64,000 nt of DNA from Auanema rhodensis (taxonomy: Eukaryota; Animalia; Nematoda), in contig OZ059895.1 of the NCBI GenBank assembly GCA_964057225.1, forward strand, positions 9,176,001 to 9,240,000, read 5' to 3'. Of the stretch, positions 1 to 64,000 are shown piece by piece (within the stretch, counting starts at the first letter, position 1; every line of letters begins with the position of its first letter). Made by a program: the position numbers and the translations under genes. Under the pieces are notes generated by a model that worked only from the letters and a program-made list of their open reading frames with translations, ran no database searches and had not been told where the DNA came from.

Positions 1-3000
1 TGGAGGCGGGCCAGGTGGGATCTAAAGTTGTGAAAATGATATCAAACAAAAAATAAAACAGCAGTACTTGAGAAGGTCTTGGTGGTGCAGGCTGTGAATG
101 CATAGATTGAGACATAGCTGGAGAAGGAGCAGCATAGTTCGAGTTAGGCGAAGATTGAGAAGGATTAATTTGACCCTGAAATAAAGGATACAAATTGGAA
201 TAAAGGTATATATACGTACCACCGGAACATTTGATTGCAGCCAAACAGCTAACCCATTCTTGTTAGCAGCACCTTTTTTGACTTCGAAATGGATTTCGGA
301 TCCACTACGTGCCATATATTGGGCAGCACTAGAAATATTTTATAAAATATAAAACAAGATGTATCATACTCTTCCTGAGTTATTCCAAGTAAGGTTTGAC
401 CATTAACAGACAGAAGCTGATCACCGGGAGCTAACCTTCCATCCTTTAACAGATTTTATGATTTAATATTTTAAAATAACTGTTTTTACCAACGCAGCAG
501 GAGATCCATCAACAACTTTTTTAATATAAATACCGGTTTGCCTATCACCTATTCCCTAAAATAACACGAAAGATGTTTTTTGAATGTCGAAAATGTACCT
601 GAGCAGCTACTATGCTTAGTCCGATTCCTCCATTACCTCTTGACAGGACTACACGTAAAATTTCATCGGCATGTGCTATACCATTCTCTCCCTATTGCTC
701 AAAGTTTACTATATCAAACAAGTAAAACTTACAAATTGATTGGGCATATTTGTTAGCGTGGTTTGTGAAGCACTTCTCTGAATAGGGGCAGGAGGAACCG
801 CAGAGGTAGGTATAACACCTTGCTCACCGTAACAGGAATTCTAGAATGAGAAAACATATGAAACAAGTTCAATTTATCTGCTGCAAAGCCAAAGAAAGCA
901 TATGAAATCTTCGAATTGTTCTGGTTTTCACCGACATGTAACCGTATATAATTGCTCTTCCCGAAAAAAATATTTTGCATACCTGTGTCTGATCTGCTTG
1001 AGCGGGTATTTGGTCATTAAGATTAACAGAATGGCATAGGCCCTTGTCTCTTAACCCATATAAGTATTGCGCTAATCCATCAGGAACGGTTTTTAAAAGT
1101 TCTTTAAAAGTTGTTGAGTGCATTTTTTAAGATTATTTACAAACCAGAAGTGTATCCATCTTGAGGCAACAGAAAAGGCAGAGAGAGCTGATCAGGCTCT
1201 TCAAGGGTAACAGGAAGTCCATCCTGAAAAAGAATTGTATGAATTCATAAAACTTAATCAATGTAGAATACTTGTTGAGTAAGAACATCTGCTTGTCGTT
1301 CAGATAAGCTTACTATCCGGTTGAGAACTTCAGATTCGCAGGGAATTTCACCATTTTCAACTATGAAATTCGTTAACAAATATCGAACCTGAAACGAATT
1401 CAATCAAAACGAGAAAAAATTAAATAGTAACCTGAAGACTATTGAGTTTGTAGCATGTTGAACCAAGTACAGCTATATCATTTTTTTGAGCAGCTATTAA
1501 GTTAGCTGCTTGGCGACAGCGGTCCAAATGACATTCAGCGGCAAGTTCCACACCCATTTGCTCCGCCCATCTAGAAATATTTTTTGAATATATTTTATCA
1601 CCAAAATACGCAAACCTATGAAGAGCTGAAAGTCTTTGAACCAAGGACCTGCCGAAACGAGTTGTTAGTTCAAGTTTCTATAAGATATATTACAAATAAA
1701 TGAATAATAAACTCAGTTTTACTAACCATTGATCCCATTCCAATCATATTATTAAAAATTGTTGAGTTTATTGTATGAAACATTTGACTACATAGTTGAA
1801 TAGTTAGGGCTGGATTAAGGCATGAAGCTCGAGCAGCACGAAGAGTATTATCTAAGAGCGTTTTCAATTCTCCTAAAAGAGAACTAACATATTCAAGCCA
1901 ATTTGCAATTTTAAAAAAAATTTCAAAAGCAGTACTTACTTGTAGCATCCTCGACTGTTAAACGATTATCTAATAAAGCCCCACACGCAGGACGAACAGC
2001 ACCCAAAAGAATAGTACATAGTCGACGAAAAACACCTTCTACTACTGATCCAAATTGCCCAGATCTTCAAAGAGTTGAAAAATGCAAAATATTGTAAAAA
2101 ATAAAAAACTAACCGTGGTGTACGAAGATCAGGATTACGTTCCACAATATAAGAAAGTTCACTTGCATTTGCCAACCAAAATAATAATTCATCTCTTGAT
2201 GCACATTCCTACATAATTAAATTTTGAAATAAACATCTAATATATTTACCTGTGATATCTGATTCATGTGGTGGCTTATGCGAGAGAAGAACTGAACAAG
2301 ATACGGTTTAGAGTGGGAGTGAAAAAACCTTAGGGCAAGATATAGAGCATAAGCTGGAGCTAATCTAAAGGCTACTGAGTCAACATATCCTCGAGACATA
2401 ACCTGATGATAATTATGAGTATCATAATAAATCGGAAAGTACCTCAACAAGATAATCCCATACTTTATAGTCACCAATTTGTAAAGAGATGGGTAAAGTC
2501 ATCTGCCCCATCGTAGGCAACTGAGTCGTTCTAGGTCTCTGCGTATCTGTGGGCTTTCTTAAGTCAGCAGAAGACCCGGTTATACTAAAAAGAAATATGA
2601 AAGTGAAAAGAGAAAGTTAAGTTGTTTGAAGATTACATATATTTTAGATTCAATCAAAAAATACTTTTATGCATAATTCATGAGTTAGATTAATGCATGC
2701 AACTAGATTTGATTGAATGGACAGACATACTTGATAACATCACAAAACACAACGTAGACGACACAAAAAAAAGACTTACAGCTTTTTTAACTGTAAAGAA
2801 GTTATGTCAGGTATGCCAGATTTGTTAGAGCTATGTGGGTTATTGCCTATGAAGCCGCCAGTGCACTCAAAATGATTAATAAGCAAAAGTAAACAGTGAG
2901 AAAAGATTTTAAAATTTTGTGATAGTTCATTTTTGCATAAAACGTATATTGAACACCTTTTGATCGAGATGTCGACTCAATGCAACATTCGTTCCTCCAA

Positions 3001-5954
3001 ATGTAGTTTCGGTTAGGTGCTGGGTGGAAACAGCCCGTCGCATTTCCTATATTGTCAAAGAAAGATCTTAGTATATTAATTAGTAAAATAAATATGAAGC
3101 ATGCAATGAAAATGTTCAAAAGTAGGAACAAGATGTTAACGTAGTATATGCAGATGCAGGCATGGTGAACTAATATGTATAATCGATCAATGAATCATTG
3201 AATGTGAAGTGGAATTATCAAAGGTGACAGCGCACATTGCAAGACGGTATTGGTCGATTGCACATAGAATTGGCAAACAAAAGAAGAATCATAGGGTCAC
3301 AACAGTTGGCCCTAAGCAAGGCTAGCTTTCAAACCACACGTACAATAACAGTTAGCACCAAATACTATCACTTCGAAACATATATGATATTTGGTTTGTT
3401 TGCAAGAAAGTGTATAAAAGAGAAGAAATGATGATATCAACCATTATGGCAGTATATCTCAGGCCGATCGTTATCTACCTCAAGGAAAATATATATAAGA
3501 GAAAAAAGAAAACTCCATAAACATAGAAAACTGTGCACTACATAGTATGCGCGAAGAAGTGAACAAACATATGTAAGCAATACAAAGCAAATCAAAATCA
3601 AATGAGCCTTTCAAGTATCACATGCATATTAAAGGATTAAACACATTATTTAATACGAAGGACAATGACACTCACACAACAAATAATAGGCTAACCTTAT
3701 ACTCCCTAATACATGATTGATATCACTATATTCGGATTGAATTGTTTCATACTTGGCCGTATTCTAAAAATAACATTTTTAGAAAAAAAACTTTGTATTT
3801 ACCTTGTTGTTAAAAAATTGAAATAGAATTTTTCGACCAATCACAATTATAGATCCATTGGCTAATATCTCAGTTTGGTGAATAACTTTTTGATTAACCT
3901 AAAAATTATCAATCTAATTGTGTTTTTAACAACAATTTTACTTCAAGTCTAGCCACATCTGCACTAGGCGTGATAGTAGTTATTCCGTCCATGAGGGTAA
4001 TAACGCAGTGTCTTCCACAAATATCAGGAGAATCAATCTTAATATACAAATAAGAAACATAAACTTAAACTGAAAGCATACATATATATTCTGATTTTGA
4101 GAAGAATATTGCACAAGTGACTTGTCGCTTCCAATTTCTGTGATACCTTGTGCTATACAAATCCATTGAGGAGGATCACTTGGAGTACCATCTGAAAATC
4201 GGTTTTTTTACTATATCAACAATCATAAACTAAATAAACTAAATATTAAATAATAAAATAAAATAAAATTTATAAACATACCAGGTTGTAACACTAAAAA
4301 TGCGGGATCGATTTCTTTATCCGTAATATAGGAAGAAGGGGGAATAGAGTCATTGATAACTGTTGCAGGAACTCTGCATATTAATAAACTTTTAAATATA
4401 ACAAGAAAATGAAAAACCTGTAGTCAGAAGGAGTCTTTCTTATAGCTAAGTAAGTATCTGGACCATTTTCAGTAAAATGCATATTTTGTAAAGGTCGCTC
4501 CATGGGCTCAATAATTCGACCTTCACTTGATTGTGTTTCGCCAAAGCTATTCTGATTTCCAGATACAGGTAACTGAAAATTGGAATTGTGGAAGTTAATC
4601 AGTTGAAGATAATTGTATAACATTAAGCAAGCTTTTTTTACTATGAATTATCTGGGATCTAGTGTCAGCATATCTAACAAATCAATAAGGAAACCGGAAA
4701 AATATTACGTATTTTTTGCATATCGCTGAGTAGAACAAAGATGAATGAAAGACACAACAAAATGACATTAAGAAAACTATGAATTACTTAGATTAAAAAA
4801 AACTTCGTACCTCAACTAGGACATATTCCGAAGACTTAGATTCAAATCCATACTTTTCAAGAGCTTCATTCAAAATTTTACATGCTTGATCTTCAACGGA
4901 AACCAAAATGCTAACATATGGCCGGGAGGGCATCAATTCGCCTCCGTAAATTTTCAAACTTCCACCTATAACCGCAAACAATATATATATGTTCTTAGCT
5001 TAACTTCGTACCATGATCAATCTCTTTAAGTTTTGCTTCCAGCTTCTTCTCTCTTTTTTTTTTCATTACAACTTCAGGATTAGAAATTGTACGTGTAAAA
5101 GTATTTTGCGGAATCTATTAAATTAAATTTAAAAAAACTTATGTATGCAAAACACTTACCTGTCGATATATATCATTCATAATAATAGGTTCCTCACGAC
5201 CTCCATTCAGAGACACTAAAAAACTAACATAGAAAAATAAAATTTAGCAAATTAACCGATTTCCTTCGTCTTTTTGCGATTTTCCTTCTTGTCCTTTTTC
5301 AAATATCTGTTTACTCTCGCATCTTGAGCTTGTTGCTGAACTACCTGAGAGGAATAAAAAAAAACTGAAAACGTTTTTCATACCGATAATGGAATGGTTG
5401 GTTGATTATCTCTTCTAAGTAAAAATCGTCCTTCCCGATCATCACGATGCCAATTTAACTGAACTAACAATGGCTTTTCTTCATCATCTAACTTTCTCTC
5501 CGAACTATTTTCATGTACCTTAAATAAAATGTTAAGGTAACATATATCAAGATAATAATCTACCTCCCAAAGAGAATAACTATCTTCTGTTAACATTTTT
5601 AAGTCCGGAAGAAACTTATCTGCTAATGCGTCTACAACCGCTCTGGTAGTAGCAGTACTGGAAACACGTACGCACTTGGTTAAGACTCTCTCACCACCAT
5701 CCTAAGAAATTTCAAAAAAAAGTTAAAAGGCACTTGTATCGCAAATACATACTTGGAAATAAAACCGCATAACACCTTCAATTTCCAACTCCTGAAATAT
5801 CGAAGTCTATTGATTTTACTGAGGATCATACCTCGGTGGGATAACTAAGATGAAAAAGGTCTAAACGATTTTCGTTCCATTGCTGAACAAGTAACGCAAG
5901 TTGCTCTCGCTCAGGCAAACTTCTGACTTGCGACGATGACAATACATCAACCAT
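1..5954 (-). CDS. afd-1: Afadin/AF-6 (RA-RA-FHA-DIL-PDZ scaffold), multi-exon; 3' end runs off the window
   Basis: ATG at 5954 gives MVDVLSSSQVRSLPEREQLALLVQQWNENRLDLFHLSYPTE, the afadin N-terminus. RA-domain text includes EKPLLVQLNWHRDDREGRFLLR and GGSLKIYGGELMPSRPY; DIL includes WAEQMGVELAAECHL...CYKLNSLQV; PDZ includes GGIGLSIVAAQG..GIYIKKVVDGSPAA..GRLAPGDQLLSVNG. Confidence 0.95.
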
Positions 5955-6498
5955 CCGAGATAAACTAGAAGAACATCCGGTCGATAAAACTAAATAGCTG
6001 AGTAAAATTTGGAGATAAGAAAGTTTTGGAAGTGAAGCATTTGCTTAATATGTTAAGATATTTTGAGGTAAAATCAATTACATAAAAGTGTCTCTTTTCA
6101 TTGATTGTAAGATTGTGAAAAAATCAAGACATTATTGTCTTCCCTCAAACAGATATTATCGAAAGCAGACGCTGCACAGGATCGGGGTCAACAGTCAGGT
6201 AGGCGCACTGACACAGTAAAGGTCTGTCTGCCGAAACTTCTTATTTAGTCCTTCCAAGAAAAAATCCGTTATTTCATTGTGAATTTTACTGTTTTTTTGG
6301 TATATAGTGGCTGACATAAAAGTCTTTGAAGAACTTATTATGTTTGTCAATGAATAATTAATGCATATATAGTTAAAAAGAAGTTTATTAAAATATTTAT
6401 CAGTTTTACTGGTATTATGAAAGATAGCTAGACTTAGATAATGTAGCGTAAACCCGTTTACGAATGGAAAGAAACTAATAAGAAATATTTGAACAATC

Positions 6499-9400
6499 TT
6501 AAACCCAGGATTCGTCGTCTTCATTTATCCGGTTGGGACTATTTAAAGGCGCCTCATTTGTTTCAGATGGCTCTTGACAAATATCTAGAGATTCTTCATT
6601 AGATGACGAAGAGGGATGTTCATTCTCATTTTGTAGTTCTTCTAGAACCGGAGGTGGTTCTTCAGGCGATAGAGAACGTTCCTGACTGGAGTTATCCTGA
6701 AAATATTACGTACTTTGAAATTTAAACCATATTTTTACCTCTGAAGTACTTGCTCTATACGCTTGGTTTAAATAGGTGTTATTCGCTGCAACCTGAAATA
6801 AACATGATCAATATATCATCATAAAAGGAATAATACTGTTGGATGTTTCATGGCATCATCATATGATGGGGGAGCTTCTATGACGGATATTTGATTTTCG
6901 GGAACGACATAAAATCGGCGTTCGCCTACGGTCTGAATTGATGGTCCCGAAACTTCAGTTGGAAAAGAAGGGGCTCCTATTAAAATAGAAACAATATAAC
7001 AATTTGTAAAAACTCAGGAAAAAACCTGGAGCATTCCGAGGACTTAAAGCGCGAGCAGCTTGAGCTAAACGTCTTCTATGGATTCTAGTTATAACCGCTG
7101 TGGTTGATATCAGCAATAAAATCAATCCACAAACACCGACAACTAATGCTATTAAACCGGATATATCAGCTTCTGCATGCTTGTATTCATTCAATCTACT
7201 CATACTATTCGAAGATTCAGTAAGAGGCCGATGACATTCTTCGTCACTGCCATCACCACAATGATTGATACCGTCACATCGCAAAGTTGCCTAACATTAA
7301 TCATTCATAGCGAAATAGTTATTATTCTTCAATTGTACCTTAACACATCTGGCATTATCGCAATGATATTCGCCTATTCCAGGGCAAAGAGCTGTAGCCC
7401 AACGATAGAATTGTGAATAAACAATTTCTAAGCCATTTGTGCTCATCAAAAAACCACGTAATCTAACATAATATGCTGGATGAGCAAGACTAGTAGTAAA
7501 CCCATGCCTAGGATGAACGATTAGATCAAAAAGAAATAAAAAATAAACCTAGGTTGTTTATGCTCAAGTTGATCGCGTGTTTGCCCATCAAAGAGTAACA
7601 ATAACCGATCTGATATGGAAGATGCTCCTTCACGAACTTCTAACCTTAAACCAACTCCCTTCAAATGGAAATCTTCTACCTATAAATAACGAAAGAAAAG
7701 TTCACAATAAAATAAATATATTACTTTCAGATAAATCCGATCGAAAATTCGACTCATATGTGGCAATCGACCTATTATCCATATACAATCTACATAACTA
7801 TTGACTAAATATCCGTTTCCTTCCAATTTGATTTCACCACCATATCCTTCCAAATGTTCATCACAATCTATATATTCAAGTTTAAAAAATAAAAATTTTA
7901 AATGAATAACCTCTTATATTTGGTTTTTCTGGCCAATCATGATCTTCAACAAATTCATATCTAGCACGAAAGCCAACCTATTCAAATAATTATAAAATTT
8001 AATAAACTAGCATACTTACAAAATGAGTAAAATCATTTGCTTTAAATTGTATTGTTAGATTACTGCCTTTTGATAAAATAGCTGCTGGTCTTCTATGATC
8101 ATTTTTTGTATTTATAATAAGTGAACCATCAGAATCATATATCTATAAATATATAAATACAATTAAAATATATTAAAATATATATTTCATTACCTCTAAT
8201 TCACTTTGAAAATGAACATTGAAATCATCAAATGTTAAGCGTACAAAACCGGCTGCATTTAAATTGTTCAAATAATATTTTTTGATAATATTTCGTGGAT
8301 ATGCGGATGGATATCTAAAATAAATATTAAATTTATATAAATAAAAATATAAACCTTGGAGATTGAATATATCCTATGGATGATTGATTAGCTATTAAAA
8401 TGTTTTCAGAAGGAATTCCAGTTATATATTCAGTATTAGAGTAAGATGACAATTCTATTGGAAATAATGTCTATAACATATACAATTTAATAGAAAATTA
8501 TAAATAAGCTCAAACATTGACATAGGTTGATAGAGTTGAATTTGGTTCTATATTTCTCATTGTCAATGTTAGTAATAATGTATTTCCTGTACTATTGAAC
8601 ATATTTCTGTGAAAATAAAGAAATATGACAATGCTGATTTACTAGAAACAAATACCTTGTAGCATCTTCCCAAATTGAAACTTTCTTATAAATTAAATCT
8701 AGTGCTGCATCTGACTTTTCTTCTACGAACCGAAGATCAAAACATGGCTCTACCGCTGACTCAAGACAAGCTGGCATCTTAAAAAAGGTCGTATTAGTAA
8801 ACAATTCTACAGATGAGAAATTGAAGCATATTTTCCCCAGCATATTTTTTGTTTTAGATCATGAAAATCTCACCATCCTACGGCTATGACCCCAACACCT
8901 TTCACTTGACCTTGAGTGACCTTTCTTCTCTCCTCATAATTATCTCACAATGCTTGTTCGTATTATGTACCTAACAATAAGGTTGGCACCGAACAGCAAA
9001 ATTTCAAGTTTTCATGAAAATATAATTGATTCCTTCCGTTAAATTTCAAAACTACTCTCAACTAAATTTGACAATATAATATTAAAACATAGTTGTGAGA
9101 GATAAAACCTGTAGGAGAGATAAATGTATGTTTTGCATGTTAAATTCTATATATGTTACCACAGCAACGTATTCTAATCCGATATCTTATTGATTTCATT
9201 AATCCCATTCGTTTGCGATTCATTATTATTTACATATCTTATTTCTTATTCCAAAATATATGATGCAAAAAGATAGAAACGTATGTAATCAACTCAAATC
9301 AGCCCAAACATTTCCTAATTTGATTGAAACACTTACCATATTTATTTCCTTCTTGTTAAACATTTCAGTTGGCGAATCATACCTAACTGATATAAAGCAA

Positions 9401-11121
9401 CTTGCGCATGTTTCTATACGTAAAGTGCAACGTACTGCTCGATGAAAATCTGATTATATTTAATATTCTGTTAATATACATTAAAAAAAAATAAAAACCT
9501 GTTAAATTTTCGAATAAGTTTACATTAAAAGTACTGAATTCATCAGGTAATACTGCTACATGATCTCGTTTTAAATTAGGATATATTGATGCTGTAGGGT
9601 TATCACTATCTAGCAAGAGATAAGTGCTTTGATGACAAAGAGCAACGTCTTCTAATTTTTCTGAAAAATTTAAAAAATAGTTTAGATAGATATTGAACAA
9701 GTTATGATTAATTTCTATTGAAAATATTCTCAATAATGTTGTCAAGTTTGTCAAGCAAGCATTATTGGCAAACGAGAAGCCTATTTGTTTTGAACGACAG
9801 CTATCCCGGAGCTGGTTTAGGCATTGCTACGGTTTTTAAAAGAAACCTTTTCAAGAAAATTCGAAACAAATGCAAAAACGCAAACATTGCTTTAGCGCAT
9901 TTTTGTATTTGTTCAATTAGTGCTCCGCATGAAAAATTAAAAAAGCTTGATTCAAAACAATAACGTTAATATACTTTTCATTATAACTTTCTTATGCTGT
10001 ATAGATACAACGAAAAATTAAACCCAGCATAACACCAAAGATGGATCTTGAAAGGAATATCATATTTCAACATATAGAATTGGCAAGGTATGTATATAAC
10101 CTATTCCATAGCTTCAAGTGCAGCGTATTATTCGTGAACGCTTATATACATAGTATGTTGAAAATTCGATAATATATACATACATACATACATACATACA
10201 TATACATATATATGCATGAGAATTCAATAAAAACCGTAAACTATGCATAAAATAATAAAAGAAAAAGCTTTTCTTATGTTTTCTAAGTGTATATAATGGT
10301 TAATTTAATAATATGAAAACGTTTTTCAGAAAAAAAAAGAAGAGATCATTTTTCCTACTCATGTATAAAACTATGTCTTGTAATGTTCAGTTAAGTAAAC
10401 ATCATATATAACTCGAATTGTTTGACTGTAACATGAACGTTTGTTTTCCTCATACATATTGTCGTTTAGAATTCTGGTTGAACAATAAGTCTTAACAGAT
10501 ATGAAGAGGATGGTATATGAAATATTCCGCAGAGAATGAACAATACTACAATGTGAAAACCACCCCGAAACAAGTAATGGGCGAATGTATGCATACCTAC
10601 ATGATATTCGTCGACTATTCGTTGACTTATGAACACATTCATTAAAATTTAATCAAACTTCTTATTCAAAAAAACTAGATATAATCCACTAAATTAAAAT
10701 AGATTATATGATTTCATTTTCATGTATAGTTCCAGAGTTTCTTCCTAGTGTATTGTGTCTCGATGAAGAAACTCTAAAACTCGTCCATGCACAACAGGAC
10801 GATTCAAGCTAGAGCAAACATTGAGAATTCTGGCTTTCACCAAAAAGGTGCACCTTTCTGCTGCTTCAATGTTCTCCGAAATGCTTGTGAAATTACGTAA
10901 TCAAGAACACAACAAAATAAGAAGACATTAGAACAGAAATATCAATAACTTCTAAAAAATTCTGAAACTTTACAGCAAATATATCAGATTGAGTATTACA
11001 GATATTAGAAAAATAATGATTACCAAAATATATGTACGGCCATCTAATATCAAAAATTATCAATTTTAAGCTTACCTGAATTGCACAAGGAAAAACAGAG
11101 GAATAATAATATAAGATACAT
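6499..11121 (-). CDS. Type I membrane protein with CUB domains, one LDL-receptor class A repeat, a TM helix and a cytoplasmic tail with PPxY and a C-terminal PDZ-binding motif
   Basis: Exon 1 (ATG 11121) encodes the signal peptide MYLILLFLCFSLCNS and splices in frame to EKLEDVALCHQ. CUB signatures: GYIQSPRYPSAYP...VRLTFDDF...GFRARY and DCIWII. LDLa: [51 protein letters not shown]. Tail contains EAPPSYDDA and ends DDESWV-stop. Confidence 0.85.
10177..10212. repeat. (TACA)n/(TA)n microsatellite in intron 1 of the CUB/LDLa gene
   Basis: Direct reading: tacatacatacatacatacatacatatacatatata. Confidence 0.9.
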
Positions 11122-11399
11122 CCTGCGTTATCTACCGCATTCTGCTGCTACTCTCGCAATTGCCTGCAGCGTACAAATACAAATAATAGAATAGGCGGAG
11201 CTAACGCATGTGAGGACAGGCGCGTTGGCTTAGCATAGTGCCAACCCTCTCTTCTCTGTATTCCGAACTCACTTATCCGTTCTCAACAGTGACTATCATG
11301 AATAAACTGAGTGAGATCTTTATGACAAAATAAAAAATTGGAACAGAAAAAAAAATTAAATTTCGACAAAGCGGAACAGAATTTAAAATACATTTTGTT

Positions 11400-18223
<6,824 letters not shown>

Positions 18224-18374
18224 TTTGAATTTACTTGGGAAGTTGTTTTCTTAACTATCCCTAAAAAGCCAGTTTAATATCAATCAATAAATTAACTTTG
18301 TTTTCAGCGTATACGTATTTCGTAAAACTTGGAATCGGCCCAAAACTATATGTTAACTGATAAAGGGCGGATTA

Positions 18375-18382
18375 GGCGGGAA
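18375..18382 (-). promoter_or_regulatory. Candidate E2F/DRM-type site (TTCCCGCC) about 150 bp upstream of the glh ATG, next to a GC box
   Basis: Plus strand gggcggattaggcgggaa. The motif fits a germline gene but is short and could be chance. Confidence 0.35.
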
Positions 18383-21300
18383 TCTCTTTCAACGAAAATA
18401 TGTACTTTAATTAGCATACAGATACCGTTTATCACTAGTGAGAACTAGTAATGTTATTCTGATTCACTGTGTAGTTTATAGTTAGTGGAATGTCCGAGAA
18501 AGGCCAGAAACCTTTAATTTTCAGAGGTATGTAGAAAAACGTTTTATAACAATAATCATCATTCTTTACTGGTGTGGGCGAATATTAGGAGACTGTTTAG
18601 AGCACCATTCTTCCGGTTTCTGTTCTGGCAATATGGAGCGCAGAAAAAGTTTTTTATTGTTTGCTCGGTCTATGTCCGGACTTTGCCAGCTCATCAGCCC
18701 TCTTAGACCCCCTGGTTTTAAATTTTTTTCATGTCGTTGTATGTTTCATTCTCCGTCATTTCCTACAAAATAAGTTTTCTGTTAAACTTTTTTGTGCATT
18801 TCCCATATCATGCGTTAGTTAAATTTCATATCTTTTTATTACCTTGTTTTTTTTTATTAAAATAGGTTTAATGAATGAGCTAATTATGTTTTCACTTTCT
18901 AAGACTCACTGTTGTTTTAAGCTGGTTCAGGCGCCCTCTTATAAATATATTTTGTAGCTAGTTACACTGGTTACAATCATTTTGAAGCCGTCTGTTATTT
19001 TCAGTGTGTATTTTTTCCGGACATCTGAAGCTTATGCTCTTCTGTATTGGGATAAACTTTCGATTTTTTTGCTCCATGCTAGCTTCGGTGACCGGTTTTC
19101 GAAGTGGCCAGAGCACACTGACCATTGACGGATTCCGGATTTCCTGCCAAGAACATCCATGTTAGCTTAGGTTCACATCTAAGCAAACCTTATTAGATTT
19201 TTAAATTTTGAGTTACATTTTTAAAGATTTTATATATTCATTTTCCTCTTGCTCTTTTTTTCTTGTAATATCATAGTTTTGTATTTTTCAAAATATTATG
19301 TGTATGTTCTTGTTGGCTTTACAAATATTCATTTTGTTTAAGAAAAAGAAAACTAGTGCAGATTTCAAGTTCAATAGTGAAAACTGGGATTTAACCCTGA
19401 TGTTTCATCATTTTTCATCCTTTCTTTCGATTTCTACCGTCAGACTAGCATGAAGTGTATGCTTTCTGCATTATGTGTATAATTGCTTCATTGAAAGAGA
19501 AAGGTCTGATAATAGCTAAACTGCATGATATATAAAAAACTTTTCCCGATCCGAAACTGATTAAAGCTTTGATTAAAGTCTTGTAAGAAGCATTCTTCTG
19601 TTTCTGGAAGCATATTCAAGTATTCCTCCCGCTTATACGGTTTTACATTGGGGTGAAACCGAGAATATGGTTGATCCGGCTGTTTAATCAGCAATGTGAG
19701 AAGTTCATAACATCATCGACCCACAAATCTCACGAGAAATATTCTTTGTTCATCATTGTTTCCGCTTTTCATGGTTTAGAGCCTTTAAGATATTTACGTA
19801 AAAACGTGCCCTCTCCCGGTCCGGTAGTTCGTACGCTAGATCAGATGACACGAATTATTTGGAAGCCTGTCTGTAAATGTTTCAATCTCCTTTTCTCTTA
19901 TAGTAAGCGTGATTTCAAAATATATGAATCATATAATCTATTTACTTGCGTTCTGCCATTACATTTACTATATTTGTAGTTACAACATTGAATTAACTCA
20001 TAGTAGTTTTTTTAGTTTTGAGCCAAGAGTTCATTCAGATTATCATGAAACGTTATATAGAAAACTATTTTACTCTTACAGTAATATTCACTCCTATGAA
20101 CTCGCTATATGAATTACGTAGATTTCACTAGTGCGAATAGTTATATTCTCGTTTTCGTGCAAAGCTCTTGTCACCAACGTGATGTCAACACCTTGACGAT
20201 CATCGCCGTCATCTTTTTCTTGTTCTTTCAGCAACATCCTAATAAACACGTGTCGCATACTTATCATAACCTTAATTTTCTTTTCCGTGACAAGATGCTG
20301 ACGTATGAATATCGATACTCGTTCTATGGAAAAAAAATCATAAAAAACCAAAAATTTAAAAATTCACAATTTTGATCATAATTGCTTATCTAGATTTTTC
20401 GTATTTTTCTAGAATAAGATATTAATAAATCTCATAGTTCACATTGCGCTATATATGGCCAGTCTCAAAGAGCATGTTCAAAGTTATTTCGGAACTTTTT
20501 CAAGGAACTAGCTTTATCATCTCAGTTTAAAGTTGCCGTTGCATGCCTTCTTTCTACTGTAAACGAATCAGGCGAGAGGTACCTTATAAAGCGGATAAGT
20601 GTTATAATCATTCATTCCTGTAGACAATTTCAACTCAAGTTTATTCGCTTATCACATTTTTAGCTTTTCTCTTTTCGCTTTCCGTTTTTTCATCTGAATT
20701 CTCTTCCTTCTATATACTATGTAACATATCTTTTCCTTTTTTCCCCCCATCTTGCCGGCTTTCACTTCGATTTTTTCACTTTCACTCATAGGAAGGTAGA
20801 AGTGATGAGATGAAATTATCAAGAGATAGATTGACAGATACCTTCACCTATCGTCCTTTTCTGGCATATCAATTAAGTTTTTTTTGGCTTGATTTACATA
20901 CTCAAGTTCTTGATTTTGTTTTCCATTACCAATCTTTAATTATGTTCTTATTCGTTCTCTGCGCTCATTCATTAAAAATTATTTTAGTTCATCGCCTTCT
21001 AAAGTAATTTGCAAAATTAGTAATAAACTTTGAAAAAACCATTTGTAACAATATATTTTTTGCTACAAAATTCATTGTTCTAAATAAGAATAAGGTTGTA
21101 GAAAGCTGTTGTTTGCGGCAAAACAGAAACCTGTGAAAACAGGTTACTTTGATAACCTTTTGTCAACTGGTTGACATAATATATTGATAATTGTTAGTTA
21201 TAATAAGTTGTAAAAGGTATTAATTATGCTTAATAGATATTTATATTTCTATTTGTACATGTACTGTTTCTATTACCTGTATGATAAAACAGTTTGTGTA

Positions 21301-23495
21301 GTAGTTACAGTTTGTGAAACTGAGATTTAACCACGGATTTTTACTATTTGTTTCCAATTTCTCTTCAAAAAACATTTGAAAATTGAAAAGAGATTGATGA
21401 AATTGAAACTAGCACAAGGTTCAAAATCCTTTTTTCCTGCATGGGGCTGCTTTTCTGTATAATAAAACTGGTACAAGGTAACGTTGAACAACTTGCTTGA
21501 AGCTGCACAGATATAAAATCATGTTCGACCATGCAGCAGAAACGATACTTTTTTGAAGATGCTGTAAGTATTTAAACTTTTAAAAGGTTAAATTGAGTTT
21601 CACCTATACCGTGTGCCACATTCGTGACCTTTTTGGGTCAAGACACACTGTCAATTTCTTCGATGTTCAATCTATATTATCTAGGTGTTCCATTTTTTTG
21701 CGATTATTTAAATAATCATTTATTTCCTTTTTATTTTTCTTAATAATGAGATTTGTAACAATCTGGACTCAACAGTATACTACATCTAGTTGCTGTAGAA
21801 CGCGATATACTTGAAATTCCTATGCACATGAACCAGCTTGGGTTGTAAAGTATATCCATGTTGTTGATTGCCATCACTATACATGATCCCTTTTTGTCAA
21901 TACGTGATACCTTGCTTCTAAATCAATCCCAATCAATCCTTCATTCTCAACTAACTGTGTGAACCACTATCCAACATACATGTACTGTCTTTCTCCCAGT
22001 TTTCTCGTACTTGTCTTCGTCTTGTTTGGCTTCCAGGTCGTGTCTTAACTGCTTCTGCAGTCATTGGCAGCCAGAAATAGAAGAAGCAGACTGACGCCAA
22101 CGACAACGATATCAACTACACTGATGAGACGTTGATGACGATGTAGTCAGAAGCCTGTTTTGTCTCCCGATGAACGACGACGATTCACTCTCATCCATAT
22201 AATTACACCTGACCTACACATAAGTAGAAGCATTCACTATTTTTTACTATCATCCTTCTTTCAAACCAATCATATAATGTCTTTTTTTCCTTTTAATTTC
22301 TAATTCTTCAAGTCTACTGATATTTCCATTAGTGCAACTTTCAAAGTTCCAAATGTATGATCATTCATATCCATCACAACTCTCGTTTTTCATTTTTTGG
22401 TTATTCTATCATCCTCACTGACCTAATTAGAAAACCTGAAAGAAATTACAGATATGTTGCACTTTCAAACAACTTATTTGAGCTAAATAAACGGAGGAGT
22501 AGCTCTTGTTTTTCCAGTGTCGCCTCGCCCAGTCAGGTCAACTCCGCCTATTTCTCTCTCATTTTCATCAAAATCTTCTTTCGTATCCTTGTCTTCGTTT
22601 CCACCTTGATCTTGCTTACGATTTCGGTTAAAATGTGGGCGGAGCCAATGAAAAAGAAATGAGATAATAAGATATAGAGGGACAGAAAATCAAAAGGCGT
22701 TAGAGACAGCTGAAGAGAAAGAGAGAAATGAGAGGGGTGAGAGAGAAAACAGGAGATCTAATTCTGACCTTGCTTAGATCTCTTTCGTTCACTTTCCCTA
22801 GCTATCATACTACCATTTCAGCGCAGACAACCTCCTGTTCACCTCATTGCTCAGTCGGTCTGATATGATCAATCATTTTAGATCGTACTTTATAAGGAGT
22901 TTTAACCTCACCGTACCAGCCTTACTGATCGAGAGAAAGCTCGCCGAACACTAAAAATGCTCAGTCTCAACTTAATAATGTTGTTCCTGAAACTGAAAGC
23001 ATAGTCTACTTGACACTATATTCTGCATAATTAATTTAGCATTTAACGATGTTATAATGTTCTCCCTAAAAAAGCAACACAAACAAGTATCTAATGACGA
23101 TCTATTTTCTTATTTTATGCCACTTTTGAACTCTATCTTTTATTTCTTTCGTTGCTGTTCTTATCGTTTTTATAATATTCGCTAATCTTCAATCATTTTA
23201 TATTACCATTCTTTGCTATGCTATTTATCTCTTTTCTTTTCTTTTCCATGACTTTTGACTCGTTTTAAAAGATGGTTTAATGATAAGAAATATTCTTAAC
23301 TATATCATATAGACAGATTTTAACTTAAACTTCTTATCGTAAACGTATTCTCACTTTGCTTGTAATACAAATACTATAAATTTCTTATTTTAGATAGCTG
23401 GAATTAACTCCGATTCCTTCTATCTACTCAATTTGGTTCTACATTCGCCCAAAACTACCCATCATTATTTGAAGCTCTTATCATAAGAAGAAATC

Positions 23496-24982
23496 ATGAA
23501 GACCTTATGGTAAGTACGATTAGTGATTAGAAATATTCTTAACAGCTACAAAGTTACTAAGAAACTAATCTATTCTTTAACTTTTAAATGTTTCGTTTCG
23601 TTTTGTTATAAATTATTTCAAATTGACACAAACAAACGGAAAATTTTGAATGAATATATATTTTTTTGCTTTACGATAACTGAATAAGCTTTTCTATAAT
23701 TTGCATGTGTTCTCTTGAAAAGAAACTTTTGAAAATGAACAATCAATCTCTAAAATATTCGTCTCGTTATTCTGTTTTTATTTTATGGAAAGACGTTTTG
23801 TTGATAACAAGGGGGAAAGTATGAAAAAAGAAGGAGGAATTTGAAGGTAAGGGGAACTGATATGTGCCACTGGGGGGCGTCGAGCTTCTATATCAGAGTA
23901 TATTAAATTTTTGTTGCGGTACAAACTGGCCAAAATAGATCTTTTTTTAAAGTTTAAAATGTTCTTACTCTTAACAATTATATAACCATTAGTATTGATA
24001 ATAATAATACAGATATAATGGAATAATCTCAGACGCAAGAAAGATAAAAGGAAATCAGAAAAAGAAAAGAAAAAGAGAATAAAGAGAGAGAGGGTGGAAA
24101 GAGAGAAACGAGGATAAAAACGTGTTTTTTAACTCTTCGTTTCGTTTGTAAAGCGAAGTCTAAAGAAAGAGAGAGTGAAAAACGATAACATCATCAAAGA
24201 AGAAAGGATCAGGCATCATGAAGCCATCATCATGAAACCAATCATCATCTTCTTTATCAGCTAACACAATTCCTATTTCTTGTCTGCATTTCATTTAGAA
24301 GTGGCATCAAAAAATTAATCTGTAATCGGTTGTTACTACGATTTCTCAGTTCAGCAAATATCCGTTCGGAAACATCATTGTTTCATATGCTCCATCATAG
24401 ATATTTTCCTCTATATCCACTTCCAAACGGTGATGTTAAGAAAACCGAAATTAGAAGTCGGAAGATCGCCTGAAAAACGAGGTCACGCTGTCTCGAGAAA
24501 GCCAAATAGCAGGTCCCGGGTTGGATTCCATGTTGTTGTATGATCATGGACCGACAAAATCATTTATCCTGGTCACACGTCCTAGAATTTTCCAAACTCG
24601 GCTGATTCCTTAATCGTGAGATACAATAACCTCTCATGTTCTTGTTAATAACAATCGGAAAATGAATGATTCAATATCATAATACTTGCAGGATTTTTCT
24701 TCTACTGATCTCTCTGCTCGCAACTTCGTCGATTGCATTTCCTCTCTTCGGCGGTAGTAGCGCTACAGAGGATATCACGTTGGCTGATCCAGCAGTAATT
24801 ATACATCACAGACATAAAAAGGTTTGTTCTTAGCAATCCTTAATAAGGCATGATTAAATTTTTCTTTCCAGCATCACATACGAAACAAGCATCGCCGTCG
24901 TAGTTTATCATCAAAGGAAGATGCCAAAGCTCGTCGCAACAAGCAAGTCATGCTAACGAAGCCATACTGGCCCTGGCCATAA
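23496..24982 (+). CDS. Small secreted peptide precursor, 84 aa, 3 coding exons (23496-23509, 24692-24821, 24872-24982)
   Basis: Canonical splice sites join in frame to give MKTLWIFLLLISLLATSSIAFPLFGGSSATEDITLADPAVIIHHRHKKHHIRNKHRRRSLSSKEDAKARRNKQVMLTKPYWPWP-stop, with a signal peptide and basic cleavage sites. Confidence 0.85.
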
Positions 24983-25636
24983 CTGCCAAAATTCTAAAAT
25001 TTACAGTTCTAAGTACGATTACTCAGCCAAATTCATGACGATCTGATTTGAATTCGTTAGCTTCTGATTTGCCCATTATCTCGATCTCACTTAATAATTC
25101 ATGCCATATTACAGTTATTGTATTTATAAATCTTCAAAATAGAACTCGAATCTCCCACCATTTCTTTCATTATATTTCTATTCATTATGTTCAAAATGTA
25201 CAGCTATATAAATAACTTGTATTTTTAAAATTTTCAGTATTATAAAACATATTCTACAGTAACTGTCTTGATATTTCATATCGAATTTGAAAACAAAATT
25301 TCTTCCCACAGAATACATATGGCAGAAATTTGAATTGGTATAATAGAAAACCAAGATGTCTTCTATAATCATGAAACAGAAGGGATATTTTATAATTTTA
25401 TCAACTCCTTCATATCCATCAAAGTACAGCATGATAACGTGGTGCAGAAGATATATTATATTTATGAGATGTTGAGTGGATGATAATTATCGCAAATTAT
25501 ATAACGGGATAGGATTAGAATTACGCAATAACATCATTTACAGTTCAGACGAAGTCATCACAGAAAATATTCAACAATACAAGAGGAATTCCTTCAAATT
25601 TTAAAATAGCTTTAATTTTTAAGCCTTTAATACGTT

Positions 25637-28313
<2,677 letters not shown>

Positions 28314-28702
28314 CCTGAATAAATAGCGATTAAGCAATTTCGAACATCTTGAAATATATTACGTACACGCTAAAGAAAATGTACGCAATCAAAATTATAT
28401 ATAAATTATATAATTATTTATATATATATATAATATAATATATATAATAAGATATTAAGAAATGAAAGGAATCATATAATTATATTAAAATAATTTCTTT
28501 CTTTCTTTTTTTAATTTTTATGCTTTCATATAAAACATGTGAATTAGACATCTAACATTATCAATAAATATTAAGATCATTAGTAAATCTGATGATTCTG
28601 TCAAATTTTTGCCATTTCTTTAAACTTTCATTGCAAATATCACAATTTCGTATACAACATTTATTCAATAAGCGAGTTTTATTAAAAAAACAATTTCTGA
28701 AT

Positions 28703-29521
28703 TTAAGCGTCAAAATGTTCTTTGTCGAAGACATATTCTCCCATTCCTTTTCCAAGTCTCTTCAAGTTTGCGACCATCTTAGCAATTTCAGAAATAGAAT
28801 TAACCTAAAAATTGATATTGTTATTTGGTTTCCATTCACGACTCTACTTGTTCATCCAAGAATTTTCCCTCTAAGAAATCGCTAGTGTGAGCATCATTAC
28901 ACTTTCCTGAAACGGCGTGAAGAGCGAGAAGAGATTCGTTGTTGAATTTCTCCAAAGCAAGGGCAGCCTTAAAATTATTTCTAAAAAGATAAGAGAATAA
29001 ATCTTATCAAGCTGCGCATTGCAATCCTTTCTGATAAAAGTTATAGGGTTATTCATATAAATTTTGTAAATAAGCTCATAGAGCATTAATAATATTTTAT
29101 ACTATGGACGGTAATTTAATCAAGCAATACTTACCTCGAAAGCATCAAGAGCAGACTCCCAAGAATTTTGCTCTGGTTTCTGAATAGCATTAAGAACAAC
29201 TCTTCCACCTCTTAGGTTTTGGAAGCGCATAAATTCTTGTGCATGCTCACGTTCTTCATCTGATTGCTTACGGAACCATCTGTAACGGCCCAATTATATT
29301 AACGATATAATTAAAAAATTTCTACTTGGCAACATTGGAAAGTGCAATATCGTCTCTGTCGAAATGACATGCCATGGAGAGATATACGTAAGAAGCATAG
29401 AGCTCAATGTTGATCTGAACTACTTAATTAAAAAATCTCATTATTCCACACTCACCTGCTTGTTAATCGCAGCTTCAACATCGGGAAGATAATTTTGACG
29501 AACAAGAGATTCCGAAGTCAT
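28703..29521 (-). CDS. ftn-2: Ferritin (H-type)
   Basis: [47 protein letters not shown]...[25 protein letters not shown]...[14 protein letters not shown]. The ftn-1 versus ftn-2 call is tentative and rests on recalled synteny only. Confidence 0.93.
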
Positions 29522-30178
29522 TTTCTAAAGTATAACAATGAAAAAATATACATTAAGGTTAATAAAGACAGTTGATCAATAACAACGTGATAAGGTTAAA
29601 ATTGGGTAGATACTATTGAATAGCAAAAATGTCAAAATATCTCATGAAAACAAGATTGAACATCGATTATCTAAATAAATATTTTGATTGAACTACATCA
29701 CGAAACAGGCGCATGTTAGGATTAGGGCAACTATTTTTTTAAATATCAAGAATTTAAAGGTAGAAATACAAATGAACACATTGACCTAAATACAATAGTA
29801 TGATATGGCTTATCATATGAAATAAACCAGTCAACTAATCATTTTCGACTACTGATTAATTCTCATGCCGTTATCTCCCGCCAAACTTAATCATTACCAT
29901 TGAAAAATAAATAGATTTTTTTTGTTGAAATACTGTATTGTATTTAATGGAAAGACGTTTTCACAGTTGTATTATGTGTTTTGGAAGTTGGTAACTTTGA
30001 TATTCTTCCAGATTGTTGCCTTTAAATAACAAAATAAGTTTTATTCATTACATATTAAAAATTGTATTACAATATTAAAAAAATAATTAAAGCAGTCCAT
30101 TAGAAGAATATATTATATAAAATATTAAACAAAATAATAATACTGCATACTTAGTATATCAATTGTAACTCAGTTTGA

Positions 30179-32680
30179 TCATTGTTGCTTTTTTATTACT
30201 GCTCCGAGTTTAGTTATGCTCATCTGGAAACCATACTATAATTTATGTCTTTAATAAATAACATACTTGTGTTGCGAATTCTAGACTATTTTTAGTCTCT
30301 TCCTCCTGAGCACTAGCAGGACTTATGCCAACAATCACCAGTGTTTTGGAATTTCCCGCGCCTAAACTATCCATGAGTAGCGTGGTTAGTTTAGAATCAC
30401 GATAAGGGACGGGTTCGCTCTATAAAACAACAAGTTGAGAGAATAAATTCAACATCAAATCCATACTAAAAGTTGTGTTCTGATACAGGTCTCAAAGGCA
30501 GAGAGCTTATGGAATCCACACCTTGGTTGTGGGGTTTGAGTTTTATCAACACGAGAAGCAGATTTCTCAACAAAGGAGAGAACCGAATTCAGTTCCAAAT
30601 CTGGAAAAGAAAAATGCATAACGGGATAAAATATGAAACATACTAAGAATATCATTACGAGCTTCAATATGCACTCTCAATACCCTATGTTTTCCGGTAA
30701 AGGTATCATTGCAGTTGGTTGCAGCTGCGGAATCATATTGATTTGCAACGTTCAATATATAAGTAATCTGAATAGTAATCTGAATACTCTAACTCAATAT
30801 GAAGATTACATCTTCTTCAGAATCGATTGTTGTTTTAACAACACCAGAGACTACACAGGTTCCTGACTCAATCTTTAGTTCAATTTTCTGACGATTATTG
30901 AGTAAATCATACACTTCCTCCATGTAAATTTCCAAAAAAGAGCCTTTGAAGTCAAACTAAATACAAATTAACAAGACTAGTACTTCTACTTTCTGTTTAC
31001 CTCCCATCCCAACCCCGATAGTTCATTCTTACGCTGAAAAATGCATTTCGCTGCTCTTGGAATGAGTCCCTCTTGATCATCAGAACCTTAAAACAAGTAT
31101 ACATTAACTCTAAAGAAAACACTGACCTCCGATCATTGTATAAGTTTTTCCACTCCCTGGTTGACCGAAACATATGAGCGATACGTTGTATCCGTGTAAA
31201 CATGACTAAATACTTCAAATTAGGGTTATAAATGTTAAGTTTAATACATGAACAAGTTCTTCAACATCTTCGAATAATTTACGCTGAGTTGTAGTTGGTC
31301 CATACACTTTTAGATACTTATAAGAAGTAGCTTCCTCGTTCTTGAATTTCAGTTATTATTCTTTTTAAAACGTATGATGTTTATCTTACAGAGCCAGCTC
31401 GTATTATAAAGGGAGTTGGATATTCTAGAGAACCACATTGTTCATCGTTTATTAGAGGTCGAACTCTTACTGCCACTCGGATTTGTCCCTAAAGACTATA
31501 CTGTAGACAGATTTTATAAATTAAAGTTCACCAAAAGAAAAACAATGAGATTCAAAACAAATTTGAACTTTGGTATTGAATTGATAGCCCAAAGTTTGTC
31601 ACTTACTCTAAGATCTACAGCGTCATTTAATAGTTTTCTTAATTGTAAATCAGAATTTCGTAGATCAGATCGCAAGCCATCCTCTACTTCCTGCAGTTTA
31701 GCAATCTGTGCTTTACCTCGTTTAATTTCTTTATCCAAATAAGAACTTTTTTCCTTCAATCTCTCATACTTTACCTGAACAAAAATTAAAAACTTAAAAG
31801 TGTACAAGAATAATTACCATCGAATTGACATGTTTCTTATTTAACGATTCCAATTGCCCATGCATTCGACCAAAATGGTCTTGACCACTCAGAACCTTAA
31901 ACAAAGTAAATATAATAAATGTCATAAGATTGGAAACTTTACAAGTTCATCTCTGAAATCAAGTTTTCGTTGCATTAATGTCAAATCAAATTTTTGCTCC
32001 TCATATTTTTTTTCATTTTCTTTAATTTCTTTCTCGTAATTCAGAATCTTTTTTTCGTTCTCAGTTTGCTGCAACTGCAGTTGGGAGATTAACTCCTCTT
32101 GAGATTTGATGATGTCTTGCAATGCACTCTCTTCCAAACCAAAGCTTGGCAATTTTGCGCTTGCTTCATGATCACTTGGAAAAAAGTCATAATCTGGGGA
32201 GGTTGCACCAAGATCATTTGAGGTGGCACCAAGATCATTTGAGGTGGCATCAAGGTCATTCGAGGTGGCATCATGGTTATTTTTCTAAATAGTGGTAAAA
32301 ATGTTACAGTATATTTGACCAAATTGTTTGCTTACTGTAGGTGTCTTTTTAGTTGCTGAAAAAAAAAGATAAATTCAGTAAAATAGGTTTTGCCTACGTT
32401 TCGACCGAGGAGTATTAGAAGCTCTTTTAGTTCTAGAACGTTTCAATCCAGAAGAAGCTGTTTCAAAAATTACAATCACGCTTATGATTTTAAACATACT
32501 TGAAAAAAAAGAAGGTCTTATGAGACGAGTAAATTCCCTGCTTCTACGTCTCAGGTTAGCAGCATGTCCAACTCTCACTGATGAACCTATTCGTTTCTCA
32601 AGTTATAAGGTAGATATATTTGATATACCTGCTTTACTGCGGGTTTTCAGAAGTGATTTAGAAATTGGAGTTTCAGGCAT
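30179..32680 (-). CDS. Kinesin-14 family (C-terminal motor) protein with degenerate switch motifs
   Basis: Basic tail starting [17 protein letters not shown], then coiled coil. Kinesin-14 neck [23 protein letters not shown]-loop [74 protein letters not shown]. Confidence 0.88.
32190..32275 (-). repeat. 21-bp coding tandem repeat (~4 copies; ATSNDL[D/G]) in the kinesin tail
   Basis: gcaccaagatcatttgaggtg repeated with variants; translates as [30 protein letters not shown]. Confidence 0.85.
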
Positions 32681-33636
32681 TATGTCTATAAAAAGTTTAC
32701 GACAAATTTTTAGATTTGAAGGAATCTATGTATTAAAAATTAGCTAATTTTATGTTTAAGTTATTGAGGCCACGTATGCAGTGCTCAAACTGAAGGTAAT
32801 GGGCAGTGATAATCTGCAGGCACTCCAAATAAATCTCCCTTTTCAATCAATTTCCCTTTCTAATAGATGGTGATATTCGAAAACCCCTAGATACGGTAAC
32901 TAAGGTGTTCAAAAAAAAAAAAGTCGCGCCCACCCTAAAATGCTAGCGCATACTTAGATGTTAGCACAAACAAAATGTTGACGTGAACTTGGTGGCAGCT
33001 TAGTATAAGTGAGACTGAAGAACACTGGCAGCGTTACATGAAATGCCTTCGGATTTTAGAAACCGAAGTTGTGTTTTATAATAATTTTAAAGCTATGCAT
33101 AATCTCTTTAAAGTGTTAAGCTATAGGTTAATTAAAAAAAATAATATATAGTTGATTTTATTTTCATTTTAACGATATGCTATTTTTTCTAAGTGCTGTA
33201 CTAACTTGATAAAATAAAACGTTAGTTAATAAACTTTATATTTTTCCAAAACATTAATATACTATACATATACTCCTGCTTTTCCCTATTCACATTTTGA
33301 AATGTAATATTATAAATTGGACATGTCATATTTTAATGACTTAGTCTTATCGTATTCGTCTAAAATTTTTGAGCTTTAAACATTCAGAACCTCGGACTCT
33401 GGTCTCTTTATTCTTTGAGCTAAAAGGCTTTCAAAATTTTTTGAAAAGAGCCGATAAATGACATTGATGCTACTCTCAAATATGCCATGGGTTCCTATGC
33501 GTCTCTAACATGGTCTGTGCAAATCCTCTACGCTAATACTCTTTTTCTTCTCTGTTGTCCATATTTTTACTTCTTTAAATGTAGTCTATCTGCTTCATTA
33601 TTTTTTTGATTGAAGTTGATTTTAGTTTTTTAAGCC

Positions 33637-35671
33637 ATGTTTGAAGACAGCGATGACTCTGATGAAAGAATGTCGCAGCCTTCCAGCTCTCGGCAACCAT
33701 TCGATCCTAAACCTCATTTGGTAACAATTATCAAATCAAATACAGGTAGGAAAACTTCAATCTGTGGTTTTATAATATTTTTTTCAGAGTTTGGTTTCAA
33801 TGTTAAGGGGCAAATTAGTGAAGGAGGTCAATTAAGAAGTTTGAATGGGGTTTTATATCCGCCTTTGCAACATGTCAGCGCTGTTTTATCTGGCGGAGTT
33901 GCTGAAAAGGCAAATTTGAGAAAAGGAGATAGAATACTAGAAGTGTAGGCTATTTAAAAAAATGCTATTTTTATTGATTTAATCCGTTGTAGTAATGGAG
34001 TGAATGTGGAAGGAGGCAATCATCGACAGGTTGTTGAATTAATCAAAAGAGGAGGCGATAAGCTAACCATGTTAGTTATTTCCGTAGATGATGCTGAAAT
34101 AGACAGGTAATTTAAATACAATCTAGAATACTTTTTGGTTTAAATCATGATTTAGATTTGAGTCGTTTGAAGAGAGCATGTTATCAAGCCGATATGATTA
34201 TTCTGAAAGCCGTTCTCTTCCTCTTACTATCCCTTCATATCATACGATTAATGATGGTATTGAGCGATATGTGGTATGCAATTAATTTTCAAGGCTGTTA
34301 ATTTCTGTGTGTTAAGATATATAATATTTATATGGCTGGTCGACATTTGGGATCCAGAAGATATAGTGAATTTGTGGAATTAAACTCAATGCTTAAAAAA
34401 GAATTTTGTGATTTCTCATTTCCTAAGCTTCCTGGAAAATGGCCATTCAATCTATCCAAGCAACAACTCGACTCGCGACGACGGTGAGTGGATGGTTATA
34501 ATTCTAATAACTTTATTTGTTTTAGCGGGTTGGAACAGTATATTGAAAAAATTTGTTCAGTTCGTGTAATTGTAGATTCAGACATTGTTCAAGTAATCAA
34601 GCATCTATATATAGACATATACTGATTTTTTAGGATTTTTTAATGGAGTGTGATCCGTTATGTGAAGTTGAAGTGAGAGTCTTGTTACCAGATAATACTT
34701 CTTTGAATATGATGATTCGAAAAAACGCTTCTGCGAGTTATCTATATTCATTGATACAAAAAAAATTGAACATGAGTCGTGAAACTGCTGCTGCTTGTGC
34801 GTTATTTGAAATATGTGATTCTGGATTAGGTATATTATCTTTGAATTTTTAAATTAGTTAATTTTTTTCTCAGAACGTAAGATAGCTTCTGGCGAATCTC
34901 CTCATACTATTTATGTTCAAAATAATTCATCTGCTTCGTCTTCTTGCATTGTTCTTCGAAAACTTCTATTCAATATTGATATGGAGAAAGAATTATGCAT
35001 GCGTGACAGTTTTTTTCAATTACTTACTTTTTACCAAGCTGTTGCTGATTTGGGCCAGGTTTTTTATTTCTGTAGTTTTGTTTCAAACTAGGCGTTTTTT
35101 TCAGGGCCGAATTAAATCTAATCAAAAACTATATCAGCTGAAATCTCTACAGAATGAAAAAACAGCTTATCAGGTACAATTGCATTTTTTTCCGTTTTTG
35201 TTTATGTTATTTTCAGTTTCTTGAATTGGCAAGAACTTTTGAAGGTTATAACGAAGTGAAATTTCCTCCCTGTCGTTGTGTTGTTTCTAGTCGAGAAGGT
35301 GAAATAATTCTTATATGCCGTCCTAATAATCTTGTGCTTTGGGCATGTGACGGAAATTTTGAGGTATGTTTTTCGAATTTTTGAGCATGTATTCTTTTCA
35401 TCTTAGAAAGATAAAATGATCATTGAATGGGAAGATGTTGTATTGTATCGATTGTTGGAAGACGCTACTTCTTTCTTAATAGAGTATAAACCTGCAGGTA
35501 AAAAAAGAAAGAACGTGCATTTATATAGTCCCTTCGTAAGTGTTTATTAATAATAGTTCATTGTAGAATTTATCTGTTTAGGTTTTTTTTATGGCTGAAT
35601 GTTTTACACAAATCCAATTTGAGCGGCAGGTTGCTTCAGATTGGAAATCCCGCATGGGTTCTTCCGAATAG
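33637..35671 (+). CDS. snx-27: Sorting nexin 27 (PDZ-PX-FERM-like)
   Basis: [33 protein letters not shown] (SNX27 PDZ). PX domain [18 protein letters not shown]...[29 protein letters not shown] segment VEVRVLLPD. Confidence 0.95.
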
Positions 35672-35995
35672 AGTTAGGTGAAAACCTTACGACTACTGCT
35701 TTATGTACATATTTTTTTTCAACATCTGAACATTAGAGGTTAGTATTTTCAAGACATCATTGTTTCAATGTTATTTTTCTTGTGAGCTTTGAGAATGCGT
35801 TGTATTTATTAATGTTTTATACATGTACAATAATAGAATGTTAAATTGTTTATATTTGTATAATGTTGTTTTAATTTTTATTAAAAATTGTTAATGCTTT
35901 CTAAATATTTTTAATTGTAAACACGTTATTCCGTCAAGTTACTTCAATCAAGATTGTTTATTATTTACTATTAAACTTTACTAGGATTTTTTTTA

Positions 35996-38900
35996 ATGGG
36001 GGAGGCAGATGCGGGATTGGATGAAAATGACCGAAATGATCACAGAGATAAGAAAAGGAGAGTTACTGGAGAACTTAGCAGGTATAAAGGCATTTTAACC
36101 AAGAAGAGTTATTCAATTCTATTAGATCTGCCTCACCTAGTATTCACACTCCGTCCTATCCAGTTTCTGTTAGGCAACAGATGGCTTTATTAAGACAGGT
36201 TTTTTAAAATTAATTTGCATATGGCGAAATATACAGTGCTCACATAAATTTCTTTAAATCTATTCCAGCGTTTCCAGATGTCCCAGCAATCACCATCCGG
36301 ATCTACTGATGGTGAAACCATGATCACAATGACTCCAATTGCTCATCGCAAACGAGTGCCCAGGGTGAGTAGAATAAATCATGGTTAACTATAAGATTTT
36401 TTTGTTTGAAATTGCTTGTTCTTTTTTTTATTTCAATTTCGTTATACTAAACTTTGTGTACTGAAATTTTCAGGTGCACAAGAAAAATACCCGAGGCGAA
36501 ACACCTCTACACGTAGCAGCTCGTAGAGGAGATGGTGCTAAGTGTTTCGAATTGATTCGAGAAGGTAGTTTCATAGTTAATATCATATCTTTTGAAAATG
36601 GCTTTTCGCAGGAGCTGATGTAAATTGTGCTGATTATGCTGGATGGACCGCCTTGCACGAAGCCTGCAACCACAATCATTTTGAAACAGCTGAGATTTTG
36701 TTGAAGTATAGCTTGATGAACTATATTGTTTCATATCTGTACGTTATTTAGAAATGGCGCCGATGTGAATCGTGCTTCTGCTGATGGCGAAACTCCTCTT
36801 CATGATGCTGCTGCTAGTCGTAATGCAAAGGTATGACCCAATTTTTGTTTTTTCAAATTTATGCTGGCATTTAAGTTAGTTTGGTTATTACTTATGTATG
36901 GGGCTGATCGGGAAATTCGAAACAATCAAAACAAAAGAGCAGCTGATATCGTTCATCAACCTAGTACCGCATATGATCTTCTAACCACCAATGAATTACC
37001 CAGTGTAAGAAAATGAATTAAAATTGGAAAGAATAAAATTTCTTTCAGAATTGTCCGTCAGAAATGAGCACGCCTAGTCCTGTCCCTTCCAATGAAGCTG
37101 AACGGCGGGGAAGAGATCAAGTTCCAGTCAACGTTCCTTTATCTGTTACAATTGAATCTGAATCATTGCCCTTATTCGCAAGCTCTTCGGCCCCCGCCAC
37201 CCAAGTGATTGCTGCTGAACCCGAGGTTTTTTATTCGTTTTAAAAATACTCAGGCTAGTTTTATAGGCATTTTCGCGTGCCGTCTCGATGGCTTTTGCTC
37301 AAATTTCGCAATCTCCAGAACCAATGCCGGTTGAATCAGAAATGGGCCAAGAAAAGGAAGCAGGTAAGCTAGGGTATTAATAATTCCTGTATATACTTGG
37401 TTCGAAACAGCAATGGACGTTGTGGATTATGATCAAAATTCTAACGATTATGATAACGAAATCCAACCGGAGGATTCCGTATCAGCTTTCGATAATCATA
37501 TTGAGACCTCGCATACTGGAATAGTCACTGTTGATGTCGCAGATATGAAAGTTGAAAATGAGTCAGAGACAGAAATGCTGGAAAATGAACTAGAGCTGCA
37601 AGAAACTGTTCAACAACTAAATATTGCCAATGACAATACGGGATCTAATCCCATAGAGAAAGAAGAAGAAGAGGAAGAAGATGAAGATATGGAGCAGAAT
37701 GAACCGCAAACGTTTGAAATGGATGTAATCGAAGAGGACGGTAGTAACCCTGGTTGGTTAGAGGAAGGTCAGCGATTAAAAAAAGTTTTTTTCTAAATAT
37801 TAAAATTGTAGATAAAAGTGAATTTCTAAAACAAGAAGAGAGACAAGGAATTGGTGATTCCAACTCGAATATGAATGTAATGATTTCAAAGTTATTTCTA
37901 AGCAAAAGATTCTATAGATTTCTGATGATGTTCATATGGAAACACAGTGCACATCTTCTAGTCAATCCCCTATGGGCACCTATGCATCGGAAACTAAATA
38001 CACTCAAAGCAATAATGCAAGCCCGAGTAATGCGTAAGTTTATCATAGTAGAAAAATATTTTTTTTTAATTCACAGTTTTGAATTCACCGACGATCTCGA
38101 TGATATGGATCGTTCTGAATTAGGGCGAAAACGAGCTTTAAGGCCTGGCCGATCATGCCGAGGAAGGCCTAATAGTGGAAGCAATACTCCAACGTCATTA
38201 ATAGAGAAAAAAGTTACTCGCTCTGCCGGGTAAAAGAATTTTTGTAGGATACATTTATAGTTTTGTCTTTTAGTCGTGGGCGAGGTGGAAGACGTGGCAG
38301 AGGTGGATCCAAAACATCAGAAATTATCGAAGAATCTTCTAATCCACTAGATGTGTATGATTTTCGAGGCAGTCCTGATTCTGATGATAATGTATGTTAT
38401 TCTTCGTGAGAAGTTCTCAAAACAAGTGCGTCTTTAGGTTGAATACAATGAAGATAAAGAGCGAATAGGATCTTCTAGTAAACGCTTTCGTTTAAATGAA
38501 GTAGAAATAGATCTAGCTGGTAGTACTTCTGAGTTAGGATTATATGGAAATTCCATTAATCAAGATGATATGGACGGGGACGATGATGACGATAAACCCT
38601 CCTGTTCACACAGTACTAAGAAAGTTCCACCATTACGAATATCTCTGACAAAAACTCCTTCGGAAGAAGATCCTGCCGAAGATACAAGTTTAGGAATATC
38701 TCTTCGTTCAAAAAATTCGGGGAGTAAGGGAAGATTTTCGAAAAGGTTAAATGATACGGAAGATGCTCAGAGAGTTACAAGGAGTAAGGTATGTAATGCT
38801 TAATATCATTTTTGGTTAACTCAATATTTAAAGGTCAAGCAGGCTGGGAGATGTTTAGATGGTTATGATCTTTGGCCAAAGAAAAAACGAGGTCGAACTG

Positions 38901-39942
38901 ACAACAATTACTGGCGGGATGAGTCTAGGGATCCTTCAGATAAAGTATTCGATCAATCTTAGAATTTTTAATTATAAAGTTCAATTTACAGTCTTATTCA
39001 AATTTTGATGATGTTGCTGTAGACGACCAAGAAGAGCCTACTTCTGTTCATAATGAAAAAAGTGAAATCGAGGAGTTGTATCCCATGGATCCGAACAAGG
39101 AAATTGTTGCTCTTAAAGAATTGGTAAACTATCTATAGCTTGATTTTTTCAATCTAGTCTTTAAGATGTGTGAACGATGGGCAGCAGACTGTAATATAGA
39201 TGTGAGTAGAAAGAATACATTCAACCCAGAAAAATTTAAAAATTTTTCTCTCTATAAAGCTAATTATAAGCTTGCTAGTGACACTGATGATTCCAATTCT
39301 GAACTAGTAAGTCTAGAAGATATTTGATTTTTATGAAATAAGTATTTAGAATGCAAAACCTCGTCAATGCCCAGATTCGCTTAGTCATGTTTGGTTAACA
39401 CAAGAAAAAGAACGGTTGGGAAATTTTTCCAATGTTTAAAAAATTATTTTTTTACAGAAAGGATTTGCTAACTGCAATCGATGTTGAAAGAATACGGTTA
39501 AAATTATTTTGTGAGCAAGAATTTATACGAATGGAACGAAGAATGACTAAGTCAGTTCCATATATGTCAGCTATTAGGGTAATGAGAGAATCAGAAGTTT
39601 GCAAGTAAGCTTCTTCAAAGTTATAATTTTTCTATAATTTTTTGCTATAGTCCTCTTATCCTCAATGTCATTACAAACGAACCTCCTGAGTACGATCAGA
39701 ATAGATTTATCGATGGAATGGCTAGAAAGCTGAGTAATATGAATTTCCGTCATAAAATGGAAGTGAGCTCTTTGCATGAATACCAGGTAAGGAAAGCTTT
39801 TCACAATGGTTTATAATCATATTCTCAGAAAAACTTTTTCACTGCCGAAGTTAAAACGTCAAAAGTAGATTTAACGACGGACATGCTCAATGAATGCGTT
39901 CCAATTGCACCTCTGGATGAATTTAAAATATCATTATCTTAG
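35996..39942 (+). CDS. ANKRD11/ANKRD12-like ankyrin-repeat nuclear cofactor
   Basis: KNTRGETPLHVAARRG..GADVNCADYAGWTALHEACNH...GETPLHDAA, a long acidic disordered middle, and C-terminal QEKERKDLLTAIDVERIRLKLFCEQEFIRM, matching the ANKRD11/12 CEQE motif. Confidence 0.85.
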
Positions 39943-40106
39943 AATTACGAGTCATTTCTTACGAGTACAAAAATTATTGGGCACAAAAAGCATAAATTCT
40001 TCATACCTTAAACGTGTTTACTGTTTGTTTCATTTTCCAGTTTCAATTCTGAAATATATGGCATTTTGATTGTTCGATATTTTTCATGTTTTAGTTTCAT
40101 TTAAAG

Positions 40107-40792
40107 ATGAAGATCGAAGTTCAACCTATTCCTTATTCTCTTATTGTTCTACATGCTCTCAAATACCCACACACTGGGGTATGTGGCTTACTTTTAGGAA
40201 AGAAAAATGGATCTCATGTTCAAGTATGTTAAAAGAAAAAATTTTTTTTTCATATATATTTTAGATACATGAAGCTGTTCCAATTTCTCATGAAACCAAC
40301 CCTTTGTCTCCTACCTTAGAAATTGCGGTGACTCTTGTACATTCTAGGAAGCCTGACATAATTGGTGTCTATTTTGCAAACAAAGATTTCGGCGATAGAA
40401 GGTATATATTCAAAATCCTTTTTTATTCTATGAATCTCGTGTTAAGCATAAGCAATCACATTGCTAAGCTCGCTGAGAAAATTGGTTCCGTCAACAATTT
40501 GACACCTTTGGTGTTACAGCTTGTAAATACTCAGCTGTCTTCTGAGATGAGTAGGAATTGTATGACTGCTCATGTTAAGGAAGAGGATTCGTGGAAAGAG
40601 AATCCGTAAGAAAAGGTTTTTTTAAAACGACCATAAATTCTTTGCAGATTAGAGATATCTTCGGACTGTCTTAGCTCTCTCAATTCTGCCATTGATAACA
40701 AACTTCACCGTTCTGTAGTGGACTTTGACAATCACCTGGATAAGCCGGAATTAGACTTCTTTAACAGTGATCTCGTATCAGCTATTGTCTAA
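40107..40792 (+). CDS. ER membrane protein complex subunit 8/9 (UPF0172)
   Basis: MKIEVQPIPYSLIVLHALKYPHTGVCGLLLG...EAVPISH...SPTLEIAV...VVDFDNHLD. Confidence 0.92.
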
Positions 40793-40937
40793 AAGCTGGC
40801 CTCACTTAATCCTCGAGTATTATTGATCAAGTCATGTAGTTTAATTTATGATGAATAAAGCTATACAAAACAAAATTTAAAAAAAACATTTTTATTTCCG
40901 TATATTATAACAATAAACCGGAGGTCAAAGAAACTGC

Positions 40938-41520
40938 TTATTCGTAGACCCACTTGTTGATGGTGGTGCTCTCGAAGTCATTGAGCTCATCAGCCTTGAA
41001 CCAATGGGCGATTTCACGGTTAGCGGAGTCAACGGAGTCAGATCCGTGGCAGATGTTTCTTCCGGTTTGAACGCAGAAATCTCCGCGGATGGTTCCTGGG
41101 GCGGACTGGAGAGGGTTGGTAGCTCCAAGCATGACACGTCCTTGCTTGACAGCATCAAGTCCTTGCCAAACCATGGCAACAACTGGGCCAGAAGCCATGT
41201 ACTCGATGAGGCTTGGGAAGAATGGCTTGTCCTTAAGGTCTTGGTAGTGGACCTAAAAATTAACTATATTTTTCCAAACACTGTTCAATGACAACCTCAA
41301 GATGAGCCTTGGAGGCAGTCATCTGCTTGAGTCCTACAAGCTTGTATCCACGATCCTCGAATCTTTGGATGATTTTTCCAACAAGTCCTCTGTAAAAAAA
41401 TTTTGCATCATTTTTCAAAAAAACGGGATATGATATGTTAAAAGAAAAAATAGACAAATATTACCTTTGGACTCCATCAGGCTTGACAGCGATAAAAGTT
41501 CTCTCTTGAGTAGCAGCCAT
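40938..41520 (-). CDS. ndk-1: Nucleoside diphosphate kinase (possible extended isoform from ATG 41598)
   Basis: [30 protein letters not shown]...[22 protein letters not shown]...WVYE; GC-rich codon usage typical of a highly expressed gene. Confidence 0.97.
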
Positions 41521-42389
41521 TCTTTCACAAGTTAACTCGTCGGTACAGAACTCAGCAACTGCAGTCACCACAGCAACGAACACTGCGAGGAGGAGCATTG
41601 GCCAAATTGCACTGGTTAATTACAGTATCCTGAAAGCTATCGCGTCAAGACCCGTGCGACATTTGAAAATGATTGACACCATCCGCAGCAGAACTAAGAA
41701 ATTGTGAATAAGTCATATACACATCAATATATTTTCATTTCAATTATCGACCATTCCAAATATGGTGATCTATTGCTTTTCAAACTCTAAACATATCATA
41801 AAAAATATGAAGTTTAAATCATGTATCAAAAATTAAAATATATTCCGTCTTATAGCAAAAAAATTTTTTTCATTAAGAAATTTAAAGTTTCAATAATTCT
41901 TTTTAATATTTGAATTTCCTGATTCATCCTTTTTATATGTCTTTTATTTTTAACTGTTAAAATTATAATATTGTCAAATTGCATATTGTAATAGTATAAT
42001 ATGTAACGAGTGCGCTTTTAGTAATTCCAGCTTAACCAATTTTTTGAATGAACGTTATGGATTTTATATTTACTTTTGTTTTCATACACAGTTTCGCTGA
42101 ACCATATTTTTCTGGTACACTACATTTCTGATATCTAAGTTTAACTTATTTTACTTAGCTCTTTCGTTTAAAACTTATTATTTGTTGTCTTATGAAACTT
42201 GTATCGACTTTCTTCAATTGTTTAAATTATTTAAAGTCATTTCTAGCTTCTTTGTGTTTGGAATGTTTGGTTTTACAACTCGAGATTGTTGATTTTCGCG
42301 TTATAACCCTTACGCAATCCTGAAAACCGGTATATTGTTTGTACTTTGACTACGCCTTTCCCTTAGATCACTGAGTTGAATTAATATCA

Positions 42390-44694
42390 ATGGAGTGGTG
42401 AGTTTCTTATTCATGCAGTTTTGTTAACTAATTATGTTTCCAGCGAATTACCAAGCAATGGTGTTTTACGAAAATGGACCAACTACGTCAATGGATGGCA
42501 GGACAGATATTTTGAAATTATTAATGGAAACTTAGTGTATTACAAATCTAAATCGGATAAAAACTATGGGTGTCGTGGTAGTATCACTCTTCGTGGTCTG
42601 GTTGTTATGGTTGTTATTTCTTATTGTTTATTAATCAATTTGTATTATATCTACAGGGACATGAATTTGATCTATGTGAATTCACAGTTATATCCGGTTC
42701 TACAACCCCTTGGTATCTTAAAGCTGAATCGATAAAAAGCAAAGAGGAATGGGTAGCCATACTATTGAAAAATTCCTCGACGAAAGATGCGGTATGAATA
42801 TTTTTCTGCTTTTGTTTTCTCCATACAAAGTATTTTGAAATAATTTTCTAAATTTGAGCTTAAAATGTAATTTTAAAATATTTGCTTCAAATTTTTGAGA
42901 TATTCTTGTTTTTAGAATGATTCGGATTATAGTAGCACAAGCACTAAAAGCCACTCTCGAAATCCTTCGTCCCTTTCTTCAGTTCTCATACATGACAATA
43001 AATCAGAGGTTTTTATTTTTTACCATTTATTGTAACAGGAAAAATTAAGGACTCGGAGAAGTTGTTCACTTCTCGTATTGCTGAACTCGAGGCGTACAGA
43101 ACAATGTGTTCTGATCAAATGGTTTCTCTTCAAAGAATGCTAGAAAAAGAAGCAATTATTCCTCGCTCCGATCTCCTTGCTATTAAAGCAACTCAGATAG
43201 CTATGCTAAATAACATTAATCACATAATTGAACTAGCGAAATCAGGAGCTGTATGTTTTTTCTTTAAATATTCTGTCATAGGTTAATTCAGATAATTATT
43301 TCTGATCCATCCACAAAACCGAAGGATAGGGTTCGGACCTCACACAACATTATTATTTCCCAATGCCCTGATGAAGATGGACAATCTGAGGTCACTGTTC
43401 AAGAGCCAGCTTCTGCTAATATGTCAACCATAGATGTGGTTTGTGAAATTTATCTTTATGCTTCTTATTGTTTTGTTCAGACAAGTGAGGGTGACGATGA
43501 ATGGCATGACGCCGATGAGCATTCTTCTATGAGTAGTATAGAACGAGCAGTAGAGGCAAGAGGATCTAAAACACCTTCATCAGCGGGCTCCTCTCCTTCC
43601 AAAGACGTGTCTAGTCGACAAGAAGAAGAAGTTGTACCGGATGTTATAAGAGTATGAAGTACTTTTTAGATGATTTACTAATTTTATTTTAGAGCCTGCC
43701 GTTTGGACATTATGATAATTTAACTATTCCAACTAATCATCCTATGTTTGCTGATATAGATAAATTGGCCTTGGACCAACTCAAGTATACTTCTTTGAGA
43801 TTTTATCATATTATTCACTTTTATTATAGGTATGCATTAGCTGGTGTAGAAGATAATGTTTGGACTCTTTTTGCTGAGGATGGAGCTATGAAGATGTATA
43901 CTAGAGAAATGCAAGATGAAGGAGGTCTACCTATTGATCCTTTAAAGGCTGTTCATGAAGTTAAAGTCTGTTATTCTTCTCAGAATTATCATATAGTTGA
44001 TTTGTTTAGGGTGTAACTGCATTAGAGTATATGTACCACTTTTACGATCCCATGTTTAAGAAAACTTGGGATCATACCTTGAATGACATGACTATTGTCG
44101 ACACAATTAGTCGTGATACAGTTGTTCTTCATCAAAAACATAAAACTGTAGGTGCATTAGCTTAATGTTTTTGGTTATATATCATTTTGAAGGTTTGGCC
44201 GGCTGCTCCTCGCGAGTCACTCTTCTTTTCCCATATACGAAGGGTGGATTCAATGAAGCGCAAAGGAGCTCATGATTTGTATATAGTTTGTAACAAAGAT
44301 GTAAATAGAGATGATGTGCCAGTATGTTTTCTAAATCTATATTAATAATTTATTAACCAAATTGTCTTAATTAACATTCATTTTTCAGCTTGGGTCCTCG
44401 TCTAGTGTTCGGGTTACTTTATCTGTATCCATGATTTGTGAAACTGTTATTCTGAGCAACAAAAAACTGAACGAACTAACAAGAAATGACATTCAATGTA
44501 ATATTATATATGTTTCTCAAGGTTTGAATTTAAACTCAAAAAAAAAACTTCATAATGTCATTTTAGTTCATCCTGGTGGTTGGGTCCCAGTAACTGCATT
44601 ACGCCATGTGTATAAAAAGGAATATCCCAAATTCTTAAGGACTTTTACCGACTTTGTAGTTAAAAGTGTGAAAAATCAAGAAATCGCAATTTAA
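42390..44694 (+). CDS. Ceramide transfer protein CERT/COL4A3BP (PH + FFAT-like + START)
   Basis: PH domain GVLRKWTNYVNGWQDRYF..YYKS..YGCRGSI. Acidic FFAT-like DDEWHDADE. START domain WTLFAEDGAMKMY..DPLKAVHEV..HKTVWPAAPRESLF..HPGGWVP..VYKKEYPKFLRTFT. Confidence 0.93.
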
Positions 44695-44910
44695 ATTGCA
44701 TGCTGTTTTATATTTTTGATTCCATTTACCTATGTGATATTTATTCTGTGATTTTAGTGACGTCTTTCTAAGAGAGTTTAAAATTTTTAATATTTTTATT
44801 GTTTGGAATAAAATATTTTCCCAAGTTAATTTCTGTTTTACCTGTTACACACAGACCAAGCACGATATTTCTTTGTTTGGATATTGTATGTGATTTTAAC
44901 TTTAAGACAT

Positions 44911-46375
44911 ATGAAATTTGGATGGCGATGGTTGGCCTCATTGGGTATCTTAGGGTTTTTAATCCCATTAATTCTATTAGAAGAATATACAAATGGCGTA
45001 TTATTCATGAAAATAATGAACAGTTATAGTAAAGAAGTAGTTTTATCCTCATATGCTGTTAGAAGTCAGTTTTCAAAACAATTAATGTTTATTATCATAA
45101 TATTTCTAGATGCCTTATCAACAATAGGTATTGTTATAATTATTAGAAATATAAATGATGAAGAACAATATAGTATGGCTCGATCAACCATTGAATGTTA
45201 TACTAAAATGTATAAATATAATTTATATATTATTAACATGTCAATCGATTCAAAAACAGCAAAGATATGTCAACAGAAAGATGTATTTATTTATTTCCTC
45301 TTTCAGTTTTTTTTTCATTTTTAAATTCAGATATTTTTTCGAAGACATTGCTTCGTAGCTGAAGAAATGAATAATTTAAAAGATGATTGGTTATTATTTC
45401 TGGATGCGGATGTGGGGGTTATTAATCCTAATCATTTAATCGAAGAATATCTTCCACCTGAAAATAATGATGTTGTATTCTATCGTAGAATTTTTAATCA
45501 CGAAATCATGGCTGGCTCGTACTTGATCAGGTTCTGCATTAGTTAATTCGGCTAATTTATTTGATACATATATGTTTCAGGAATACTGATTTTTCAAAAA
45601 AATTTCTTCATTTCTGGGCGAATTATGAATACAGTTTACCACATTCATTTCATGGAAGTGACAACGGAGCTATTCATGTATAGTTTTTAATTATTACCTT
45701 AATTAAAGAGACAGAGTAAATAAATTATTTGATTTAGATGGTACTTCTCAAGTTTGATGCTTTGTCTCAACACAGAGATGAGGAAGAAATAGAAAAATGT
45801 CAAAAGCTATGGGAAAAATCAACGTAGATAATTTTATTTTTTTTTGCTATATTTCAGTTACAGATATTATGATTCTTTATCAGTTTTCGAGGTTTGCGTC
45901 CAAGACCTTATAGAAAAAACTCCATTGAAGCATATTTACATTGTTCCAAAAGTATGTAATTCTTATTTTTTTATCACAACTTTTATATAGGGTAGATTTC
46001 CTTGGTCGCGAGATGGCTGGCTAACCAATTCAATGTGGAGCTCAAAAGATTTCATGTTCCATGGTTGGCAAAAAAGGTAAAAACTTTATATTGTCATAGT
46101 AGCATGTTTTTTTAGGAGACAGGATAAATATATTCATGGTCGATGGCATAATCCGTTGACTGTCGATCAAATTGATTCCACAAAATGTGATATTCCTGCT
46201 ACAGGTGTAAAAAATTGGAGGTTATATTATCAAATTTATTCAAATATGAAAATATGGTTTTAGATATAAAGATAGTTTTATAACTGATGATAAAAATATC
46301 GATCAATGGTTATCAGATAAAATATATAATATTCAGCAGGAAAATCTTGAAATTAAACAAATTCATGGCATTTAA
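44911..46375 (+). CDS. DUF273 nematode glycosyltransferase-like type II membrane protein
   Basis: N-terminal TM segment, then [85 protein letters not shown]. Confidence 0.9.
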
Positions 46376-46731
46376 TATTTTCAAGGAAACCTTTGCCCAA
46401 GGCTTAAAAGGATAGTATGTGTTAGAAAATCGTTTTGTCTAGCATTTTAAATTTATATACAGCATTTTTAATTGTTTGAATTATTGCGCTCTAAGCTTCA
46501 AAAATCTGACCTGTTCAACTAAAGAGGTCATGCATATCAAAATTTTCTATGCATATCAAATTTTTCACTCAGCCAATCACTTTTCTTGTCAAATACATTA
46601 TTAGCATTTATTTATGTTTATAGTTAAATAAAACTTTCTATTATTGTTTGTATTGATAATATTCGGTTCAGACCTTGATTATCCTTGAAAAGTAGAGAAA
46701 AGTGTATGAACATTTGATTTCTTTTAGGACA

Positions 46732-48158
46732 ATGGATAGCAGCGAAATATGTTCAGTGGGCTTTAATAGTTTGACAAATAATATATTTCTCTTTGAAGAG
46801 GCCGAAACTTTCTGAATTCACAGTGTCTGCTAAGAATTTTTCTAATGATCATCGTTATCTTTTACAACATATGCTTAAGCATGGTTGTGTAACGGTAAAC
46901 GCCTTCAATGTTCAATATTCTGTTTTTCTTTCAGAAACGAATATTTTATTTAACATATCTCAAGTATCATGTAAATGTTACTTTAAAAAGTACGCTATAC
47001 AGCTTTGTTTTTTTTGTATTTCTGTTTAGAAGATATAAGTATATTATCACAATGTGATGCCGAGCAAGCTGAATTAGATGAATTAATTGATATATTGATC
47101 AAAACCTGCAATAACAAATGCAAACAGGTTATTTCAATATATCAAGCTATATGTGTGTCACATGTATGTTTCTATGCAGATTGGACTTCGGCTGAAAATG
47201 GTTACGAGTGAATCAAAAAAGAAAACGTATATAACTTTATGCAGCGATCGACCGTTTTCTAATGCTTTATTTTTTGCTTCAGGATGGAAGTATAAGATAT
47301 TGAAATGTTTAATTTGCAAAATGATCATATTTATAGAGAAGATGAACACGTGTTAATAACTAATTTTGTGAAAGAGGCTGTCCGAAATTCGGGAAAGCTG
47401 TCACGAAGTTTTGCACGAGAATACAGTCTTAATTTACCAAATCCAATGAGCATTAAACAGATGGAACATATTCTTGAAATCCTAGTTAAAGAAAAATTCT
47501 TTTCTTGGGTTTGATATATTCACTAGTCAAGTAATATTTCTTGTGATATTTAGTCTGAAGACATGAGTTGTTTGCATTTGAAGCCACGTTCCATTGCTGA
47601 ACTCGAGCCTCTTCTTCGACCACAATACAATGTTCCTTACTGCTCATTTTGTAATGATCCTGTTATTAAGTAAGCTGCTTGATTCTTTTTACTACTGAGA
47701 TCCAAAACGTGTATTTCTAGTTCGGAATATGCTTCTAATTGTGATAATGACGAATGTGAATCTCAGTTTCATCGGGCTTGTCTCAAAAAGTGGGTTATAC
47801 TTGTCTTCATATTATGTGAAATCTATTCAGATTGCTCGATGCTTGCTCGACAGGTTATGTTGAATGTCATAATTGTTCATCGAAACTTACCAGTACATTA
47901 TTGAATAGAAACGAACCGATGGATACGACAATACGGCGTCGTACTTTTACGGAAAAGTCGAATAACAGTGATAATGACAGTGAAAATGAATTCACTAAAA
48001 CTATGAGAACTACTTCTACAAGAACCAGTAGTAGAAAACGGGTGAGACAATCTCAGCGTAGCTTGGCTTCTCAACATAGGTCCGAATCTGACACATCTCA
48101 AATCAGTGACATGGAACTAACTCTTGAAATGAACTCTACGTTGCATCGACAGCGCTAA
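46732..48158 (+). CDS. nse-1: NSE1 subunit of the SMC5/6 complex (winged-helix + RING-like)
   Basis: DHRYLLQHMLKHG near the N-terminus, LKPRSIAELEPLL, and Cys/His pattern CSFC...CDNDEC...HRAC...CHNC, followed by a basic disordered tail. Confidence 0.8.
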
Positions 48159-48451
48159 ACAGTCCGAAAACGTTTTTACTTACAATCTGAATTATTATAT
48201 TTTTATTAACAACATAATGGAATCACTAATACTGATCTGAAGTTTTCATGTTACTCATAATAACCAAAACTAACTTTAATTTTCATTTATAATCTCAAAT
48301 TAATCTCATGTACTATCTCATCGAACATGTTCTGTTTTATTAATGAAACTTAAATTAAATGATATTGTTAGAAAAATATCTGTTTGTGCAGAAAATATTT
48401 TTTGTTCTTTTATATGAAATATTTCTTGTTATTAATCTTAAATATCTTAGT

Positions 48452-49276
48452 ATGTCCAATTCTGTTTCTGAGTTAGATCTGTGTATTAGAAGCATTACTG
48501 ATAGCATATTAAGCATAACAAATTTAAGCTCTAATGATGACTATCGTAGAAGAATATATGAATCTGGAGGTATTTTTTATGCAAAACTTAATATTCAAGG
48601 TATTAAAAATTAGGGGTCACCTGTAACTTAGATTTGTCAAAAAGAATAGAGCAGAGGTTACATGCGTTTTTTTCAAAAAACGAGTCAAAGAAGTGAAATA
48701 CTCATACATAGTTTTATATTTTATATATATATTTATTGAATTTGCAGAAGGATGAAGTCAAGCTTCTGTCGGACAAATTCAATCTGTATCGAAAATTTGG
48801 AAGATATGGCCAACTTCGATTCTTCGGTTTATTCATTCTACTTTATTATTGAAGTATTATTGAAATTCAGAAATGTGATTTTTCGGATTCTTCTATGCAG
48901 TTGCCTTCTACTGAGGAATTATTTTCATCCAGTGATGACTGTTTTTCTGTTGAAGAGAATATACCTGTCCAAGTATGTAATACAATTTTTAAAAAATGTA
49001 AACCAAAGTCTTAGCAACAGCCAACTTCTCCACATTTTTTCTCCACAGCCTCGGATGATAACTTTAGCATGTCAGACCATAATGAAGCGGTTTTCAGCTC
49101 ATATAGCTCTGAATGCTTATCGGATGATTCCAACCAGATTTCACCTAATTTTGAGCAGGTAAGATTAATTTAATTCCTCGAATTAATAAAATATTTAGCA
49201 AGATCTCCAGTATTCAAATAATGAAGATGTTGATTCTATTTTCTCTTTATCTCCAAAAGAATATACAATTTTGTGA
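48452..49276 (+). CDS. Uncharacterised ~190-aa protein with acidic Ser-rich C-terminal half
   Basis: Six short exons with GT-AG sites joining in frame: MSNSVSELDLCIRSITDSIL...SSMQLPSTEELFSSSDDCF...QDLQYSNNEDVDSIFSLSPKEYTIL-stop. No family recognised. Confidence 0.65.
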
Positions 49277-49493
49277 TCAAATTCTAGTGTACCTATTTAT
49301 ACCTATAATGAATGAAAATTTAAAATCTCTAATCTACAATTTCTATTTGTTTTTTTATTTAATCCGAAAATCGGCTTATAATGTTTTATGATTGTCTGTA
49401 ATCAATATTTTTCCTTTTAAAATTTTGTTGATATTTAAGTGAGATTTTCTTAATATATTGACAATTATCTTCTACATTTGCAGATATCATATT

Positions 49494-51085
49494 ATGGGGG
49501 ATACTGGATCACTGGACGAGACGAGTACAGGTTGTGGCAGAGTCTTGGCCATAGCTGGGTGTACCAATGCCGGTAAAACTACCATAGCCAACCTTTTGAC
49601 AAATATGGTAAAATTATAATTGGAAAAATGAAATTAATTTTTGGATTTCATTGTAGTTTACTGAAGAAGGAGCAACTGTGGAGCTTGTTCATCAGGATGA
49701 CTATTTCTTGGATAAAGAAAAAGTATTAGTTACATATGAATATAAATTTTTAAATTTGTTTAGGTTGAAAAGGTTATTCGAAAAGCTGGTGATACCAATT
49801 GTTTCTTTTACAATTATGATTGTGCATCATCCGTAGAACAAGATAAATTTGTTAGCTCCATTAATGAGGTAAATATTAAATTCAAAATGATAATTTTCAC
49901 TTTCTAATGTTAACCAGGCTAGGTTACGTAGTGACTATGTTATCGTAGAAGGAAATATGATTACGGAATTCAAAGACGTTTTAGAACTGTGTGATCGCAT
50001 TGTATTTTTAACTCTTGATCAAGTATATTTTTTAATTATAATTGTTTATTCCTCTTATAATTGTACAGAAGACATGTCGAAGAAGACGGACTATGAGACA
50101 TTACGACCCTCCCGATGATGAAGGATATTTCGATGAAGTAGTTTGGCCTTCATATCAGAGACATCTGCAAAAAGCCTTGGCATTAGCAAGAGAGGATCGC
50201 CGATTCAGTTTTCTTGATGTGAGCAGCGATTCTGATCAACCAGACGATGAAATTATGATGTCGGTAAGATATTTTAGGCTATATATCAGACAATTAAAAA
50301 AACATCATCTATGTAAACTCTTACAGCTTATCCATTCTTTCTCTGATGACGTTATACGTATTTGTTTTGAACCTATCGATGTTAACGAAGCTGTTAAACT
50401 AATCAATAGCCCATCTTGTGGAGCCACATCCGTATTTGTTGGTACCACAAGAGATACATTCAATGGAAGAATTGTTGTTCGTTTAGATTATGAAAGTTAC
50501 GATGAAATGGCTTATAAGGTAGGAAGAGAATGTTTATAAAGCTTATAGTTTTTTTACAAATTTTTTTATAGGAATTGCGGAAACTGTGCACTGCTGTTCG
50601 ACAAAAATATCCGTCTGTCGAAAGAGTAGTTATCTTTCACAGGTATTCAAGGATTTAACGCATGTTTGTATTTTGAAATATACTTTAGAATAGGTGAAGT
50701 AGCAGTTGGCGAGACTTCTTTAGTAATTGCAACTGCTTCACCTCATCGAAAAGATGCAATACATGCAACTGAAATGGCCATTGATGAACTTAAAAGAACT
50801 GTTCCAATTTGGAAAAAAGTACTCATTCTTATTTTACTCAGCTAAACGAGTTATTGTTTAGGAAGTTTATGAAGACGGTGGTTGCTCTTGGAAAGAAAAT
50901 GGGGAATGGTCTGGCGGAGATCGTAGGCAACCTTGTACATCAACAGAGGAAAAAAGTTTTGCTCAAGCCAACAGGTTGGACATTTTGTTTTTAAAACCTA
51001 TATACGATTTATATTCAGAACACGAGATGCTAATAGGAAAGTATTTTGGTTACGACAAATGGTTCGACAAATGAAAACGTCATAA
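49494..51085 (+). CDS. moc-6: Fusion: nicotinamide-riboside/uridine-kinase-like P-loop domain + molybdopterin synthase catalytic subunit (MoaE/MOCS2B)
   Basis: N-half: LAIAGCTNAGKTT, HQDDYF, VIVEG, CRRRRTMRHYDPPDDEGYFDEVVWPSY (NRK-like). C-half: CGATSVFVGTTRD..LDYESYDEMA..HRIGEVAVGETSLVIATASPHRKDA..DELKRTVPIWKKEVY (MoaE). The halves are joined in frame across a short intron. The symbol is from recall. Confidence 0.9.
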
Positions 51086-52453
51086 GCCATATATTCATAT
51101 TGTATGGCTAGATGCGGGAATTATCTGCGCGTGATTTAGTTTGCTCTCTGTAATATTATTGACCAGTATAACTGTTGCTCAGTTTATATTTTGAAAATAT
51201 AAAACTTGTAAATTGCAAACGTTAAGAGCATTCCAATAATTAATAGTTTTAGTTTAGGACTCCGATTATTCGTTGTACTTTGATATATCCATGTTAAACT
51301 TAAACTTACCAGTGTTGATTTGTTTATTTGATTTAATTATTGGAAAAAATCAAATTTTTAAAAAATTGAACTAATATTTTATAACGTTAGACAATGGGTC
51401 ATTGAAAAGAAAATGTGAAATTCCTATGTTTAAACATTATATTGTGTTATTTATATGATGCTACTCTATTTATTTAAAAATATAAAATTTTTTAGTAGCA
51501 ACAATGGATAGTGTACTATGTACTGATTACTAATATTTTGTCTGATGTCATTGTATTCATTCTTATTTATTAAAGGAACGAACTATTATTTTATACAATT
51601 TACTAAAGATGTCTGACCCTAGTACGATATCCAGACGTGTCTGTGTAGGATGCACTGTTTTTCCTATTTTTTCGTTGACAAAAAAGTTGCATTCTAATAA
51701 AAAAATTGTTCATCAAAAGGAAAGACAGCGCATGATCATCGTAATTGTCATTTAAACACAATTTTAGAAAAAGTTTTACATACGGAGTATGTTTAGAACG
51801 ATGAGAAAGTCGAACTTTTTTCGTGAAAGAAGCTATCCGAAACATAGGAATTATTATAATTATATAAATCACATAGTATTATATTTTGTTAAAATAGAAT
51901 TCTATATTAATTATCTTAATATTTATTACACAAATCAAACGCTGATATATGGCAAGGAACCCGCATATTTAGACGTATATTAAATAACATTTTGAAAGAT
52001 TTCTGCATAATAAAATTAACAGCGATTTTCGACATTATAACTCATGGACAATAAAGCTTATGTTTGAGAATTACGAAATTCGGGGAATGAGAAATAATAA
52101 TAGAGCATTAGTACTTGGTACAACTTTAACAAGTTTGCAATCTCTAAATATTAGTAAAATGAAGATTATTGAAATAATGTGTAAGATCCAAGATTTTCAA
52201 CGCCCTCCCTCTAAAGAAAAGATAACTGGTAAAATCATTTCGAATAATTTGAATCAGAATAAGATTTCTGAATTACTTTTGGAAAGGTAGCAAATAAGAT
52301 ATTATAGAGGAGACTCGAATTGGTGAGAAATAATACTGCAGAGTGAATTCCACAGGGCTATTAAGGGTTTCTTCTTTGAAAAATTTTCACCGGCTGTTCT
52401 GAAATAATTTTATATAGGTACAGAGAAAACTTTAAATCTTATATAAAAAAATT

Positions 52454-55400
52454 TTAAATCCCTACTTTCGATGACTTCCAAATATTATGGGAATGAGTTG
52501 ACATAGGGAGATAATGAGTTGATGGAGGATGTGGTGGAGGTGCAGTAGGTGGCTCCAACAATGGACGCGATGCAGGACCAGATAAGGCTGTGCCAGAGCT
52601 TTGTTTGTTAGGGGCAGATCCACATAGTCCACAGAATAGACGATGTTGCCATGATTTTAAGGATTTTCTAGACAAGATCCAAATGAAGCAAGAAACAGAT
52701 CCAAGAAGAGACATCATAATGCCAATAAAATAAATTTCAGGTTGAATCTAAACAATAAAATATAGACAAATTTCATTTGAAATAGCTTACCGCATTATCA
52801 ACAGGCCTGGGGCATTTATTTTGTTCAGTTCCTCCGTATTCTTTACAAGCTAAGGTAGCTGGATACCATTTTTCCATTGTTAAGTAATGATAGCAATCAC
52901 AAACAATCACTACAAACGATGGTAATAAATATAAAAAGAAGAATACGACAATCTTTCTGATGAATTTCTTTAATTTAGACGTATCTGTGCCCTGTAAAAA
53001 GAGTAAATAAAGTACATAACACATTCTTTCTATTCTTACACGTCGACGAAAACTTTCACATTCGCGGAACATACTGCTGAACCCACAAATCATAAATATA
53101 ACTCCCAGAACATTCACAACAACTTTTGGTATAATTGAGAATAAGAGCAGAGATTTTGGGTGTAATGATCCAACACCACATATTCCAGACAGCTCTGATG
53201 CATCGACCTAACATAATGTTTTGAATTTCAAGAAAAGAACTAGGAAATCTAACCCTTCGCAAAACAAGTACAGCGATAGTCATAATAGCTGAAGTCCCCC
53301 AAGCAACAAAATGTAAATAGCTTGCACAAGCATCCACTCCTTCGGGAACCCATTTCCGTCCAGCAGACAGATACCTGAAAAATGAACATTAAACTGTTAG
53401 TCTATAATACAGTTCCCCAGGATCTATTTAATAAATAGCTTTATATAAAAAATAAATTGAAAGATAATAAGAAACTATAAGTAACAATTTTACAAAGAAG
53501 CTTTTTAGTTCATTAGCTTTTCCTTTATTGGTTTGAGAAATAATTAGATAAGCTCAATAGACTTAAAAGATGATAGAACTCTATGCTATTTTCATCTTTT
53601 GTATGCCCCTCTGCTATAAAACTGAATTAAATTAGTAGGTAATACAACTAGCTAATGGATACAGCAATTTGGAAATTGAATTAAGTCAACACTATTTCAG
53701 TATAACTTGGAAAAACTAACCATGTAAAAGCAAACATAAGAAACCATAAAGTGCTTGCGGTTCCAAAATAGTAGGTTAGAATAAAGGACATTAAACAATT
53801 TGTATTTTCCATTCCAGAAAAGACTAAAAATGCCTGTCCATTTAACAATCTGAAGTATGACAAATAATAAAAAAAGCTGACATGAATTAAAACTACCTAT
53901 CACATGCTCTTGATGAATAGGACCAGAAGTAAGGTGAAATGTGGGGAAGAGAATGCATTAGATAGCACAAGGCCATGTAACAAATGCATCTGAAAAAAAA
54001 AAGAAAATCTTTGTGTATGAAGGTATTTGCTGTTAAATACCTTGGTGGATAACGGAATCTTTTTCGATCCAACAGAAATGTAAGAAATGTTAACAGACTG
54101 ATGAAAAAATCAGCAAAACCCCACCAGATTACCCATGATTTTGCAGCTGCCTAAAAAAACAGATGACATACTTGATGAATAAGCAGAACATACCTTTTCT
54201 TCAGAATTGAACATAACATCAGCTCCACATTTGTAAGCACATATTCCTTTCGGGTCATTTGAATCAACGTCCAATAAATCATTGGGACAAGATGATATAA
54301 AATAGGGCCTTCGAAGTCCACCAGTTGCTCCTCCATATGTTGATGCAGTTGTGCCAGTTTTTGATTCGGTTGGTTTCATACAAAGGTCAGGTTCTTCCGG
54401 AAATTTGGCACAATCCAGAATATCGGGCCAGTCGATTCCAAATTCATCCAAAATTGATTGACAGTCGCGTTTGACCTAAGAGAATGATCAGCATATTAAC
54501 CACCATGGTTCTCATCAAATTTACTAAAAAATGTATTTAATTGCCAGTATGGCAGCATGGATTAGGCATGTGCGAAAGAATAATCTGTTTTTTCTAAATC
54601 ATTACGAAGCTATGTAGAAAGCTAATCCCATCGAGACAATTTAATAATTACCAGAAAAATTTTTTTCTCGATGAATAATTTGACTAAGATAAACACCTGT
54701 CATAGTAAGAATGTTAACATCTGCCTGCCACATCAAATTGACGACAGACATAAATGCAAAGGTTATACAAACAATGCTTAGTATACTTCTTTGTTTTTTT
54801 CTTTGGTAAATCATACAGAATATAAATGAATACTCTAAATATCAAGAAAAGTTCACTCTAGCTTAAAAATTGATAATATTGCTCTACAGTTACATAGCTC
54901 GTAGTGAATTATTACACCCCCCCCCCCCCCTTCAAAATTCGGTAATAATCTTTAAATACTCTACAGGATCACTTAAGTTAACCTTTAAATTTGAAAATGC
55001 TTTTCATCGATCGTAACAAAACTGAATGTTAACGATGTCAACAGGTCCAAATTTCAAAAATATTGTAGATGAACTCTCTTTTTCTCTATGTACATATCCT
55101 GCTCTCTTCTTACTTACGCGCACGCACTCTCTGCATTATTGTCATCTCCCAGATGTTAGCAACAAGCAACATATGTAACAGATGTATCTTCTAATGAAAC
55201 GGTCAAAAACAATCAAAACCGAATGTTTTTTAAGTAAGAAACGGCTTACCTCCAAACAAACAGATCGACAGCTCTTTACTGCTTGAGGTAGATCCACAGG
55301 ACACATAGGAGCAAATACAGAACACACAAAGAACAGAATATTTGGGTTGCATTTTGTTTTAATGAGTGGTTTGAAATGTTCTGTTTGTGAATTTAACTGA

Positions 55401-56450
55401 AAAAAATTTTATTATAAACATCTATCTTTCTTATTCTAATTTACATAATATAACAACGTGCTCAATACGTTGATATTGATTTATAATAAATAAAAAGATT
55501 GTTTTACGAGAAAAAAAAATGTTTTATAAACAAGGAAGATTTTTGTTATATAAAAAGATTCAGAAAACAGTATTGGTTGAATGAACAACTTGATTTTTAT
55601 AGAAAAGTCAATGATAACTTTGCATTTGTCCATGTTTTCTATACACAATGTCATATAAATATAATTAAAATGTTTTGTAGAAATAACAACCATATTAAAA
55701 AAGTGATAAAAACTTGAACTTTTTCTGATGTGTATCTACTTATCATGCATCATTAACACCTTTTTATGGTTCTTTTCAATGTGAATGTCATGATATCGAA
55801 ATGCCATCGCTCCCAAACAAGATTTCATTGAACGATACATGAATATTCGGAATTATTCAATTTTTTCATATATCTTTTCACTGTCAGCTTGCTTCCTCAA
55901 CCTTCGCATCCTATTCATTGCCTCATTAACACAAACAGATATGTAAATACTTCCGTCATAAATCTAAAGAACAGATGAACAGGTATATATTTTGTGCAAT
56001 GAGGCTTATAGCTTTGGTTCATATCATGTTTTTATGTTGTCTCTTTCATCCTTTAAAATTCATTATTCGTTTGAGAAAAGGTTCAAAGAGCTCTTGAAAA
56101 CGACAAGTAGTTATCTAAACATTAAGAACCCTTCGTTCTATCATAATTAGTCATAGTGAAGAGAAAAATGAAAGCGTTATATAAGAACAAAATAAATTGA
56201 AAAATGAAAAAATAAATAAAATTGAAACTTACATTTTTGAAATCTTGGTATATTAGTGCGTTTGAATAATAAGTATGGTTATATGGAGCATCTTTACAGA
56301 GTGGAATAGTAATAGGAACACATTTATTTTTTGATGTCTAAAATATAAAATTGAACAGAATTCTAGTTTTATTCTTATATAAACCTGATCGAATATGGAA
56401 GCAGTAGTTCCGATACCAACTAAAGACAATATTGATAATATTATTAGCAT
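52454..56450 (-). CDS. mom-5: Frizzled Wnt receptor
   Basis: Signal peptide, then CRD KCVPITIPLCKDAPYNHT..TEHFKPLIKTKC..FFVCSVFAPMC..CRSVC..FGIDWP; RFRYPPRCI, YLSAGRKWVPEGVD, YLHFVAWG; KSLKSW motif after TM7. The last codons could instead splice to an acceptor near 52400. Confidence 0.93.
54917..54930. repeat. C14/G14 homopolymer in a mom-5 intron
   Basis: Fourteen consecutive C on the plus strand. Confidence 0.95.
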
Positions 56451-59400
56451 AAGAATTCTGAAAATAAGTATAAGTTGGCAATGTTGTTAATACAATTTAG
56501 TCTAATAAACAATAAGATTTACTATATTAAGTTGCAAAATTTTAAACGATTCAATATAAAGAGTAATGATGGCGCCAAAACTCAAGAAAAGTTTGAAAGA
56601 CTGACCTATCGGACACTTTTTAAGGAAGAAACACGAACAGTAACCGTAAATTGATGAAAGCGCAGAGATGTGAAAAATGAGAAGAAAAACCTTCTCTTGT
56701 CTCCCCCCAATGAACCCGAAAATCATAGATTCAATGGAAAAAAAAGAAAAGCGAACCATGACGCAGAGTAAAGCAGAAGAGAAAGGACAAAATGAAAGAG
56801 GGTATCAGTGGGGAAAGGAGGAAGAGAGAGAGAGGGTAAGAGATACACACGGAAAAGGGTGAGAAGAATGAGGAAGATAGATAGCAAGATGGAGAAATGG
56901 TAAAGAAGAATCATGAGCAAGAAAGGAAATGAAACTGAGCTGAAGGATCGTCTAATTTCCAACGACAAAAGAGAACAAGTATTATTATAAATATAGTTTG
57001 TAAATAACATAAATAGTATGAAACAGTTGAATTAGCATCATAAACCGAAATAATTGAATATTTTGTGCTATTCAATGGCCTGGATAAGTATGATTAAGAA
57101 TGCGATATGCTATGAGAGAGGATGGTTGCTGTATGAGAAAAGGTGCGTAGGTAATAAGTTCCTATGTCACTATGTCACCTACATCAATCAATCAGCCAAT
57201 AAAATTGCCATATGAAGAGCAAGAGGAAATTAATAATGAGAAAATATTCATATTGAATTTATTGATTGAACAGTTATGAGCTTATTACTAATAAGGCATT
57301 TCAGAGTTATTTTACTTTGTACAGTTTACAAAACAAAATCAAATATATAATACTACAATATTACTTAATTTCTAAGGAAAAAATATAAGTCAGAACTGTA
57401 ACAGTGTAAAATAGCATGAATTCAGTGTAGATGGCACCCAATAATGGATATGTGAGGAGGGCGGGGTTGAGGAAGACACGCCCCTTTCTTCATTTACCTT
57501 CCATTAAGAAAAATATAAAAGTAAAATTACATTAGATAGAAATGTATATAAAGATAGTTTGTGAAATACTTTAATAAAATTAAAGAAAAACTATATTATA
57601 TTAACTAGAAATTTGGATTGAAGCAGATAAATAGGCAGTATACTACAGTAATTTATAAAAATGGGCAATAGAGAAAGAAGAGAGGAGGAAAAGAGGAATG
57701 CACGATTTCCTCCAAGGCAGAAGCATGATTTACAACAGCCCACATAGGGGCCTTATATGGGATCCAAGCCAATGATCGGCAAACATCAAAGTAGTCTTGT
57801 GAACCACAGAAGTTGCAAAGGACACTTAGGCAAAAGAAATATATAGCAGTTGGCGGCGAGACTCAAGAAGTCGTTTATAGATTATATAACATCTCCTGCA
57901 GCTATTAACAGTATATTTAAAGATCAATAGGTATAATACATATACATGTATCTATATAAATTAGAAATATAATAAAAATCTATGAGAGCAACTTTCAATC
58001 TTTTACGTTAAATGTAGATATATCTATAAATCTAACTACATATATCGATTAACTATAAAGAAAGCTTCAACATAAAGAAAAATAAATCATTAGCTTAGAC
58101 GATTCGAAAAATCGGGTCAAAAGAAAGCCAGAAATCATCCAAACAGCTGTTGTGTCTTTATTGTATAAAACTAAATTGGTTGCATTATCTATATGGTCGA
58201 ATTATGGTTAAAATAAATAAGAAATTTATGTTTAAAAATAAAAAAATATTGATTATATTTCTGGGTTATCAATAACTTGAGAAAAATTATAAAATTAAAT
58301 AACGGATATGATTGATTTTTGTGAGAAAAAAAACGGAATCTATTGAATAACATTGGAAGAAGAAATATCGAAACTATTGAAAATGGTATTTAGTACAAAA
58401 TAGCTGAATTAGATAATAAAGAAGAAAGAAATGGAACTTAGATTAATCAAAATGATAACAATCTTCTCTGAAACTCATGTATTTTTTTTCAAAATAAAAA
58501 GATTTAGAATAAAGAGACTAGATAGATTACAAGACACAATGACTTTGATGTGTGAAATATAAACTTGAATAATAGTGTTATAACAACTAATAGATTATAC
58601 AATAATCCTTCATATTTCATACAAAATTTTACTTAAAATCCATATTTAACTGAATTATGTATATTAGCATGTTTGAATAGATGTTGCTGTTTTATATAAA
58701 ACAGTACCAACTATTGCTTAAGTTTTAAAGTTTGTGAGACAAGCAAATACTTTTTGACAGACTTCATGACAATGACCTTGTATGTTGTAGTTAGATGTTT
58801 CCAAGATATTACAAATGAGATTTTAAGAAAACTAATGAAGTAACTTCAAACTTCAAATGTCAGTTATTGTGAATATTAGAAAACATAAACAAGTAATTAG
58901 ATATAGAAATTACTATTTCAAACTATGTTTAACGTTCAAACGTAAAAAGCAAAATAAGCGGAATAAGAACAATTCATTTAAAGATTGGAGCTATAATTTG
59001 TGCTGTAAAGCAGCAATAAAGCGAGCGCACCCCTCTCCCCCCTCTCAATATTTTTGACTTTCAGCTGAACTTTAAAGTGTTTATATTTAAATTCATAATA
59101 ATACATACTAATGAAACATTAAAACAACTATATACAAAGAAAAGAATTTTAACTGTTTTGTGTTGGTGCAGTAGACGACAACGCTCTGCAGATTTCAAAA
59201 TAGAGATCTATCTCAATATGTTATAGATATATCACTACACTACACATTTTTGTGAGCTATTTTCTCCACTTCTTCCTTCTTTTTCTTTTTACCATCTCTT
59301 GCTCTCTTTGTTTTCTCTCTAATCTATCTATTCTATTTCTCTCTATATTCTCCACATTCATATTCACTCTTTTTAGTTGGTCTATTCTCTTTTTCTTTTT

Positions 59401-59883
59401 TCTTTTAGGAAAATGGAGAGGATATCATAACAATATTTCACTGTCCCTCTAGTATGTCTTGGTCAACTCTCTTCATTTCACATACTCCTTTGCAAAGATG
59501 TCTTTATTACCCTATTTTATTGGTGTCTGCTGGCCATCATCCAACTAATGCCACACATACATACATTCATTCAACCTCAGCTCCCTAAAGAATTTGAAAA
59601 AAAATCAATGGAAACACAATTTTTTGAACAATAATGATCGTTATGTCACATATCGAATTTTACGAAAACTTTTTAAGGAAATATATTTCAAATTAAACCT
59701 AAACAATTTGTAAGCAATTATGTTTCAATGAAATCAATGCTATTCGCTCAATTTTATATAGCATAAAAGATAATACATGCTTGATAAAAGGCATAAAAGA
59801 GGACAATTAATTTTGAAAATTTAGAAACAAATCTCTTTGAGAAAAAAAAAAGAAAAAAATATATTTTTCAGTTGCAGTTAGTA

Positions 59884-61064
59884 TTAGAAAAATATGAAAT
59901 ATATCAAAGCAATTGATAAAATATTTGTGGTGAACGAAGAATTTGGATATGGACAGTCGATTTGATCAACGACAATCTTGCAAATCTTTTGACGTATTAA
60001 AGGCATATTCGCAGTATGAATCTGTAATGAACATGATTTAATCAATTTTCGATTGTCTTTGTTCTCATTAGCATTCGAAAAAATGCTCACCTGAGCACAA
60101 ATTTCATGAGTTCCGACTGTTGACTTCAAATTGAAATCAAGTTCCGTCCATTTGTCCATAATATCGGAAAACAGCTGCTGATGAAATACCTGAAACAGAA
60201 CCATTTTGAATGAACACACATTCTGTAATTATAGAATTACCTTAACTCGATCTTGTAAAATACGATAGGATACGGTAATTTTAGAATTCAAAGGCCAATA
60301 AGAATTTAGCCGAATAAGAGCAGATGCTTTATCACAGCCATTAATTCTAAATATAATTATTTTAAAGCTATACATTCTTATAGACAAATAAAAGAAAGTA
60401 TTATTTAGTTGGAAAATCAATTGAAAAACTAATAATTGAGAACAACTGAGTAATAATCTTCAAATATGTTTACATTTCTTTTCATTTTTTTTCAGTTTAA
60501 AGTAAAGAAGAAGACATTCATTTACTTTGGTTATACATCTTTTTGGGGGAGAAAAAGGAGAATGCAGAATACTAATAGTAAAAGTATTTGATTTAAACTT
60601 AATTATATATTATATTTAAATTAATATAATAAATATTAACTTACTTTGTATCTACAGATAATAGTCTTTCTAACCAATTAGTTTCAGTACCATTACGATT
60701 AAGTTGATCAGTTGGTTGGAAGAGATAAACCGTTGAATGATTTGCCCAAAATTGGCCTTAAATATAATTTTTTATTATTAAAAAATATTAAAATATAATT
60801 TACCATAAGTTCCATTATGAAATGTTTCATATCGTATAGATGAATCCCATTCTAACGAATACCATTCATTAGCTATTAAGCTACAAGATATATAATCCTG
60901 AAAAATAAATAATGTTAAAATTATTTAAATATATTTATTGCCGCATAATTTGTAGGCAGTTCCAATATGGGACATTTTGAATTAGTAGAATTAAAATGTA
61001 ATGTTGCACGTGCAACATTGCTTCCTCGAGATAATATCTAAAATAAAATAATTATTAAAAACAT

Positions 61065-61095
<31 letters not shown>

Positions 61096-61641
61096 AATAA
61101 AATATACTTCTGAAAGATCATATACATGTCTGGATAAACTGAATTGGCATGTTTCATAGGCACCAAAATCTGGCGTCAGCCGATACTCGGATTGATATCC
61201 CTTGAAAATACAAATAAACAGTTTGATTGAGGAATTTTGTTAAAACTTTGAAAGCTATACTACATGTTCTGGAGCTTGCTACTTGTCTCCATCGTAAGCG
61301 TACAACAGATTCATGAGATGTTGTACCGCGCAGTTCATTTATGAGATGTCTACGTTGCTTTGATGATCGCATAGAAGCACAATATTTCACAGGAAAAGGA
61401 AAAAACTACAAATTCATCATTTACTGTAAAGAAAAGTAGAAAAACTGTTGATACCTGCATATGACCATGTGTTTTCTGACGACGTTGTGGAGAACACAGC
61501 TGAATTGAAAAGTCAGTTGGCATTTCCGGAGTAATTCGCAAACTCTCAGCTACACAAGTTAAATACCATAAGATCCATAAGACTACATAGAAAATAATTA
61601 TGAATAAATAATTTAATAATCTTACATTTGAACTGCATCAT
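59884..61641 (-). CDS. Secreted or GPI-anchored cell-surface protein, possibly with divergent Ig/FN3-like domains
   Basis: MMQFKFLWILWYLTCVAES signal peptide; exons ARATLHF..DYISCSLIANEW, ITVSYRIL..KWTELDFNL..HEICAQ; hydrophobic C-terminus NSSFTTNILSIALIYFIFF-stop. Some exon joins and the domain call are uncertain. Confidence 0.6.
61066..61093. repeat. (TA)n microsatellite, intronic
   Basis: About 14 TA units read directly. Confidence 0.9.
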
Positions 61642-62888
61642 CTTTTATAGTTTTTGTTATATTATGTCATCTTTTTTCTATTCATTAATCTTTAATATCA
61701 TTATTCATTAAACTTTTAAATCAAAGTTCAAACAATAAGCAAATAGTTAAACATAAGAACAACAAACGTTTAGGCGTTCATTGAAGGCATAAAGAGAAAA
61801 AACTATTAACATCCCTTTTGAGCTTAATTTCCCCGTTTCTTCCGTTACCTCAGGCTCGAAAAACCACATAAAGAAAACAAGGACAGCATGCTCAACGAAG
61901 AAAGAGAAAGAGAGAAATGAGAGAGGGAGTGTCTTGTTCTTTCCCATCTTCAACTGGTCTTTCTTCAGATCCAACTAGTCCTTGGTAATTGTGTTATTGT
62001 TTAGCCATTTGCTCCATTTAGGACAAAGGCTCGGATAACAATCAGACAGAACGAAAGGAAATTCCAAATATGGTAGCTCAAAACTACGAAGTCGAACGAA
62101 TCAAAAACTTGTAATCATTATTGACAAGCTTTTGCATGTAAAAAATATATATTATTAAGAATAAAATAAATGTTAGACTATATTTGATATATTTAATGAA
62201 GAATATGAATAATATATGTTGGTACTATAGAGAATAGAAAAGATTAAAACATCATATAAATAAATGAGAAACAACATATATGTCAGTATATGTAAATAAA
62301 TATGAAAATATAGTTGAACTTATTGAAAACACTCCAAATCTTAAATAATAAGAGAGGAAAGTGAATGAATGAGAAACATACATAGATCAGTCAGTTAGTG
62401 AGGATTTGCATGATAATGCAACAAGATCCTTTAATTAGTCCATCCGGTCAATAGTGCTACTAAATTAGGTTTTCTCCAACGCGCAGCTTATTTAGGACGG
62501 AAAATGCTAATAAAATTGGGAAATCGTGTAGATTTGTCTAAGTAAACACCTTGCTTACTTATACAATTATTAAACACATGAAGTTCTTTGACTAAAAGAG
62601 AAATATTACATTTTAAGGAGGCGTTGGCATAAAGGTGCCAGTCACTATTATTCCCAAGTGACAAACATGAAAAATCAAAACGTACTCAAAGAAGTAACTT
62701 GGATATTCTTTATCATATTCACATCTCCTAGTCGTATCGATGATCATGATGAAAGTCAAGCTATTCCAAGTCTCTAACCAATATAAACACACATATATTA
62801 TGCAAACTTTTTTAAAAAAGAAACAGAAACTATATAAATCTCTTTAAAAAAAAATCTTTTTTTAAAAATTATAATAAATAAAATAGTA

Positions 62889-62965
<77 letters not shown>
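62889..62965. repeat. (GA)n microsatellite with two AA interruptions
   Basis: About 77 bp of agagag... read directly. Confidence 0.95.
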
Positions 62966-64000
62966 TAAATCAAATAATTGCTGATAAATTCATATAGTAC
63001 AAATGAAATTATTCAAATTTATATGACGTTTTCACGTGGCATTTTCTCATTTTTTATCAACGCAATGAATGACTCGGTCAGGTATTTCTCCCAAGGCAAG
63101 CATATTGCTTTTATATTCAGAAAAAAAATTCCATACTAAAGCTATTTTCAGTAAGATCGCAGTCTATTCTTCTACTTTGTTTCATAAAATTCATAGCTGG
63201 TATTCTTATATTTTCTATATATTATTAAAATAAAAATAGTTGGTATATTTCTACAATGCGCTAATGTTTTTGGAAGAAAGAAGCACGCAAGTCAAATCTC
63301 TCAGCAGGTAAAAATGATTTGTGTAGAAATATATTTCCAGAATTTAGAAGCAAGGAAGTGGAATAGTAGGAGTTGGTGGCCCAGAAGAGATAAAAGGTGA
63401 ACCTGCTAGCCGGCTTAAAGAGGTAAATTTCAGATGTATACTTCGCCATGCATATATTTTTTGAAAGAATAAAGAAATAGATAAGCAAAATCAGATAATA
63501 CAAAAAGCTGAAGATACAAAAATGACTCCAAAGGAGGTAAAGTTTTGTGCAAAATAGTTTTACACATTAGGCTGTCAGGAACGTATTGCACAAGGTAAGG
63601 AAGTGCGAAAAAAGACGGATTATGCTACCTTTTTGGATGTCAGCAGTGATTGGGAAGACACTTCCAGGAGCACTAATGTAAGTGAAATTATCTGTTTTCT
63701 TATGTTTAGATTTAGAAAGACAAGTGTAAGACTCCCAAAGAAAATACTATGAAAGATCAAAATCAGAGAGGTAACGAACTCAATCTACCGGAGGGTCAAA
63801 AAAATGAAAAGGAATTGAAAAGTGAGAACATGAGTGAGAAGAAAGTCAACCTGGATAACGAAAGGAAAAGCGAAAAAGAAACAAAAGATGATGAAGAAAA
63901 GGAAGCTAGACAGAGGGAAGAGTCACCACCAGGGCAACTTGCTGCAAAACCAAGAGAAACAGGCGGTCAAGACGAAAATGTTAAAAAAAAAGAAAACGAA

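What the first reader, a model, noticed from the sequence alone, without database searches (positions are those of the whole stretch)
30480..31200. Kinesin-14 with dead switch I and switch II: possible Vik1/Cik1-like pseudo-motor
Seen: switch I reads [11 protein letters not shown] instead of TxxNxxSSRSH; switch II reads SFVEKSASR instead of LVDLAGSER; the INKSL helix motif reads FHKLSAF; the P-loop is GQPGSGKT. The neck, coiled coil and microtubule-binding VPYRDSKLT segment are retained and the spliced frame appears open. Established: the switch Arg/Glu pair is required for ATP hydrolysis, and yeast Kar3 works with the non-catalytic motor-homology partners Vik1/Cik1. Inference: a catalytically inactive cross-linker or heterodimer partner, which would be unusual for an animal kinesin-14.
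Basis: partly seen in the sequence, partly recalled or inferred. Interest (0 to 1): 0.7.

Follow-up and report, generated by a model that had tools for sequence, protein, structure and literature searches.

The report
ATPase-dead kinesin-14 kept by selection
A nematode copy of the spindle motor kinesin-14 (KLP-15/16 type) has lost the parts that burn ATP but is still expressed, correctly spliced and conserved elsewhere, so it probably works as a non-motor microtubule binder, which has not been described for an animal kinesin-14.

Summary
A 16-exon, 588-aa gene on the minus strand (ATG 32680, stop 30179) encodes a kinesin-14 with a C-terminal motor. Its P-loop reads GQPGSGKT, switch I reads NDTFTGKH, and FVEKSASR stands where switch II should be. 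The best alignment shows an in-frame 8-codon deletion of LAGSERAK.

Spliced transcript contigs from four runs of one study match all 15 predicted introns without a mismatch. One contig carries the 3' end of the SL1 leader. No alternative exon or frame restores the motifs.

The gene is the positional orthologue of a KLP-15/16-type kinesin-14 in Auanema sp. JU1783. That orthologue, its paralogue and the 31 other full-length relatives aligned all have canonical switches.

The window's branch is about 4 times longer than its orthologue's. The losses cluster in the catalytic region: 20 of 31 family-invariant columns there, against 7 of 75 elsewhere (p = 1.5e-8). Outside the switch exons dN/dS is about 0.1. 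A neutral open frame would not have survived the time the switches took to decay.

Verdict: most likely a hydrolysis-dead microtubule binder or bundler maintained by selection. A Vik1/Cik1-like partner role is possible but untested. It is seen in one lineage only, and I could not search this genome for an intact paralogue.

The parts
30179..32680 (-). Whole coding region of the kinesin-14 gene: 16 exons, 588 codons plus stop. Exons lie at 32629-32680, 32500-32586, 32398-32457, 32336-32355, 31943-32284, 31818-31895, 31607-31774, 31390-31488, 31248-31340, 31127-31205, 31001-31086, 30810-30956, 30644-30767, 30467-30600, 30267-30419 and 30179-30223.
   Evidence: Model built, with all introns GT-AG and 40-118 nt long. 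All 15 junctions are found in spliced contigs of four runs. The exon number and phases are the same as in the Auanema sp. JU1783 orthologue.
32686..32687 (-). Trans-splice acceptor AG, 5 nt upstream of the ATG.
   Evidence: The contig of run X3 runs on beyond 32687 with CAAACTTG on the + strand. That is CAAGTTTG on the mRNA strand, which with the genomic AG gives CAAGTTTGAG. This is the 3' end of nematode SL1 (my own knowledge of the SL1 sequence).
32399..32680 (-). Basic, Ser/Thr/Pro-rich N-terminal tail (residues 1-73). It is the putative ATP-independent microtubule-binding site typical of kinesin-14A tails.
   Evidence: 20 Lys+Arg against 2 Asp+Glu in residues 1-73. The ANLRRRSRE motif is shared with the orthologue P0151. 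Microtubule binding is inferred, not tested.
32199..32270 (-). 21-nt tandem repeat, 3.4 copies, encoding acidic ATSNDL(D/G) repeats inside exon 5. It is absent from the orthologue.
   Evidence: Tandem Repeats Finder, 92% matches. Exon 5 is 342 nt here and 279 nt in P0151. Alignment.
31607..32150 (-). Coiled-coil stalk (about residues 120-269; exons 5 to 7).
   Evidence: No proline in residues 120-269. A heptad a/d hydrophobic pattern of 5-6 out of 8 holds throughout. Weak Pfam coiled-coil family hits. Aligns with the stalk of KLP-15/16 relatives.
31456..31488 (-). Neck/beta1 junction [11 protein letters not shown], which includes the RxRP nucleotide-pocket motif. It is retained.
   Evidence: These are invariant family columns that the protein keeps.
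31143..31166 (-). P-loop GQPGSGKT. The Walker A pattern is kept, but the family-invariant Thr is replaced by Pro.
   Evidence: T349P. The codon is ACG in both Auanema genes and CCA here.
30687..30710 (-). Degenerate switch I: NDTFTGKH in place of NxxSSRSH.
   Evidence: (aligned to KIF3B and Kar3 chains). Each of the four SSRS codons differs by 2 nt from the orthologue.
30551..30574 (-). Switch II site: FVEKSASR. The deletion junction lies between E490 (30566-30568) and K491 (30563-30565). The DLAGSE motif is absent.
   Evidence: 8-codon deletion of LAGSERAK under standard gap costs, and a 24-nt gap in the DNA alignment; exon 134 against 161 nt; no Pfam or PDB match.
30476..30520 (-). Diverged L11/alpha4 segment [15 protein letters not shown]. 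The family motif CIRxQL is kept; INxxLS is lost.
30384..30410 (-). L12/alpha5 microtubule-binding segment VPYRDSKLT, retained.
   Evidence: aligned to many kinesin chains. Invariant columns kept.

Best explanation
The gene is the positional orthologue of a KLP-15/16-type (kinesin-14A) spindle motor.

In this nematode's lineage it lost the machinery that senses the gamma-phosphate and hydrolyses ATP:
- Switch II was removed by an in-frame 8-codon deletion.
- Switch I changed from SSRS to FTGK.
- The P-loop Thr became Pro.
- L11 was remodelled.

Everything else was kept under purifying selection. That includes the basic tail, the coiled-coil stalk, the neck, the core fold, the Walker A lysine/threonine, RxRP and the L12/alpha5 microtubule-binding surface.

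The protein is therefore most likely a dimeric microtubule binder that cannot hydrolyse ATP. It would cross-link or bundle microtubules statically through its tail and its dead heads, or act as a brake or anchor, in the spindle processes where KLP-15/16 normally work. A canonical paralogue would supply the motor activity.

Shown here: the sequence state, expression and splicing, orthology, the clustering of losses, and constraint elsewhere.

Inferred: loss of ATPase, microtubule binding, dimerisation, the cellular role, and the presence of an active paralogue in this genome.
For: Expression and gene model:
- The frame is open and all 15 introns are confirmed in spliced contigs, one with an SL1 remnant, from four runs with no mismatch.
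- No canonical switch motif lies hidden in any frame near the gene, and no intron is large enough for an alternative exon.

Orthology:
- The window is collinear with the Auanema sp. JU1783 contig: SNX27-like, kinesin, ferritin, DEAD helicase.
- The 16-exon structure is the same.
- The tree is ((window, P0151) 98/94, P0013) 100/100.
- The family is KLP-15/16.

Catalytic loss is unique to this protein and localised:
- All 33 aligned relatives keep SSRSH and DLAGSE.
- This protein keeps 79 of 106 family-invariant columns, against 97-105 in the eight relatives tallied, the long-branch ones among them.
- 20 of 31 invariant columns are lost in residues 449-526, against 7 of 75 elsewhere. Fisher p = 1.5e-8, or 4.8e-7 if the deletion is counted as one event.

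Constraint elsewhere:
- Polarised branch dN/dS outside exons 13-14 is about 0.10, against about 0.04 on the orthologue's branch.
- A neutral 1764-nt frame stays open with P of about 0.012 at 0.05 substitutions per site. It stayed open in 0 of 2000 simulations at 0.1 or more.
- The switch exons show dN of about 0.4-0.5 on this branch, and every switch I codon differs by 2 nt.
- So the frame was held open for much longer than the catalytic site took to decay.

Background:
- C. elegans KLP-15/16 promote microtubule bundling in the oocyte spindle (PMC5614648). A dead motor with two binding sites could still carry out that activity.
- Kinesins without ATPase that still bind microtubules exist, for example Kif26b (PMC3387196).
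Against: - Only one genome carries this state. No second species or strain shows it, so conservation of the dead state itself is unproven.
- The whole protein is accelerated 1.7- to 3-fold outside the pocket (pairwise dN; my arithmetic), and its terminal branch is about 4 times the orthologue's. Generally relaxed constraint would produce that too.
- dS is at or near saturation, and the polarised dN/dS rests on 71 codons chosen because they are conserved.
- The N-terminal part of alpha4, a main microtubule contact, has also diverged, so microtubule binding by the head is not assured.
- No biochemical data exist.
- An intact paralogue in this genome is only inferred from the tree. The AU test of the alternative topology gives p = 0.051.
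Confidence: 0.62

Rival explanations
1. Non-catalytic partner head, working like Vik1/Cik1. The dead kinesin-14 heterodimerises through its coiled coil with the active paralogue (the orthologue of Auanema P0013). It gives that motor a microtubule 'foothold', which changes its processivity, speed or targeting.
For: - The architecture fits: coiled coil, neck and a C-terminal kinesin-fold head without hydrolysis.
- The tree places the duplication that produced two KLP-15/16-type genes before the species split, so an active partner probably exists.
- In yeast a non-catalytic head makes Kar3 processive (PMC4338441).
Against: - No evidence of heterodimerisation.
- The stalk is the most diverged part relative to the paralogue (dN about 1.2).
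- Unlike Vik1/Cik1, the Walker A loop and RxRP are kept.
- No PDB hit to Vik1/Cik1 with any of the exons searched.
- The paralogue was not seen in this genome.
Confidence: 0.15
2. A duplicate on its way to becoming a pseudogene. After the deletion in switch II the gene became redundant. It is still transcribed and still open by chance, or only recently released from constraint.
For: - The terminal branch is about 4 times longer than the orthologue's.
- Acceleration is seen in all regions, including a new repeat insertion in the tail.
- The state is known from a single lineage.
- Transcript k-mer depth is modest, about 11.
Against: - The frame is open over 588 codons and all 30 splice sites are intact.
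- All four length changes relative to the orthologue in the stalk-to-motor exons are in frame.
- Losses are strongly non-uniform (p = 1.5e-8).
- dN/dS is about 0.1 outside the switch exons.
- A neutral frame would have closed long before switch I accumulated 8 substitutions in 12 nt.
Confidence: 0.17
3. Still an active ATPase motor, with an unconventional catalytic site built from other residues.
For: - Walker A GxxxxGKT, RxRP, the switch I Asn and His, and an acidic residue at the switch II Asp position (VE for VD) are kept.
- A Thr replaces the second switch I Ser.
Against: - The switch II Gly and Glu and the switch I Arg are absent. From my own knowledge, these are invariant in kinesins and myosins, and single substitutions of them abolish microtubule-stimulated ATPase.
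- None of the 33 aligned relatives tolerates these changes.
Confidence: 0.04
4. Assembly or gene-model artefact.
For: None found.
Against: Transcript contigs from four runs, data independent of the assembly, agree base for base with the window across every exon, including the deletion site.
Confidence: 0.02

Closest known systems
C. elegans KLP-15/KLP-16 and their rhabditid orthologues (kinesin-14A; Ncd/KIFC1/HSET group). Nearest is Auanema sp. JU1783 protein P0151.
   Same: - Same locus: neighbours collinear with the P0151 locus.
- Same 16-exon structure.
- Same domain order: basic tail, coiled coil, GQIRV neck, C-terminal motor.
- Shared family signatures [19 protein letters not shown] and CIRxQL.
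- Placed inside the clade with 100/100 support.
   Different: - Switch II is deleted.
- Switch I SSRS is FTGK.
- P-loop Thr is Pro.
- L11 is remodelled.
- A 21-nt repeat is inserted in the tail.
- The terminal branch is about 4 times longer.
- All 33 aligned relatives are canonical at these motifs.
Yeast Vik1 and Cik1, the motor-homology-domain partners of Kar3
   Same: A C-terminal kinesin-fold head that cannot hydrolyse ATP, attached to a coiled coil, within the kinesin-14 functional context (PMC4338441).
   Different: - Vik1/Cik1 lack a nucleotide-binding site altogether and have no detectable kinesin motifs (my own knowledge). Here Walker A, RxRP and most core motifs remain.
- This is a recent derivative of a canonical motor, still about 44% identical to its active orthologue.
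- Heterodimerisation is untested.
- The origin is independent.
Kinesins without ATPase that still bind microtubules: kinesin-11 KIF26A/B and C. elegans VAB-8
   Same: A kinesin motor domain kept as a microtubule-binding module without motor activity. Kif26b lacks ATPase activity but associates with microtubules (PMC3387196).
   Different: They belong to a different family, have N-terminal motors, are ancient and conserved across animals, and act in signalling and adhesion rather than as spindle kinesin-14s.
Engineered switch I/switch II 'rigor' or uncoupled mutants of kinesin-1, Ncd and Kar3
   Different: Those are single laboratory substitutions. Here the whole switch II loop is naturally deleted, and the surrounding elements have decayed further or been remodelled.

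Membership tests
Kinesin-14 (KLP-15/16 / kinesin-14A) | Kinesin motor domain (Pfam PF00225) present | tested here: met
   Exons 15, 10 and 12 match PF00225 (E 2.6e-16, 3.5e-9, 7.2e-7). Exon 13 matches weakly and exon 14 not at all. PDB kinesin chains are matched.
Kinesin-14 (KLP-15/16 / kinesin-14A) | Motor at the C-terminus, preceded by a neck and coiled coil and by an N-terminal basic tail | tested here: met
   The motor spans residues 270-575 of 588. The stalk has no proline and a heptad pattern. The tail has 20 K+R against 2 D+E.
Kinesin-14 (KLP-15/16 / kinesin-14A) | Phylogenetic placement inside the family, and orthology by gene order | tested here: met
   Sister to Auanema P0151 (98/94) within a 100/100 clade of nematode KLP-15/16. 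Collinear neighbours. The C. elegans cluster is named kinesin like protein-15.
Kinesin-14 (KLP-15/16 / kinesin-14A) | Walker A P-loop GQTxxGK[ST] | tested here: inconclusive
   GQPGSGKT fits GxxxxGKT, but the invariant Thr is Pro. Nucleotide binding was not measured.
Kinesin-14 (KLP-15/16 / kinesin-14A) | Switch I NxxSSRSH | tested here: not met
   NDTFTGKH.
Kinesin-14 (KLP-15/16 / kinesin-14A) | Switch II DxxGxE (DLAGSE) | tested here: not met
   Deleted or absent. No such peptide in any frame near the gene.
Kinesin-14 (KLP-15/16 / kinesin-14A) | Minus-end-directed, microtubule-stimulated ATPase motility | not testable with these tools
   Needs ATPase and gliding assays.
Vik1/Cik1-type non-catalytic kinesin-14 partner | Kinesin-like fold with no nucleotide-binding site | tested here: not met
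   Walker A and RxRP are retained. The fold itself was not modelled.
Vik1/Cik1-type non-catalytic kinesin-14 partner | Obligate heterodimer with a catalytic kinesin-14 through the coiled coil | not testable with these tools
The paralogue of this genome is not to hand.
Vik1/Cik1-type non-catalytic kinesin-14 partner | Sequence relationship to Vik1/Cik1 | tested here: not met
   PDB searches with exons 12, 13, 14 and 15 return catalytic kinesins or nothing, never Vik1/Cik1. The nearest relatives are KLP-15/16.

The most novel reading that the evidence does not exclude
An animal counterpart of the yeast Kar3-Vik1/Cik1 system caught early in its evolution. A recently inactivated KLP-15/16 paralogue, still recognisably a kinesin and perhaps still binding nucleotide, pairs with its active sister to make a one-active-head kinesin-14 with altered processivity or targeting in nematode meiosis. 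This would show how non-catalytic motor-homology partners arise from motors.
Probability: 0.15. Interest if true: 0.8.

Novelty: new variant of a known kind. Interest (0 to 1): 0.55.

Why it matters
Non-catalytic kinesin heads are known from yeast (Vik1/Cik1) and from ancient divergent families (kinesin-11). Their origin from working motors has not been observed. My paper searches found no animal kinesin-14 described as hydrolysis-dead.

Three things make this case useful:
- The active orthologue is known, sits at the same locus in a related species, and is about 44% identical.
- The lesion is precisely defined as an in-frame switch II deletion followed by secondary decay of switch I, L11 and the P-loop Thr.
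- The rest of the protein shows constraint.

Together these amount to a natural experiment on which parts of a kinesin-14 matter once hydrolysis is gone. They also give a testable candidate for a static cross-linker or partner head in acentrosomal spindle assembly.

The limits are that it is one lineage and one genome, and nothing has been measured biochemically.

Tried and rejected
- **Own protein in the databases.** I looked for it and for close relatives carrying the same lesion. The representative search with exon 15 and the word search with Auanema P0013 found the family, but neither this protein nor any dead-switch relative.
- **Exon 14 ORF search.** A word search with the 70-aa genomic ORF that holds exon 14 found nothing. 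Given the length filter and the database content, this blank says little.
- **Pairwise dN/dS.** Against the orthologue and the paralogue, dS is saturated and not computable, so I replaced it with a parsimony-polarised branch count.
- **Intact paralogue in this genome.** The window holds only one kinesin-14. Earlier notes of the scan mention none.
- **Other apparent motif losses among fetched proteins.** None stood up. Most rows are truncated fragments returned by the exon-15 search. The KLP-17-like Caenorhabditis proteins have GPTSSGKT, a valid Walker A that my regular expression missed. C. briggsae KLP-16.1 (P0197) and N. brasiliensis P0032 look like annotation gaps next to intact records of the same genes.
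- **Hidden alternative exon or frame with canonical motifs.** None exists.
- **Structure prediction, fold search and exact look-up of the 588-aa product.** Not done. The spliced protein has no reference, and I did not type it in.
Full report
**1. What is there**

The finding lies inside a compact gene on the minus strand. I built the model from the three-frame translation and the splice signals.
- It has 16 exons, with the ATG at 32680 and the stop at 30179-30181, giving 588 codons.
- All introns are GT-AG. Fourteen are 40-51 nt long and one is 118 nt.
- Pfam's Kinesin model matches the translated exons 15, 10 and 12. It matches exon 13 only weakly (E 0.051) and exon 14 not at all.
- The motor domain ends 13 residues before the C-terminus. 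It is preceded by the neck [11 protein letters not shown], a proline-free heptad-patterned stalk, and a very basic Ser/Thr/Pro-rich tail with 20 K+R against 2 D+E in 73 residues.
- This is the kinesin-14 architecture.

**2. The observation**

- GQPGSGKT at 31143-31166
- NDTFTGKH at 30687-30710
- FVEKSASR at 30551-30574
- FHKLSAF within 30476-30520
- VPYRDSKLT at 30384-30410

Alignment to solved kinesins puts NDTFTGKH exactly on NExSSRSH. Exon 14 finds no PDB chain even at E <= 10, whereas the orthologous exon of a related species finds 36 kinesin chains.

One refinement. With standard gap costs the best protein alignment, and also the DNA alignment, show a single in-frame deletion of eight codons (LAGSERAK) directly after the beta7 strand, plus a one-codon deletion further on. 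This matches the exon lengths of 134 nt here and 161 nt in the orthologue. Switch II is therefore missing rather than mutated residue by residue.

**3. Expression and splicing**

Four runs of one study each hold one contig of about 1860 nt.
- Each contig lies on the gene with no mismatch and skips exactly the 15 predicted introns.
- The share of 31-mers held, 0.48, is about what a fully spliced transcript would give; my own count from the exon lengths is about 0.50.
- One contig continues beyond 32687 with the reverse complement of CAAGTTTG. Together with the genomic AG this is the 3' end of the nematode SL1 leader (my knowledge of SL1).
- The runs are labelled RNA only as a guess. Complete splicing plus a leader remnant shows that the contigs derive from mRNA.

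In addition, no DLAGSE-like or SSRSH-like peptide exists in any frame near the gene, and the introns are too short to hide an alternative exon.

**4. Relatives and orthology**

A representative search with exon 15 and a word search with the best hit show that the nearest proteins are KLP-15/16-type kinesin-14s of rhabditid nematodes. These come from Auanema, strongylids, Caenorhabditis and Pristionchus. The C. elegans cluster contains 'kinesin like protein-15' and two 587-aa chromosome I proteins.

The best full-length match is P0151 of Auanema sp. JU1783, at 44% identity over residues 1-588, including the tail motif ANLRRRSRE.
- Its locus is collinear with the window: SNX27-like gene, kinesin, ferritin, DEAD-box helicase.
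- Its exon structure is the same. The length differences are confined to the tail exons 1-3, exon 5 (+63 nt here, a 21-nt repeat), exon 8 (-3 nt) and exon 14 (-27 nt).
- The neighbours are 74-84% identical in protein. The kinesin is only 56% identical in the parts that align at all.

A maximum-likelihood tree gives ((window, P0151) 98/94, P0013) 100/100, where P0013 is a second Auanema sp. JU1783 gene at another locus.
- The duplication therefore probably predates the split of the two species, and an orthologue of P0013 is expected in this genome.
- The AU test does not quite reject the alternative topology (p = 0.051).
- I could not search the genome itself. The window holds one kinesin-14 only.

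**5. How unusual the state is**

P0151, P0013 and the 31 other full-length family members I aligned all read GQTGSGKT (or a valid variant), SSRSH and DLAGSE. Apparent exceptions among the fetched proteins proved to be fragments, a regular-expression miss, or annotation gaps.

**6. Decay or dedicated pseudo-motor**

Four lines of evidence bear on this.

(a) Rate.
- The terminal branch is 1.40 substitutions per site against 0.36 for the orthologue.
- From pairwise dN with P0013 as reference, my arithmetic puts the acceleration at about 8-fold in exons 13-14 and 1.7- to 3-fold elsewhere.

(b) Location.
- Of 106 columns that are at least 90% identical among 33 relatives, this protein keeps 79. The eight relatives I tallied, the long-branch ones among them, keep 97-105.
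- Twenty of the 27 losses fall among the 31 invariant columns between residues 449 and 526 (pre-switch I to L12). Only 7 fall among the 75 elsewhere, and one of those is the P-loop Thr.
- Fisher p = 1.5e-8, or 4.8e-7 with the deletion counted as one event.

(c) Constraint.
- I used codons that are identical in P0151 and P0013 as the ancestral state.
- On that basis the window's branch has dN 0.106 and dS 1.11 outside exons 13-14, an omega of about 0.10. The orthologue's branch has 0.048 and 1.29.
- This rests on 71 selected codons with dS near saturation, so it is an indication and not a measurement.

(d) The open frame.
- About 5% of single-base changes in this coding sequence create a stop.
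- A neutral frame stays open with P of about 0.012 at 0.05 substitutions per site. It stayed open in 0 of 2000 simulations at 0.1 or more.
- The switch exons have dN of about 0.4-0.5 on this branch, and each of the four SSRS codons differs from the orthologue at two positions.
- Even if the catalytic region were entirely unconstrained, that much change needs far more time than a neutral frame could survive. If positive selection drove it, that also implies function.
- All four length changes in the stalk-to-motor exons are in frame, and all 30 splice sites are intact.

Together these points favour a protein that lost catalysis some time ago and has since been kept for something else.

**7. Most likely mechanism**

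By established kinesin enzymology (my own knowledge):
- The switch II Gly and Glu and the switch I Ser-Ser-Arg sense the gamma-phosphate and position the attacking water.
- The Arg-Glu salt bridge is needed for microtubule-stimulated hydrolysis.

Their absence predicts no ATP turnover. The retained Walker A Lys/Thr, RxRP and Tyr after the P-loop leave nucleotide binding possible. The conserved L12/alpha5 (PYRDSKLT), neck, stalk and basic tail predict a dimer with two kinds of microtubule-binding site.

C. elegans KLP-15/16 promote microtubule bundling in the acentrosomal oocyte spindle (PMC5614648). A hydrolysis-dead version could still bundle or anchor microtubules statically, or resist sliding. 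This is my best reading (0.62).

A Vik1/Cik1-like partnership with the active paralogue, in which the dead head would serve as a foothold as in yeast (PMC4338441), is possible but has no direct support here (0.15).

Ongoing decay (0.17), residual activity (0.04) and artefact (0.02) are the other rivals.

**8. Comparison with known systems**

By descent it is a member of the KLP-15/16 kinesin-14A family, but it fails two of that family's catalytic hallmarks. It works like a non-catalytic kinesin head. It is not a Vik1/Cik1 family member, for three reasons:
- It keeps a P-loop.
- It has no sequence affinity to them.
- It arose independently and recently.

Kinesin-11 proteins (Kif26b lacks ATPase but binds microtubules, PMC3387196) are functional analogues in another family.

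Paper searches for a nematode or other animal kinesin-14 with dead switches, for Auanema kinesins, and for KLP-15/16 variants returned nothing of the kind. This library does not cover most subscription journals.

**9. Limits**

- There is one genome and one lineage, with no second species carrying the lesion.
- Paralogue presence is inferred only.
- There is no structure model or exact database look-up, because the spliced protein has no reference and I did not type it.

**10. Verdict**

I class it as a new variant of a known kind, with interest 0.55.

Noticed in passing
window 32199-32270 (minus-strand exon 5): A 21-nt tandem repeat (3.4 copies, 92% matches) encodes acidic ATSNDL(D/G) repeats between the basic tail and the stalk. 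It is absent from the Auanema sp. JU1783 orthologue, and it accounts for the 63 extra nucleotides of exon 5.
   Followed up: partly
window 30762-30786: A perfect 12-nt tandem duplication spans the acceptor of exon 13. It creates a second in-frame AG 12 nt upstream, which would add ITIQ. The transcript contigs use only the acceptor at 30767.
   Followed up: partly
window 32686-32687: The mRNA appears to be SL1 trans-spliced 5 nt upstream of the ATG. One contig carries CAAGTTTG before the genomic AG.
   Followed up: partly
window about 22500-35700 against L001 6400-22350: More than 13 kb is collinear with an Auanema sp. JU1783 contig: SNX27-like gene, kinesin, ferritin, DEAD-box helicase, and further conserved blocks beyond. 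Neighbour proteins are 74-84% identical, so the window's species is a fairly close relative of Auanema sp. JU1783.
   Followed up: partly
P0197 (C. briggsae KLP-16.1) and P0032 (N. brasiliensis): These database records lack the P-loop exon region (P0197) or have a garbled switch I (P0032). Intact records of the same genes exist (P0171, P0159), so these are probably annotation errors and not natural dead motors.
   Followed up: partly
P0181, P0182, P0184 (Caenorhabditis, 445-465 aa): A shorter kinesin-14 paralogue group in Caenorhabditis has a P-loop reading GPT(S/G)SGKT, with Pro in place of the usual Gln, and RVR(D/K) in place of RVRP. Its switches are canonical.
   Followed up: no
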